A stretch of DNA of 64,000 bases, taken from positions 7,832 to 71,831 of the forward strand of contig JAUIEF010000006.1 of assembly GCA_030428785.1 (NCBI GenBank). Direction: 5' to 3'. Below the pieces are notes generated by a model, which worked only from the letters and a program-made list of their open reading frames with translations, was not told where the DNA came from and searched no databases. The DNA is from a bacterium (GTDB lineage: Bacteria; Planctomycetota; B15-G4). The translations under genes and the position numbers were made by a program. Shown piece after piece: positions 1-64,000 of this stretch (positions are counted from its first letter, which is position 1; each line of letters opens with the position of its first letter).

Positions 1-711
1 TCGGCTGGGGCGCGCGCTCGCTGCCCGTGCTCGCGACGACGCGCCGCGTGCACCTCCCCGCGGATGACCTCCGCCGCGCGAGCCTCTCGAGCATCCGCGC
101 GCTCTTCTTCGCCGTGCTCATCCTCTTCCAGGCCTGGATGATCGGCGAGGTCTGCGCGCGCATGGGCACGGCCGACTACCTCGTCGCGCTGCTGTCCGGC
201 TCGGTCTCCGCGGTCATGCTCCCCGTGCTGCTCTTCGGCGCGGCCTGCCTCGTGGCCTTCGCGACGGGCTCCTCGTGGTCGACCATGGCGATCCTGCTGC
301 CGAACGTCGTGGCGCTCGCCGCGAGCGTCGGCGAGGCGGAGGGCCTGGGCGCGCTCACGATGGTCGTGCTCTGCGTGGGCGCCGTGCTCGAGGGCTCGAT
401 CTTCGGCGACCACTGCTCGCCCATCTCCGACACGACCGTGCTGAGCTCCGTGTCCTCCGCGAGCGACCACGTCGACCACGTGCGCACGCAGGCGCCCTAC
501 GCGCTCACGACGGGCGCGCTCGCGATCGGGCTGGGCTACGTGCCGACGGTCGCGCTCGACTGGTGGAGCGGTGATGCTCGGGGTGCTCTACGTGTTCGGG
601 CGGGTCGCGCCCGACGCGCCCGCCGGTCCGGACGACCCGTCGTCCGTCGGCGGGCGCCGCGCGCGGGCGCCGGGCGTCGGCGCGGCACCGACGACGGAGG
701 CGGCCGTCTGA
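1..711 (+). CDS. Na+/H+ antiporter NhaC-family protein, 3' part (5' end outside the window; frameshift near 570)
   Basis: Motifs AFATGSSWSTMAIL, GSIFGDHCSPISDTTVLSS and DHVRTQAPYA in frame 27. A plausible natural C-terminus (VMLGVLYVFGR...TTEAAV*) lies in the +1 frame from 571, ending at TGA 709-711. Confidence 0.8.
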
Positions 712-2027
712 GCTCGGGACCCGTCGCCGCCTGGCGCGCCTTCTCGCCCGACGCGCGCCGCTTCCTCGGGGGCGCCGTGCTGCTCGAGCTGGGGCACGCG
801 TTCCTGTGGGTGCTCCAGAACCTCTACGTGCGCTCCGTCGGGTACGGCGACGCGGAGGCCGGGCAGGTGCTCGCGGCGGGCGGGCTCGGCGTCGTGCTCT
901 CGACGATCCCGGCGGCCTCGCTCTACGACCGGCTCGGCGCGCGGCGCAGCCTGCTGGTGAGCGCGTTCGCGGCGGCCGCCGCGCTCGCCGGGCTCGCGTG
1001 CGTCGAGAGCCTCCCGATGCTCATGGTGTTCGCCGCGCTCCAGTCGTCGGCGTTCACGCTGCACCGCGTCGTCGCGGCGCCGTTCCTCGTCGCGGCGAGC
1101 GAGCCGGCGGAGCGGACGAGCCTCTTCGGCGCGGAGACGGCGACGCACTCCATCGCGTCGATGATCGGGCTGTCCGTCGCGGGGCTCGTGGCCGGGCTGC
1201 TCCAGGGCGCGGTGCTCGGCGAGACGGCCGCGCTCCGCGCCGCGCTGCTGCTGGGCGCCGCGACGACGCTCTGCGCGGCGCCCTTCTACCGGCGCATCCG
1301 CCTCGAGACGCGGCCTCGCGCCGACGAGTCCGTCCGCGCGCGCCGCCGCATGTTCGCGGTCCTCGCGCCGCGGCACTGGGGCATGTGGTGGCGGCTCGCG
1401 CTCCCGCACGGTCTCGTGGGCCTCGGAGCGGGCCTCACGATCCCGTTCATCAACATCTACTTCACGGACCGCTTCGGCGTGCCCAAGGAGGAGCTGGGGT
1501 TCGTCATGGCGACCTCGCAGCTCACGATGACCGTCGGGATCCTCGCCATCCCGTGGACCGTGCGGCGCATCGGCCTGCTCCGCGCGACGATCCTCAGCGA
1601 GGCGCTCTCGCTGCCGTTCTTCCTGACGCTCGCGTTCACGACGGAGTTCCCCGTCGCGCTCACGGCCTTCGTGTTCCGCAGCGCGCTCATGAACCTGAGC
1701 CACCCGCTGTGGCGCAACCTCATGATGGAGATCACGCCGGGCGAGTGGCGCGCCGCGGTGAACGGCGTGACGATGCTCGCGTGGCACCTCGGTTGGGCGC
1801 TGTCCAACCAGCTCGGCGGCACGCTCATCGAGACGTCCGCGGGCTGGGTCGCGCCCGGCACCGACGGCTACGTCGTGCCCATGCTCGTGACGAGCAGCGT
1901 GTACCTCGCGGCGATCGTCGTCGAGGCCGCGTTCTTCTGGCACGTGCGGCACCTCGGGGTCGTGCCGCCGCCGGACCCCGCGGACCTCCCCGCCGCGTCG
2001 GACGAGGCGGGCCGCGACGCCGCCTGA
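708..2027 (+). CDS. MFS transporter
   Basis: About 12 hydrophobic segments, motif-A-like SLYDRLGARR, and PAERTSLFG. Probable CTG start overlapping the upstream TGA, with GGAGG 7 nt upstream. Confidence 0.85.
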   Translation: MSSGPVAAWRAFSPDARRFLGGAVLLELGHAFLWVLQNLYVRSVGYGDAEAGQVLAAGGLGVVLSTIPAASLYDRLGARRSLLVSAFAAAAALAGLACVESLPMLMVFAALQSSAFTLHRVVAAPFLVAASEPAERTSLFGAETATHSIASMIGLSVAGLVAGLLQGAVLGETAALRAALLLGAATTLCAAPFYRRIRLETRPRADESVRARRRMFAVLAPRHWGMWWRLALPHGLVGLGAGLTIPFINIYFTDRFGVPKEELGFVMATSQLTMTVGILAIPWTVRRIGLLRATILSEALSLPFFLTLAFTTEFPVALTAFVFRSALMNLSHPLWRNLMMEITPGEWRAAVNGVTMLAWHLGWALSNQLGGTLIETSAGWVAPGTDGYVVPMLVTSSVYLAAIVVEAAFFWHVRHLGVVPPPDPADLPAASDEAGRDAA

Positions 2028-2037
2028 GTCGCCCGGG

Positions 2038-3576
2038 TCAGTCCCCGCGGTCGGCGAGGCTGGCCGTCGCGAGCTTCCGGTTCATGAGCCTGAGCACGAC
2101 GAGCACGACGGCGAACTGGAGCAGGCAGGTGCCGAGCCCGAACGTCGTCGACGGGTCGAGGTACTCGGCGAGGCGGTCACCCAGCGGGCGCGCGACGCCG
2201 TCGACCTCGGCGGGCACCCACGTCCACGCCTGGTAGGCCCACCACGCGAGCAGCCCCACCGCCTGGAGCGGCACGAGCCAGGTGAGCGCGACGCGGAACA
2301 GGAGGCCGCCGCCCGGCGCGTCGCCCTGCGGCGCCGCGACGAGCTCGTCGTGGAACCGGCGCGGGCCGTGTTGCAGCACCGCGAAGCCCGCGAGCGCGCC
2401 GGACACCATGAGCCCCACGCCCCACACCCAGTCCTGGTTGCCGAGCACCGTGAGCGAGTCGAAGCCCAGGTCCACCGCGGACGGCAACCCGAGCAGGAAG
2501 CCGACCACGAACGTCCACAGCGTGGCGCGCTTCCGCGGCACGCCGAGGTCGACGAGCGTGCGCACGGCGAGCTCCACCATCGCGATGAGCGAGGAGAGCG
2601 CCGCCGCGGCGAGCCCCGCGAAGAACACCGCGCCGAGCACGCCGCCGAAGGCCGGCATCTGCTGGTAGAGCACGGGCATCCACACGAAGGTCAGGCCCGT
2701 GCTCGCCGGCCCGCTCTCCGTGACGAGCGTCGACGGGTCCTGCCCGGCCAGCGGCGCGAGCGCGAACACGGCCGGGATGATGGCGAGCGCCGCGAGCAGC
2801 GACGCGCAGTTGTTGCCGACGCCCGTCGAGATGCACTCGCGTCCGGCGCGCATGTCGGAGCCGGCGTAGATCGCGTAGCAGACCATGAGGCCCCAGCCGG
2901 CGCCCGTGCTCCACGCCGACTGACTCAGCGCCTCGAGCCAGATCTTGTGGTCGTGGGTGAGGCGGTCCCAGTCGAAGGTCGTGAGGAACGCGACGCCGTC
3001 GCCCGCGCCCTCGAGCGTGAGCCCGCGCACCGCCGTGACGACGAGCACGATGAAGAGCGCCGGCACGAGCACCTTGCAGACGCGCTCGATGCCGCCGGTC
3101 ACGCCGAGCGCCACGACCGAGCACGCGACGCCGATGGAGAGCAGGTGCACGCCCGCCGGACCCCACGTGTGCGTGAAGTCGACGAAGGTCGCCTCGGCGT
3201 TCCCGGGCGTGATCGCGGCCGCGCCGCCGCTGATCGCGAGCCACAGGTAGCGGAGCGTCCAGCCGCTCACGACCGAGTAGTAGAAGAGGATGGCGATGGT
3301 GCAGAAGGCGACGAAGCCGCCGCGCCACGCCGCCCGCTCGCCGAACACCGTCGCGAACGCCCCCACCGGACCCCGCTTGCTGCGCCGGCCGATCGCGAAC
3401 TCGACCATGAGCAGCGGGATGGACCAGGTGAAGAGGAAGATCGCCCACGGGACGAGGAACGTCCCGCCGCCGTTCGCCGCGAGGATGCGCGGGAACCGCC
3501 AGAGGTTCCCCGTGCCGATGGCCATGCCGAGCGTCGCGAGGAGCAGCGCCCAGCGGCTGCTGAAGGTCTTGCTCAA
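2038..3576 (-). CDS. Sodium-dependent transporter, NSS/SNF family
   Basis: FSSRWALLLATLGMAIGTGNLWRFP...NGGGTFLVP signature. TTG start overlaps the stop of the upstream gene (TTGA). Confidence 0.92.
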   Translation of the reverse strand: MSKTFSSRWALLLATLGMAIGTGNLWRFPRILAANGGGTFLVPWAIFLFTWSIPLLMVEFAIGRRSKRGPVGAFATVFGERAAWRGGFVAFCTIAILFYYSVVSGWTLRYLWLAISGGAAAITPGNAEATFVDFTHTWGPAGVHLLSIGVACSVVALGVTGGIERVCKVLVPALFIVLVVTAVRGLTLEGAGDGVAFLTTFDWDRLTHDHKIWLEALSQSAWSTGAGWGLMVCYAIYAGSDMRAGRECISTGVGNNCASLLAALAIIPAVFALAPLAGQDPSTLVTESGPASTGLTFVWMPVLYQQMPAFGGVLGAVFFAGLAAAALSSLIAMVELAVRTLVDLGVPRKRATLWTFVVGFLLGLPSAVDLGFDSLTVLGNQDWVWGVGLMVSGALAGFAVLQHGPRRFHDELVAAPQGDAPGGGLLFRVALTWLVPLQAVGLLAWWAYQAWTWVPAEVDGVARPLGDRLAEYLDPSTTFGLGTCLLQFAVVLVVLRLMNRKLATASLADRGD

Positions 3577-4178
3577 CGGCCGCCCTCCCCGAGCAGCTCG
3601 CGCACGGTGTCCGCGCGGTCGCCGTCGGGCTCGAGCTGGAGGAAGAGCCGGCCGAACTTCTCGCGTCGCGCGTCGCCGCCCATGCCGTCGAGACCCTGCA
3701 TGCGGACGAGCGCGTAGGCCGCGTCGGCGCGTCGGGTCCCCGCGCTGCCCGTGCCGCGCTCGAGCGCGCTGTTCGCCGTGCGCCAGTGGTCGTCCGCGCG
3801 GAGCTGGAGGAAGAGCGCGAGGTGCGCCTTGCCCTTGGCCCACTCGAGGTCCACACGGGTCGTCGCGTCGGCGTCGCCGCCGACCAGGCCCTCGTCGGCG
3901 TGGTCCGAGGCCTCGTCGAAGCGCTCGAGCGCGAGGCAGGCCTCGGCGGCCGCGAGCCGCAGCCGCGGGTCGGCGCCGTGCTCCTTGAGCGCGCGCCCGG
4001 CCGTGAGGAGCGCGTCGGAGGCGTCGCCCGCGGCGAGGCTGTCCCGCGCGGCCGTGAGCGCGGCGTCGCGCGCCTCGGCGGCCGGGTCGCCGCAGGCGAG
4101 CGCGAGGGCGAGGGCCGCGCCGAGCGCGAGACGCGAGCGTGCGCGGCGGCTCCGGTCGTCGACGGGGGGCTGCTCCAT
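3573..4178 (-). CDS. TPR-like helical-repeat lipoprotein
   Basis: SD GAGGAGG before MEQPP; lipobox-like LALAC; Ala/Leu helical repeats. Confidence 0.7.
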   Translation of the reverse strand: MEQPPVDDRSRRARSRLALGAALALALACGDPAAEARDAALTAARDSLAAGDASDALLTAGRALKEHGADPRLRLAAAEACLALERFDEASDHADEGLVGGDADATTRVDLEWAKGKAHLALFLQLRADDHWRTANSALERGTGSAGTRRADAAYALVRMQGLDGMGGDARREKFGRLFLQLEPDGDRADTVRELLGEGGR

Positions 4179-4317
4179 GGCCGGTCCTCCTCCTCGTGCT
4201 CGTGCTGCCGGCGCCCGGCGGGGCGACTCGAGGCGGCCAGCATTTCGCCTCGGCGCGACGATGTCCACGGGAAAGAGGCCGCCGCGCCCGGCCCGGGAAC
4301 CGGACCGCCCCACCCGA

Positions 4318-4333
4318 TACCATGCGCGCCATG
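4318..4333 (+). promoter_or_regulatory. Putative leaderless-type -10 element of polA
   Basis: TACCAT (4318-4323), then 7 nt, then ATG 4331; no SD. Confidence 0.45.
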
Positions 4334-7126
4334 CCCCGCACCTTCCTCGTCGACGGATCCGCCCTCGCGTACCGCTCCTACTACGCGCGCGGCCCCGGTC
4401 CCGCCTACGCCTACGCGTCCTCGCTCCTCTCGCTCATCGAGAAGGAGGCGCCGGACTTCCTGCTCGTCGCGATGGACACGCCGAAGAAGACGTTCCGGCA
4501 CGAGGCCTACGGCGAGTACAAGGCGACGCGCCAGAAGACGCCGCCCGAGCTCATCGCGCAGCTCCCGACCTTCGAGCGCATCGCCACGGCGCTCGGCATG
4601 CCGGTCTACGCGCTCGAGGGCTGGGAGGCGGACGACGTCATCGGCACGCTCGCGAAGCAGGCGTACGAGGCGGGGCACGAGGTCTACGTCGTGAGCGGCG
4701 ACAAGGACTTCATGCAGTGCATCAACGAGCGCACGTTCCTCTACGTGCCGGCGGGGACCAACGCGGAGCCCAGCGTGCTCGGGGCCGAGGCGGTGAAGGA
4801 GAAGTTCCACTGCCGGCCCGACCAGGTGGTCGACGTGCTCGCGCTCATGGGCGACAGCTCGGACAACGTGCCGGGCGTGCCGCGCGTCGGGGAGAAGACG
4901 GCGCTCAAGCTCATCGACCAGTACGAGGGCCTCGACGACATCTACGAGAAGCTCGACGCGGTCAAGCCGGCGTCGCTCCAGGCGCGGCTGCGCGAGGGCA
5001 AGGAGAGCGCCTACCTCTCCCAGGACCTCGTGACGATCCGCCGCGACAGCCCGATCACGGTGGGCCTCGACGACCTGCGCTACGAGGGCCCGCACGCGGA
5101 GGAGGCCCGCGCGCTCTTCGTCGAGCTCGACTTCCCGTCCCTCATCAAGCGGCTCGGCGAGGACGGCGGCGGCGAGCAGGTCGAGCGCACGGACCACGTC
5201 GTGCGGACCGCGGAGGACTACGAGGCCTTCCTCGACGCGCTCCAGAGCGCCGAGCGGCTCGTGTTCGACCTCGAGACGACGTCGCTCACGGCGCTCGAGG
5301 CGGAGATCGTCGGGCTCGCGTTCGCGTTCCGGCCGCACGAGGCCTGGTACCTCCCGGCGAACCTCCCGGAGCCGATCTTCGGGCCGGGCGACCGCGGGCG
5401 CACCGCGCGCGAGCGCGCCGACGGCACGGGCGACGAGGAGGGCATGTTCGCGAAGCCGGGCGCCGCGACGACGGGCACCGGCCTCCCCGGCGACCCGCTC
5501 GTGCCGCCCGAGGGCTCGGACCTCCGTCGCTTCCTCGACGACCTGCGCCCGGTGCTCGAGGACGCGGGCGTCGCCGTCGCCGGCCAGAACCTCAAGTACG
5601 ACCTGCTCGTGCTCGGGCGCTACGGCGTCGCGCCCGCCAACGTGGCCTTCGACACGATGCTCGCGTCCTACTGCCTCGACGCGCACCAGGCGCAGCACGG
5701 CCTCGACTTCCTGTCGCTCAAGCACCTGGGCGTCACGAAGATCCCGACGTCCGACCTGCTCGGGAAGGGCGCCAAGCAGATCGGCATGTGGGACGTGCCC
5801 GTCGACCGCTGCGGCGAGTACGCCTGCGAGGACGCCGACTGCACCTTCCGGCTCTACGAGCTCTTCGAGGAGCAGCTCGAGGGCTCCGAGGTCGAGGGCG
5901 TCTTCCGCGAGATCGAGATGCCCGTGCTCTCCGTGCTGCGGACGATGGAGACGCACGGCGTGCTCGTGGACCGCGACCTGCTCGCGCGCATCGGCGCCGA
6001 GATGGGCGAGCGCATCGAGGCGCTCAACAAGGAGATCCACGAGCTCGCCGGGGAGGAGTTCAACGTCGGGAGCCCGAAGCAGCTCGGCGAGGTGCTCTTC
6101 GACAAGCTGGCGATCCACGAGGAGCTGGGCGTCAAGCGCATCAAGAAGACCAAGACCGGGTACAGCACCGACGCGAGCGTGCTCGAGTCGCTCTCCGCCC
6201 ACCCCATCGCGGCCAAGGTGCTCGAGTGGCGCCAGCTCACGAAGCTCAAGGGCACCTACGTCGACGCGCTCCCGGCGCTCGTCCACCCGTTCAGCGGGCG
6301 CATCCACACCTCGTACAACCAGGCCGTCGCGGCGACGGGCCGGCTGAGCTCCGCCGACCCGAACCTCCAGAACATCCCCGTGCGGACGGCGGAGGGACGG
6401 CGCATCCGGGAGGCCTTCGTCGCCGAGGAGGGCTGCGTGCTGCTCGCGGCCGACTACAGCCAGGTCGAGCTGCGGCTGCTCGCCCACCTCTCGGGCGACG
6501 AGGTGCTCCTCGAGGCCTTCCGCTCCGGCGAGGACATCCACCGGCGCACGGCGGCGCTCGTCTTCGGCGTGGAGCAGGACGAGGTCACCCCGGAGATGCG
6601 CTCACGCTCGAAGGCGATCAACTTCGGCATCATCTACGGGATGGGCGCCCAGCGGCTCTCGCGGGAGATCGGCGTGAGCCACAAGGAGGCGACGGCCTTC
6701 ATCGAGCAGTACTTCGAGCGGCTGCCCAAGGTGAAGGAGTGGCTCGACGGGACGCGCGAGGCGGCCCGGGAGACGGGGTACGTCTCGACGCTCTCCGGGC
6801 GACGCCGGCGGCTCGACGGTCTCGAGGGCGCCGACCCGCGGACCTTCGCGGCGCTCATGAACGTCGCGGTGAACACCCCCATCCAGGGCACGGCGGCGGA
6901 CCTCATCAAGCTCGCGATGATCCGGGTGCAGGCGGCCCTCGAGGAGCGGGGGCTCCCGGCCCGGATGACGCTCCAGGTGCACGACGAGCTGGTGTTCGAG
7001 GTCCCGGAGGGCGAGGTCGACGCGCTGCGCGAGCTCGTCGTCCCGCTCATGGAGCAGGCCATGCCGCTCGACGTCCCGCTCGTCGTCGACACGGGGGTCG
7101 GAAGCAACTGGCTCGAGGCGCACTGA
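4331..7126 (+). CDS. polA: DNA polymerase I
   Basis: 5' nuclease motifs (LVDG, EADDVIGT, SGDKD, GDSSDNVPGV). Exo I-III (DLETT, NLKYD, YACEDAD). Polymerase motifs (ADYSQVELR, KAINFGIIYG, LQVHDEL). Confidence 0.98.
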   Translation: MPRTFLVDGSALAYRSYYARGPGPAYAYASSLLSLIEKEAPDFLLVAMDTPKKTFRHEAYGEYKATRQKTPPELIAQLPTFERIATALGMPVYALEGWEADDVIGTLAKQAYEAGHEVYVVSGDKDFMQCINERTFLYVPAGTNAEPSVLGAEAVKEKFHCRPDQVVDVLALMGDSSDNVPGVPRVGEKTALKLIDQYEGLDDIYEKLDAVKPASLQARLREGKESAYLSQDLVTIRRDSPITVGLDDLRYEGPHAEEARALFVELDFPSLIKRLGEDGGGEQVERTDHVVRTAEDYEAFLDALQSAERLVFDLETTSLTALEAEIVGLAFAFRPHEAWYLPANLPEPIFGPGDRGRTARERADGTGDEEGMFAKPGAATTGTGLPGDPLVPPEGSDLRRFLDDLRPVLEDAGVAVAGQNLKYDLLVLGRYGVAPANVAFDTMLASYCLDAHQAQHGLDFLSLKHLGVTKIPTSDLLGKGAKQIGMWDVPVDRCGEYACEDADCTFRLYELFEEQLEGSEVEGVFREIEMPVLSVLRTMETHGVLVDRDLLARIGAEMGERIEALNKEIHELAGEEFNVGSPKQLGEVLFDKLAIHEELGVKRIKKTKTGYSTDASVLESLSAHPIAAKVLEWRQLTKLKGTYVDALPALVHPFSGRIHTSYNQAVAATGRLSSADPNLQNIPVRTAEGRRIREAFVAEEGCVLLAADYSQVELRLLAHLSGDEVLLEAFRSGEDIHRRTAALVFGVEQDEVTPEMRSRSKAINFGIIYGMGAQRLSREIGVSHKEATAFIEQYFERLPKVKEWLDGTREAARETGYVSTLSGRRRRLDGLEGADPRTFAALMNVAVNTPIQGTAADLIKLAMIRVQAALEERGLPARMTLQVHDELVFEVPEGEVDALRELVVPLMEQAMPLDVPLVVDTGVGSNWLEAH

Positions 7127-7145
7127 GGGCCGGTTGTGCCCGATC

Positions 7146-7163
7146 TCTCGCTTTAAAGCGAGA
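7146..7163. repeat. Perfect 18-bp palindrome TCTCGCTTTAAAGCGAGA
   Basis: Read directly; lies about 20 bp after the polA stop and about 20 bp before a TTGACG. Confidence 0.85.
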
Positions 7164-7183
7164 CTAAAACTGTATTCGGTGAC

Positions 7184-7212
7184 TTGACGCCCTCGTCATC
7201 TCGCAGTATCAA
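7184..7212 (+). promoter_or_regulatory. Putative sigma70 promoter TTGACG-N17-TATCAA
   Basis: Near-consensus -35 and 17-nt spacer in an AT-richer intergenic region; the -10 is imperfect. Confidence 0.45.
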
Positions 7213-7470
7213 CAAGCCACAGGGCAAGACCGGAGCTGGAACGAGAGCCAGTTTCGCACCGCGATCGACAGGGCAAAGATCGCTCGCAGTTCGGGTGTCG
7301 AGAGAAGCAGGGTTCTCGTTCGGGCAACGTTCCGTCCTGGGGCAACTCCACAGACGCCGAGGATCCGACCGGGTCCTCGCTGGAAGAGGTCCGTCCCCAC
7401 GGCACTGGGTCACGGAAACGGTTGCTCCGTCTCTCTCTGTCAAGTCTTTCGTCTTCGTGAGCCAGTACCG

Positions 7471-8688
7471 ATGAAGTTCATCCGTTCCCTTTCCATCACC
7501 GGCGCCGCCTTCGGCCTGCTCGCCGGTTCCGCCGTCTCGCAGATGGCGTCCCACGGTCCCGTGAGCGCCGACTCGTTCGGCTTCCCCGAGACCTACACCG
7601 ACCAGGCGGGCACCACGCTCGTCCAGGGCGTCGACATCACCGACCCGCTGCTCCTCGCGATCCTCGAGGCGCCGAATCTCCCGGACCCCACCGGCCCGCT
7701 CGACGTGGGCACCGGCAACTTCTTCGGTGAGTTCTTCTACTGGGCGGGAGACACGACGATCGGGACCGCTGGCGGCGACGCCCTGCTCGTCATGGCGCTC
7801 GAGGGCGTCTTCGACAACGCTGCCGAGGCGATCATCGAAGGCGACCAGCTCGTCTTCAGCCGTATCCGCATCCGCATCGACGTGGGCAACGACCCGGCGA
7901 ACGCCGGCACGTACACGGTCATCCACCCCTTCGGCGAGGTCGAGTTCGAGGTCACGGCCGCCGACATCGCGGCCAACGGAGGCACGCGAGTCATCAACTA
8001 CACCGACGACTGTCTGCACCTCAACATCCTCAACCCGTCCTGCGGCGTCGCGATGGGCAACCAGTTCACGAACGTCATGGACCCGAGCATCGCGTCGATC
8101 AGCCACTTCCTCGCCTGGGACGCGGACGCTCCGGCGGGCTACATCGGCGACCCCAACATCGGGCACACCGTGACGGGCTCGCCCACGGGCAACAACTTCT
8201 TCCGCGTGGAAGGCCCGAACATCGGTATCGGCGCCGTGGGCAGCGAGATCGCCGACGACGATGCGATCCAGACCTCGCTCTTCAGCGTGTCCGGCAAGCT
8301 GGCGCCCGAGGTGCTCAACGCCTGGGTCGACCTGGGCGGCGGCCTCACCGGCAGCGGCCTCCAGCCCGTCATGACGGGCACCGGCGACCTCACCCCGGGC
8401 TCCGAGTTCAGCGTCCAGGTCAGCACGGACTCCCCGCTCACCCCGGGCATCATGTTCTTCGGCACGCAGGCCGGGAACATCCCGTTCGCGGGCGGCATCG
8501 TGGTGCCCGATCCGACGACCGGCTTCCGCCGCAACCGCATCACGAACGCGGCGGGCACGGTCGGCTTCGGCGGCATCTTCCCGGCCATCGCGCCCGGCAC
8601 GGAGCTGTACGTCCAGTACTGGCTCCAGGACGCCGGCGCCCCCGGCAACTTCGCGGGCAGCAACGCGATCCTGGGCACCGTCCCCTGA
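7471..8688 (+). CDS. Secreted protein of unknown function (paralog 1) with C-terminal ~120-aa module
   Basis: Signal peptide MKFIRSLSITGAAFGLLAGSAVSQ; C-ending codon bias; collinear with the next gene. Confidence 0.85.
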   Translation: MKFIRSLSITGAAFGLLAGSAVSQMASHGPVSADSFGFPETYTDQAGTTLVQGVDITDPLLLAILEAPNLPDPTGPLDVGTGNFFGEFFYWAGDTTIGTAGGDALLVMALEGVFDNAAEAIIEGDQLVFSRIRIRIDVGNDPANAGTYTVIHPFGEVEFEVTAADIAANGGTRVINYTDDCLHLNILNPSCGVAMGNQFTNVMDPSIASISHFLAWDADAPAGYIGDPNIGHTVTGSPTGNNFFRVEGPNIGIGAVGSEIADDDAIQTSLFSVSGKLAPEVLNAWVDLGGGLTGSGLQPVMTGTGDLTPGSEFSVQVSTDSPLTPGIMFFGTQAGNIPFAGGIVVPDPTTGFRRNRITNAAGTVGFGGIFPAIAPGTELYVQYWLQDAGAPGNFAGSNAILGTVP

Positions 8689-8923
8689 TCGCGACCTCCT
8701 AGCGAGGACGCAGCCCCTCCCTTCTCGGGGCCCCCGTCCGGATCGCGTGCGTATCCTCCAGCTCCGCACGCCCCGGGCGGGGGCTCGTTTCTCCGAGGCG
8801 TCGCTCCCGTGCCCGGAGCGGCGCCTCGTCCATGTCCCACCACGACCGGCGCGCGTGCACCGCGCTCGCCGACGGGCTCTTCCCGGCCCGACCGTCACTC
8901 CCGCGACCACCCAGGGCAACACC

Positions 8924-10057
8924 ATGTTCACCACCAGGACCACTCTCCGTACCTCGATCGCCGCCGCGACGCTCGCCGTGGCGGGGACCGCCGGCGCCCA
9001 GATGCACGCCATCGGGCCGCTCAACCAGCACACGTTCCCCGAGTCCTTCACGGACTTCGGCGGCACGACCGTCGTCGCGGGCATCGACCCCGCCGACGGG
9101 CTCCTCCCGTTCGGCCCGCTGCCGGACCCGCTCTCGCCGCCGGACGTCGGCAGCGGCAACTTCCCGCTCGAGGTCCTCTACTGGTCGGCGGGCGCGTCCA
9201 TCCCGACCGGGGTCGGTGACGCCGAGCTCGAGATGGCCATCGTCGGCTTCTTCGCCAACGACGCGGTCATCGAGGGCGAGCAGACCGTCACCTCGACGAT
9301 GCGCATCCGCGCCGACCTCCTGTCGGCCGGGACCTACACGGTCACGCACCCGTACGGCGTCGAGGAGTTCGAGGTCGTCGCCCCCGGCGACAAGGCCATC
9401 AACGAGACCTTCGACGCGTTCCTCACCGGCACGAACCAGTTCAACGCGCCGATGAACGCGGCCTTCGCGCCCATCGGGCCGACGCTCCTCGAGTGGGACA
9501 CGACCCTGCCCGCCGCGCCGGCCGGCTACCTCGGCGACCCGGGCATCGACCACACCGTCGTCGGCAGCCCGCTCGGCACGAACGTGTTCCGCATCGAGGG
9601 CCCGAACGTGGGCGGCCTCGGCATCGACAGCATCGAGACGGACCTCTTCTCGATCGCGGGCAAGCTCGCCGCGCCGGCGCCCACCGCCTGGACGGACCTC
9701 GGCGGCGGTCTCGCGGGCACGGACGGCATCCTGCCGACCCTGCGCGGCACGGGCGACCTGTCCGCGAACACGCCGTTCAGCGTCGACCTCGCGGGCGCGC
9801 CGCGCGACTCGCTGGGCATCCTGTTCGTCGGCACGCAGGCGGGCAACTTCCCGTTCGCCGGCGGCATCGTCGTCCCGAACCCGTCGACCGGCTTCCGCCG
9901 TCAGCGCATCACGGACTTCGCGGGCGAGATCTCCTTCGGCGGGAACTTCCCGGCCATCGCGTCCGGCACGACGATCCTCGTCCAGTACTGGATCCGCGAC
10001 CTCGGCGCGCCGCAGGGCTTCGCCGGCAGCAACACGGTCTCGGGACTCGTCCCCTGA
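8924..10057 (+). CDS. Secreted protein of unknown function (paralog 2) with C-terminal ~120-aa module
   Basis: Signal peptide ending AGTAGAQ. Shares FPExxTD, GTYTVxHPxG, GYxGDPxIxHTVxGSPxGxNxFRxEGPN, WxDLGGGL and QYWxxDxGAPxxFAGSN with 7471-8688. Confidence 0.85.
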   Translation: MFTTRTTLRTSIAAATLAVAGTAGAQMHAIGPLNQHTFPESFTDFGGTTVVAGIDPADGLLPFGPLPDPLSPPDVGSGNFPLEVLYWSAGASIPTGVGDAELEMAIVGFFANDAVIEGEQTVTSTMRIRADLLSAGTYTVTHPYGVEEFEVVAPGDKAINETFDAFLTGTNQFNAPMNAAFAPIGPTLLEWDTTLPAAPAGYLGDPGIDHTVVGSPLGTNVFRIEGPNVGGLGIDSIETDLFSIAGKLAAPAPTAWTDLGGGLAGTDGILPTLRGTGDLSANTPFSVDLAGAPRDSLGILFVGTQAGNFPFAGGIVVPNPSTGFRRQRITDFAGEISFGGNFPAIASGTTILVQYWIRDLGAPQGFAGSNTVSGLVP

Positions 10058-10148
10058 TCCGACCGTGACGCCCGGCGCCCTCCGCGGGTGCCGGGCGTCG
10101 CACGCTCGAACCCTTCCAGGCTCCCCCTCCGGGGGGACCTCCCTCCCG

Positions 10149-10202
10149 CCCCCTCCCGGTCGGTCGGTGCGCATCCCGCCGGCCGGGAGGGGGTTCTTCG
10201 TT
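10149..10202 (+). terminator. Putative intrinsic terminator
   Basis: Stem CCCCTCCCGGTCGG / CCGGCCGGGAGGGG followed by TTCTTCGTT, between convergent genes. Confidence 0.5.
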
Positions 10203-10253
10203 CCCGGGCGGCGCCGGGCGCGACGACGTCGCGCGCCGGCGACGCGTCAGCCG

Positions 10254-11393
10254 TCAGCGCACGGGGTCGACGCGCGAGCGCGCGTCGCGCGTCCACGGAC
10301 GGAGGAGCTCGTCGAGCGCGGCCTTCGCGTCGAAGGTCGCGTTGCCGAGCACGGCGCCCGCGACGCCGGCCGCCGGCACGACCGCCATCTCCGTGGTGAA
10401 CCCGGGACCGCGTCCGCCGTGCGTGACGTGCGGCGGCGGACCGGCGTGCACGCGCCAGCCGAGCCCGCCCTCGCCGCGTCGACGCGCGCGCCCCGTCCGC
10501 GGGCGGTGCACGTGCTGGAGGACGTGCAGCGGGTCGTCCTCGTCGAGCGACGCCGCGAGGTGTCGACGCAGCAGCGGCGCGAGGTCGCCGACGGGACCCC
10601 ACAGCCCGCCGTGCGGCGAGAACACCGGCCGCCGGCGACGCACGCGGTCCCACGGACCGGACGCGACGCCGTCGCGGAACCCGCCGACGGCGCGCACGAG
10701 CAGCCCCCACCGGGACCACCGGCGCACGTGACCCGTCGCCGTCGTCGCGGCGCCCGCCTCCGAGACGGACGCCGGCGGCACGAAGCCCGTGCGCGTCGCG
10801 CCGCCGGGACGGAGCACGCGCTCGACGAGGCCCTCGCGGAACGGACGGCCCGTCCACGCGGCGAGCGCCTGCCCCATGACCGCGTAGCCGAGGTTCGAGT
10901 ACCGGAAGCCCGCGCCCGGCGGACGGGTGAGCCAGGCCCGCCGCGCGAGGACGCGCGCGAGCGTCTCCTCGGGGTCGGGCCACGGCTGCTCCTCGTCCAC
11001 GAACCAGGCGGCCGCGTGGAGCTGCCGGTCGCCGAAGCCGGCGCCGTGGCTGGGCAGCTGCCCGAGCGTCACGGCCTCCCAGCGTCGGCGCTGCTCGCCC
11101 CGCGCGTCCGGCACGACGTCGGGCGCGACGTCCACGAGCCGCGTGTCGAGCGTCCACCCGCGCCGCCGCAGCTCGAGCAGCCAGTCCGTCGCCGTGAAGA
11201 CCTTGGTGAGCGAGTACCACGCGAAGACCGTGTCGGCGTCGGCGGGGCGCCCCGTCGCGAGGTCCGCGACGCCGTCCGCCGCGACGTGCGTCCCGCCGTC
11301 GGCCGTCACGACGACCGCGGCGAGCGCCGGGACCCGCCGCCGCGCGCGCAGGCCGCGCAGGACGTCCGCCGTCACGCGGTCGTCGTCGCGCAC
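10254..11393 (-). CDS. Serine hydrolase, beta-lactamase/AmpC-like family
   Basis: SxxK (YSLTK), YSN (FRYSNLGY) and HGG motifs. Start inferred at the GTG just after the upstream stop. Confidence 0.85.
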   Translation of the reverse strand: MRDDDRVTADVLRGLRARRRVPALAAVVVTADGGTHVAADGVADLATGRPADADTVFAWYSLTKVFTATDWLLELRRRGWTLDTRLVDVAPDVVPDARGEQRRRWEAVTLGQLPSHGAGFGDRQLHAAAWFVDEEQPWPDPEETLARVLARRAWLTRPPGAGFRYSNLGYAVMGQALAAWTGRPFREGLVERVLRPGGATRTGFVPPASVSEAGAATTATGHVRRWSRWGLLVRAVGGFRDGVASGPWDRVRRRRPVFSPHGGLWGPVGDLAPLLRRHLAASLDEDDPLHVLQHVHRPRTGRARRRGEGGLGWRVHAGPPPHVTHGGRGPGFTTEMAVVPAAGVAGAVLGNATFDAKAALDELLRPWTRDARSRVDPVR

Positions 11394-11398
11394 CGCCG

Positions 11399-12703
11399 TC
11401 AGGCCGTGTGGACGACCTGCCCCATGACGAGCGTGAGCCGCGGCCAGCCCGTGAGCTCCATGCCCTCGTACGGCGTGAGCTTCGCCTTCGAGTGGTGCTC
11501 CGCGCCGCGCACGACCTTGCGCGACGTCGGGTCGACGAGCACGAGGTCCGCGTCGAAGCCCTCCTGCACGCGGCCCTTGCTCCGGAACCCGTGCACCGCG
11601 GCCGGCGTCGCCGCGCCGCGCGCGATGACCGTCCCGATGTCGAGCAGCCCGCGCTCGACGAGCGTCAGGCAGAGCGGCATGAAGATGTCGAGGCACGGGA
11701 TGCCGGACGGCGCCTCGGCGAAGGGCCTGGCCTTCTCCTCGGCCGTGTGCGGCGCGTGGTCCGACGAGAGGCAGTCGATGTCGCCGGTGCGCAGGCCCTC
11801 GAGGAGCGCGTCCCGGTCCTCCGCGGTCTTGATGGACGGGTTCACGCGCAGCACGGAGCCCATGCGCGCCGTGTCCTCGTGCGTGAAGTAGAGGTAGTGC
11901 GGGCAGGTGCCGCCCGTCACGGGCCTGCCGGCCGCGCGCGCCTCGGCGACGAGCGCCGTCGCGCCGCCCGTCGACATGTGGAAGATGTGCACGCGCGTGC
12001 CGCACTCCTCGCCGAGCGCGAGCGCGTTGCGCGTCGCGATGATCTCCGCGTCGGCCGAGCGCGCGAGGTGCCACGCGGCCGCGCCCGCCGCGCCGTGCTC
12101 GCGGATGCCCGCGGCGATGGTCGGCCCGTCCTCCGCGTGCACGAAGAGCCAGTGCCCCGTCTCGGCGACCTCCGAGAACAGCCGCCGCAGACGGTCCTCG
12201 CCCGAGACGTCGATGCCGCCCGTGGACGGCCCGAGGAAGAGCTTGTAGCCGGCGACGAGGTCGGACATCTCGCCCACGTGGCCGATCGTCTCGGGCACGA
12301 GGCTCCCGTAGACGCCGACGTTCACCACGGACTTGGGCCGCACCTGGTCGAGCTTCTGCTCGACGGCGTGGCGGCTCGTCATGAGCGGCTGGTTGTTCTG
12401 GATCTCGAGCAGCGTCGTGATGCCGCCCGCCGCGGCGGCGCGCGTGCCGGTCGCGTAGCCCTCCTTGTGCTCGAGGCCCGGCTCGCGCAGGTGCACGTGG
12501 TCGTCGATGAAGCCGGGCAGGAGCCAGTGCCCGCGACCCTCGACGCGCTCGGCGTCGCGGTCCGGGCCGCCGTCGCGCGCGGGCGCGACCTCGACGACGG
12601 ACTTGCCCTCGACGACGACGTCCCAGCGCTCGGACGGGTCGCGCTCCGGGAGCACGACGTCGAGGAGCGCGAGCGGTGTCACCGCGGTCGACGCGTCAGG
12701 CAT
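11399..12703 (-). CDS. pyrC: Dihydroorotase family cyclic amidohydrolase
   Basis: DDHVHLREPG, GYKLF, HAED, CPHYL and SDHAPH motifs. Allantoinase-like specificity cannot be excluded. Confidence 0.75.
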   Translation of the reverse strand: MPDASTAVTPLALLDVVLPERDPSERWDVVVEGKSVVEVAPARDGGPDRDAERVEGRGHWLLPGFIDDHVHLREPGLEHKEGYATGTRAAAAGGITTLLEIQNNQPLMTSRHAVEQKLDQVRPKSVVNVGVYGSLVPETIGHVGEMSDLVAGYKLFLGPSTGGIDVSGEDRLRRLFSEVAETGHWLFVHAEDGPTIAAGIREHGAAGAAAWHLARSADAEIIATRNALALGEECGTRVHIFHMSTGGATALVAEARAAGRPVTGGTCPHYLYFTHEDTARMGSVLRVNPSIKTAEDRDALLEGLRTGDIDCLSSDHAPHTAEEKARPFAEAPSGIPCLDIFMPLCLTLVERGLLDIGTVIARGAATPAAVHGFRSKGRVQEGFDADLVLVDPTSRKVVRGAEHHSKAKLTPYEGMELTGWPRLTLVMGQVVHTA

Positions 12704-14063
12704 CGGCGCGCAGGACCGCCACGGTGAGGTCGTCGTCGGCCGCGCCCTCGAGGCCGGCCCACGCCACGGCGTCCTTGATGAGCACGTCGGGCAGCTCGGC
12801 GGCGGGCAGGTCCTTGTGACGGAGGATCGACTCGCCCAGGCGCTCGCGACCGTACTGCTCGTCGCCGCGCCGCATCTCGAGGATGCCGTCCGTGAACATG
12901 ACCACCGTGTCCCCCGCCTCGAGCGAGTACGGCCCGCGCTCGGTCCACTCGGCGTCCTCCTCGACGCCCAGCGCGAAGCCCGTGCGCTTGTAGTCCTCGA
13001 GCTCGCCGCTCGCCGCGTGGACGAGGATGGGGTTCGGGTGCCCGGCGTTCGAGTACGCGAACTCGCGCGTGTGCGGGTCGAGCACGCAGAGGAACATGGA
13101 CATGAACATGTCGTCGCCCATGTCGCCCGACAGGTGGCTGTTGAGCTTGTGCAGGATCGCCGCCGGCGACTCCGCGTTCTGCGAGTAGGCGCGGAGGTAC
13201 GCGCGCGCGCTCGACATGAAGAGCGCGGGGCCCGCGCCGTGGCCGGACACGTCGCCGACCGCCATGGCCAGGTGGTTGCTCTTCGTGCGGAAGAAGTCGT
13301 AGTAGTCGCCGCCCGCCTCGGTGGCGGGGATGACGCGGCCGGCCATCGTGAAGCCGGCGACCTCGAGGCTCGTCGCCGGGAAGAGGTTGCCCTGGATCTC
13401 GCGGACGAGCTCGAGATCGCTCTCCATCCGCTCGGCCTTGAGGCGCTCCTCCATGACCCGCCGGTTCGTCCAGACGATCGACAGCATGTCGGCGAAGGCC
13501 TCGAAGAAGCGCAGGTCGCTCTTCTGGAACGGGCGTTCCGAGGCGCGGGCGTCCACGTAGATGGCCCCCTCGAGCGCGTCGCGGAACTTGAGCGGCACGC
13601 ACATGACCGACCGGATGTTCAGGTTGATCATGGACTGGCTGGGGTCGAAGTCCGCGCCGTCGTCGGCCTTCTTGCAGACGGGCTCGCCGGTCTCGAGCAC
13701 GGACTGCACCTCGCGCGTCGACCAGGTGAGCGTGTCGGGCAGGTCGTTGCCGCTCGCGTCGCGGCGCACGCGCAGGATCGGGTGACCGCCCGGGTCGGAC
13801 GCGAAGAGCATGCCGCGCTCGGCGCCGACGACCTTGACCGCGCGGTCGACCATGGAGACGAGCTGCTCGTCCGGCTCCATCTCGCTGCTCACCTCGCGGA
13901 GGCTGTCGATGAGCATCCGGATGCGGCTGCTGTCGCGCTCCTTGTCGCCCGTGATGTAGGTCGTCTGCGAGCCGTCGAAGAGGACGGTGGACGGATCCCG
14001 GGAGGCGGACAGCTCGGGCGGCTGCTCGTCGGCGGGCTTCTTGCGTCGGAAGAGACCGGACAT
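12696..14063 (-). CDS. GAF + PP2C/SpoIIE serine phosphatase (RsbU-like)
   Basis: GAF (SQSMINLNIRSVMCVPL...GAIYVD); PP2C motifs GGDYYD, GDVSGHG, NAGHP, FTDG, DDLT. Confidence 0.93.
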   Translation of the reverse strand: MSGLFRRKKPADEQPPELSASRDPSTVLFDGSQTTYITGDKERDSSRIRMLIDSLREVSSEMEPDEQLVSMVDRAVKVVGAERGMLFASDPGGHPILRVRRDASGNDLPDTLTWSTREVQSVLETGEPVCKKADDGADFDPSQSMINLNIRSVMCVPLKFRDALEGAIYVDARASERPFQKSDLRFFEAFADMLSIVWTNRRVMEERLKAERMESDLELVREIQGNLFPATSLEVAGFTMAGRVIPATEAGGDYYDFFRTKSNHLAMAVGDVSGHGAGPALFMSSARAYLRAYSQNAESPAAILHKLNSHLSGDMGDDMFMSMFLCVLDPHTREFAYSNAGHPNPILVHAASGELEDYKRTGFALGVEEDAEWTERGPYSLEAGDTVVMFTDGILEMRRGDEQYGRERLGESILRHKDLPAAELPDVLIKDAVAWAGLEGAADDDLTVAVLRADA

Positions 14064-14079
14064 CCCGCGGAGTGTACCA
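14061..14079 (-). promoter_or_regulatory. Putative extended -10 leaderless promoter (TGG-TACACT-N7-ATG)
   Basis: Minus strand reads TGGTACACTCCGCGGGATG directly into the phosphatase start. Confidence 0.5.
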
Positions 14080-14149
14080 GTCCGACCCGGCGCCCCCGAC
14101 GGGCCCCGCGGGCGGTTTTCGGGACGCACCACGCGCCGCTCGATCGTCC

Positions 14150-14178
14150 TTGACCTCCCCGGGGGGCGCTCCGAGAAT
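14150..14178 (+). promoter_or_regulatory. Putative sigma70 promoter TTGACC-N17-GAGAAT
   Basis: Consensus-like -35, 17-nt spacer, upstream of the STAS gene. Confidence 0.5.
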
Positions 14179-14371
14179 GGCGGCTCACACGGCATCGTCC
14201 GGGGGCTTGCGCCGTGCCCGCCCCCGCCCGCGGTGCTGCCCCCGAACCGCGTCCGGCCGCGACCCACCGAGCGACCCGGCGCCCCCCGAGGACGAGGACG
14301 CCCCCGACGACACCCGAGGCAGGTGACGCACGCCGGCGGACTCCCCGAGGCCCAACGAACAGGACCCATCC

Positions 14372-15038
14372 ATGAAAGTGCTGAAGGAGAACCTGTCCGG
14401 CATCGTCGTGCTGACGCTCAAGGGCGAGTTCGACTCGTTCGTGACGAACCCGTTCAGCAACGAGATCGGCAAGGTGCACGCGGACGGCGTCCACAAGATC
14501 GTGCTGAACATGCGCCTCGTGAAGTTCGTCAACAGCACGGCGCTCGGCGCCATGATCAAGGCGCGCAAGGGCTGCAAGAAGGAGGGCGGCGACCTGGTCG
14601 TCTCCCAGCCCAGCGCGAGCGTGCGCGAGGCGATGGAGTCCCTGGGCCTCGACCGGCTCTTCTCGATCTACGACGACGACGAGGCGGCCATCGCCGCCCT
14701 CGACCGGACGGCCTCGGTGGAGCTGGACGGCGAGGCGGAGAGCACCGTCATGATCCACGTGCCGGAGGTCACCCGGCCCGTCGTCGCGCGCCTGCCAGGC
14801 GCCGGGCAGCCACGAGAAGCTCGTGGCCGGCCGCGAGGTGCGCCTGAAGTTCCGGCTGCCGCTCTACCGCAAGGAGTTCTTCGACGTGAGCGCGCGCATC
14901 GAGCAGGTGAGCGCCGGCGAGGGCGGCACCGCGCTCCAGATGCACTTCACGAAGGTCTCCGACGAGGACCGCCAGGCCATCGAGGCCTTCGTGTCCGACA
15001 TGAAGGACCTGCGGGACGCGGCGCGCGGCTCGGCCTGA
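14372..15038 (+). pseudogene. STAS (anti-sigma-factor antagonist) + PilZ-like domain protein, frameshifted near 14795
   Basis: STAS: VVLTLKGEFD, FVNSTALG, LGLDRLF. A PilZ-like tail (GREVRLKFRLP...SARIEQV...MHFTKVSDEDRQAIEAFV*) continues in the +1 frame. The break may be an assembly error. Confidence 0.75.
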
Positions 15039-15048
15039 GCCCGACCGC

Positions 15049-15816
15049 TCAGCTCGCGAGCGCCAGCACCCCCACCCAGCGCGCCCCCGCCGTGCGCAGC
15101 GCCCGGGCCGCGGCGTCGGCCGTCGCGCCCGTGCTCACGACGTCGTCGACGAGGAGCACGCGTCGTCCCGCCACGCGGGCGCGGCGCGCGCGGAACCCGG
15201 CGCGCAGCTGCCGCCGACGGCGCTCGCCGGGCGTCCCCGCCTGGGGCGCGGTCGGTTGCCGTCGACGCCTCAAGGCGCGCACCTCGAGCGGGATCCGCAG
15301 CGCGTCCGCGACCCCGCGCGCGAGCTCCCGCGCCTGGTCGTAGCCGCGCTCCCGGCGGCTGACGGCCCGCGCGGGCACGGGCACCACGACGAGCTGCCGG
15401 CGGTCGGCGACGAGCGGCGCGGCCCGCGCGCACCCGGCGAGCCGCGCGCCGAGCGGACCGAGCACCTCGCGTCGCCCGCGGTACTTGAAGCCGTGCACGA
15501 GGCGACGCGCCGCGCGCCGGTAGTGCCACAGCGCGACCGCGGCGTCGAACGCGAAGGGGCGCCCGAAGCGCAGGCACCGGCCGCACCACCCCTCCCGCGC
15601 GGCGGTCCGCGTCCACGGCGCCCCGCACCGCGTGCAGGCCGGCCCGCGCGGCGGCGCGCAGCGGGAGAGGCAGGCGCGGCAGAGTCCGCCGCCCGCCTCG
15701 AGCCCGCAGGCGACGCACGTGCCGGGGACGAGCAGCCAGAGCAGCTCGCCCGTCGCGGCGGTCAGCTCACGGACGGCGGCCCGCGCCCAGCTTGCGCAGC
15801 GGGGCGAAGGCGTCAT
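15049..15816 (-). CDS. comF: ComF family protein (double zinc ribbon + phosphoribosyltransferase fold)
   Basis: CxxC x4, RRERGYDQA, VLLVDDVVSTGAT. Confidence 0.88.
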   Translation of the reverse strand: MTPSPRCASWARAAVRELTAATGELLWLLVPGTCVACGLEAGGGLCRACLSRCAPPRGPACTRCGAPWTRTAAREGWCGRCLRFGRPFAFDAAVALWHYRRAARRLVHGFKYRGRREVLGPLGARLAGCARAAPLVADRRQLVVVPVPARAVSRRERGYDQARELARGVADALRIPLEVRALRRRRQPTAPQAGTPGERRRRQLRAGFRARRARVAGRRVLLVDDVVSTGATADAAARALRTAGARWVGVLALAS

Positions 15817-16363
15817 CGGCCGCGGCGCGGCGCCGGTCCTCCGGCGCGAGGCGCAGCGCGGCGCGGACCCGGTCCGCGTAGTCCGCGATGGAGTCCTCGC
15901 CCAGCGAGGCCACGCCCAGGATCTCGCCGATCTCGCGCGTCTCGGACGGGTGCTTCTCGAAGTTCCAGTCGCTGTGCTCCTGGAAGAACTCCGTGAGCAG
16001 GCGACGGAAGACCGCGAGGCTCCACGCGTTCTGCGCCATGCGCAGCACGATGGTCACCGCGATGATCCCGCCCAGCAGGAGCGCGACGGACTGCAGCGGC
16101 ATGGGCTCGGCGGCCTCGGCCGACCGCGGGAAGAGCTGCGCCACGATCTGCAGCGAGAACCCGACCATGAGGAACAGGAAGCCCGTGAAGATCTGCGCCT
16201 TCACGCGCACCTGCTGGTGGACGGCGCGCAGCGGCTGCTGCCGCTCGATGCCGAAGTGCTCGTGGATGAACCGGCGCGGATTCCGGACGCCCATGGAGTT
16301 CGCGAGGAAGATCACGCCGACGATGTCGAGCGCGAGTCCGATGGACGAGAGGTTCAGGAGCAT
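15767..16363 (-). CDS. Hypothetical membrane protein (3 TM + soluble C-terminus)
   Basis: Typical codon usage, hydrophobic segments, GAG-rich SD region. Confidence 0.75.
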   Translation of the reverse strand: MLLNLSSIGLALDIVGVIFLANSMGVRNPRRFIHEHFGIERQQPLRAVHQQVRVKAQIFTGFLFLMVGFSLQIVAQLFPRSAEAAEPMPLQSVALLLGGIIAVTIVLRMAQNAWSLAVFRRLLTEFFQEHSDWNFEKHPSETREIGEILGVASLGEDSIADYADRVRAALRLAPEDRRRAAADDAFAPLRKLGAGRRP

Positions 16364-16703
16364 GACCCGGAGAGGCTCCGCGGGGTCCGTGGCGGGGACC
16401 GGTCATCATGGCACAGGGATCCGGAGGACGGAATCGGGCATCCAGGGCCGGGAGGACGGCCGGGCCGGCGGGCCGTGACCTCCCCCGGACCCGCCTCCTC
16501 CCGTGGGCGACTCCCTCGGCGGCGCCCGCGCGGCGGCCGGCGCTCGCCGAGCACCCGATCCGCGGCCCCCGCCCGCGCTCCCGACCCTGGAACGGCGCGA
16601 GAGGCGTTCGCTAGCATTCCGGGCTTCCCCCCGGCCCCGGCCTCCGCGGGTCGGGAGCCACCCGCGCGTCCCCCGCCCCCTTCGGCCCCCGCCCCCCGTC
16701 CCC

Positions 16704-17078
16704 ATGAGCGGCAGCGGTCCCACCATCGACAAGGAGCTCATCGAGCGCCTCGCCGGCCTCGCCCGCCTGGGCCTCGCCGAGGACGAGCGGGAGACCCTGC
16801 GCGACGAGCTCGAGAGCCTGCTCGGCCACTTCCAGGCCCTCCAGGAGGTGGACACCGAGGGCGTCGAGCCCCTCGCGCACGTGCTCACGGCGACAGGCGA
16901 GCCGGGCGTCGACGCCGTGGACCCCTTCGAGCACGCCCGCGACCGCCTCGTCGACGCGGCCGCCGTGCACCGCGAGGGCTTCTTCGTCGTGCCGCGCGTC
17001 GTCGAGGGTCCGGAGCGCGAGGCGACCGACGACGACGCGGCGCCCGTCGACCCCGACCCGGCCGACGAGCTGGACTGA
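16704..17078 (+). CDS. gatC: Asp/Glu-tRNA amidotransferase subunit C
   Basis: LAGLARL, EVDTEGVEPL, GFFVVPRV; precedes gatA. Confidence 0.93.
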   Translation: MSGSGPTIDKELIERLAGLARLGLAEDERETLRDELESLLGHFQALQEVDTEGVEPLAHVLTATGEPGVDAVDPFEHARDRLVDAAAVHREGFFVVPRVVEGPEREATDDDAAPVDPDPADELD

Positions 17079-17082
17079 CCCC

Positions 17083-18561
17083 GTGCTCTCCGCCACCGCC
17101 ATCGCCGCGCGCGTCCGCTCCGGGGAGTTCGACCCGCAGGAGGTCACCGAGGCAGCGATCCGCCGGCTCGAGGCGCGCGACCCGCAGGTGCACGCGTACC
17201 TCGACCCGGACCTCGAGCGCGCGCGACGCTGCGCCGACGCGGTCGCCGAGACGCTGCGCCGCGGCGAGGACCCCGGCCGGCTCGCGGGCGTGCCCGTCTC
17301 GCTCAAGGACAACATGGCCGTCGAGGGCGCCACGCTCACTGCGGGCTCGCGCATCCTCGAGGGCTACCGCGCGCCGTACACCTCGCACGTCGCGCAGCGG
17401 CTGCTCGCCGAGGGCGCCGTGCTGCTCGGGCGCACCAACCTCGACGAGTTCGCGATGGGCGCGTCGACGGAGAACTCCGCGTACGGTCCGTCGCGCAACC
17501 CGTGGGACAGGGACCGCGTGCCCGGCGGCAGCAGCGGCGGCAGCGCGGCGGCGGTCGCGGCGGGCATCGTCCCCGTCGCGCTCGGCTCGGAGACGGGCGG
17601 CAGCATCCGGCAGCCGGCGGCGCTCTGCGGCGTCACGGGCTTCAAGCCGACGTACGGCGCGGTGTCGCGGCACGGGCTCGTCGCCTTCGGCTCCTCGCTC
17701 GACGTCATCGGTCCCATCGCGTGCCACGCCGAGGACGCGGCGCTCGTGCACGACGTCATCGCGGGCCACGACCCGCGCGACGCGACGACCTGGACCGGCG
17801 AGCGGCCGTCGGCGCTCACGGAGCGCGCGGACCTCGAGGGCCTGCGCATCGGCATCCCCGAGGAGTTCCTCGACGACGCCGTGGACGCGCGCGTGCTCGA
17901 GCGGGTGAGCGCGGCCATCGCGCAGCTCGAGGAGGGCGGCGCCATCACGCGCGTCGTGCCGAAGGGCTCCCTCCCGTCGATGCACCTCGCGATCCCCGTG
18001 TACTACCTCGTCGCGTGCTCGGAGGCGTCGAGCAACCTCGCGCGCTTCGACGGGATCCGCTACGGACCGGCGCGCGAGGAGGCGGCCGAGCTCCACGAGC
18101 GCTACGCCGCGACGCGCGCCGGGCTGTTCGGCCCCGAGGTGCGGCGCCGCATCCTGCTCGGCACGTTCTCGCTCTCCGCGGGCTACGCGGACGCCTGGTA
18201 CAAGAAGGCGCTCCAGGTGCGGCGGCTCATCCTCGACGAGTTCCGCGCGCTCTTCGCGGACTACGACCTGCTCGCCGGGCCGACCTCGCCGTTCGGGGCG
18301 TTCAAGATCGGCGAGCGCAGCAAGGACCCGTACGCGATGTACCTGTGCGACCTGCTCACGGCGCCCGCGTGCCTCGCGGGGCTGCCGAGCGTGTCGGTGC
18401 CGTGCGGCCTCGCGCGCAAGGGCGCGTACAAGGGGCTGCCCGTCGGCCTGTCGCTCACCGGTCCCGCCGGGCACGACCACAAGGTGCTCGCGGCGGCGCG
18501 CGCCTACGAGGCGGTGCGCGGCGCGCCGGAGCGCTCGCCCCTGCAGGAGGACGAGGCGTGA
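17083..18561 (+). CDS. gatA: Asp/Glu-tRNA amidotransferase subunit A
   Basis: KDN, PGGSSGGSAAAV, GSETGGSIRQPA, EASSNLARFDG, EVRRRILLGT. Confidence 0.97.
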   Translation: MLSATAIAARVRSGEFDPQEVTEAAIRRLEARDPQVHAYLDPDLERARRCADAVAETLRRGEDPGRLAGVPVSLKDNMAVEGATLTAGSRILEGYRAPYTSHVAQRLLAEGAVLLGRTNLDEFAMGASTENSAYGPSRNPWDRDRVPGGSSGGSAAAVAAGIVPVALGSETGGSIRQPAALCGVTGFKPTYGAVSRHGLVAFGSSLDVIGPIACHAEDAALVHDVIAGHDPRDATTWTGERPSALTERADLEGLRIGIPEEFLDDAVDARVLERVSAAIAQLEEGGAITRVVPKGSLPSMHLAIPVYYLVACSEASSNLARFDGIRYGPAREEAAELHERYAATRAGLFGPEVRRRILLGTFSLSAGYADAWYKKALQVRRLILDEFRALFADYDLLAGPTSPFGAFKIGERSKDPYAMYLCDLLTAPACLAGLPSVSVPCGLARKGAYKGLPVGLSLTGPAGHDHKVLAAARAYEAVRGAPERSPLQEDEA

Positions 18562-20018
18562 CGACGGCGACGCGCTGGGAGCCCGTCATCGGCCTCGAGG
18601 TGCACGTGCACCTCGCGACGTCGAGCAAGATGTTCTGCCGCTGCGAGGCGCGCTTCGGCGCCCCGCCGAACACGCTCGTCTGCCCCGTGTGCACGAGCCA
18701 GCCGGGGACGCTCCCGGTGCTCAACGCGGAGGCGCTGCGGCGCGGCGTGCTCGCGGGCCTCGCGCTCGGCTGCACGATCGACCCGCACACGAAGTTCGAC
18801 CGGAAGAACTACTTCTATCCGGACCTGCCCAAGGGCTACCAGATCTCGCAGTTCGACCGGCCGCTCTGTCGCGACGGACGGTTCCGCTACCGCATGCCCG
18901 ACGGCGCGGACCGCGAGGCGACGATCGTGCGCGCGCACCTCGAGGAGGACTCGGGGAAGATCATCCACCCCGAGGGCATGGACCTCTCGCTCGTGGACCT
19001 CAACCGCGCGGGCACGCCGCTGCTCGAGATCGTGTCCGGCCCCGACCTCCACTCGCCGGAGGAGGCCATGGCCTACCTCCAGGAGCTGCGCCGCACGCTC
19101 CGCGCCGTGGGCGCCGGCGACTGCGACATGGAGAAGGGCGGCTTCCGCTGCGACGCGAACGTCTCGCTGCGGCCGGCCGGCACCGAGACGCTCGGCACGC
19201 GCACCGAGACCAAGAACCTCAACTCCTTCAAGTTCGTGGCGGGCGCGCTCCAGGCCGAGATCGAGCGGCAGGGGGCGGTGCTCGACGGCGGCGGCGAGGT
19301 CGTGCAGCAGACGATGGCGTACGACCCCGTGTCCGGGCGCACGCGCCCGCTGCGCGGCAAGGAGGACGCCCACGACTACCGCTACTTCCCCGAGCCGGAC
19401 CTCCCCGAGTTCCGCGTGGACCCGGCCTGGGTCGAGACGCTCCGCGCGTCGCTGCCGGAGCTCCCCCACGACCGGCACGCGCGCTACACCGGCGAGCTCG
19501 GGCTCTCGGCGGGCGACGCCGACGCGCTCGTCGCGGAGCGCGAGCTCGGCGACTACTTCGAGGCCGCCGTCGCGATCACCGGGCGTCCGAAGGAGACCGC
19601 GAACTGGCTGCTCACCGAGGTGCTGCGCCTCGTGAACGAGCGGAAGATCGCGCTGGGCGAGCTCGCGCTCGGGCCCGAGCGGCTCGCGGAGCTCGTGCAG
19701 CTCGTCGACGCGGGCGGCGTCTCCGTGCAGGCCGGCCGCCGGCTGGCGACGGAGATGGAGGTGCGCCCCGACGCGACGGCCGCCGCGCTCGCCGAGGAGC
19801 TCGACCTCGTGCAGGTCTCCGACGACGGCGCGCTGCGGGCGCTCGTCGACGAGGTGGTCGGACAGGAGACGGACGTCGTCGAGCGCTACCGCGGCGGCAA
19901 CGCGGGGCTGCTCAACGCGCTGCTCGGCTCGGTCATGAAGGCGTCGCGCGGCAAGGCCGACCCGAAGGCCGCGCGCGAGCTGCTGCTCGAGACCCTCGGA
20001 CCCGCCGGCGACGGCTGA
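18558..20018 (+). CDS. gatB: Asp/Glu-tRNA amidotransferase subunit B
   Basis: VIGLEVH, FDRKNYFYPDLPKGYQISQ, RCDANVS, DYRYFPEPDL; GTGA overlap with gatA. Confidence 0.97.
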   Translation: MTTATRWEPVIGLEVHVHLATSSKMFCRCEARFGAPPNTLVCPVCTSQPGTLPVLNAEALRRGVLAGLALGCTIDPHTKFDRKNYFYPDLPKGYQISQFDRPLCRDGRFRYRMPDGADREATIVRAHLEEDSGKIIHPEGMDLSLVDLNRAGTPLLEIVSGPDLHSPEEAMAYLQELRRTLRAVGAGDCDMEKGGFRCDANVSLRPAGTETLGTRTETKNLNSFKFVAGALQAEIERQGAVLDGGGEVVQQTMAYDPVSGRTRPLRGKEDAHDYRYFPEPDLPEFRVDPAWVETLRASLPELPHDRHARYTGELGLSAGDADALVAERELGDYFEAAVAITGRPKETANWLLTEVLRLVNERKIALGELALGPERLAELVQLVDAGGVSVQAGRRLATEMEVRPDATAAALAEELDLVQVSDDGALRALVDEVVGQETDVVERYRGGNAGLLNALLGSVMKASRGKADPKAARELLLETLGPAGDG

Positions 20019-20066
20019 GGTCGCGGCCCGCCCGCCCGCGCGGCGGCGCCGGCCGGGCTCGCGATC

Positions 20067-21020
20067 TCAGGCGTCCGCCTCGGGCGGCTCCGGCGGCGGG
20101 GCCGGCGCGTCCTCCTCGGCGTCGAGCGCGGCCTCCATCTCCTCGGCCCAGCGCACGACGAAGACGTCGAAGTCCTCGAGCTCCTCCATGCTCAGCGGGA
20201 GGTGCCCGAAGACGTGCCGGAAGAAGGGCTCGCCGCCGTACGCGTGGGCGGCTTCTGCGAACTCCCAGCCCTGCACGTACTGCACGAGCTTCATGCGGCC
20301 GATGCCGTTGCCGAGGCCGGCGAGGACGTCCATGCCGACGCTCCCGTCGCTCTCGACCATGACGGCGTTGCGCGCGCGGTCGAGGTCCGGCTTGGGGAGC
20401 GCCTCGACGCCGGCGACGTCGCACGCGAGCTGCGACGCGTAGCTCGCGCGGCCCTCGAGCAGCGACATCTGCGTGTGGATGTCGAGCACGGCGCCCGGGT
20501 CCTCCATGACCGCCGTGAGCTCGGACGGGTCGGGGACGCAGCCGTACACCTGGTCGTCGTACGCGTGCACGAGCTCGTGCGCGAGGACCGGGAAGAGCAG
20601 CTCGCGCGCCAGGTCGCGGTCGCCGCCCGCGAGCGAGACGACGACGTCCTCGATGACGTAGATCACCTGCTCGTCGGGCAGGTAGCGGCCGAGCATGCGG
20701 TCGCCGAACATCGCGTCGGCCATGAAGTCCACGGCGACCGTGAATCCGGAGTCCTCGTCGAGGTCCGCGACGTACGCGCGGCGCCGCTCGCGCGCCTCCG
20801 CCGCCGTGAGCAGCAGGACGGGGACGGACTCGGGGAGCACGATGCCGGCGCCCTCGTCGAGCGCGGCGAGCGCCTCTGTCGTCATCGCGTCGAGCGCCTG
20901 CTGGGAGACGAGGCCGTCGGCGCCGGTGTCGTCGTGGCAGGCGACGAGCGGCGCGGCGAGGGCCGGCAGGAGGAGCATCGGCAGGGCCGCGGCGAGCAGG
21001 CGGCGGACGGTGGTCGGCAT
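20067..21020 (-). CDS. Lipoprotein with HExxH zinc-metallopeptidase motif
   Basis: Lipobox-like LVAC; AHELVHAYDDQ; downstream LLEGRASY. Confidence 0.7.
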   Translation of the reverse strand: MPTTVRRLLAAALPMLLLPALAAPLVACHDDTGADGLVSQQALDAMTTEALAALDEGAGIVLPESVPVLLLTAAEARERRRAYVADLDEDSGFTVAVDFMADAMFGDRMLGRYLPDEQVIYVIEDVVVSLAGGDRDLARELLFPVLAHELVHAYDDQVYGCVPDPSELTAVMEDPGAVLDIHTQMSLLEGRASYASQLACDVAGVEALPKPDLDRARNAVMVESDGSVGMDVLAGLGNGIGRMKLVQYVQGWEFAEAAHAYGGEPFFRHVFGHLPLSMEELEDFDVFVVRWAEEMEAALDAEEDAPAPPPEPPEADA

Positions 21021-21110
21021 GGGACGGAGGATCCGGGGGAGTCGGCGGAGGGGCGCGCCGCGGCGCGGGCCCGACCCGCGGGCGTCCATCGGTCGCGGGC
21101 CGGGTCGGGG

Positions 21111-21292
21111 CTAGCCTGACCTATTCACGGGCACCGTCGCGAGAGCGCGAATGAGTCTTCGTGGCAAGGCGGAGCGCCGCTCGCCACCGGAGGCGGGGCG
21201 TCGCCCCGTCGAGGATGGCGAGTGGTGTTCCAACGCAGTCCACGAAGGCTCATTCGCGTTCGCAGCAGGTGTCCGTGAATCGGTCGGGCTAG
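21111..21292 (+). mobile_element. CTAG-bounded long imperfect palindrome (MITE/REP-like element, copy A, 182 bp)
   Basis: Nested inverted repeats: CTAGCCTGACC/GGTCGGGCTAG, ATTCACGGGCACC/GGTGTCCGTGAAT, GCGAATGAGTCTTCGTGG/CCACGAAGGCTCATTCGC, GAGCGCCGCTCGCC/GGCGAGTGGTGTTC. Mobility is inferred. Confidence 0.75.
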
Positions 21293-21329
21293 GATGCGCG
21301 ACCCGTCCGGCCCGCGCGAGGATCCTCCG

Positions 21330-23090
21330 ATGATCGCCTGTCTGCTCCCGTTCGTCGCGCTCCTTCTCCAGGGCGCGACCGTGACGCCGCCCGCGGCCGA
21401 CGAGGCGGCCGTCGTCGCCGAGGACCTCGCCGCGGCGCGCGCGCTCTTCGAGCGCAACCTCCAGGCGATCCGCGACCGCGACCGGGAGGCCTACCTCGAC
21501 TGCTACCTCCGCTCGCCGAACCTCGTGCGCGTCGGGCCCGAGGGGCCGGAGCGCGGCTTCGACGGGCTCGCCGCCTCCCTGGGCGACGACTGGCCGGACC
21601 GCCTCGCCGCGCGCGACCTCCGGCTCGAGTGGCTCGCGCCGGGGCTCGTCTTCGGCACCTACCGGTATCACGTCGTGTTCGACGGCGTCGCGGCGCACGG
21701 CCTCTCCGAGCGGCTGTTCCGCGAGACGCCGGACGGCTGGCGCATCGCCGTGACGACGGCGCACCCCGCGCCGCCCGGCACGCCCCCGCCGGCGCTCGCG
21801 CTCTCGGGCGCGACCGTGCTCGACGGCGAGGGCGGCGTCGTGGAGGACGCGCTCGTCGTCGTGGAGGACGGGGTCATCGCGTCCGTCGGGCCGCGCGCGG
21901 GCGCGTCGGTCCCCGAGGACGCGACGCTCGTCGACCTCTCGGGGCGCTTCCTCGTGCCCGGCCTCGTGGACACGCACGTGCACTACGGGCAGTCCGGCTG
22001 GGCCGACGGTCGGCCGGACTCCTTCGACGTGCGCGACGCGTGGCCGTACGCGGAGACCGTCGCCGCGCTCCGGACGCACCCGGAGCGCCTGCACCGCGCG
22101 CTCCTCGCGTGCGGCATCACGTCGGCGCTCGACTGCGGCGGCTACGCGTGGAGCCGCCGGCTCGCCGCGGACAGCCTCGACGACCCCGAGGCGCCGCGCG
22201 TGCGCGCCGCGGGACCGCTGCTCGCGACCTTCGTGCCGGACATCCTCTCGCTGCCGGCGGAGCACCAGTTCGTGCCCATGCTCGACGAGGACGGCGTGCG
22301 CGCGGCGGTGGCGAGCCACGCCGCGCAGGGCGGCGACGCGATCAAGGTGTGGATCGTGCTCGTCGACCGGACGCTCGAGGAGGTCGCGCCGCTCGTCCAC
22401 GCGGCGGGCGCGGCCGCGCGCGAGCACGGGCTGCCGCTCCTCGTCCACGCGACGGACCTCGAGGCGGCGCGCGTCGCCGTCGCGGCGGGCGCGGACCTGC
22501 TCGTGCACAGCGTCGACGACGCGCCCGTCGACGACGCGTTCGTCGAGGCCTGCCTCGCGAGCGGCGTCGCGTACTGCCCGACGCTCGTCGTGGTCGACGG
22601 GTACCTGCGCCTCCGGGACCGCCGGGTGCCGGCGGGATTCCTGGAGCGGCTCGACGAGGTCTCGCCGTGGGTCGCGGAGCGGCTCGCCGCGCGACCGCTC
22701 GAGGAGTCCGAGGATCTCGCCGACCCGTACGCCGCCCGCCGGGCGACGATGGCGGCCAACCTCGTCCGGCTCGCGGAGGCCGGCGTGCCCGTCGTGCTCG
22801 GCACGGACGCGGGCAACCCGCTCACGCTCCACGGCCCGTCCGTGCGCGACGAGCTGCAAGCCATGGTCGACGCCGGACTTGCGCCCGAGCGGGTGATCCG
22901 GGCCGCGACCGCCGACGCCGCCCGGGCCGCGGGTTTCCCCGACGCCGGTCGGCTCCGGCCCGGCGCGCGGGCGGACGCGCTCGTGCTCGACGAGGATCCG
23001 CGCCTCGACGTCACCCGTCTCGGCCGTCCGCGGCTCGTGCTGCGCGGCGGGGTGCTCCACCGGCGCGAGGACCTGCTCGGGACGCCCTGA
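21330..23090 (+). CDS. Secreted amidohydrolase with N-terminal NTF2/SnoaL-like domain
   Basis: Signal peptide; NTF2-like segment ending DGWRIAVT; PGLVDTHVH, DAIKVW, LLVHA, LLVHS, GTDAG, GARADALVL. Confidence 0.88.
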   Translation: MIACLLPFVALLLQGATVTPPAADEAAVVAEDLAAARALFERNLQAIRDRDREAYLDCYLRSPNLVRVGPEGPERGFDGLAASLGDDWPDRLAARDLRLEWLAPGLVFGTYRYHVVFDGVAAHGLSERLFRETPDGWRIAVTTAHPAPPGTPPPALALSGATVLDGEGGVVEDALVVVEDGVIASVGPRAGASVPEDATLVDLSGRFLVPGLVDTHVHYGQSGWADGRPDSFDVRDAWPYAETVAALRTHPERLHRALLACGITSALDCGGYAWSRRLAADSLDDPEAPRVRAAGPLLATFVPDILSLPAEHQFVPMLDEDGVRAAVASHAAQGGDAIKVWIVLVDRTLEEVAPLVHAAGAAAREHGLPLLVHATDLEAARVAVAAGADLLVHSVDDAPVDDAFVEACLASGVAYCPTLVVVDGYLRLRDRRVPAGFLERLDEVSPWVAERLAARPLEESEDLADPYAARRATMAANLVRLAEAGVPVVLGTDAGNPLTLHGPSVRDELQAMVDAGLAPERVIRAATADAARAAGFPDAGRLRPGARADALVLDEDPRLDVTRLGRPRLVLRGGVLHRREDLLGTP

Positions 23091-23248
23091 CCCGGCGCTC
23101 CGCGCGACTCCAGCCCGGGGCGTCAGGTGACCGATGTGTCTCCACGGGTCGCACCGATCGGGATAAGATGAAGTCGACGGGCTCCACGGCAGGGAACCCC
23201 GATCCCTCCCTGCCGGCTCACCACGGCACAGACACGCTCCATCCTCCG

Positions 23249-26200
23249 ATGATCCCATCTCTCCGTCGGCTGGTCGTCCTCCTCTCCGCCCTCCTCGCGC
23301 TGGCCTCGAGCGCAACCTCCCAGGCGACGATCTACGCGCCCGGGTGCGGCGGGGTGAACCCGCCGCCGACGGTGACGTTCGGCGGCAGCCTCACCCCCGG
23401 CGGGCAGTCGGTCATCCACCTCTCCGGCCTGACCCCGAACACCCTCGTCGCGCTGGGTGTCGGCACGAAGAACACGAACCCGGACGGTTCGCTGCTCGAG
23501 ATCCCCGTCGGTCACATCGACGGCGTGAGCCCGGGCTGCACGTTCAACGTCCAGCCGGGGATCATCATCCAGTTCCCGTCGGACGCCCTGGGCGAGGCGC
23601 ACCTCTACTTCACGATGCCCAACTACCTGGGGCCGAAGATCTGCTTCCAGTTCGCGGCGGTGGAGTCGACGACGCCGCTCAGCATCGGCATCTCCGAGGC
23701 GCTCCAGGTGCTGCTCGACGCGACCGTCGTGCCGTCCTCGACCGACGTGGACTTCGGCGCGCAGGAGATGGGCGTCACGAGCGACGCGCAGACGCTCACG
23801 CTCACCAACGGCGCCGACGTGCCGTACCAGATCAACGACCTGCTCATCTTCGACGGCGAGGCCTCGGACTTCTCCGCGGTGTTCACGTCGGGGCCGACGC
23901 CGGTGGTCATCCCGCCCGGCGGCACGGCGGACGTCGAGATCACGTTCACGCCCGGCTTCCCGGGCGAGCGCGCGACGAACCTCCAGATCGTGCACGACGC
24001 GCTCATCCCGTTCGCCGCCGACCCGGTCGTCGAGCTGCGGGGTTCGGGCATCGGCGGGCCGGGCGAGGAGGTGCTCCTCGACTGCGGCTCGGCCGACCTC
24101 TACATGGACAGCACGTTCCAGCTCTGGGCGCCCGACTACGGGGCCGTGGGCGGGGTGCCGTTCACGAACCCCGACCCGGTGCCCGGCTCGCCGGACCCGG
24201 ACCTGCTCAAGAGCTACCGCGCCGGCGCGATCTTCCAGTACGCGATCGAGGTGCCGGACGCCGACTACGAGGTCTCGCTGCACTTCGTCGACTTCACGGT
24301 CACGGCGCCGGGCCAGCGGCTCATGGACATCTCGGCCGAGGGCGCGCTGGTCCTCGACGACCTGGACGTCTTCGCGCTCGTCGGTCAGGACGTGCCGCAC
24401 GTCGAGTCCTTCCCCGTTACGGTGTCCGACGGCGTGCTCGACCTCGACTTCGAGCGTGTCACGGGGACGTGCATCGTCTCGGCCATCGAGGTGCGCAAGC
24501 AGTTCGCGGCGCTCGACGTCACGCCGACGACCGTGCACGACTTCGGGTTCGTCGACCAGGGCAACTTCACGACGTTGGAGCTCGTCGCCGAGAACACGGG
24601 CACGCTGCCCGTCGACGTGACCTCGGTGGAGTTCGTCGTCGACGCGGGCGCCGGCCACGAGTTCACCATCGACCTCGACGGCAACCTGTTCTCCGGCGCG
24701 GAGGACACGATCACCTGGCCCGCGTCGATCCCGCTGTCGCCCGGCGTCCCCGTGGACCTCGACGTGATCTTCGCGCCCTCGGAGCACGGCTCGAACGACG
24801 TCCACGTCGTGCTGCGCGGCAACTTCCCCGACGTGACCCTCGACCTCACGGGCACGGGCGGCGTCGGCGGGCACCCGTTCCTGCACGTCGTCATCGACCC
24901 CGTGCCCATCGCCGTGGACTACGACGGCGACGGGTTCGAGGACGTCGACGTGGACGGCAGCTTCTCGCACACGCACGAGCCGGGTCACGAGCTCACGACC
25001 TTCACCTGGAAGGAGGGCACGACGACCCTCGCGACGGGCGACCTCGCGACGCTGAACCTGCCCGTCGGCGACCACACGATCTGCCTCACCATCGAGGACG
25101 ACAACCTGCCGCCCGAGGCGCTCACGGACTGCGCCGAGGTGCGGGTCGTCACGCCGGCGGACGTGCCGGGCGTCGACGTCCACTACTACGACACGGACCC
25201 GGCGGCGCCCGCCACGGTGCTCGACAGCCTGCCGGCGTCGGCGGACTGGATCGAGGTGCTCGACAGCTTCCTCGTCGAGCCCAACCCCGCCGTGGGCGGC
25301 TCGCCGTTCAGCGGGAACGTCGTCGTCCAGCTCACGGCCGACGTGCTCATCGAGACGGCCGGCGACTACGACTTCGCGGTCGCGGGCGGCGCCGGCAGCC
25401 GGCTCTACGTGGACGGCGTGTCGTACACCGGCACCGTGACGCTGCCGGCGGGCCCCGTCCCGGTCGAGGCGCGCTTCGCGGTCGACTCCATCGCCAACCT
25501 GCCGGTCGAGGTGCTCATGGCCGAGGTCGGCCAGATGCCGGCCGCCATCGACCCCTCGCTGCTCACGCACGACGAGTCGGACGACGTCCCCTTCATCAAC
25601 ACGATGCCCCCGGACGGCAGCACCTCGGGCGGCAACGTCGTGACCATCTCCGGCTCCGGCTTCTTCCCCGCGTCGAGCACCGTCGTGCACTGGGGCGCGC
25701 AGGACCTGACGATCGCCGACTTCTCGAGCATCGACGTCGACCAGATCACGTTCAGCACGCCCGCGCACTCGCCGGGCTTCATCTCCGTGACGGTCGAGAC
25801 GCCCGCGGGCATCAGCAACGCGGTGATGTTCGAGTACACGGAGGACGCGCCGCCGCCGATCGTGTTCACGATGCACACGTTCTCGAGCTTCTGGCCCAAC
25901 AAGCCCACCGCGGCCGCGTGGGGTCCCGACGGCCGGCTGTACATCGGCACGCGCAGCGGCATCGTCGTCGCCGTCGAGGTCGACGAGGACTACAACGAGA
26001 TCTCGAAGACGCTCTACACGGGCGTGTCGAACGAGTCGAACCCCGAGATCATGGGGATCGCGTTCAACCCGTTCGACCCGCCGAGCCCCGTGACGGTCTA
26101 CGTGAGCCACGGCGAGCTCTACGCGCAGGGCGGCTCCACGCCCACGGGGCCGTCGCCCTACAACGGACAGGTGAGCGTGCTCACCGGGCCGACGTTCGAC

Positions 26201-28261
26201 TCGCCGACGCCGCTCATCACGGGCCTGCCCGTGAGCAACCACGACCACGCCATCAACGGCATGGTCTTCGACCACAACGGCGACCTGCTGCTCTGCAGCG
26301 GCGGCAACACGAACGCGGGCATCGCGCACGACCTCATCGGCGGCGTGCCCGAGTCGCCGCTCACGGCCGCGATCCTCAAGGCGCGCACCTCCGACCCCGG
26401 CTTCAACGGCGCGATCACCTACACGCACAGCTCGACGATGCTGCCGTCCACCGACCAGATGGAGGGCGAGGACGTCGACGTGGACGCCGGGGTCGACGTG
26501 TTCGTGCACGCGCCCGGGCTGCGCAGCCCGTTCGACCTCGAGCTCACGACGAGCGGCTACCTCTACGCGACGGACAACGGCCCGAACGGCGGGCTGGGCA
26601 ACGGCTCGGCGGGCCCCTCCACCGACAGCGGCACCGCGGCCACCGCGGACGAGCTGCTGCTCGTCGAGGCGGGCGTCTACGACGGGCACGCGAACCGGAA
26701 CCGCGGTCGCTACGACCCCCGCGAGTACATCTACCGCAACACGAGCATCCCGAGCATCCCGGGTGAGTTCCGGCAGAAGCTCCAGAGCCTGAGCTCCTCC
26801 ACGGACGGCATCGCGGAGTACCGGGCGACGACCTTCGGCGGGCAGATGAAGGGCGACCTGCTCGTGCAGCGCTGGAAGGGCTACCTGTCGCGCATCGTGC
26901 TCTCGGACGACGGGCGCTCCGTGGTCTCGATGTCGAACATCGAGCCGCGCACGGACGCGCTCGGCGTGACGACCGGTCCGGGCGGCGCGATCATCGGCGT
27001 GAAGTACCAGGGCCACCAGATGGACGTGCTCGTGCCGCAGGACGTCGGCGCGGTGGGCGTCACGGCCTACGACATCTTCCCGTGGCGCGCGCTCGCGACG
27101 GGCGGCGACGAGTTCGTCATCGGCGGCGCCAACTTCGACACGCTCGCGAACACGACCGTGACGATCGGCGGCGTGCCGGCGGCGCTCACCTCGGTGACCT
27201 CGAAGCGCATCCACGGCATCGTGCCGGCGGCGATCTCTCCGTCGACCGACCTGCTCGACGTCGTCGTGACCTCGGGTCCCGAGCAGTCGACCATCCCGGA
27301 CGCGTTCCGCTACCTCTTCGTGCCGGCGGGCGGCGAGCCGGGCCGCTGGATCCCGGGCGTCTCCCAGATGACCGCGTCCATGGGCGAGGTCGCGGTGGGC
27401 GAGATCGACGGCAAGCTCTACGTCGTCGGCGACGGCCCCAACGACGACACGCGCGTGTACGACATCGCCGCGGACTCGTGGAGCGTCATCACGAGCCCCG
27501 ACCGTCCCTTCCCCGGTGACCACCACGCCGCCGAGGTCATCGACGGCAAGCTCTACCTCTTCGGCGGGTACGGCGGCGGCGCCGAGGGCAAGGTCCAGAT
27601 CTACGACCCGGTGCTCAACACATGGAGCCTCGGCGCGGACATGCCGTGGAACGGGTTCTCGAGCGCGACGGCGGTCATCGACGGGCTGGTCTACGTGGCC
27701 GGCGGCGTCGTCGACAACCTCTTCACGACCGACGAGGTGGCGGCCTACGACCCGGTGCTGGACGCCTGGTCGTCCCGGCTGGCCCCCATGGTCGACGCCC
27801 GGAACCACGCGGCGGCCGGCACGGACGGCGAGAAGCTGTGGGTCTTCGGCGGGCGCGGGCCGGGCAGCGGCGACACGAACGTGCTGGCGAACGGCTTCGC
27901 GGACGTCCAGGTCTACGACCCGCTCACGAACACCTGGGAGTCGAGCAACGACGTCGGCTCCTCGATCTCGCCGATGCCGATCGGGCGTGGCGGGACCGGC
28001 AAGGCGGTGTACTATCAGGGTGAGTTCTACGTGTTCGGAGGCGAGACGCTGAACGGGCCGGGCGCCACGCCGGCGGGCGTCTACGATCGCGTGGACGTGT
28101 ACGACCCCGCCACCGACACGTGGCGCCTCGAGGCGGCGATGCCGAGCGCTCGACACGGGATCTTCCCGGTCCTGTTCGAGAGCCGGATCTTCCTGCCGGG
28201 CGGCGCGACGAACAGCGGCAACGGGATCTCTTCCGTTCTCGAGGTGTTCACCCGACAGTGA
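23249..28261 (+). CDS. Large secreted multidomain protein (Ig-like, malectin-like, PKD/PA14-like, IPT/TIG, beta-propeller, Kelch repeats)
   Basis: Signal peptide MIPSLRRLVVLLSALLALASSATSQA. Malectin-like YEVSLHF...GQRLMDISAEG...LDVFALVG; TIG GSTSGGNVVTISGSGF; propeller PTAAAWGPDGRLY and GLRSPF; Kelch GG..YDP..W repeats. Confidence 0.88.
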   Translation: MIPSLRRLVVLLSALLALASSATSQATIYAPGCGGVNPPPTVTFGGSLTPGGQSVIHLSGLTPNTLVALGVGTKNTNPDGSLLEIPVGHIDGVSPGCTFNVQPGIIIQFPSDALGEAHLYFTMPNYLGPKICFQFAAVESTTPLSIGISEALQVLLDATVVPSSTDVDFGAQEMGVTSDAQTLTLTNGADVPYQINDLLIFDGEASDFSAVFTSGPTPVVIPPGGTADVEITFTPGFPGERATNLQIVHDALIPFAADPVVELRGSGIGGPGEEVLLDCGSADLYMDSTFQLWAPDYGAVGGVPFTNPDPVPGSPDPDLLKSYRAGAIFQYAIEVPDADYEVSLHFVDFTVTAPGQRLMDISAEGALVLDDLDVFALVGQDVPHVESFPVTVSDGVLDLDFERVTGTCIVSAIEVRKQFAALDVTPTTVHDFGFVDQGNFTTLELVAENTGTLPVDVTSVEFVVDAGAGHEFTIDLDGNLFSGAEDTITWPASIPLSPGVPVDLDVIFAPSEHGSNDVHVVLRGNFPDVTLDLTGTGGVGGHPFLHVVIDPVPIAVDYDGDGFEDVDVDGSFSHTHEPGHELTTFTWKEGTTTLATGDLATLNLPVGDHTICLTIEDDNLPPEALTDCAEVRVVTPADVPGVDVHYYDTDPAAPATVLDSLPASADWIEVLDSFLVEPNPAVGGSPFSGNVVVQLTADVLIETAGDYDFAVAGGAGSRLYVDGVSYTGTVTLPAGPVPVEARFAVDSIANLPVEVLMAEVGQMPAAIDPSLLTHDESDDVPFINTMPPDGSTSGGNVVTISGSGFFPASSTVVHWGAQDLTIADFSSIDVDQITFSTPAHSPGFISVTVETPAGISNAVMFEYTEDAPPPIVFTMHTFSSFWPNKPTAAAWGPDGRLYIGTRSGIVVAVEVDEDYNEISKTLYTGVSNESNPEIMGIAFNPFDPPSPVTVYVSHGELYAQGGSTPTGPSPYNGQVSVLTGPTFDSPTPLITGLPVSNHDHAINGMVFDHNGDLLLCSGGNTNAGIAHDLIGGVPESPLTAAILKARTSDPGFNGAITYTHSSTMLPSTDQMEGEDVDVDAGVDVFVHAPGLRSPFDLELTTSGYLYATDNGPNGGLGNGSAGPSTDSGTAATADELLLVEAGVYDGHANRNRGRYDPREYIYRNTSIPSIPGEFRQKLQSLSSSTDGIAEYRATTFGGQMKGDLLVQRWKGYLSRIVLSDDGRSVVSMSNIEPRTDALGVTTGPGGAIIGVKYQGHQMDVLVPQDVGAVGVTAYDIFPWRALATGGDEFVIGGANFDTLANTTVTIGGVPAALTSVTSKRIHGIVPAAISPSTDLLDVVVTSGPEQSTIPDAFRYLFVPAGGEPGRWIPGVSQMTASMGEVAVGEIDGKLYVVGDGPNDDTRVYDIAADSWSVITSPDRPFPGDHHAAEVIDGKLYLFGGYGGGAEGKVQIYDPVLNTWSLGADMPWNGFSSATAVIDGLVYVAGGVVDNLFTTDEVAAYDPVLDAWSSRLAPMVDARNHAAAGTDGEKLWVFGGRGPGSGDTNVLANGFADVQVYDPLTNTWESSNDVGSSISPMPIGRGGTGKAVYYQGEFYVFGGETLNGPGATPAGVYDRVDVYDPATDTWRLEAAMPSARHGIFPVLFESRIFLPGGATNSGNGISSVLEVFTRQ

Positions 28262-28295
28262 TCGCGGGCGCGTCGTCGCGCTCGCGACGACGACC

Positions 28296-29447
28296 ATGCA
28301 CGCCCCTACGCGCACCGTCCTCTTCACGACCACCTTCCTGCTCGTCCTGCTCTGGGCGTTCGGCGACCTCGCCGCGCAGTCCGCGGGCACGACGCCGCCG
28401 CCCGGCGCGCCGGGCGCGGCTCCCGCCGGTCCGTCGACGCCCGGACCCGGCTCGTCCACGGGCAGCCGGCTCCGCTTCCCCGGCCTCGGCGGGCTCTTCG
28501 GTCTGCGCCCCGAGGGCCCGGGCGCGGACGACCCGGGCTCCTGGGTCACGCTGAACGTCATGCCGAAGTCGCTCGGCGAGGTCGTGTGCGGCGTGCTCGA
28601 CGACGTGCTCTACGTCGTCGGCGAGGGCTCGGGCACGACGTACACCTACGACCTCGCGACGGGCGTCTGGACGCAGGGCGTCGCCGCGCCGCGACCGTTC
28701 GCGGGCAACCACCACGGCGGCGAGGTCGTCGACGGCCGGTGGTACGTGATCGGCGGCTTCGACGACGGCGCCGAGGGGCGCGTGCAGATCTACGACCCCG
28801 TGACGAACCAGTGGACGCTGGGCGCCGACATGCCGTGGAACGGCGGCTCGGTGAACTCGGCGCTCATCGGCGGGAAGATCTACGTCTGCGGCGGCGTGAA
28901 GGACGACCTCTTCACGACCGACGAGTGCGCGGTGTACGACCCGGTGGCGGACACCTGGACGATGCTCGCGCCGATGATCGACGGCCGGAACCACGCGGCG
29001 TCCGCCACGGACGGCAACCGGCTGTGGGTGTTCGGCGGGCGCGGGCCGGGCAGCGGCGACACGAACATGGTCGCGAACGGCTTCGCGGACGTGCAGGTCT
29101 ACGACCCGCTCACGGACACCTGGGAGTCGAGCGAGCTCCCGGCCTCGCCGCTCGCGCCGCTCCCCATCGGGCGCGGCGGCACGGGCAAGGCCGTGTGGCA
29201 CGCGGGCGAGTTCTACGTCTTCGGCGGCGAGACGCTCAACGGCCCCGGCGCCGTGACGGGCAACGTCTACGACCGGGTCGACATCTACGATCCGGTCACG
29301 AACGACTGGCGGCTGGGCGCCCCGCTGCCCACGCCGCGGCACGGCTTCTTCCCGGTGAAGCGGCACGGCGCCGTGTACGTCGTCGCCGGCGGTCAGGTCG
29401 CCGGCGGCAGCAAGTCGAGCAAGGCGGAGCTCTACCTCCTGCCGTGA
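28296..29447 (+). CDS. Secreted Kelch-repeat protein, paralog of the C-terminus of the upstream gene
   Basis: Signal peptide, Pro/Gly linker and six Kelch-like repeats collinear with ~27340-28261. Confidence 0.88.
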   Translation: MHAPTRTVLFTTTFLLVLLWAFGDLAAQSAGTTPPPGAPGAAPAGPSTPGPGSSTGSRLRFPGLGGLFGLRPEGPGADDPGSWVTLNVMPKSLGEVVCGVLDDVLYVVGEGSGTTYTYDLATGVWTQGVAAPRPFAGNHHGGEVVDGRWYVIGGFDDGAEGRVQIYDPVTNQWTLGADMPWNGGSVNSALIGGKIYVCGGVKDDLFTTDECAVYDPVADTWTMLAPMIDGRNHAASATDGNRLWVFGGRGPGSGDTNMVANGFADVQVYDPLTDTWESSELPASPLAPLPIGRGGTGKAVWHAGEFYVFGGETLNGPGAVTGNVYDRVDIYDPVTNDWRLGAPLPTPRHGFFPVKRHGAVYVVAGGQVAGGSKSSKAELYLLP

Positions 29448-29487
29448 CCCCGGCCTCCCGGACGCCGCGGGCGTCGCGCCGCGCCGT

Positions 29488-32400
29488 TCAGTGGTAGTCG
29501 TGGCTGTGGAGGCCGTCGAGGTTCGGGCGGCCGTCGAGCGCGAGCAGGCGCGTCGCGCGGACGTTCACGACGCCGTCGGCGCGCTCGACGCGGCCCTCGG
29601 CGAGCACGAGGCACGCGCGCAGGCCGTCGCGGTGCGCCTCGGCGACGGCGGGCGTGACGACGAGGTTCGCGAAGCCCGTCTCGTCCTCGAGGGTCACGAA
29701 GGTCAGGCCGCCCGCGGTGGGCGGCCGTTGACGGCACACGACCATGCCGGCGACGCGCGTCGCGGCGGGGGCGCCGGGGCCGGCGAGCTCGGCGGCGCGC
29801 CGGGTCCCCACCGCGTCGAGCTGCGCGCGCAGGAGCTCCACCGGGTGGCGGCCGACGGTCGCGCCGCCCAGGCGGTAGTCCTCGTGGAGCGCCTCGACCT
29901 CGGAGAGCGACGGGAGCGCGACGGGCGCCTCGGGCGGCAGCGGCTCGGCGAGCGGACCCGGGACGCGGCGCGCCATCCGGGCGACGCGCCACAGGGCCTC
30001 GCGGCGGCGGAGCGCGAAGCCGCGGAGGGCGCCGAGGCGCGCGAGGTGCTCCATCTGCGGGCGGCCGAGCCGGGCGCGGCGCGCGAAGTCCTCGGGGTCG
30101 GTGAAGGGGCCCTGCGCGAGCTGCGAGGCGAGCGCGGCGCGCACGCCCTCCTCGACGGCCTCGCCGAAGCCGCGCACGGTGCCGAGCCCGAGCCGGACCC
30201 CGAGGGCGGGGAGACGGGCGCGGTCGTCCCGCGCGGCGGACGCCGTTCCCCCGCGCGACGTCGGACGCCCCGACGCGGGGGCGTCCCGTGACGCCCCGTC
30301 GTCCCCGGTCTCCACCCACTGGAGCGTGCTCTCCCAGCCGCTCTGCAGGACGTCGACGGGCGCGACGACGACGCCGTGTCGGCGTGCGTCGGAGACGAGC
30401 ACCGCCGGCGGGTAGAAGCCCATGGGCTGCGCGTTGAGCAGCGCGCAGAGGAAGTGCGCGGGGTGGTGGCGCTTGAGCCAGGCGGAGACCCACACGAGCC
30501 GCGCGAAGGACGCGGCGTGCGACTCGGGGAAGCCGTAGTCGGCGAAGGCGGAGAGCTGGTGGAGGATGCGGTCGGCGGACGCGCGGTCGATGCCGTTGCG
30601 CACCATGCCCGCGACGAGGCGTTCGGAGAGCGCGGCCATGCGCGCGTGGCTGCGCTTGTGTCCCATGGCGCGGCGCAGCTCGTCGGCCTCGCCGGGGGTG
30701 AAGCCGGCGGCCTGCACCGCGATCTTCATGCCCTGCTCCTGGAAGAGCGGGATGCCGAGCGTGCGGCGCAGCATGGGCTCGAGGCTCGGGTGCGGGTACT
30801 CGACGGGCTCGCGTCCGGCGCGGCGGCGCAGGTACGGGTGGACCATGTCGCCCTGGATGGGGCCGGGGCGGATGAGCGCGACCTCGACGACGAGGTCGTA
30901 GAAGGTGCGCGGCCGGAGGCGCGGCAGGCAGTTCATCTGCGCGCGCGACTCGACCTGGAACACCCCCACCGTGTCCGCCTCGCAGAGCATGTCCCAGGTC
31001 GCCGCGTCGTCGGCGGGCACGGAGTGCAGCTCGTAGCCCTCGAGGCAGGTCGTCGGCTCGGACACGTACGACGCCCCGCGACGCGCGGCGCCGAGGTCCG
31101 ACGCGGCGCCGGGACCGGTCGCGGTCTCGGCCGCGGTTCCGGATGCGGCTCCGGATGCGGCTCCGGATGCGGTTCCGGATGCGGTTCCGGATGCGGCGGC
31201 GGTCGCGGAGACCGCCCCCACCCCCTCGCGCAGCGAGCGCAGGCAGCGGTCGATGACCGTGAGCATGCCGAGGCCGAGCAGGTCGATCTTGATGATGCCC
31301 AGGTTCGCGAGGTCGTCCTTGTCCCAGGGCACGACGGTGCGGCCCTCCATCGCGGCGGGTTCGACGGGCATGGTGTCCGTGAGCGGCGCGCCGGTGATGA
31401 CCATGCCGCCGACGTGGATGGACAGGTGGCGCGGGAGGCCCTGCATGTCGCGGACGAGCCCGAGCAGCAGCGGGATGCGGCGGTCGTCGGCGTGCGCGGC
31501 CCAGCCCTCGGGCACGGCGTCGTCGTTGTCGAAGCGTCGGTCGACGCCCTTGGCGAGCGCGTCGACCTCGGCCGTCGTGAAGCCGAGCGCCTTGGCGGCG
31601 TCGCGCACGGCGGAGCGCACGCGGTAGGTGATGGCCTCGGCGGCGAGCGCCGCGTGGTCGCGGCCGTAGCGCGTGTACACGTACTGGAGGACGCGCTCGC
31701 GGTCCTGGTGCGCGATGTCGAGGTCGATGTCGGGGATCTCGCCGCGCTCCTCGGAGAGGAAGCGTTCGAAGAGCAGCTCCATGCCGACGGGGTCGACGGA
31801 CGTGATGCCGAGCGCGTAGCACACGGCGGAGTTCGCGGCGGACCCGCGTCCCTGGCAGAGGATGCCCTCGCGACCGCAGAACGCGACGATGTCCTGCACG
31901 ACGAGGAAGTACCCGGCGAGGTCGAGCTTCTCGATGAGGTCGAGCTCCTTCGCGAGCTGTCGCGCGACGGCGGGCGTCATGGGCCGGTAGCGTCGGCGCG
32001 CGCCGGCCTGGACGAGCTCGTGGAGCGTGCTGAACATCGTCTCGCCGTCGGACACCGGGTACGGCGGGAAGCGGTACGCGAGGTCGTCGAGGGACCAGCG
32101 GCAGCGGTCGGCGACCTCGACGGTGCGCGTCACGGCGTCGGGCAGGTGGCGGAAGAGGTGTTCGATGCGCGCGATCGGTCGCAGGCAGAACTCGGCGTTG
32201 GGGAGCAGGCGGGTGGCGGCGGCGTCGAGGGTCGTGCGGTGGCGGACGCAGGTGAGCACGTCGTGCAGGCGCTTGTCGGTGCGGCGGGCGAAGCGCGCGC
32301 CGCCGGTGACGAGCAGCGGGAGGTCGAGGCGGTCGGCGCGGCGTCGCTGGACCTCCTGGCCGCGGCGGTCGCGGCGGAGGAGGCGGTCGTGCACGGTGAG

Positions 32401-32877
32401 GAACACGCGCTCTCCGCCGGCGGCGTCGAGGAGCGACTCGACGGTGCGGTCGGGCAGGTGCGGCCCGGCGAGGACGAGGAGTCCGTCGCGCGGGCCGCAC
32501 GCGTCGCGCAGGCGTTCGAGGGGCGTGACGGGCGCGGTGCGGCTGCGATGGCGCGCGGCGGAGACGAGGCGGCAGAGGGAGCGCCAGCCGGCGTCGTCCT
32601 CGGCGAGGAGCACGACGCGGTCGTCGGCGGTGTCGGGCCGGCCGTCGGCGGTGCCGTCGGCGCGCGCGAGGGTGAGCGTCGTGCCGTGGACGGCGTGGAG
32701 CGGGGTGTCGCGGGTCGCGACGTGGAAGCGCGGGGCGCCGTAGAGGCCGTCGCGGTCGGTGAGGGCGAGGGCGTGGTAGCCGAGGTCGGCGGCCTGCGCG
32801 GCGAGGGTCTCGGGGTCGGAGGCGCCGCGCAGGAAGCTGAAGGCGGACTGGCAGGAGAGCTCGGCGTAGGGCGGCAT
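29488..32877 (-). CDS. dnaE2: Error-prone DNA polymerase DnaE2 (ImuC)
   Basis: YAELSCQSAFSFLRGAS PHP start; GRGSAANS; PDIDLD; KIDLLGLGML; YGFPESHAASF; OB fold RQRPPTAGG/TLEDETG; C-terminal SHDYH (SRDFH-like). Confidence 0.96.
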   Translation of the reverse strand: MPPYAELSCQSAFSFLRGASDPETLAAQAADLGYHALALTDRDGLYGAPRFHVATRDTPLHAVHGTTLTLARADGTADGRPDTADDRVVLLAEDDAGWRSLCRLVSAARHRSRTAPVTPLERLRDACGPRDGLLVLAGPHLPDRTVESLLDAAGGERVFLTVHDRLLRRDRRGQEVQRRRADRLDLPLLVTGGARFARRTDKRLHDVLTCVRHRTTLDAAATRLLPNAEFCLRPIARIEHLFRHLPDAVTRTVEVADRCRWSLDDLAYRFPPYPVSDGETMFSTLHELVQAGARRRYRPMTPAVARQLAKELDLIEKLDLAGYFLVVQDIVAFCGREGILCQGRGSAANSAVCYALGITSVDPVGMELLFERFLSEERGEIPDIDLDIAHQDRERVLQYVYTRYGRDHAALAAEAITYRVRSAVRDAAKALGFTTAEVDALAKGVDRRFDNDDAVPEGWAAHADDRRIPLLLGLVRDMQGLPRHLSIHVGGMVITGAPLTDTMPVEPAAMEGRTVVPWDKDDLANLGIIKIDLLGLGMLTVIDRCLRSLREGVGAVSATAAASGTASGTASGAASGAASGTAAETATGPGAASDLGAARRGASYVSEPTTCLEGYELHSVPADDAATWDMLCEADTVGVFQVESRAQMNCLPRLRPRTFYDLVVEVALIRPGPIQGDMVHPYLRRRAGREPVEYPHPSLEPMLRRTLGIPLFQEQGMKIAVQAAGFTPGEADELRRAMGHKRSHARMAALSERLVAGMVRNGIDRASADRILHQLSAFADYGFPESHAASFARLVWVSAWLKRHHPAHFLCALLNAQPMGFYPPAVLVSDARRHGVVVAPVDVLQSGWESTLQWVETGDDGASRDAPASGRPTSRGGTASAARDDRARLPALGVRLGLGTVRGFGEAVEEGVRAALASQLAQGPFTDPEDFARRARLGRPQMEHLARLGALRGFALRRREALWRVARMARRVPGPLAEPLPPEAPVALPSLSEVEALHEDYRLGGATVGRHPVELLRAQLDAVGTRRAAELAGPGAPAATRVAGMVVCRQRPPTAGGLTFVTLEDETGFANLVVTPAVAEAHRDGLRACLVLAEGRVERADGVVNVRATRLLALDGRPNLDGLHSHDYH
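31133..31192. repeat. Five 12-bp tandem repeats GCGG(T/C)TCCGGAT inside dnaE2
   Basis: Read directly; in frame, encoding ASGT/ASGA repeats. Confidence 0.9.
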
Positions 32878-32899
32878 CGTCGTGCGGCGGAGCCGCCCC

Positions 32900-34288
32900 C
32901 TAGTCGAACTCGCCGAGGAGGAGCCAGCGTCGGAGGCCGAGGTCGCGGCAGATGCGGAGGCGTCCGCCGTGTCGGGGTTGGAGGTCGTGTTCGTCGCGGG
33001 CCCAGGGTTCGGCCCACCAGCCGCCCTCGAGGCGTCGGGGTGGGGAGAGGTGTCCGAGGGGGAGCTCGCGTCGGCCGTGGCGGAAGCCGAGGAGGCGGCC
33101 GCCGGCGGAGACGGGGACGAGGAGCTCCGGCTGCGGGAGCAGGCGCAGGGCGGGGCCGGTCGCGGCGCGGGGCGGGACGTCGCCGGGCGGGCCGCGGCGG
33201 GACGGGGTCGTGCGTGTCGTGCGGCGGGTGTGCCCGTCTCCGTCCGGGGGAGGGCCCGCGGGGTCCGAGCGCCAGCGGTCCTCGAGGCGGTGGGCGGCGC
33301 GGGGTGTCGGGGACCCGACGGCGTGGGGTCCGAGGTGCTCGACGAGTCGGGAGAGGGCCTCGGTGCGGCGGGCGGGGTCGCGGGGGACGTCGCCGAAGAG
33401 GCGGCCCTGGTGGACGGAGACGGGGCCGGTGGCGTGGACCTCGAGCTGGAAGGCGGTGACGGGGCCGGGCGGCGGGCGGCGGGTCATGCGCAGGGCGAGG
33501 AGGTCGAGCCAGAGGGGGCCCCGGGTCTCGGGGGCGGCGGCGGAGACGTCCCAGGCGCTCGCGGTGTCGGGGGCCGGGCCGTCGGCGGCGACGTCCTCGG
33601 GTTCCTCGAGCGGTTCGAGCTCGACCTGCAGGCGCAGGGCGAGCGCGCCGAGGCCTTCCTCCTCGAGGGCCCGGCAGAGGACGGCGAGGGCGTCCTCGAG
33701 GGCGGGGCGCAGGCGGTCGAGGCGGTCGACGGGGTCGTCGAGTTCGCGCCAGACGGAGCGGCGGGCGCCGGGGCGTTCGGGGAGCAGGCCGCGTTCGTCC
33801 TCGCCGCGGGCGAGGCGCTGGAGGGCGACGCCCTCGGGGCCGTAGCGGCGGTCGACGGAGGCGACGGGCAGCGAGGCGAGGTCGCCGAGGGTCTCGAGGC
33901 CGAGGGGGCGCAGGCGGCGTTCGAGCTCGGCGCTCATGGGCAGGTGCCCGAGCGGCATCCGCGAGAGGAAGAGGGCCTCGTCGCCGGGGGCGACGGTCAC
34001 GGGGTGGCGGCTGGAGCGGGCGGCGATCTCGGCGGTGAAGCGGTTGCCGGCGAGGGCCATGCGGGGCGCGCCGGCCGTCTCGCCGCCGCCGCCCGTCCCG
34101 GCGAGGGCCGCGCGGATGGCGGCGAAGAGGCCGGCGACGCCGCCGTGGAGGCGGGAGGTGCCGCTCACGTCGAGCAGGACGATCTGTCCGCCGGCGGGGT
34201 CCTCGACGCGCTCGAGGAGCGGGGTCACGGCGAAGAGTCGCCGGGCGAGGGCCGGGTCGGCGCGGTCGAGGAGCACGCAGGCGAACAC
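32900..34288 (-). CDS. imuB: ImuB, inactive Y-family polymerase
   Basis: VLLDVSGTSRLHGG, LGLETLGDLASLP, C-terminal RLEGGWW; located between imuA and dnaE2. Confidence 0.88.
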   Translation of the reverse strand: MFACVLLDRADPALARRLFAVTPLLERVEDPAGGQIVLLDVSGTSRLHGGVAGLFAAIRAALAGTGGGGETAGAPRMALAGNRFTAEIAARSSRHPVTVAPGDEALFLSRMPLGHLPMSAELERRLRPLGLETLGDLASLPVASVDRRYGPEGVALQRLARGEDERGLLPERPGARRSVWRELDDPVDRLDRLRPALEDALAVLCRALEEEGLGALALRLQVELEPLEEPEDVAADGPAPDTASAWDVSAAAPETRGPLWLDLLALRMTRRPPPGPVTAFQLEVHATGPVSVHQGRLFGDVPRDPARRTEALSRLVEHLGPHAVGSPTPRAAHRLEDRWRSDPAGPPPDGDGHTRRTTRTTPSRRGPPGDVPPRAATGPALRLLPQPELLVPVSAGGRLLGFRHGRRELPLGHLSPPRRLEGGWWAEPWARDEHDLQPRHGGRLRICRDLGLRRWLLLGEFD

Positions 34289-34298
34289 GGGGGCCTCG

Positions 34299-35057
34299 TC
34301 AGGGTCCGGCGTCCGCGCTGCCGGTGGGCAGCAGGAGCGGGTCCGGGCGTTCGCCGAGCAGGCCGGCGGAGCGGTCGCGGCGGACGACGACCTCGAGGTC
34401 GGGGGCGGGCCACTCGCCCCAGGCGGGGACGTCGGCGGCGCGGAGGGTGACGTCGGCGAGCACGGAGCAGGCGGAGCCGGAGAGCAGGTGCGCGGGGCCG
34501 CCGCTCTCGGGGTGGAGCAGGAGCAGGGTCGTGTGGGCGCGGGCGGCGAGGCGGGCGAGGCGGAACCAGGCGGAGACGGGGCCGCGCCCCCCCGCCGGGA
34601 GGTCGAGGGCGACGAGCGCGTAGGCCCGGCTGCGGAGGAGGACGTCGGCGGCGAAGAGCGCGGGGCCCGGCGGGCGGCGGCGGGACGCGGTCGGGCCGCC
34701 GGTCCGCGGGGCGGGCGGTGTCGTCGCGGGGCGCGCCCCCGGGGAGGGTCCCGGGCTCTCCCCGGTCGGCGAGGCTCCCGGCGGCGGCCCCGGCTGGACG
34801 AGGGTGAGCCGGCCGGGGTCCACGGGAGCGGTCGCCGGGCAGAAGGTGCCGGCGCCGTCGACCCATGCGACCGGGAGGCCGGCGGCCTGGGCCGCGCGGA
34901 CGGCGCCCAGGGCGAGGCTCGTGCCGCCCTGTCCGCGGATCTCGACGAGCTTGCCGACGGGCCAGCCGCCGCCCAGGCGTTCGTCGAGGGCGGCCCAGCC
35001 GGACGGCAGGCGGCGCGCGGGGCGCGGGGAGTCGGCGGGTCCGGGGGCGTCGGCCAT
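34299..35057 (-). CDS. imuA: ImuA, RecA-like accessory protein
   Basis: LPSGWAALDERLGGGWPVGKLVEIRG, degenerate Walker A (GQGGTSLA), VAWVD. Confidence 0.85.
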   Translation of the reverse strand: MADAPGPADSPRPARRLPSGWAALDERLGGGWPVGKLVEIRGQGGTSLALGAVRAAQAAGLPVAWVDGAGTFCPATAPVDPGRLTLVQPGPPPGASPTGESPGPSPGARPATTPPAPRTGGPTASRRRPPGPALFAADVLLRSRAYALVALDLPAGGRGPVSAWFRLARLAARAHTTLLLLHPESGGPAHLLSGSACSVLADVTLRAADVPAWGEWPAPDLEVVVRRDRSAGLLGERPDPLLLPTGSADAGP

Positions 35058-35063
35058 GCTCCC

Positions 35064-35094
35064 TAACAAACACCGAACGTGCGGGGTCCGTCAA
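35064..35094 (-). promoter_or_regulatory. imuA promoter (TTGACG -35) with candidate operator GTTC-N7-GTTA
   Basis: Minus strand reads TTGACG GACCCCGCAC GTTCGGTGTTTGTTA GGGAGC ATG. Confidence 0.5.
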
Positions 35095-35126
35095 GCCCCC
35101 GCGTGGAGGAGTCCGGGCGCGGGGCG

Positions 35127-37325
35127 TCAGCGGCGGGCGAGGCGGAACCAGTCCACGGGGCTGCGGGCGCCCGGCACGCTCCGCCCGGGGGCCGGGCGGG
35201 CGACGAAGTAGTAGTAGAAGCGGGCCTGGCGCGAGAAGAAGCGCAGGCGCTCGAGCGGCAGGCGGACGTCGTCGGGGAAGGTCACGGGCGCGCCGGGCGT
35301 GACGCGGGTCGTGTAGCCGCGGTCGGGGCCGAGGACGACGAGGTGCAGCGAGAGGCCGTCGCGCGGGAGCTCCGGGGCGCGCAGCACGGAGGACTCCTCG
35401 CCCGGGACGAGGACCCGGTCGGCGAGCACCTGCGTCAGCGGGAGCACGTCGACGCGCGGCAGGGCGGACGCCGCGACGAGGCGGCTGCGCGGGTCGTCGA
35501 GCTCCACGCGGAAGCCCGCGAGCGGACCGAGGAAGGACGCCGAGGAGAACGCCCAGTCGCTCGAGAGGTCGACGACGAAGACGACGTGTCCGTCCTCGGC
35601 GTACGGGCCCTCGAAGCGGACGGGCTCCCCCACGATCTCGTCGCGGTCCGGAGGACGGACGACCCAGCGCAGGGTGCCGCCGCGCGCGGGCCCGAGCGTG
35701 ACGAGGCGCACTGCCTCGACGCCGCCCGGCGAGACGACGACGTCCGGCGGGAGCGCGAGCCGGCCGTCGTCCGCGGCGACGAGCGGGACGGGCGCGTCGG
35801 GTCGGCGCGCGGGTCGCAGGACGTCGAAGGTCTCGCGCGCGTTCGACCAGCCCACGACCTGCGCGCCGAGCTCGAGCAGCGCGCGGAGCGGGCCGGCGTC
35901 GTTCCAGAGCGGGACGGAGCGCGGCGTCCGGTAGAAGAGGAAGAGCAGCGAGACGAGGGCGTGATCGCGCGACGCGAGGGGGCGCTCGGCGAGCGCGAAG
36001 AGCGAGCTGGCGCGTACGGACGGGATGCCCGCGGCGGCGAGCGGCGCGCTGAGCACGGCGAGGGGCCGCTCGACGGCGGTCTGCTCGAGCGCGTCGGCGA
36101 GCTCGGTCCGCACGGCGTCCATGGAGGCGAAGCCGTCGAGGTACTCCCCCACGCGGGCGTGCCCGGTGACGGCGAGGGCCGCGCACCACGCGAGGAGCAC
36201 GGCGGGCAGCGCGCGGCGCAGGAGCGCGGGGCGCGTCGCGAGGCCGGAGGCGGCGAGGACGACGACGGCGGCGGCGCCGCCGTAGACGTAGCGGCTCCCC
36301 GCGAGGTGCGGCGACTGCGCGTAGGGCAGGCTCGGCAGGACGGCGAGCGCGCACCAGGCGAGGGCGAGCGCGGCGCGCGCGGGGCCGCGCCGCGTGAGGA
36401 GCGCGGCGACGAGCGCGACGGCGGGCGCGCCCGCGAGCACGACGACGACCCAGCCGGGCAGGCCCTCGGTGACGGGGGCCGCGGCGACGCCGAGCTTGTC
36501 GACCAGGTGGCGCGCGGCGTCGCCGGCGGAGAGCGCGGGCTGCTCGCCGCCGAGCCAGAACTCCCCCAGCGCGACGCGCCGCGCGCCCCAGTACGCGAGC
36601 CACACGGGCGCGAGCGCGAGGTGCGAGCGCCAGCGCGGACCGCCGCCGTGCACGGTGCCGAGCACGAGGTCCCAGAGGAGGAGCACCGCGGGCGTGACGA
36701 CGGCCTCCTCCTTGCTCGTGTAGGCGAGCGCGCAGGCGAGGCCGCAGAGGACGAGCGCGGGGCGCGAGCCGCGCAGTCGGTGGCGCGTGAAGGCCGCGAG
36801 CGCGACGAGCTGGAACGCGATGGCGAAGCTCGACGTGCGCGCGGCGAGCCAGCAGACGGGCTCGCTCGCCGCGGGGTGGAGCGCGAAGAGCAGGCCCCCC
36901 ATCGCCGCGGCCGTGACGCGTCCCCGGGGTCGCAGCGCGGCGGCGAGCAGCGCGCAGCACAGCGCGGCGAGCGCGTGGACGGCGAGGTTCGTCGCGTGGG
37001 AGAGCGTCGCGGACGGCCCGCCCGCGAGGGCGTACTCGACGCCGGCGCTCAGCGTGACGACGGGCCGGTAGAACATCCCGCGGTCGGTGGCCCAGGGGCG
37101 CGTGAAGTCCGCGAGGACCTTGTCCCAGTCCGTGGCGGGCGTGGCGTCCCAGTCGTCGACGAGGTTCGCGAGGTAGACGTCGTCCTCGAGCCAGGTCCCG
37201 TGCGTGACCGTGGGCAGGTAGAGCAGGACCGCCGCGAGCGGGCCGAGCAGGCACGCGAGGAGCAGGCGCGCGCCGCCCGGCGTCGCGTCGTCCGGCACGG
37301 GGTCGCGGGCGTCGGCGTCGTCCAT
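35127..37325 (-). CDS. GT-C fold membrane glycosyltransferase-like protein (TMTC/PMT-like)
   Basis: EDD loop after TM1, FYRPV, HATNLAVH, LFALHPAASEPVCWLAAR, SKEEAV; multiple TM segments plus a soluble C-terminus. Confidence 0.75.
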   Translation of the reverse strand: MDDADARDPVPDDATPGGARLLLACLLGPLAAVLLYLPTVTHGTWLEDDVYLANLVDDWDATPATDWDKVLADFTRPWATDRGMFYRPVVTLSAGVEYALAGGPSATLSHATNLAVHALAALCCALLAAALRPRGRVTAAAMGGLLFALHPAASEPVCWLAARTSSFAIAFQLVALAAFTRHRLRGSRPALVLCGLACALAYTSKEEAVVTPAVLLLWDLVLGTVHGGGPRWRSHLALAPVWLAYWGARRVALGEFWLGGEQPALSAGDAARHLVDKLGVAAAPVTEGLPGWVVVVLAGAPAVALVAALLTRRGPARAALALAWCALAVLPSLPYAQSPHLAGSRYVYGGAAAVVVLAASGLATRPALLRRALPAVLLAWCAALAVTGHARVGEYLDGFASMDAVRTELADALEQTAVERPLAVLSAPLAAAGIPSVRASSLFALAERPLASRDHALVSLLFLFYRTPRSVPLWNDAGPLRALLELGAQVVGWSNARETFDVLRPARRPDAPVPLVAADDGRLALPPDVVVSPGGVEAVRLVTLGPARGGTLRWVVRPPDRDEIVGEPVRFEGPYAEDGHVVFVVDLSSDWAFSSASFLGPLAGFRVELDDPRSRLVAASALPRVDVLPLTQVLADRVLVPGEESSVLRAPELPRDGLSLHLVVLGPDRGYTTRVTPGAPVTFPDDVRLPLERLRFFSRQARFYYYFVARPAPGRSVPGARSPVDWFRLARR

Positions 37326-37344
37326 GCGTGCGCGCGGGCCGGGC

Positions 37345-39339
37345 TCAGCCGAGCTGCAGGACCTTCTTGTAGAAGGACGGCACGCGCGCGGGGTCGGACG
37401 TCATGAGGACGTGGTCGTAGAGCCAGGCGGGGCCGCGACCGCAGGTGACGATGCGCTCGAGCTGCCGGCGCAGCGGGTCCCAGTAGGGCTCGTCGTCGTC
37501 GCCAGCCGCGCCGAAGAACACGAGCGGCGCGGGCTCGATGACGCCGAGCTTCATGTCGGTGAGCGTGAGGCCGACCTCCTCGAGCGTGCCGACGCCGCCG
37601 ACGCAGAAGAGCTGGAAGCTCGCGACCTCGAACCAGCGCTGCCGGTTGTGCCGGCTGATGTCCTGGAAGACCTGGTAGTACTCCGACTGCTTGTTCGTGC
37701 CCTGGTCGACCGTCTCGATGTAGTTGCTGCCCGAGAGCAGGCCGAGGCGCTGCGCGTGGTCCGTGGCGAACTGCATCGCGCCCGGGCCGCCGCCCGTGAG
37801 GAACGAGAGGTTGTCGCCGAACATGCGGTGCAGGCCGTCGAGCAGCTCGCCGAGGCGCGCCTCCTCCACCGGGTCGAGCGCCTTCGCCGAGCCGTAGATG
37901 GCGATGATGAGCGCGCGCCGGAACTTGTCGACGGCGCGGGGCTCCATGAAGAAGCCGCGCAGCCCGCGGAAGACGTGGACGGCGAGGTGCTTCCGCTCGT
38001 CGTTGCACCAGCGCACCTCGAGGCCCAGCGCCTCGTAGTCGGCGAGGCGCGTCTGGTCGTTCGCGGAGAGGAACGACCCGTGCTCGTAGGACGCGCGCCG
38101 GAACACGAGCCGCTCGACCTGTCCCCGGCGCGCGGCCTGGCAGAGGTCGAGGTGCTCGAAGAGGTTCGGGAAGTAGCCGAGCAGCACGGTCGTGCGCGCG
38201 CCCTCGGGCAGGGCGCGGAGGACGGCGGTGCCGTACTCGTGCGGGCTGCCCGTGCGGTGCTCGCTGCGCGGCGAGATGGCGGCCACCTGCTCGGCGGACA
38301 TGTCGACCGGGTGCGTCCAGCTCGCGAGCGGGCGGACGCCGGCGTGCACGGGCGCCTCGCGCGGGAAGGCCGCGACGAGCCGGTGCATGTAGAGCTCCTC
38401 GCCGTCCTGCTGCTCGAGGGCGTCGAAGGTCGCGGCGACGTCCTCGTACGTGAGGTCGAGCCCCGCGTCGGCGAGGAGCGTCGGCTGCGGCGCGTCGCCT
38501 CCGGTGATCCCGGGGAGCGCGGCGCGCGCGCGGTAGACCTTCGCCGTGACGTACGGGTTGACGATCTTCCGCTCGGAGCAGTTGCTGAACTCGAGGAAGA
38601 CGCGCGTGCCGCGGGTGCTCACGGGGTCGAGGACGATGGCCTGGAGGTGCTCGCCGAGCGTCGCCGAGCCGCGGTCGAGCACGACGTAGTGCTCGTGCAG
38701 GAACATCGAGCACGACGTGATGACGCCGTCGCCCGGCTCGATCTCCACGTCGTCGACCTGCTTCGGCACCTGGAGGCGGTTGAGCAGGTTCTTGCCGTCC
38801 GCGCCGGTGAGGATCTGGTCGAGGTCCTTGCGACGAAGGTGGCGCGAGAACTCGTACTTCAACCGGTGCGTGCGGATGGTGAGCGTGCCGCTCGCGTCGA
38901 TCGAGTAGTCGGACGGGAGCTGGATCGCGTGCCGCTTGACGAGGTCGTGGATCTCGTCCGAGGTGAGCTGGCTCTCGGGCGGGCACCACACGAGGCGGCC
39001 GACGGGCAGGCCGACGCGGACGAGCGAGCCGAGCACGGGCTCGAGGCCGTAGCCGCGCACGACGGAGCGCACGGTCGCCTCGAGCACCGCGTGGTCGTCG
39101 CGGTCGAACGTGATGGATCCGTTCGGGATGACGTCGATGCCGAGGCGCGCGATGCGGCTGCGGGCCGCGAAGATGAGGTGCTCCTCCCGCCCGGCGATGA
39201 GGTCGCGGAAGCCGCGCTTGAGGTCGAAGCCGATGCGGACGACGGGCTCGCTCCCGGCGGACAGGAGCTCGATCACGGTGCCGTCGCCCGTCTCGGGGGT
39301 CACCCAGCGGCGGGTGGCGCGGGGCTGCTCGTGTTGCAT
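37345..39339 (-). CDS. LOG-family nucleotide monophosphate nucleosidase domain with ~480-aa N-terminal extension
   Basis: IAIYGSAK, LTGGGPGAM, RQRWF, VGGVGTLEEV (PGGxGTxxE-like); SD GGGAGG. Confidence 0.85.
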   Translation of the reverse strand: MQHEQPRATRRWVTPETGDGTVIELLSAGSEPVVRIGFDLKRGFRDLIAGREEHLIFAARSRIARLGIDVIPNGSITFDRDDHAVLEATVRSVVRGYGLEPVLGSLVRVGLPVGRLVWCPPESQLTSDEIHDLVKRHAIQLPSDYSIDASGTLTIRTHRLKYEFSRHLRRKDLDQILTGADGKNLLNRLQVPKQVDDVEIEPGDGVITSCSMFLHEHYVVLDRGSATLGEHLQAIVLDPVSTRGTRVFLEFSNCSERKIVNPYVTAKVYRARAALPGITGGDAPQPTLLADAGLDLTYEDVAATFDALEQQDGEELYMHRLVAAFPREAPVHAGVRPLASWTHPVDMSAEQVAAISPRSEHRTGSPHEYGTAVLRALPEGARTTVLLGYFPNLFEHLDLCQAARRGQVERLVFRRASYEHGSFLSANDQTRLADYEALGLEVRWCNDERKHLAVHVFRGLRGFFMEPRAVDKFRRALIIAIYGSAKALDPVEEARLGELLDGLHRMFGDNLSFLTGGGPGAMQFATDHAQRLGLLSGSNYIETVDQGTNKQSEYYQVFQDISRHNRQRWFEVASFQLFCVGGVGTLEEVGLTLTDMKLGVIEPAPLVFFGAAGDDDEPYWDPLRRQLERIVTCGRGPAWLYDHVLMTSDPARVPSFYKKVLQLG

Positions 39340-39411
39340 CGGGGGCCTCCCGGGGGCGGCGCGCGTCCCGCGACGCCGGAGCGGCCATCCTCGGCCGCGC
39401 GGGAGGTCGAT

Positions 39412-40458
39412 TCAATCGCGCGGTGGCGCCGACTTGCGCAGCCGCACGAGGAAGAAGCCCTCGACGCCGGGCGCCGGGAGCAGACGCCGCGCGTGGACGA
39501 GGTCCTCGTGCCAGGTCCTGCGACCCCAGCCCGCGAGGCCGGGGAGCGCGTCGGGCAGCGGCAGGTCGAGGGGCTCGACGGAGAGCGTCGCGCCGTGGCG
39601 GGCGAGGACCCGGTCGACGACGGCCTCGTTCTCCTCGGGCGCGAAGGTGCAGGTCGCGTAGACGATGCGTCCGCCGGGGCGGGTCGCCGCGACCGCGGCC
39701 TCGAGCAGGCGCGTCTGCACGCCGGCGAGGCGCGGGATGCGACGCGACGTCCAGCGCTCGTCGGACGCGGGGTGCAGCCGCGCCTCGGCGCTGCACGGCG
39801 CGTCGAGGAGCACGGCGTCGAAGGCGCCGGCGTGCGTGCGGCCGAATCCCTCGCCGCGTCGGGCCGTCGTCTCGATGTCCGGGACGCCCTGCTGCTCGAG
39901 GACCGCGCGGAGCTTGTAGACGCGCGCGCGGCTGCCGTCGTTCGCGTGGAGGCGGGGCGTCGTCGCGTCGTCGGCGCCGCGCTCGTCGTGCGCTGCGTCC
40001 GGAGCGCGCGGCGCCTCGCGGCGCTCCGCGTCCGCCGCCATGAGGCACGCGAGGAGCGTCGTCTTGCCGCCCGGCGCCGCGCAGAGGTCGAGCACGCGCT
40101 CGTCCGCGCGCGGCGCGAGGGCGAGCGGCGCGGTCATGCTCGCGAGGCCCTGCACGAAGAGCTCGCCGCGCGCGGCGGGGGCCGTCTCCTGGAGCGCGCG
40201 CAGCGCGTCGGGCGGGAGCACCGCGGCGTCCGGGAACCAGGGGACGGGCGTCGGCGCGAGCCCCGCCTCCCCGAGCTCCGCGAACACGGCCTCGCGCGCG
40301 GCGCGCAGCGTGTTCACGCGGAACGCGACGTGCCGCGGCGCGCAGAGCCCGGCGAGCACGCGGTCGAGCGCGTCCTCCGGCACGATGCGCCGCAGCCGGT
40401 CCACGAAACGCTGCGGCAGGCCCGTGGCAGGGTCCGTCGGTGGCGGTCCCCGGCTCAG
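39412..40458 (-). CDS. RsmB/RsmF/NOP2 RNA m5C methyltransferase
   Basis: FRVNTL, VLDLCAAPGGKT, LLDAPCS, YATCTFAPEENE, EGFF; probable CTG start. Confidence 0.92.
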   Translation of the reverse strand: MSRGPPPTDPATGLPQRFVDRLRRIVPEDALDRVLAGLCAPRHVAFRVNTLRAAREAVFAELGEAGLAPTPVPWFPDAAVLPPDALRALQETAPAARGELFVQGLASMTAPLALAPRADERVLDLCAAPGGKTTLLACLMAADAERREAPRAPDAAHDERGADDATTPRLHANDGSRARVYKLRAVLEQQGVPDIETTARRGEGFGRTHAGAFDAVLLDAPCSAEARLHPASDERWTSRRIPRLAGVQTRLLEAAVAATRPGGRIVYATCTFAPEENEAVVDRVLARHGATLSVEPLDLPLPDALPGLAGWGRRTWHEDLVHARRLLPAPGVEGFFLVRLRKSAPPRD

Positions 40459-41564
40459 CGCAACGCCTCCTCGCGCTCGAGGAGGACGCGCGCGTAGTTG
40501 CCGGCGAGCGCGCGGATCCCCTCGGGCGTGTAGTGCACGTGGTCCGTGAAGTACGCGTCGACGCCGTCCATGCCCGAGTTGTCGACGAAGCCGGCGCCCG
40601 TCTCCTCGGCGACCTCGCGCAGGATGCGGTTGAACGCGCGGTGGCGCGCGGCGGCGACCTCGTCCGCCGGGTAGCGCACGATGTCGTTGTACGGCTTCTC
40701 GCCCATGTGCCGGGCGAAGCGCGTCGGGTCGGCGTGGCGCGCCTGGCTGCCGAACACGACGTCGACGTCGCGGCTCCGCGCGAGCGCCGCGAACGACCGC
40801 AGGTTGCGCGCGAAGACCGCGGCGACCTCGGGCTCGGGCTCCTCCGGGTAGTCGGCGCGCTTCAGGGAGCGGTCCGTCTCCTCGCCGAGGACGTCGCGCA
40901 GGAACCAGTACGCCTCGCTCCACTGGAGCAGCACGGCGGCCGGCGTGTACTCGCTGCGCAGGTCCGGGCCGAGGTACGAGGGGTGGCCGTACTTGTTCGA
41001 GTAGTCGGGCACGAACCCCGGGAAGTAGCTCGCGTGGAGGTCGTTCGTGGCGTGGCTCAGGATGACGACGTCCGGGTCCCACGAGAGGGCGTCGAGCGCG
41101 AGGACCACGAGCGAGTGCGCCGTCGAGTAGGCCGCGAAGCCGACGTTGATGACCTCGATGTCGTCGCGGCCCGTCGCCTCGCGCAGCTGCTCCTGGAGCA
41201 CGAGCGGGTAGTGGATGCGCTCGGCCTCCCAGGCCTCCATGTTGTGCGTCGTGCTGCCGCCGAAGACGACGACGCGGAACGCGCCGGGCGCCTTCTCGAA
41301 CGGGTAGCGCTCGCCGTGCACCGAGCGGATGACGAGCGTCCCGTCGTCGTCGCGGAGGACCAGGTCCTCGCCGAATTGGCGGAAGGGGCGCGCCGGCCGA
41401 CGCTCCCGCGCGAGCGGGTTGCGCCCGGCGCCGAAGCCGCGGCCCGACACGAGGTCGACGCCGCGCACGCCGACCTCGAGGGCGGCGGCGAGGCCCACGA
41501 CGAGCAGCAGGAGGAGCGCGACGCGCGAGCGGCGCGGGCGGCGGCGCGGCGGCGGGGTCGTCAT
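40455..41564 (-). CDS. SGNH/GDSL hydrolase family protein, membrane-anchored
   Basis: FGGSTT, EVINVG, ATND, FTDHVHYT; N-terminal TM segment. Confidence 0.88.
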   Translation of the reverse strand: MTTPPPRRRPRRSRVALLLLLVVGLAAALEVGVRGVDLVSGRGFGAGRNPLARERRPARPFRQFGEDLVLRDDDGTLVIRSVHGERYPFEKAPGAFRVVVFGGSTTHNMEAWEAERIHYPLVLQEQLREATGRDDIEVINVGFAAYSTAHSLVVLALDALSWDPDVVILSHATNDLHASYFPGFVPDYSNKYGHPSYLGPDLRSEYTPAAVLLQWSEAYWFLRDVLGEETDRSLKRADYPEEPEPEVAAVFARNLRSFAALARSRDVDVVFGSQARHADPTRFARHMGEKPYNDIVRYPADEVAAARHRAFNRILREVAEETGAGFVDNSGMDGVDAYFTDHVHYTPEGIRALAGNYARVLLEREEALR

Positions 41565-41699
41565 GGCGCGCGGAGTCTGCGGGGGCGGTCGACGCGGGGG
41601 AGACCGGCCGGCCGCGGGGCGTGAGGCGGACCGAGCCTAGCGCAGCGGCGGGGGCGAATCCCGCCCGTCGTCGGGCGGACGTCGAGCGACCCCGGACGC

Positions 41700-41737
41700 T
41701 TGCGCCGCAGGACCGGGCGCCCCATCGTGGCCGCATG
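41700..41737 (+). promoter_or_regulatory. Putative leaderless promoter TTGCGC-N17-CATCGT-N6-ATG
   Basis: Spacing read directly upstream of ATG 41735. Confidence 0.4.
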
Positions 41738-42760
41738 CTCCGCACCGCTCCCCCGTCGCGTCATTCCCTCGTGGTCGTCGTCCGTGCGATCGCGTGCCTC
41801 GGGGTGCTCCTCGGGGCGGGCTGCGGCTCCCCCGCCGCGTCGCGGGACCCGGCGCCCGAGGGGCCCTACGTCCTCGTGCTCGGCACGGCCCAGGACGCCG
41901 GCCTCCCGCAGATCGGCTGCCGGGCGGCGTGCTGCGAGGCGGCCCGCGCGGACCCCGCGCGGCGCCGGTTCGCGAGCGCGCTCCTCGTCGTGGACCCGGC
42001 GAGCGGCGGACGCTGGCTGCTCGACTGCGGGCCGGACCTGCGGGAGCAGGTCGAGGCGATGCGCGGGCACCCCCCGACGCGCGCGCTGCCCGGCGCGCGG
42101 CCGCCGCTCGTCGACGCCGTGTTCCTCACCCACGCGCACATGGGGCACGTCGCGGGCCTCCTCCACCTGGGCAACGAGGCCTACGCGGCGCGCGACCTGC
42201 CCGTGCACGGCACGGCGTCCATGGCGGCCTTCCTCGCCGGGCACCAGCCCTGGGCGCTGCTCGTGTCGCTCGGCAACGTGCGGCCGGTCGTCGTCGAGCC
42301 GGGGGTGCCGACGCCGCTGCGCGGCCCGGACGGCGCGGTCGTCCCGGGGCTCACGGTCACCGCCTTCCGCGTCCCCCACCGCGACGAGGTCACGGACACC
42401 GTGGGCTTCGTCGTCGACGGGCCGAGCGCGTCGCTCGCCTACCTGCCGGACATCGACAAGTGGGAGCGCTGGGAGCGGCCGCTCGAGGAGCTCCTCGCGT
42501 CGGTGGACGTCGCGCTCCTCGACGGCACCTTCTTCGCCGACGGCGAGGTCCCGGGGCGCGCGCTCGCGGACATCCCGCACCCGTTCGTGAGCGAGACGAT
42601 CGCGCGGCTCGCGGCGCAGCCGGCGTCGCTGCGCTCACGCGTCGTCTTCACGCACCTCAACCACGGCAACCCCGCGGCGGACCCGACGAGCGCGGCGGCC
42701 GCGGCGGTGCGGGACGCGGGGATGCGCGTCGCGCGCGAGGGTGACGTCTTCGGGCTCTAG
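41735..42760 (+). CDS. PqqB-like metallo-beta-lactamase fold hydrolase (possible lipoprotein)
   Basis: LGTAQDAGLPQIGC..CC, THAHMGH, VPHRDE, PDIDKW, LDGTF, HLNHGN; LGAGC lipobox-like. No pqq operon nearby. Confidence 0.85.
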   Translation: MLRTAPPSRHSLVVVVRAIACLGVLLGAGCGSPAASRDPAPEGPYVLVLGTAQDAGLPQIGCRAACCEAARADPARRRFASALLVVDPASGGRWLLDCGPDLREQVEAMRGHPPTRALPGARPPLVDAVFLTHAHMGHVAGLLHLGNEAYAARDLPVHGTASMAAFLAGHQPWALLVSLGNVRPVVVEPGVPTPLRGPDGAVVPGLTVTAFRVPHRDEVTDTVGFVVDGPSASLAYLPDIDKWERWERPLEELLASVDVALLDGTFFADGEVPGRALADIPHPFVSETIARLAAQPASLRSRVVFTHLNHGNPAADPTSAAAAAVRDAGMRVAREGDVFGL

Positions 42761-42922
42761 CAGCCCGTGGTGAAAGTGCTTCGAGTGCGAGGGTGTCTCG
42801 GCTGCGCCAGATCAAGGCGCCGGACCGGAGGCGAATCCATGGATTCGTCGAGGATCCGGCTACGCAGAGCTGGCGCAGCCGAGGCGCCCTCGCGCCGAAT
42901 GACTTTCGCCACGGGCTGCTAG
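42757..42922 (+). mobile_element. CTAG-bounded long imperfect palindrome (MITE/REP-like element, copy B, 166 bp)
   Basis: CTAGCAGCCCGTGGTGAAAGT/ACTTTCGCCACGGGCTGCTAG, GTGCGAGGGTGTCTCGGCTGCGCCAG/CTGGCGCAGCCGAGGCGCCCTCGCGC, GGCGAATCC/GGATTCGTC. Mobility is inferred. Confidence 0.75.
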
Positions 42923-42926
42923 CCCC

Positions 42927-44525
42927 CTACTCCCACTCGATGGTCGCGGGCGGCTTGCTCGAGATGTCGTAGACGACGCGGTTGATCCCGTCGACCTCGT
43001 TGATGATGCGGTTGCTCACCTTGGCGAGCAGGTCGCTCGGCAGGCGGCTCCAGTCCGCGGTCATGAAGTCGGTCGTGTCGACGCTGCGCAGGGCGAGGAC
43101 GTTCTCGTAGGTCCGCGCGTCGCCCATGACGCCCACGGACCGCACGGGGAGCAGCACGCAGAAGGCCTGCGAGGTGCGCTCCATCCAGCCCGAGCGGGTG
43201 AGCTCCTCGCGGAAGATCGCGTCGGCCTCGCGCAGCACCGCGAGCTTCTCGCGCGTGACCTCGCCGGGGCAGCGCACGGCGAGGCCGGGTCCCGGGAACG
43301 GGTGGCGTGAGACGATCTCGTCGGGCAGCCCGAGCCGACGCCCGAGCTCGCGCACCTCGTCCTTGAAGAGCTCGCGGAACGGCTCGACCAGCTCGAACTG
43401 CAGGTCGTCGGGGAGGCCGCCCACGTTGTGGTGCGTCTTGATCGTCGAGGTCGGCCCGCCGTGCGCCGCGACGGACTCGATGACGTCCGGGTAGAGCGTG
43501 CCCTGCGCGAGGAAGGCCGCGTCGTCCGCGGCGCGCGCCTCGTCGGCGAACACGTCGATGAACACCTTGCCGATGCGGCGCCGCTTCTCCTCCGGGTCGT
43601 CGACTCCCGCGAGCGCGCCGAGGAACGCGTCCGTCGCGTCGACGTGCCGCAGCCGGATGCCGAAGCTCCCGCCGAAGGTGTCCTGCACCTGGCGCGACTC
43701 GCCCTTCCGGAGCAGGCCGTTGTCCACGAAGATGCACGTGAGCTTGTCGCCGAGCGCGCGGTGGAGCAGCACGGCGAGCGTGCTGCTGTCGACGCCGCCG
43801 GAGAGCCCGCAGAGCACGTGCCGGTCCCCCACCTGGCGACGCACGGCGGCCGTCGCCTCCTCGAGGAAGGAGCCCATCTCCCAGCTCGGGTCGCAGCCGC
43901 AGCGCTCGTGCAGGAAGTGCGCGAGCATCGGCGTGCCGTGCTCGGTGTGGCTCACCTCGGGGTGGAACTGGATGCCGAGGAAGCGACCGTCCATGCCCTC
44001 GACCGCGGCGTACGGACAGCCCTCGCTCGAGGCGAGCTTGCGGAAGCCGTCGGGCAGCCGGGCGACGCGGTCGCCGTGGCTCATCCAGACGATGCTCGAG
44101 GCCGGCGCGCCGGGCAGTCCGTCCGCGTGGAGCTCCGTCCGGCCGTACTCGCCGCCGCCGCTGCCGCGCTGCACCTCGCCGCCGAGCTGGTGCATCGTCG
44201 CCTGCATGCCGTAGCAGATGCCGAGCACCGGGACGCCCGCGTCGAGCAGCTCCGGCTCCACGAGCACCGCGTCGGGCGCGTAGACCGAGCGCGGTCCGCC
44301 CGACAGGATGAGGCCCTTGAGCTGCGTGCGCGTGCCGCCGTCGCCGCCCGCCGCGCGCTCGCCCGGCTCGGTCACGGCGAGGATGTCCTCCACCGGGGCG
44401 GTGCACGGGTAGATGCGGCAGAAGACGCCGAGCTCCCGCACGCGCCGCGCGATGAGCTGGGTGAACTGGCTTCCGAAGTCGACGATGGCGACCGCGTCGT
44501 GGCGGGCGCCCATCGGGCTCTCCAT
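42927..44525 (-). CDS. guaA: GMP synthase (glutamine-hydrolysing)
   Basis: DFGSQFTQLIARR, GICYGMQ, QFHPEV, SGGVDS, QGTLYPDVIES, KPPATIEWE. Confidence 0.98.
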   Translation of the reverse strand: MESPMGARHDAVAIVDFGSQFTQLIARRVRELGVFCRIYPCTAPVEDILAVTEPGERAAGGDGGTRTQLKGLILSGGPRSVYAPDAVLVEPELLDAGVPVLGICYGMQATMHQLGGEVQRGSGGGEYGRTELHADGLPGAPASSIVWMSHGDRVARLPDGFRKLASSEGCPYAAVEGMDGRFLGIQFHPEVSHTEHGTPMLAHFLHERCGCDPSWEMGSFLEEATAAVRRQVGDRHVLCGLSGGVDSSTLAVLLHRALGDKLTCIFVDNGLLRKGESRQVQDTFGGSFGIRLRHVDATDAFLGALAGVDDPEEKRRRIGKVFIDVFADEARAADDAAFLAQGTLYPDVIESVAAHGGPTSTIKTHHNVGGLPDDLQFELVEPFRELFKDEVRELGRRLGLPDEIVSRHPFPGPGLAVRCPGEVTREKLAVLREADAIFREELTRSGWMERTSQAFCVLLPVRSVGVMGDARTYENVLALRSVDTTDFMTADWSRLPSDLLAKVSNRIINEVDGINRVVYDISSKPPATIEWE

Positions 44526-44538
44526 GGGCGGCGTGACC

Positions 44539-46404
<1,866 letters not shown>

Positions 46405-48552
46405 TCAGGGCAGGTTGCGCAGCTCGCGCGGGAGCGGCGGACCGGCCGGCTCCTCCCAGCCCGGGTAGAGCTTCACGCCGTCACCGTCCATCGCCGTCCA
46501 GAGCGCGGTGCTCGGGCGGTGCCACCCGCCGCGCCGCAGGAAGCGCTCGTAGGTGGGCCACCAGCAGTCCGGCGAGCCGGGCATGACCTGGAGCAGGTGC
46601 GTCACGTGCTTGAACTCCTGCGCGAGCTCCGCCCAGAGCGACGCGGGCCCGTCCTCGAGCGCCACGGCGTAGAAGTGCCGCGCCGCCGCGAGCGCCTCGA
46701 CGCGCTCCGGGCCGGTCGTCTCCTCCGCGAGCGTCCGCCAGACCTTCGCGAGCCGCACGATCGCGTCGACGTCCACGGTGCGGAGCCGCGACTGGAGCGA
46801 GTACTCGAGGTGGCCGATGGCCTCGCGCAGTCGACCGGCCCGCACGAGCGCCTCGATGTACTCGGAGCGCCGCGCCTCGTCGCCGGGCGCCGCGTCCGAC
46901 GCCTCCTTGAAGACGTCGACGGCCTCGTCCTCGCGCCCGAGGGCCATGAGCGCCTCGCCCTCGATGCGCATGAGGTCGGTCTTGAACGGCGAGAGCGCGC
47001 GCGCCGCGCGGATGTGCAGCAGCGCCGCCTCGTGGTGTCCGCGCGAGTTGTCGAGCTGCGCGATGCGCGCCTCGGGCACCCACGAGCCCGTCCGCATGCG
47101 CGCGATGTCCTCGAGCCGCGCGGCGGCGACGTCGTAGTTCTTCTCGGTGATGGCCTCCTCGGCCTGCGCGGCCCGCCACGACGCCGGCATGCGCTGCACG
47201 ACGTAGGCGGCGCCGGCCGTGCTGAGCCCGATGACGAGCAGCGCCGTGAGCGGGTTCGGGCGGAGGCTCGACACGCGTCCGCCCGTCTCGCCGAGCCGGG
47301 TCGTCACGCCGACGACGAAGCCGAGCACCGACGCCGTGGAGCCCATCGTGAACGGCACCTCGAAGAGCCCGCACAGCAGGAAGGCGATCGTCGACCCGAG
47401 GAGCCCCACCCCGCACGCGAACGCGCCCGGCGAGCGCGCGGTCGTGAGGATCCGGAGCTGCGTGAGCACGAGCGAGCCGAAGAGCGCGAGGAAGAGCACG
47501 AGCCCCGGGATGCCGAGCTCGGCGAGGACCTGGAGCGCGTCGTTGTGCGCGTGCGGCCGGTCCTGGATGTGCCGCTCGTAGCGCGGGTACTCGACGGCCC
47601 AGTTCGCGACGCCGACGCCGCGCAGCGGCGCCTCCTGCGCCATCGCGACGGTCTTCTTGAAGAGGTCGGGCCGGAAGCCGGAGTCCTGGAGGTCGGAGAC
47701 GCCGTACTCCTCGAGCGTGCGCGTCGCCGCGTAGAAGGCGTCCTTGCCGAGCCCGCGCGCCTGCTCCGAGAACGGGAGCACCGCGAGCACGAGCACGACG
47801 ACCGCGAGCGCCGTCCCGGCGGCGCGCCCCGTGAACCGCATGCGCACGAGCCGCTTGCGGAGCACGAACGCGAGCACGACGAGCGGCAGCCCCGCCGCCG
47901 CGATGAGGATGCCCGAGCGGTTGCCCAGCAGGACGAGGTACGCGACGCCGCCGGCCGTCCCGGCGAGCCCCAGCAGCCGTTGGAGGCCCTGCCCGCCGAG
48001 CAGGAGCGCCGCCGAGAGCGGCAGGAGGACGACGGCGTAGTTGCCCGCGACGTTGTTGTGCCCGAAGAGCAGCGACGCGTACTTCGTCGCGCCGGACTGC
48101 GAGAGGTCCGGCGCGCGATCCCGGATGGCCACGGCGTCGACGGCCATGGCGACCACGGCGACGGTCACGAGCGCGGCGATCCACGCGCGCGCGGGCGCCG
48201 GGCCCGCGACGGCGGCGCGCACCGTGCGCGCCACGCCGAGCACGGCGAGCAGCATGACGAGCATCGAGGTGCCCACGACCGCGTTCGTCGCCCAGAGCGT
48301 GCTCGCGGCGCCCCACGTCACGAGCGCGACGAGCAGCGCCTCGGGCGTCGCGAGGAGCAGCGACGCGCGCCGCCCGAAGAGCCCCTCGGCCGCCTCGAGC
48401 CCGAGCAGCACGGCGCCGACCAGGCACAGCACGAGGCGCTCCGTCGTGAGCGTGTCGAGCCCGAACGGGTCCACGACGAGCGGCACGAGGAGCGCCAGCG
48501 GCAGGACGAGCCGGCGCAGGACGCTGGGGGCGGTGGTCTCCACGGCGGGCAT
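46405..48552 (-). CDS. O-antigen ligase (Wzy_C) family membrane protein with C-terminal TPRs
   Basis: [32 protein letters not shown]; many TM segments; TPR-like tail. Confidence 0.88.
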
Positions 48553-48694
48553 TCTCCCGACGCGACCCGGCCGGCGCCACCCGGGACGCGCCCTGCCGGT
48601 GAAAGCCCGCGGAGCGTGTGCGAGACTCCGCCCCCATGACCGCGCCCGCGCCGCACGCCCCGCCGCATCGGACTCCGTCGATGGGAGCCCGCCC

Positions 48695-49708
48695 GTGAAG
48701 CGCGTGCTCCCCGCCCTGCTCGCGACGGCGGTGCTGGGCGCGCTCGTGCTCGCGTTCCTCGACCTCGACCTCGCGGAGATGGGGCACGGGGTCGCCGACC
48801 GGCTCCGCGCGCTCGCGCCCGTCGACGTCGCGCTCGCGTTCGCGGTCTACCTCGCGAGCTACTTCGGCCGCGCCGTGCGCTTCGCCGTGCTGCTGCCCGG
48901 GCTGCGCGGCATCGTGCACCTCGCGTCCATCGCGGGCCGGCACAACTTCCTGAACCTCGTGCTGCCGTTCCGCACGGGCGAGCTCGCGCTCCCGTGGATG
49001 CTGCACAAGGAGTGCGGTCGTCCGCTCTCGCAGGGCAGCGCCGCGCTCCTCGTGTGCCGCGTCCTCGACCTCGGGTGCGTCGCCGCCTGGCTCGCGATCG
49101 GCATCGCGTGGTACGGGGTCGGCGGCCCCACCGCCGAGGAGGTCACGCCGCGCGTCCTCGGCGTGCTCGCGGCGCTCGCGGCGGGGCTGCTGCTCATGGG
49201 GCCCGTGGCGAAGCGGGTCGCCGCGCGGCTCGACCCCGACGCGCCGGGGCGGGTGCGCGGCTTCCTCGCGCGCGCGACGGGGCACCTCGCCACGCTCTCG
49301 ATCGGCCGGCTGCTGCTCGCGGGGCTCGTCTCGCTCGCGACCTGGCTGCTCACCTACTCCACCTACTGGTTCATGGTGCGCGGCATGGCGGGGCCGGATC
49401 CCGTGGGCCTCGAGCTGGGCGACGTGCCCTTCGCGCGCGGCCTCGTCGGCACGACCGGGCTGCACCTCAGCACGGTGCTTCCCGTGAACACGCTCGGCGG
49501 CGTGGGCTCCTGGGAGGCCGGCTGGGTCGCGGGCTACACCCTGCTCGCCGGCATCGGCAAGGAGGCCGCGGGCGTCTCGGCCGTCGTGACGCACCTGCTG
49601 AACTTCGTGTTCATCACGGTCATCGGCGGCGCGGGCTTCCTCCTTCGACGGAGCGCGCCGCGCCCGGCCGCGGGCGAGGCGTCGCCCGACGCGCCGTCGG
49701 GGTCCTGA
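48695..49708 (+). CDS. Lysylphosphatidylglycerol synthase TM / flippase-like (UPF0104) protein
   Basis: GRAVRF, NLVLPFRTGEL, RVLDL, LPVNTLGGVGSWEAG. Confidence 0.85.
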   Translation: MKRVLPALLATAVLGALVLAFLDLDLAEMGHGVADRLRALAPVDVALAFAVYLASYFGRAVRFAVLLPGLRGIVHLASIAGRHNFLNLVLPFRTGELALPWMLHKECGRPLSQGSAALLVCRVLDLGCVAAWLAIGIAWYGVGGPTAEEVTPRVLGVLAALAAGLLLMGPVAKRVAARLDPDAPGRVRGFLARATGHLATLSIGRLLLAGLVSLATWLLTYSTYWFMVRGMAGPDPVGLELGDVPFARGLVGTTGLHLSTVLPVNTLGGVGSWEAGWVAGYTLLAGIGKEAAGVSAVVTHLLNFVFITVIGGAGFLLRRSAPRPAAGEASPDAPSGS

Positions 49709-49795
49709 GCGCGGGAGGCGCGCGCCGCGGGCCTCCTCGACCACGCCCCGCCCGCCGACGCCGGACGCCCGGCCGGAACCGGCCCCGACAGGCGC

Positions 49796-49824
49796 TTGCA
49801 CCGCCCGGGGGCCGTGGGCATCAT
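49796..49824 (+). promoter_or_regulatory. Putative tRNA promoter TTGCAC-N17-CATCAT
   Basis: Consensus-like spacing about 70 nt upstream of the tRNA. Confidence 0.5.
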
Positions 49825-49895
49825 TGGCCGATTCGACGGGCAGCCGGCAGCACACGCCGCCGGCAGGCCTCGCGGCAGGACTGCGGGACGCGCGT

Positions 49896-49972
49896 CGGGG
49901 TGTGGCTCAGTTTGGTAGAGCGCAGCGTTCGGGACGCTGAGGTCGCTGGTTCAAATCCAGTCACCCCGACCA
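49896..49972 (+). tRNA. tRNA-Pro (anticodon CGG)
   Basis: Acceptor stem CGGGGTG/CACCCCG; D arm GCTC/GAGC; anticodon arm CAGCG-TTCGGGA-CGCTG; T loop GTTCAAATC; encoded CCA. Confidence 0.97.
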
Positions 49973-50032
49973 CTTCCCCCCGCCCGGCGGGAGCCCCGCG
50001 GAGGGCGCGCGGCGGCGCGGACGGCCCCCCGC

Positions 50033-51583
50033 TCAGCCGCCGATCGAGACGAAGACGCCGCCGTTCTGCTCGGCGAGCTGCCGGAAGTCGTCGCCGCCGT
50101 AGGCCCCCACGTAGATCACGTGGAGCTGCACGCCCCGGTACTCGTTGACCCGGGCGACCTCCTGGCGGATCTCGACCATGTCGACGCTCTTGCCCACCGT
50201 CGGCTCGCCGTCCGTGAGGAAGAAGATCGTGTCGACGTCGTCCGTGATCTTCGTCACGAAGGCGTTGTTCCCCCGGTCGTCGATGTCCTCGCCGAACGCC
50301 GTCATGAGCGCGAGGTGCGTGTTCGTGCGGCCCTCGTCCGACGCGCCGCGGTCGACGCCCATGCGCGCCCGGAAGCCCGCCGCGTCGCCGCCCCGCGGCT
50401 TGAGGTCCCCCACCCACTTCACGGCGTTGCTCCGGTTGAGCACCGACGCGCGCGCGGACTTCTTCTTCCAGAGGTCGACGTCCGTCGCGTAGGCGATGAT
50501 GTTGAAGTTCGTCGTCTCGGGGAGCGACTCGATCGTGTTGACGAGCTCCTCCTTGACGATCTCGAGCCGCTGCAGCGAGCTGTACTCGCGCCCGCTGCGC
50601 TTGAGCCGCTCGGGGTCGCCGAACGGCTCGGACATGCTCTGGCTCACGTCGATGACGAAGACGATGTTCTCGCTCTTCGTCTGGATGTCCTGGAAGGACT
50701 TGGCGCCCGCGGCGTAGCGCGTGCCCTCCTCCGCGAGCTGCTTGAGCGCGGCCGCGACCGCCTCGAGGTCGGGCATGACGAAGCTCTTCTCGTTGCGGTC
50801 CCACCACGCGAGCCACTGCGTCATGTCGTCCTCGAACTTGCGCAGCGTGATCGCGCGCAGGACCTCGAAGGCGTCCTCCGCGACGCGCGGGTCCGGGTCC
50901 TCGCCCATCATCATGATGAGCGGGCGCACGACGCTCTTGGGGCGCAGCTCGCGCGCGACGCGGATCGCCTCGAGCCGCACGGCCTTCGACGGGTGCGCGA
51001 GGCCGGCGAGCAGTGCCGTCTCCGCGGCGGGCGCGTCGCCGATGGACTCGAGCGCGGAGAGCGCCGCCATGACCTCGGCGTCCTCGGCCTCGCCGCCCGT
51101 GACGACCGTCGACAGCGGCGCGCAGGCGCCCGCGTCGCCGAGCCGGCCGAGCCCGCGGATCGCCCCCATGCGCACCTCGAACTCCCGGTGCTCGAGCAGC
51201 CCGACGAGCGGCTCGAGGGCGAAGCCGGCGCGCATGCCGCCGAGCGCCTCGGCCGTCGCGGCGACGAGCGCCTCGTCCCGCGACTTCTTGCGGTCGAAGA
51301 GCACGCCGTCGAGGAGGTACTGCGCGGACGCCTCGGTCCGGTACCCCGAGAGCACGTCGATGGCCGCGCGGCGCACGAGGTACTCCTCCTCGTCCTCGAG
51401 CACCTCGACGAGGACCTCCGTCGCGGCGAGCGAGTCGACCTCCCCGAGGTTCAGCACCGCCTCGCGGCGCTGGACGGGGGTCTTGTCGTCGTCGTAGTAG
51501 CGGCGGAACTCGCGGACGAGCTCGTCGTCCGGGAGCAGGCCGAGCACGGCACCGAGCAGGAGGGCGCAGAGGGGTCCGGTCAT
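50033..51583 (-). CDS. Exported HEAT-repeat + vWA domain protein
   Basis: Signal-like N-terminus; HEAT repeats (VRRAAIDVL, VRMGAIRGLGRLG); MIDAS DVSQS and FFLTDG. Confidence 0.88.
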   Translation of the reverse strand: MTGPLCALLLGAVLGLLPDDELVREFRRYYDDDKTPVQRREAVLNLGEVDSLAATEVLVEVLEDEEEYLVRRAAIDVLSGYRTEASAQYLLDGVLFDRKKSRDEALVAATAEALGGMRAGFALEPLVGLLEHREFEVRMGAIRGLGRLGDAGACAPLSTVVTGGEAEDAEVMAALSALESIGDAPAAETALLAGLAHPSKAVRLEAIRVARELRPKSVVRPLIMMMGEDPDPRVAEDAFEVLRAITLRKFEDDMTQWLAWWDRNEKSFVMPDLEAVAAALKQLAEEGTRYAAGAKSFQDIQTKSENIVFVIDVSQSMSEPFGDPERLKRSGREYSSLQRLEIVKEELVNTIESLPETTNFNIIAYATDVDLWKKKSARASVLNRSNAVKWVGDLKPRGGDAAGFRARMGVDRGASDEGRTNTHLALMTAFGEDIDDRGNNAFVTKITDDVDTIFFLTDGEPTVGKSVDMVEIRQEVARVNEYRGVQLHVIYVGAYGGDDFRQLAEQNGGVFVSIGG

Positions 51584-51778
51584 GGGTCTCGCCAGCGGGG
51601 CGGGGTCGGGTCGGTCGGGGCGGGGAGCCGCGGGTCCTCGAAGGGATCGCACGAGGTCCGGCGGGGCGCCGCGAGGCGGTCGGCGCCGGGCTCCGGTCCG
51701 GGGGGCGCGGCGCGCGGCGCCCGACCGTCGGGAGCTCGCGCGGTGAATACGGCCCACGGCCCCGATAGGATGCCGCAC

Positions 51779-52756
51779 ATGGCGTCCACCATACAGCAGG
51801 GCCCCCGCGCCGACAGGATCGAGTGGCTCCCCACCGAGGCCTCGGGCCGCCGGTACGCCCGCCTCCACGGCCCTCCCGGGCTCTCCGTGCCCACGGCGGT
51901 GCTCATGCAATTCCCGCGCGGCGCCCGGCCGGCCGAGATCGAGCGCGTCGCGCGCTCGACGGTCCTGCTCGGCGAGGCGGGCTTCCCGGTGCCGGAGATC
52001 TACGAGTCGCGTCCCGACCGCGGCTGGATACTCCAGGAGGACCTCGGGGACGTGACGCTCGCGGCGGCGCGCGAGGCCGGGACGGCCGTGGCCGGCGCGT
52101 ACAGCGAGGCCGTCTCGCTGCTCGGTCGCCTCGACGGCCTGGAGCTCGAGACGTCGCCGCGCCCTCCGCTCGACGGCAAGCGCCTCGGCACGGAGCTGCA
52201 CCAGTTCGTGACGCGCGCGCTCGGGCTCGCGGAGGGGCCCGGGCCGTCGCTCGCCGCGGAGCTCGAGCGGCTCGTCGAGGGCTGCACCGCGGCGCCGCTC
52301 GCGCTGTGCCACCGCGACTACCACTCGCGGAACCTCCTGCTGCACGGCGGACGCGTGCGCGTCGTGGACCACCAGGACGCGCTCCCCGGTCCCGTCGGCT
52401 ACGACCGCGCGTCGCTCGCCTACGACCCGTACGTCGAGCTGCCCGACGGGATCCGCGACCGCATCGCGGGCGACACACCGCACCTCGGCGAGGTCGCGGT
52501 CCAGCGGCTCGCGAAGGCGATCGGCACCTACGCGGACAAGGGCGGCGCGTGGGCGCGCTTCATCGCGCCGGCGGCGAAGCAGGCGCGACGCCTGCTCGCG
52601 GCGCACGGCCTCGCGCTGCCCGTGCTCGACCTCGCGTTCGCGAGCCTCGCGGCGCGCGCGGCGACCGCGTCAGAGCCGACCTCGCCGGGCCGTCCGGGCA
52701 CGTCGCCGGCCGCGTCCCCCGCGCCGCCCCGCGAGGGAACGGCCGGCGCCCCGTGA
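51779..52756 (+). CDS. APH-family phosphotransferase, AmgK-like anomeric MurNAc/GlcNAc kinase
   Basis: EASGRRYAR, QEDLGD, HRDYHSRNL, DHQDALPGP..YD.ASL. Upstream TAGGAT-N7-ATG. Confidence 0.8.
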   Translation: MASTIQQGPRADRIEWLPTEASGRRYARLHGPPGLSVPTAVLMQFPRGARPAEIERVARSTVLLGEAGFPVPEIYESRPDRGWILQEDLGDVTLAAAREAGTAVAGAYSEAVSLLGRLDGLELETSPRPPLDGKRLGTELHQFVTRALGLAEGPGPSLAAELERLVEGCTAAPLALCHRDYHSRNLLLHGGRVRVVDHQDALPGPVGYDRASLAYDPYVELPDGIRDRIAGDTPHLGEVAVQRLAKAIGTYADKGGAWARFIAPAAKQARRLLAAHGLALPVLDLAFASLAARAATASEPTSPGRPGTSPAASPAPPREGTAGAP

Positions 52757-53754
52757 GCGTCCCCGAGCAGGCCGTCGTGCTGGCCGCGGGCGAGGGACGT
52801 CGCCTCCGTCCGCACACGCTCGTGAGACCCAAACCGCTCATGCCGTTCCTCGACGTCCCGCTCCTGCGTCACACGCTCCGGGCGCTCGCGCGCGCGGGCG
52901 TGCGGCGCGTGTGGGTCAACGCATGGCACCTCGCCGGGCAGGTCGAGGCGTTCGCCGCGGAGCGGCCCGAGCCCGCGCTCGACGTGACCGTCGTGCGCGA
53001 GGAGCGGCTGCTCGGCACGGGCGGCGGCCTCGCGAACCTCTGGCGACGGATGGACCGCGCGACCACGCTGCTGCTCCTGCCGGACATCCTCGCGGACTTC
53101 GACCTCGAGGCGCTCGCCGCCGACCACCGCGCGCGCGGCGCCGTCGCGACGATGGCGCTCACCGCGGCGGCGGACCCCGCGGCCTACGGGGGGGTGGACG
53201 TCGACGCGGACGGTCGGCTCCTCGACATCGCGGGCCTGCGCGGGGTCGAGACGACGCCCGCGGGCACCTTCGTCAACGCGAGCGCGCACGTCTTCGAGCC
53301 GGAGTTCCTCGACCGCCTCCCCGCCGAGCCGTCGTGCTTCGTGCGGCAGGGCTACGTCCCGGCGCTCGACGACGGCTTGCCGTGCAGGGGCCGGCTCCAC
53401 GAGGGCGCGTGGTTCGACACGGGCACCGCGGACGCGCTGCTCGACGCTCAGGCCGCCGCGCTCGAGGGGCAGCTCCCCGTCGACGACCTCCTGCTCGTGG
53501 ACGGCGGCCGACGTCGCGGCGCGCGCGCCTGGGTGCACGGGGACGCGGAGGTCGCCGAGGACGCCGTGCTCGACGACGGCACGGTGGTCGGCGCGGGCGC
53601 GGTCGTCGAGGCCGGCGTCCGGCTGCACCGCTGCCTCGTCCTGCCGGGCGCGCGCGTCGCGGCCGGCACGGAGGCGCGCCGCCGCATCCTGGGCGACGCG
53701 GACGCGACGCCCGACCGCGAGCGCGCCGCCGACGCCGCGGAGGTCGACGCGTGA
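52753..53754 (+). CDS. Sugar-phosphate nucleotidyltransferase, MurU-like
   Basis: VLAAGEGRRLRPHT..PKPL, LLGTGGGL, WFDTGT; short hexapeptide tail; GTGA-coupled to the kinase. Confidence 0.88.
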   Translation: MSVPEQAVVLAAGEGRRLRPHTLVRPKPLMPFLDVPLLRHTLRALARAGVRRVWVNAWHLAGQVEAFAAERPEPALDVTVVREERLLGTGGGLANLWRRMDRATTLLLLPDILADFDLEALAADHRARGAVATMALTAAADPAAYGGVDVDADGRLLDIAGLRGVETTPAGTFVNASAHVFEPEFLDRLPAEPSCFVRQGYVPALDDGLPCRGRLHEGAWFDTGTADALLDAQAAALEGQLPVDDLLLVDGGRRRGARAWVHGDAEVAEDAVLDDGTVVGAGAVVEAGVRLHRCLVLPGARVAAGTEARRRILGDADATPDRERAADAAEVDA

Positions 53755-54440
53755 AGGGACCCGTCATCCTGCTGGGCCTCGTCGTCGCCCTGGCCGGCAT
53801 CCTCTACTGGGCGCTCGTCGGGCCGGGCGGCGCGGACGTGCAGCGCGGCCTCGAGGAGACGGACCTCGCGTTCTCGCTCGTCGAGGCGGAGATCCGCGCC
53901 CTCGACGAGGACTTCATCCCGCTCACGCGCCAGGGCTACATGCTCAACCTCCGGCGGCAGCACGAGGAGCTGCGCGACCGGCTCGCCGTGCTCAAGGCGC
54001 GGCGCCTCGAGGTGCGGGAGGACGAGGCGCTCGTCGCGCACCAGCGGCTCGACGCCTTCCGCGAGATCGTCGACGCGACCGACGAGCTCTACGCGCAGGC
54101 GAAGTCCCTGCACCGCCGGACGGAGGCGCGGTACGCGTTCATGATCGAGGTGAGCCCGCTGCTCCAGCGGGCGCGCGCGCTCCGCGACCTGCTCGACGCC
54201 GCGGACTGCGAGGACGAGGCGCTGCGCGTGCGGCGCGACGCGCTCGCCGGGAGCTTCGCCGACCTCGAGCAGGGCGCGAAGACCGCGGACACGGTGCTCC
54301 AGCAGAACGTGACCCAGGGCGAGACGCTCGCGGGCGCGGAGCTCCGCAGCCTGCGGGAGCTCGTCGAGGAGCAGCGCAAGCTCGCGGCGGCGATGGGCGT
54401 CGAGGTCCCCGAGCCGGAGCCGGCGCAGGGCGACGGCTAG
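53751..54440 (+). CDS. Membrane-anchored coiled-coil hypothetical protein
   Basis: N-terminal TM segment, Glu/Arg/Leu-rich helices; GTGA overlap. Confidence 0.7.
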   Translation: MKGPVILLGLVVALAGILYWALVGPGGADVQRGLEETDLAFSLVEAEIRALDEDFIPLTRQGYMLNLRRQHEELRDRLAVLKARRLEVREDEALVAHQRLDAFREIVDATDELYAQAKSLHRRTEARYAFMIEVSPLLQRARALRDLLDAADCEDEALRVRRDALAGSFADLEQGAKTADTVLQQNVTQGETLAGAELRSLRELVEEQRKLAAAMGVEVPEPEPAQGDG

Positions 54441-54531
54441 GCGCCCGGGCGAGCGGACCGAGGAGACGGGGGCGGTGCGAGCGTCGGGCGGACGCCGGGG
54501 CGACCGCGGAGCGGACGTCCGGCGCGCGCGC

Positions 54532-56382
54532 TCAGCCGCCGCCGAGGAGACCGGGGGCGAGCCGTTCGAGCTCGGCGTCGACGCGCGCGCGGTCGGCGTC
54601 CCGCCCGAGCGCCTCGAGCACGCGGCGCTTCACGAGCAGGAGGTTCACGGCGGACGGCCGGGTCGCGAGCGCCGCGTCGAGGCGCGCGAGCGCCGCGTCG
54701 AGCGTGCCGCCGAGCAGCTCCGCGAGCGCGCGCATGGCGGTGGCCTCCGGATCGCCGGGCACGCGCTCGAGGGCGAGGTCGAACACGCCGGCCGCCTCGG
54801 CGACGGCGCGCGGGTCCGGCGGCGTGCTCCCGCCCGCGACCTCCAGGAGCGCGCGCCCCCACTCGACGAGGATCGGCGCGGAGCCGGGCTGGAGCACGTG
54901 CGCCGTCCCGAGCTCGGCGGCGGCCTCCGCCGGCCGCCCCAGCGCGCGGAGCGTGCGCCCGCGGAAGAACCGCAGCTCGGAGACGTCGTCGTAGCCGGCG
55001 AGGGCCTGGAGGCGCGACCACGCCTCGGCCGCGCGGCCCGCGACGAGCAGCGAGTTCGCGCGGTCGATGGCGTCGACGAGGTCCATGGCCTCGCGCGGAT
55101 CGCGACGCGGCGCGCCGTCGTCCGTCGGCGTCGCGGCGCCGACGTAGCCGAGCGCGCGCAGCGTGTCGAGGTCCGTCACGACGTCCGCCTCGTCGACCGG
55201 GTCGGGCGACGGCACGAACGGCCGCAGCGGGTGGTCGGCCGCGGGCGCGCCCTCGCGCTCCGCCGGGTCCGTCGCGAGGTGGTGGAGCCGCCAGCCCGCG
55301 GGCTCGGCCTCCGGCGCCCCGACGAGCTTGAGCGCGCCGCGACGCACGCCGGCGAGCGGCGAGAAGCCGTAGTAGAAGGCCGGGCTCCGGCACTCGAGCG
55401 GGAGCGTGCGGTCGGGCGACGGGCGGGCCAGGGAGCGCCCGTCGAGGTCGTCGCCCGGCGGCAGGCCGACGAGCTCGAGCACCGTCGGCGTGACGTCGAG
55501 CACGGAGACGACGTCCTCGCGCACGACGCCCGCGCGCGGGAACGCCTCCGGCTCCTCGCCCGCGGCGCCGGCGCGCGCGACGACGAGCGGCACGTGCATC
55601 GCGCCCTGGAACACGAGGACGCCGTGCGTGCTCTCGCCGTGCTCGCCCAGGCTCTCGCCGTGGTCGGACGTCACGACGACGATCACGGGACCGTCCGGGA
55701 GCCCCGCGAGCAGACGCCCGAGCTGCCGGTCCGCCCAGCGCACCTCGTCGAGGTACGCGCGGCGGTCCTCGCCCGGGAGCCCGTCGGGCGCGTCGTAGGG
55801 CGCGTGCGGGTCGAAGAGGTGCACCCACGCGAACCACGGCGCGTCCCGGTCGCGGCGCGCGGCGTCATCGAGCCATTCGAGCGCGGCGTCCACGGTGCGG
55901 TCGCCGCGTCGCTCGCGCGGGCGCGGCGGGCCGCCCGGGACGTGGAGCGCGTCGTCGTAGACGTCGAAGCCCGCGTCGAGCCCGTGGATGCCGTCGAGCA
56001 CCGCGGCCGACACGAAGGCCCCCGTGCTCCACCCCGCGTCGGACAGGCGCTCGGCCAGCGTGTCGACCGGGAGCGCCGGCCGGGCCACGCCGTTCACCGT
56101 GAGGCCGTGGCGGGCCGGGCGCAGTCCCGTGAGGATCGACGCGTGCGCCGGGAGCGTGAGCGGCGTGACCGTCGTCGCGTCGGCGAAGCGCGTGCCGCGC
56201 GCGGCGAGGTCGTCGAGCGCGGGCGTGGTGCCGGTCTCGACGCCCCACGCCCCCACCGCGTCGGCGCGCAGCGTGTCGATCGTGACGACGAGCACGGACG
56301 GGCGGTCGTCGCGCGCGGAGCAGGCGCACAGCGCGAGCGCGGCGACGGCCGCCGCCCAGCGGAGGCGGAGAGCGCCCGTCAC
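54532..56382 (-). CDS. Sulfatase-like hydrolase with C-terminal TPRs (lipoprotein)
   Basis: VTIDTLRAD, TLPAHASILTG, HLFDPHAPY, TSDHGESLGEHGE..HG; LCAC lipobox-like. Confidence 0.88.
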   Translation of the reverse strand: MTGALRLRWAAAVAALALCACSARDDRPSVLVVTIDTLRADAVGAWGVETGTTPALDDLAARGTRFADATTVTPLTLPAHASILTGLRPARHGLTVNGVARPALPVDTLAERLSDAGWSTGAFVSAAVLDGIHGLDAGFDVYDDALHVPGGPPRPRERRGDRTVDAALEWLDDAARRDRDAPWFAWVHLFDPHAPYDAPDGLPGEDRRAYLDEVRWADRQLGRLLAGLPDGPVIVVVTSDHGESLGEHGESTHGVLVFQGAMHVPLVVARAGAAGEEPEAFPRAGVVREDVVSVLDVTPTVLELVGLPPGDDLDGRSLARPSPDRTLPLECRSPAFYYGFSPLAGVRRGALKLVGAPEAEPAGWRLHHLATDPAEREGAPAADHPLRPFVPSPDPVDEADVVTDLDTLRALGYVGAATPTDDGAPRRDPREAMDLVDAIDRANSLLVAGRAAEAWSRLQALAGYDDVSELRFFRGRTLRALGRPAEAAAELGTAHVLQPGSAPILVEWGRALLEVAGGSTPPDPRAVAEAAGVFDLALERVPGDPEATAMRALAELLGGTLDAALARLDAALATRPSAVNLLLVKRRVLEALGRDADRARVDAELERLAPGLLGGG

Positions 56383-58340
56383 GACGCCTCGTCGGCGTCG
56401 CCCGGAGCCGCCCCGGCGCGGCCCCGCAGGCGGCGGGCGTCGCCGTGGCGCACGGTGAGGCCCTCGGCGTCGAACGCCTCGAGCAGCGGGATGAGGAACT
56501 TGCGCGTCGTGCCGAGCTCGTCGCGCAGGGTCGGGATGTCGATCGCGCCGTCGCGCGCGCGCCCGTGCGCCACGAGCGTCTCGCGCATGCGCTGGAGCGC
56601 GTCGCGATGGAAGACGAGTCCGCCGAGCGGCACGAGCACGCCGCTCTCGCGCAGCATGTCGAGCAGCGCGCGGTGGTCCTTCTCGTCGAGTCCGGTGAAG
56701 GCGGGGTCCACGTCGGGCGGCTTCGCGCCGCCCTCGAGGAGCGCGTCGACGATCCGGTCGCGCGCGGCCTCGAGCTCCGGCGTGAGGCGGCCCTTGTGTC
56801 CGCGTCGACGCAGCCGGCCGCCGGACGTCGTCTCGAGGCGCGCGTCGTGCTCGAGCGCCGCCTGGAGCGCGACCTCGGCGTGCGGCAGCCCCGCGCGCAC
56901 GGTCGAGAGGTCCGCCCAGTCGAGGAGCGGCTGCTTGCGGTGCACCTGCTTGAGCACGGCGACGAGGTCGTCCGCGACCTGTGTCACCGCGCTCGCGGAG
57001 AGGTAGCGCTCGCCGCCGGCGACGAGGAGGTCGCCCGCCTCCACGGCGACCGCGAGCTCGCCGCGCAGCGCCGGGCCCGGGAGGCCGACCTCGACGGAGA
57101 GCTCCGTGAGCGGGACGCCGCGCGTCCCGGCCGAGGCGACGATCGCCGTCGCGAGGCGCGCCGGGTCGCCGAGCGACTCCTTGCGCGCGCGGAGCTCGTC
57201 GAGCACGCGGTCCTTGAAGCGCTTGAGGCGCCCGTCGCCCGCCTCGAGGACGACGCCCCCGCCGAGCACCTGCATCGAGGACGCGTCGCGCACGAGGAGC
57301 CGGTCGCCCGGCGCCACGCAGAGGGCGTGGTCGACGCGGAGCTGCACCGGGGCGCTCGCGCCGCGCTCGAGGACGCCGGCGTCGAGCAGGACCGCGCGGC
57401 CCATGACCTCCGCCGTGCCCGCGTGCACGCGCACCGGGTGCCGGTGGCGGAGCGGCATCTCCTCGTCGGTGTGCTCGTAGTCGAGCGCGACGAAGCGCGT
57501 CGAGCGGAACACGCCCGGCGTCGCGACGACGTCGCCGCGGACGACGTCCTCCTTGTCGACACCGACGATGTTGAGCGCCGTCGAGTGGCCCGCGCGGCCG
57601 TCGTCCCGCGCCCGGCCGTACGCATGGACGCTGCGCACCCGGACGGTCTCGCCCGAGCCGACGACCTCGAGCACGTCGCCGGCCACGACGCGCCCGCTCA
57701 CCGGGACGCCCGTGGCGACGAGCCCGTGCCCCGCCAGCGTGAAGACGCGCTGCACGGGGAGGCGGAACGGCCCCTCGGCGGCGTGCGGCGCGACCTCGGC
57801 GACGAGGTCGTCGAGCGCCTCGCGGAGCGCGTCCATGCCGAGCCCCTTGGTCTCGGAGACCGGGAGCACGGGCGCGCCCTCGAGGAACGTGCCCGCGACG
57901 AGCGCGGCGACGTCCTCCATCGCCATCTCGACGAGGTCCTCGTCGACGAGGTCCACCTTGTTGAGCGCCACGAGCCCGCGCCGGACACCGAGGAGGCGCA
58001 GGATCTCGAGGTGCTCGCGGGTCTGCGGCATGACGCCGTCGTCCGCGGCCACGACGAGCATGGCGACGTCCACCGACGTCGCGCCGGCGACCATGTTCTT
58101 GATGAAGCGCTCGTGCCCGGGCACGTCGATGATGCCGACCGTCGCGCCGCTGCGGTGCGCGTAGGGCGCGAAGCCCAGGTCGATGGTCATGCCCCGCTCG
58201 TGCTCCTCGGCGAGGCGGTCGGGGTCGACGCCCGTCAGCGCGCGGACGATGGACGACTTGCCGTGGTCGATGTGCCCGGCCGTCCCGATGATGACCGTGC
58301 GGATGGCGCCCGCGCCGGCGAGGTCGTCCGCTCGGCCCAC
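56379..58340 (-). CDS. selB: Selenocysteine-specific elongation factor
   Basis: [41 protein letters not shown]; C-terminal winged helix [16 protein letters not shown]. Confidence 0.95.
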
Positions 58341-58359
58341 GGCGCCCGTGCTCCCGCCG

Positions 58360-59109
58360 TCAGGACGGCGAGGCGTGCACGACCTCGGGCATGTAGAGGA
58401 TGCGCTGGCACGCCTTGCAGAACACGAGCTGGCGACCGCTCAGCAAGCGGTTGCGGTCGTTGGGCGTGAGGGTCGAGAAGCAGCCCTGGCAGGTGCTGCC
58501 CTCGCACGGGACGATCGCCTCTCCGTGCGCCTTGTAGACGCGGTCGTAGATCTTGAGGATCTCGGCCTCGATCGAGCGGCGGATCTGGTCGCGGCGCTCG
58601 TCGAGCGCCTCGAGCTCCTTCTGGTGCCCGGCGAGCTCGGTGCGCGCGCGCTCCTCGAAGCCGCCGTACTCGGACTTCGCGGCCTCGAGCCCGGCCTCCG
58701 CGTCCGTGACCATCTGCTCGCCCTGCTTGATGACCTCGTACTGCTCGAGGATGCGCTCCTCGACGGCGCCCTTCTCCTCGCGCTTCCGCGCGATCTCCGC
58801 GACGAGCAGGCTGTACTCCTGGTTCGTCTTGGCGTTGAGGAGGTTGCCGTTGGCCTTGCTCAGGGCGTCCTCGCGGTCGGCGAGGTCGAGCTCGAGGGTC
58901 TTCAGGTGCGTCCGGAAGCCTTTCAGCTTCGCCTGGCAGGCCTCGAGCGTGGCCTGCGCCTCGCGGGAGTTCCGGCTGCGGCTGGCGAGGACGCGCGGGA
59001 CGGCGTCGATGAGGCTCTGGGCTTCGGCTCGCTTGCGATCGACGTCACCGAGGGCCACGAGCTTCAAGGTCTGTTGACGGGGGTCGCCAGGCGCTTGATC
59101 GGCTGTCAC
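58360..59109 (-). CDS. Coiled-coil + C4 zinc-ribbon protein (DUF164/CdsZ-like)
   Basis: KTNQEY, long coiled coil, CQGC...CKACQRIL; follows rpoD. Confidence 0.88.
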
Positions 59110-59339
59110 GGGAGCTCTGCGATTCGGAGGGCGGTGGAAACGCCTGAGCGTAGCAGACCTCCCGGGCAGGAGGAAGACCCTGGCTCGATCCGTGTCGGGG
59201 AGCGCCCGAGCGGGGCCGACCCGTCGGCGTACCCGCGGGTCCGCCCCCGCGCCCCGGCCCCGAACGCGACGACGGGCGGAGGGCGCGGATCGCGCGCCCC
59301 CCGCCCGCCATGTCGCGCGGCCGATCAGCCCGGAGGTCC

Positions 59340-60994
<1,655 letters not shown>

Positions 60995-60998
<4 letters not shown>

Positions 60999-62839
60999 AG
61001 GGCTTCCTCGTGATGCAGGGGGTGGTCGTTCGGTCGATCGGGAGCGGGGTCGTCGGGGGCCGCTCCCTCGGGGTCGGGGTTCCGGGCGCCGCGTCGCTTG
61101 GCCGCGTCGCGCTCCTTGAGGCTGGCTTCGATGGCCCGCAGGGCGGGCTCGTCGTCGTGGATGTCGGGTCGGTTCCGCGCGGCGAGTCGCACCTGCTTCG
61201 CGTGCTCCTCCTCCGCGACGCCCTCCAGGTAGGAGAGCGCCGTCTCATAGCCCGGCAGGACACTGTCCGGGCCGGAGAACAGGGCCCGGTCGAGGGTGAC
61301 CGCGAGCCGCTCGTCCTGCTCGCGGGTCGCGTCCAGCCAGTCCATGGGGTCGACGAGGCCGGCTTCGAGCCCCGGACCGAGGCCCCGGGCGACCTCGAGC
61401 AGGCGCTGCGCGTGCGGGTGCGAGAGGACGCCGGCCCGGTCCAGGCGCTCGACGTCCGCGGCGGCCCGGTCGTGCGTCGTGAGGCCCACGAGCAGCGCGA
61501 ACTGGCTGCTGATCCGGGCGGAGACGCGCCCGGCGCGCGGCGGGTGCCGGACCGGCGTGCCGCCCGTGGGGCTCGCCGGCGTCACGTGCCGGCGGAGCAC
61601 GTTGCGGTTCACGTGGCAGGCCCGCGCGATCTCCCCGGCGACCGTCTCGCGCCGCACCGGATCGATGAGCGAGCGACAGGCCTCGAGCACCTCGTGGGCG
61701 ACGGCCTCCCGCCAGCCCGGCTGGTTCCGGTCGGCGCGGTCGATCGCGCGCCGGCAGAGGAACGCGACGGTGCTCAGCCCCTGCTTCGCGAGGAGCGCCT
61801 CGAAGGCCTCCGCGTCGTGCTCGCGGAACCAGTCGCCCGGGTCGCTGCCGTCCGGCAGGCAGAGCACGCGGACCTCCATGCCCTCCTCGAGAGTGAGGTG
61901 GACGGCGCGCTCGGCCGCGGTGAGCCCGGCCTCGTCGCCGTCGAACACGAAGATGAGGTTGGACGCCCGGCCCTTGAGCAGGCGCACGTGGTCCTTGGTG
62001 AGGCTCGTGCCCATGGTGGCGACGGCCTCGAGGACGCCGCGCTGGTGCGCCATGAGCACGTCCGTGTAGCCCTCCATGACGACGAGGCGTCGCGACCGCG
62101 ACACCGCGCGCGACGCCTTGTCGAGCGCGTAGAGCAGGCGTCGCTTGTTGAAGGCCGAGGTCTCGCGGGTGTTGACGTACTTGGGCTTCCCGTCCGGGTC
62201 GAGCGTGCGCGCGCCGAAGCCGACGAGCCCGCCGTTGGCGTCCCGGATGCCGAACGACAGGCGCCCGGCGAAGGCGTGCGTGAAGCCCGCGCGGTCGATG
62301 GCCGCGTTCGCGAGGCCGCCCTCGCGCAGGCGACGCAGGAAGTCGTCGGGGACGAGCCCGACGTCGTGCTCGGCGGCGGTCTTGCCCTCGAACCCGCGGG
62401 ACTTCAGGTAGTCGACGGCGCGCGCGCCCGCCGGGGTCCGGAGCGCCTGCGCGAAGAGCTGTCCGGCGCGCTCGAGCACGCGACGCAGGTCGCGGACCTC
62501 CGCCTGGCGCCGCTTGTCCTCGGGGCTCAGCGAGCCCAGCGTGACGCCGGCGCGCTCGGCGAGCATCTCGAGCGCCTCGCGGAATCCCACGCCGCGGATC
62601 TCCTGGACGAACCGGAACACGTCGCCGGAGGCACCGCACCCGAAGCACTTGTAGACGCCCTGCGAGACGCGCACGTGGAACGACGGCGTGTCCTCGCTGT
62701 GGAACGGGCAGCAGGCCCAGAGGTCTCCGGGGCCGCGCGGCTCCCACTCGCAGCCGGCGAGCTCGCGCGCCACCTCGTCGATGCGGCTGCGGCTCCTCAC
62801 GAGCTGCTTCTCGGCCTGGCGATCCGGGTCGACGGTCAT
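60995..62839 (-). CDS. dnaG: DNA primase
   Basis: [40 protein letters not shown] and FDGDEAG, DPGD. Confidence 0.96.
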
Positions 62840-63334
62840 CGGACCCCTCCCGCGGAGCCGCGCGCGTCCGACGGACGCGCCGCGGCCGGGCGCCCGCTCC
62901 CGGACGCCGATGCGCGACAGAATTCCTGGACCCTGGGACTCACCCCGACCGCCGTTCCTCTCGTCGATCCACTCGACAATTTCGACCGTTGCTCTCGACC
63001 CGCGTCGACACACGTCGACCCGGGTTGTCACGCGCCGTCCGCTCCACCGACGGTCCGCGTGCCGTTCGTGCCGCTCGACTCGACGGAACTCCGCCGCGGC
63101 AAGACGGAGGGATCCGGAGGAGGTCGCCGTCCGACCCGCTCCCGGATCCGACGGAAGGTCCGTCCGGTCCCGGGACGCAAGGCGCAACGTGCGACGACGA
63201 CGACTCGACGTCCTGGCGGCGGGTGCCTCGCCCGGTCCGGCGTCCCCGAGGGGACGGGACTCGACTCCTGACTCTTCTACGCTGGTGCGCCCCGCCGGCC
63301 CGGAACACAACCCGGCCAGCGTGACGACGGGGGA

Positions 63335-63362
63335 AGACTATCCTCGACCAGCGGGAAGGCAA
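63335..63362 (-). promoter_or_regulatory. Putative promoter TTGCCT-N16-TAGTCT facing dnaG
   Basis: Read on the minus strand, about 490 nt upstream of dnaG. Confidence 0.35.
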
Positions 63363-63508
63363 ATCAGCGGGGGGCGACTCCGGGCCAGAGCGTGCGAGGC
63401 GTCGGCATCTCCGCGACCTCTGCTCCTGCTCCTCGTCCAGCGTCCTGCGGCTCGTTCGATCTGTCGATCGGTGAGGCCCTCGTGGGCACTCGGGCCGGTT
63501 GGTCCGGC

Positions 63509-64000
63509 CTAGGGACGAAGTCGCTCGTCCGGCGCGTAGTCTGCCCAGGTCCGGGCAAGAGCGTGCAATTGTAACGGCTCGAAGGTCTCCGCGCGTTTTT
63601 TTTGCTCATTTTCCTGGAGTTCCAGCACGGACTGCACCTCCCCGGCCGACCGGCCGCTCGCCTCGGCCACGGAGTTGAGCAGGGTCTTCCGTCGCGCGTG
63701 GAAGGCGAGGCCGAGGAAGGTCTCGAGCTCCCGGACCTCGGCGCTCGCCGGTCGACCGGGCCGCCGATCGAGCCGCAGGACGGCGGACTGGACCTTCGGG
63801 ACGGGCCAGAAGGCCCTCGCGGGGACCCGGCGGAGGGTGCGGGCACGGCTCGTGACCGCGGCGAGCACGGCCAGGGGGCCGTAGTCGCGGCCGCCCGGCG
63901 CCGCGGTGAGCCGATCCGCGAACTCCTTCTGGATCATGACCACCTGCCGCTCGGGCGCGGCCTCCTCGCTCATGAGGCACGCGAGCAACGGGGCCGCGAC
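63509..64000 (-). CDS. rsmA: 16S rRNA dimethyladenosine transferase, 3' part (5' end outside the window)
   Basis: VMIQKEFADRL, DYGPLAV, FWPVPKVQSAV, FHARRKTLLN, RAET. Confidence 0.92.
   Translation of the reverse strand, partial: VAAPLLACLMSEEAAPERQVVMIQKEFADRLTAAPGGRDYGPLAVLAAVTSRARTLRRVPARAFWPVPKVQSAVLRLDRRPGRPASAEVRELETFLGLAFHARRKTLLNSVAEASGRSAGEVQSVLELQENEQKKRAETFEPLQLHALARTWADYAPDERLRP

Follow-up and report, generated by a model that had tools for sequence, protein, structure and literature searches.

The window, the whole stretch of 64,000 nucleotides that was analyzed, contains two short elements, A1 and A2, each bounded by CTAG on both sides. A1 (21111..21292, + strand) measures 182 bp with both CTAGs and folds as a rod; its bounds are those of a unit seen in more than 11 copies in a related genome (G005), and its sense strand, as set by the core motifs, is the + strand. 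The left CTAG (21111..21114) is a 4-bp flanking repeat, the target site, and the right CTAG (21289..21292) is given by the sequence and by the alignment of the G005 copies. Inside them lie the left terminal inverted repeat (21115..21132, +; CCTGACCTATTCACGG..) and the right one (21271..21288, +; reverse complement CCCGACCGATTCACGG), which matches both the left repeat and IS1380-type ends. Compared with the left end of L278, an insertion sequence of the IS1380 family, the left repeat of A1 has 16 identical nucleotides and then one mismatch within the next three. The apex of the rod is formed by a conserved core of 74 nt (21165..21238, +), recognized by motif scan, by alignments and by a covariance model (R1, 42.1 bits); in order, loop 1 (CAAGGCG / AACGCAG) is followed by a long inner helix, then by loop 2 (CCGGAGGCG / CGTCGAGGAT) and finally by a hairpin that caps the rod. 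An amidohydrolase gene (21330..23090, +; PF01979, 75.7 bits) lies 3' of A1, outside the element. The ORFs of at least 80 codons that overlap A1 are exclusively long frames running through it, and these were read as spurious because the insert is missing from the same site in congeners.

A2 (42757..42922, + strand, which is also its sense strand) is 166 bp long with both CTAGs, likewise folds as a rod, and has bounds that follow from copies in the genome G012. Its left CTAG (42757..42760) supplies the stop codon, TAG at 42758-42760, of the metallo-beta-lactamase-fold gene located 5' of it (41621..42760, +; PF12706, 95.1 bits), which is otherwise outside the element. The right CTAG (42919..42922) ends 4 nt ahead of the stop codon of the converging guaA (GMP synthase; 42927..44525, - strand; PF00958 and PF00117), which lies 3' of A2 and also outside it. 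The left terminal inverted repeat (42761..42779, +; CAGCCCGTGGTGAAAGTGC) matches the ends of the IS1182-like elements L109, L111, L116, L117 and L126, and the right one (42900..42918, +) has the reverse complement CAGCCCGTGGCGAAAGTCA; in both elements these repeats are about 18-19 nt long. The conserved apical core of A2 comprises 55 nt (42813..42867, +), as delineated by motif scan, R1 and covariation, and R1 scores it with 116.8 bits on the + strand versus 55.2 bits on the - strand.

As RNA, A1 with 6-nt flanks folds at -145.2 kcal/mol on the + strand (z -12.8; none of 200 shuffles equally stable) versus -112.8 on the - strand, and A2 at -144.3 kcal/mol on the + strand (z -15.2) versus -124.7 on the - strand. 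Common to both are the motif pairs CAAGGCG...ACGCAG and ACCGGAGGCG-hairpin-CGTCGAGGAT, while the stems between them are unlike in sequence and length. An earlier note, made from the letters of the window, had given these coordinates, CTAG ends, shared loop motifs and differing stems, and all of these hold; the coordinates are exact, and related copies in other genomes have BLAST boundaries at 21109-21293 (A1) and 42757-42922 (A2). Its statement that every mismatch in the stem of A1 is a G-T holds for the nine G.U pairs of the fold, but not for one A.C apposition and four other appositions in symmetric loops. A match to a described Rfam family, which by its account would have removed the novelty, was not obtained: at gathering score the 64-kb window yielded a single hit, a tRNA, and no family for A1 or A2. 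In E-value mode, A1 and A2 retrieved far sub-threshold microRNA-hairpin models, with one ribosomal-leader model beside A1, and four core loci of other taxa had no match at E <=0.1.

The genome (G000; 5.68 Mb in 321 contigs, 73.9% G+C, 85% complete) contains about 20 copies, of which 17 were found as cores with R1 and nhmmer and three, all A1-type, by motif scan; partial copies occur exclusively at contig ends. They fall into three subfamilies: A1-type, A2-type and a third one without CTAG ends. Because MAFFT misaligned A1 against A2, R1 was built on nine 104-nt cores of equal length from the A2-type and CTAG-less subfamilies only, and A1-type copies therefore score low (about 42 bits) and are missed by genome searches. 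Loose regular expressions for the core are uninformative at 74% G+C, where two of them gave 712 and 2066 matches. R1 matches were present in 21 of 61 related genomes, with a per-genome maximum of at least 64 where no more than 65 candidates were scored in each genome. By family, they occurred in 8/15 genomes of f1, 5/12 of f2, 2/8 of f4 and 4/5 of f5, and one weak match was obtained outside the order. In G005, the A1 terminal repeat has 15 forward and 15 reverse matches, corresponding to about 15 A1-type copies; the 11 that were aligned are near-identical within unrelated flanks, and 10 of them carry CTAG at both ends and one carries CAAG at one end.

The gene upstream of A2 has CTCTAG as its last letters in G000 and likewise in the relatives G001 and G002, and the element is present in G000 only, between two CTAGs; the left CTAG of A2 thus pre-existed as the target. 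The empty sites of G001 and G002 have a single CTAG, and the gene is separated from guaA by 19 nt (G001) or 80 nt (G002). At its own locus A1 is also absent from G001 and G002, whose intergenic DNA is too diverged there to offer a clean empty-site junction. G002, G001 and G005 also lack a further A1-type copy of G000, located on contig C83. This empty site, the one clean example for the A1 type, reads TCAG, and the stop of the neighboring gene is TCA in the relatives versus the CTA of the element's CTAG in G000, which makes duplication of the target less evident for A1. When 20 loci from other genomes were compared with G000, not a single insertion site coincided with that of a G000 copy, and at two of these loci both flanks adjoin in G000 with no copy between them. 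As genomes have no insertions in common, the conserved state of the core must reflect the success of element lineages and not the upkeep of single loci by the host.

As short non-coding units with terminal inverted repeats and 4-bp CTAG flanks, dispersed and missing at the corresponding sites of relatives, A1 and A2 are very probably MITEs, that is, non-autonomous DNA transposons. It could be argued that they are free-standing small-RNA genes or plain terminators, which are repeated and not mobile. The rods are very stable, and stop codons adjoin many of the copies (the stop of a converging gene is no more than 25 nt away from the 3' end in 19 of 37). However, terminal repeats, 4-bp flanks, empty sites, near-identical bursts and ends shared with insertion sequences all indicate mobility, none of the copies is retained at orthologous positions, and neither A1 nor A2 has a run of T 3' of the hairpin. 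This alternative is therefore very improbable.

The insertion sequences from which the ends derive could be assigned for both elements. A2-type parents are IS1182-like elements of 1,470-1,498 bp in the genomes G014, G015, G029 and G030. The ends of L109, L111, L116, L117 and L126 read CAGCCCGT(T/G)G..GAA.GT and are flanked by 4-bp YTAR repeats, in the form of CTAA..CTAA, CTAG..CTAG or near-repeats, with the non-palindromic CTAA..CTAA surrounding L117 and L126. These elements encode DUF772 plus a DDE transposase (IS5 superfamily). Among NCBIfam models, NF033551 (IS1182) fits the intact L111 and L116 proteins best, at 163.6 and 183.8 bits and thus below its cut-off of 270, and the pieces of L109 match the Pfam families DUF772 and DDE_Tnp_1_6. 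The variant of the repeat changes jointly in insertion sequence and MITE, being GTTGAAGAA in both in G034 and GTGGGGAAAGTGCC in both in G015, and the insertion sequence has two ends that differ in the same way as the two arms of A2 (GTGC versus GTCA). A1-type parents were recovered by a pattern scan of metagenomes that returned 42 stretches. It gave two elements, L278 and L304 (1,699 and 1,709 bp); they are flanked by CTAG, and their left ends are the repeats of A1 and of the G005 copies. Their transposases reach 324.3 and 356.9 bits against NF033539 (IS1380; cut-off 180) and 375 and 403 bits against PF13701. Judged from these sequences, A1 and A2 are two MITE families with a shared core, and not one family by their ends.

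The interior tells a different story from the ends. The apical core is absent from these IS1182-like and IS1380-family insertion sequences, and the interior of A1 is unrelated to that of the latter. The same IS1380-type ends also delimit MITEs that have no core (L272, L293) and truncated MITEs (L283, L298), and the core-less ones imply that an element can exist without the core. Neither an IS1182-like nor an IS1380 helper was found in the 85% complete G000 assembly, and no autonomous partner of the A1 type was found within G005, where unpaired ends sit at contig ends. Among the 61 genomes, 16 have an IS1182-like transposase and 21 the element, with only 6 in common; this co-occurrence is not informative. 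Genes for Y1/HUH transposases (PF01797) were not found in G000, G005, G012 or G015, and two matches were obtained in G025 (assemblies 73-92% complete). An origin as REP/REPIN-type repeats, for which a RAYT (Y1) transposase would be the mobilizing enzyme, would account for long hairpin repeats in intergenic DNA, but is hardly credible given the lack of a Y1_Tnp gene in the first four of these assemblies, arms that are not themselves short palindromes in A1 or A2, and ends that match DDE-transposase insertion sequences.

With the copy number in G000, the R1 matches in the relatives, the single-CTAG empty sites at the A2 locus, and helpers found neither in the window nor in the assembly, the earlier note's picture of a non-autonomous mobile family, whose further copies a covariance model would reveal, is borne out. 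Two of its ideas have to be given up. It had supposed recognition by a protein that reads single strands, whereas the ends are ordinary terminal inverted repeats of DDE transposases with 4-bp CTAG/YTAR flanks; and it had treated the CTAG ends as the signature of the family, whereas they are target-site repeats and the third subfamily in G000 lacks them. It had proposed to look for a transposase, HUH or RT gene flanked by the same ends; such ends surround the IS1182-like and IS1380 DDE transposases, and four of the five copy-bearing genomes searched had no PF01797 match.

Besides the converging stops that lie close to many 3' ends, a stop codon on the same strand is found within 25 nt of the 5' end in 9 of 37 copies. 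In the Planctomycetota sample, 11 copies are convergent with the neighboring gene, 8 antisense co-directional, 6 divergent and 3 sense co-directional, and in Guyparkeria 6 are in sense and 4 in antisense orientation. A bias in orientation to genes, strong in a first small sample, was weak in the larger count and was dropped. With this mixed orientation, many copies would be read antisense by read-through from genes. Mixed orientation, and likewise the core-less and truncated MITEs that share the ends, speak against a role of the elements as RNA.

The same apical core of 55-74 nt is found in A1-type and A2-type copies, in the CTAG-less third subfamily and in a 265-bp MITE of Guyparkeria. In an alignment of 57 core sequences, from which the A1-type copies with their longer inner helix were left out, 92.4% of the cells are paired; shuffling lowers this to 73.3%, and none of 500 shuffles attains the observed value. 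Such cell counts overstate the number of independent events because copies within a subfamily share ancestry. Changes on both sides were seen in 17 of 23 pairs, and controls slid along the alignment pair at 26-44%; covariation and symmetry of the arms as such are expected in any DNA palindrome. The two strands differ. G.U outnumbers A.C by 101:11 in the core, and when the outer arms of 39 representatives (one of the 40 given was skipped) were aligned arm against arm, independently of any folding program, 184 transitions leave a G.U on the sense strand versus 37 that leave an A.C, a ratio of about 5:1. The sense fold was the more stable one in all 51 representative copies. Both the strand asymmetry and the covariation around conserved asymmetric loops, which the earlier note had read from two copies, thus extend to the family as a whole.

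Loop 1 is pseudo-symmetric, with RAGGM over RACGM. Nearly invariant in it are A27.G76 (53/57), G28-C75 (56/57) and G29.A74 (56/57). The flanking pair 26/77 is A.C in 43/57 sequences, G.A in 8/57 and G-C in none of the 57, and the pair 30/73 is C.A in 48/57 and A.G in 6/57. These two pairs switch from A.C to G.A in step, and the joint switch recurs within the Guyparkeria copies. A.C and G.A are interchangeable in sheared-pair geometry. Loop 2 consists of G39.A63 (54/57), a bulged variable base and A41.G62 (53/57). From these patterns, the "loops" of the core can be read as continuous non-canonical helices in which conserved appositions, purine-purine and A.C, follow one another. Wobble G.T and sheared G.A pairs are not confined to RNA; single-stranded DNA forms them as well.

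The core extends beyond the Planctomycetota. A 23-letter core pattern occurred in at least 113 stretches of a genome collection, and R1 matched 32 loci among the 80 scanned. According to their titles, the matching records comprise MAGs of Planctomycetota and Phycisphaerales, MAGs of Acidobacteria (with A2-type ends), a deltaproteobacterial MAG, a Pseudohongiellaceae MAG, Halothiobacillaceae and three cultured Guyparkeria species; taxon labels of MAGs can be wrong, whereas those of the Guyparkeria isolates are not open to this error. In Guyparkeria sp. TX1, R1 matched the complete genome (2.3 Mb) 20 times, 10 times on the + and 10 times on the - strand, and in each half of the chromosome as deposited the copies are distributed about evenly over the two strands. 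Here the core rides in a MITE of about 265 bp, the terminal repeats of which are quite different from those of A1 and A2. A search for an autonomous partner retrieved repeat matches that pair only at distances of about 245-320 nt; three ends had no mate, and no two formed a pair at 1-2 kb. The bias toward G.U over A.C follows the element and not the strand in Guyparkeria (14:4 in + copies, 15:2 in - copies), with largely inherited positions contributing to both counts. Classification as an IS200/IS605-type element (PATE) was considered and rejected in view of the 10 + and 10 - copies. No match to A2 was found by blastn in plasmids, and the literature searched, which included PMC11578231 without its supplements, yielded no description of the core or of any MITE from Planctomycetota.

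These patterns bear on the question of which form of nucleic acid is under selection. If the core acted as double-stranded DNA, bound or bent by an IHF- or HU-like architectural protein of the host, which might promote synapsis of repeats about 130 bp apart, the complementarity of the arms would simply follow from maintenance of the palindrome, and the excess of G.U would be a mutational asymmetry. The start of loop 1, (G/A)ATCAA, resembles the core of the IHF consensus. IHF sites are known in MITEs, as stated in the available part of a paper (PMC3184786), selection seems to act on the element and not on the host, as none of the 20 loci shares an insertion, and the orientation to genes is mixed. 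A double-stranded site would, however, hardly explain why positions about 50 bp apart change in step, from A.C to G.A and never to G-C, in several subfamilies and in Guyparkeria, or why the 5:1 G.U excess follows the orientation of the element on both strands; since copies occur in all orientations, mutation linked to replication or transcription would hardly yield this excess. Such a site is therefore an unlikely explanation. Alternatively, the core might be extruded as a single-stranded DNA hairpin and be read by a strand-specific recombinase or nuclease, comparable to integron attC sites or the ends of IS200/IS605 elements. Such a hairpin would fit the strand-specific pairing, the variable stems and the conservation of positions that are unpaired or non-canonical, and DNA stably accommodates G.T and sheared G.A pairs. 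Yet the terminal repeats and flanking repeats are of the ordinary DDE type, matching insertion sequences are present, PF01797 was not found in G000, G005, G012 and G015, and the 20 Guyparkeria copies are spread evenly over both strands, unlike elements that target the lagging strand. A single-stranded DNA role of the core is thus quite improbable.

The explanation that we favor, with a probability of roughly 0.7 for the whole, is that A1 and A2 are MITEs moved by helpers and equipped with a core that matters at the level of RNA. IS1182-like and IS1380 transposases would act in trans and cut and paste the MITEs into CTAG/YTAR sites. CTAG is scarce in this genome, with 547 occurrences observed versus about 13,200 expected from base composition; as CTAG/YTAR sites are rare at 74% G+C and often overlap TAG stop codons, copies would pile up at the ends of genes. 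For the second part of this explanation, an RNA-level role of the core in cis, the odds are about even. A MITE copy may be transcribed together with the neighboring gene, and the rod might then serve as a protein-recognized 3'-end or terminator-like structure, which we regard as a toss-up. By making insertions at gene ends tolerable, the rod could allow lineages that keep the core to out-survive those that lose it.

More tentatively, and in our estimate doubtful, the apical rod may be an independent RNA module, a loop-E-like helix of tandem sheared purine pairs recognized by a protein, which was captured by or moved between MITEs of at least two unrelated transposase families. Its carriers would be the IS1182-like and IS1380 MITEs and a third scaffold in Guyparkeria. 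The persistence of such a module across phyla might be due to a benefit to the elements; it could, for instance, recruit an RNA-binding factor or nuclease that all hosts possess, and the recruited factor could settle the fate of transcripts that enter an insertion. If so, MITEs would be vehicles for a conserved cis-acting RNA device and not mere deletion derivatives of insertion sequences, and if the core is a real RNA device at all, it would represent a widespread structured RNA that has no Rfam family.

A1 and A2 are a known kind of MITE with an unexplained conserved cargo. In the usual MITE, the ends are kept and the interior drifts. Here, the ends come from two transposase families, while the core hardly varies between Planctomycetota and a cultured gammaproteobacterium. 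We take as new that one core resides in MITEs of two transposase families and shows matched non-canonical changes, and also the IS1380 parentage of A1, for which no priority is claimed over any IS1380-derived MITEs that may be in print. For genome annotation it is relevant that the elements provide stop codons or lie next to them, and that assemblies break at these elements, leaving contig ends there.

As mobile DNA, IS1182-derived MITEs that land in CTAG are ordinary, with MITEPye1 of Paracoccus yeei as a precedent (PMC11578231). In the available part of its description, MITEPye1 is an IS1182-derived, non-coding and intergenic MITE of 159 bp with 4-bp direct repeats and 18-bp IS1182-like terminal repeats; it is predicted to form a long RNA stem-loop of -47.9 kcal/mol, has 1-3 chromosomal copies and was proposed to be mobilized in trans (PMC11578231). 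A2 fits this account point by point, but folds at -144 kcal/mol and has relatives that hold tens of copies. That account, compared with A2 by description only, mentions no conserved core, covariation or strand asymmetry in the part available (PMC11578231). For A1, the corresponding known family is IS1380 (NF033539), with which it shares left ends and CTAG flanks, A1 itself having no transposase gene.

The closest precedent for a MITE-like element under structural selection at the RNA level is bcr1 of the Bacillus cereus group, which the accessible portion of the paper cited for IHF sites describes as a mobile repeat roughly 155 bp in length that has short direct repeats and whose distribution in genomes is not conserved; it is transcribed, and compensatory base-pair changes preserve its RNA structure (PMC3184786). 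It differs in its cruciform-like two-hairpin shape, its 5-bp repeats and its restriction to one genus group, as far as the same source goes (PMC3184786). A1 and A2, in contrast, form a single rod, and their core occurs in MITEs of two transposase families and in several labeled phyla. Correia/NEMIS and ERIC are described there as palindromic MITEs with long hairpins, often situated at the 3' ends of genes and co-transcribed with them, which can carry functional motifs such as IHF sites and promoters (PMC3184786). A1 and A2 resemble them as palindromic MITEs that fold as long hairpins. For A2, the likeness to ERIC in the loop sequences that the earlier note had suggested is not reflected in similarity at the nucleotide level, as A2 had no blastn match at E <=0.01 in 20,395 records of complete genomes of E. 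coli, where ERIC resides. Correia/NEMIS and ERIC have no known cognate transposases, whereas for A1 and A2 both parents have been identified.

CTAG is scarce in the uncultured Planctomycetota genome that contains the window (G000; the window is contig C250, 7832-71831). Across the whole genome, 547 occurrences were seen versus approximately 13,200 expected from base composition, which corresponds to a roughly 24-fold under-representation, and both CTAG-targeting MITE families therefore find few landing sites in this organism. Many of these landing sites are stop codons. In a pair of A2-type copies (MITEs with IS1182-like ends) on contig C125 (13643-13819 and 14216-14379; loci L003, L004, and L011), the two members share the same orientation and lie about 400 nt apart, and the pair closely follows the end of a gene. 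A1, the 182-bp MITE with IS1380-type ends, and an A1-type copy on contig C112 are each closely followed by the start of a gene on the same strand, and have in common the 8 nt GATGCGCG immediately after the 3' CTAG (window 21293-21300 for A1). This octamer is found neither at the C83 copy nor at the copies in the related genome G005, and its presence in A1 and the C112 copy could be due to chance or to a duplication that included the flank.

The 5' flanks were also compared for eight G000 copies that lack CTAG ends (contigs C52, C194, C207, C8, C155, C218, C198, and C72). No sequence homology was detected among these eight flanks. In each of them a C- or CT-rich tract abuts the 5' side of the hairpin; in the C8 copy this tract consists of repeated CCCT units, and tandem units of about 19 nt are located upstream of the C198 copy.

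Two further CTAG-flanked insertion sequences of the IS1380 family, in the related genomes G012 (L107, contig C25, 1091-2779) and G005 (L108, contig C80, 1021-2832), carry terminal repeats other than those of A1. The L108 element directly abuts sequence whose start resembles the end of an A2-type MITE, and a separate, different palindrome with 57-nt arms is found at 855-1012 of the same locus. In the related genome G015, an IS1182-like element (L109, contig C7, 1265-2762) has A2-type ends. This copy may be inactive, because its transposase reading frame is broken by one in-frame TAG.

On metagenome contigs, the IS1380-type ends of A1 also delimit a 182-bp MITE without the structured core (L272, 2001-2182; L293, 5-186), whose interior is unrelated to that of A1 and folds weakly (-72 kcal/mol). 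Short derivatives of 103 bp (L283) and 120 bp (L298) retain only part of loop 1 of the core. Many contigs in G005, G012, and the metagenomes terminate approximately 30-125 nt inside MITE copies. Thus, short-read assemblies are interrupted at these repeats, and the copy counts are too low.

The sole Rfam match within the 64-kb window is a tRNA gene (49896-49969; 67.3 bits). In Guyparkeria, the approximately 265-bp MITE (L250 and the other 19 loci of L243-L262) contains a second hairpin, whose arms, as judged by eye in the alignment, resemble the loop-1 motifs in reverse complement. This hairpin therefore has the appearance of a partial core copy in inverted orientation. Weak opposite-strand matches to the covariance model of the core, of the same kind as the second hairpin in Guyparkeria, are present in L132 and L201.
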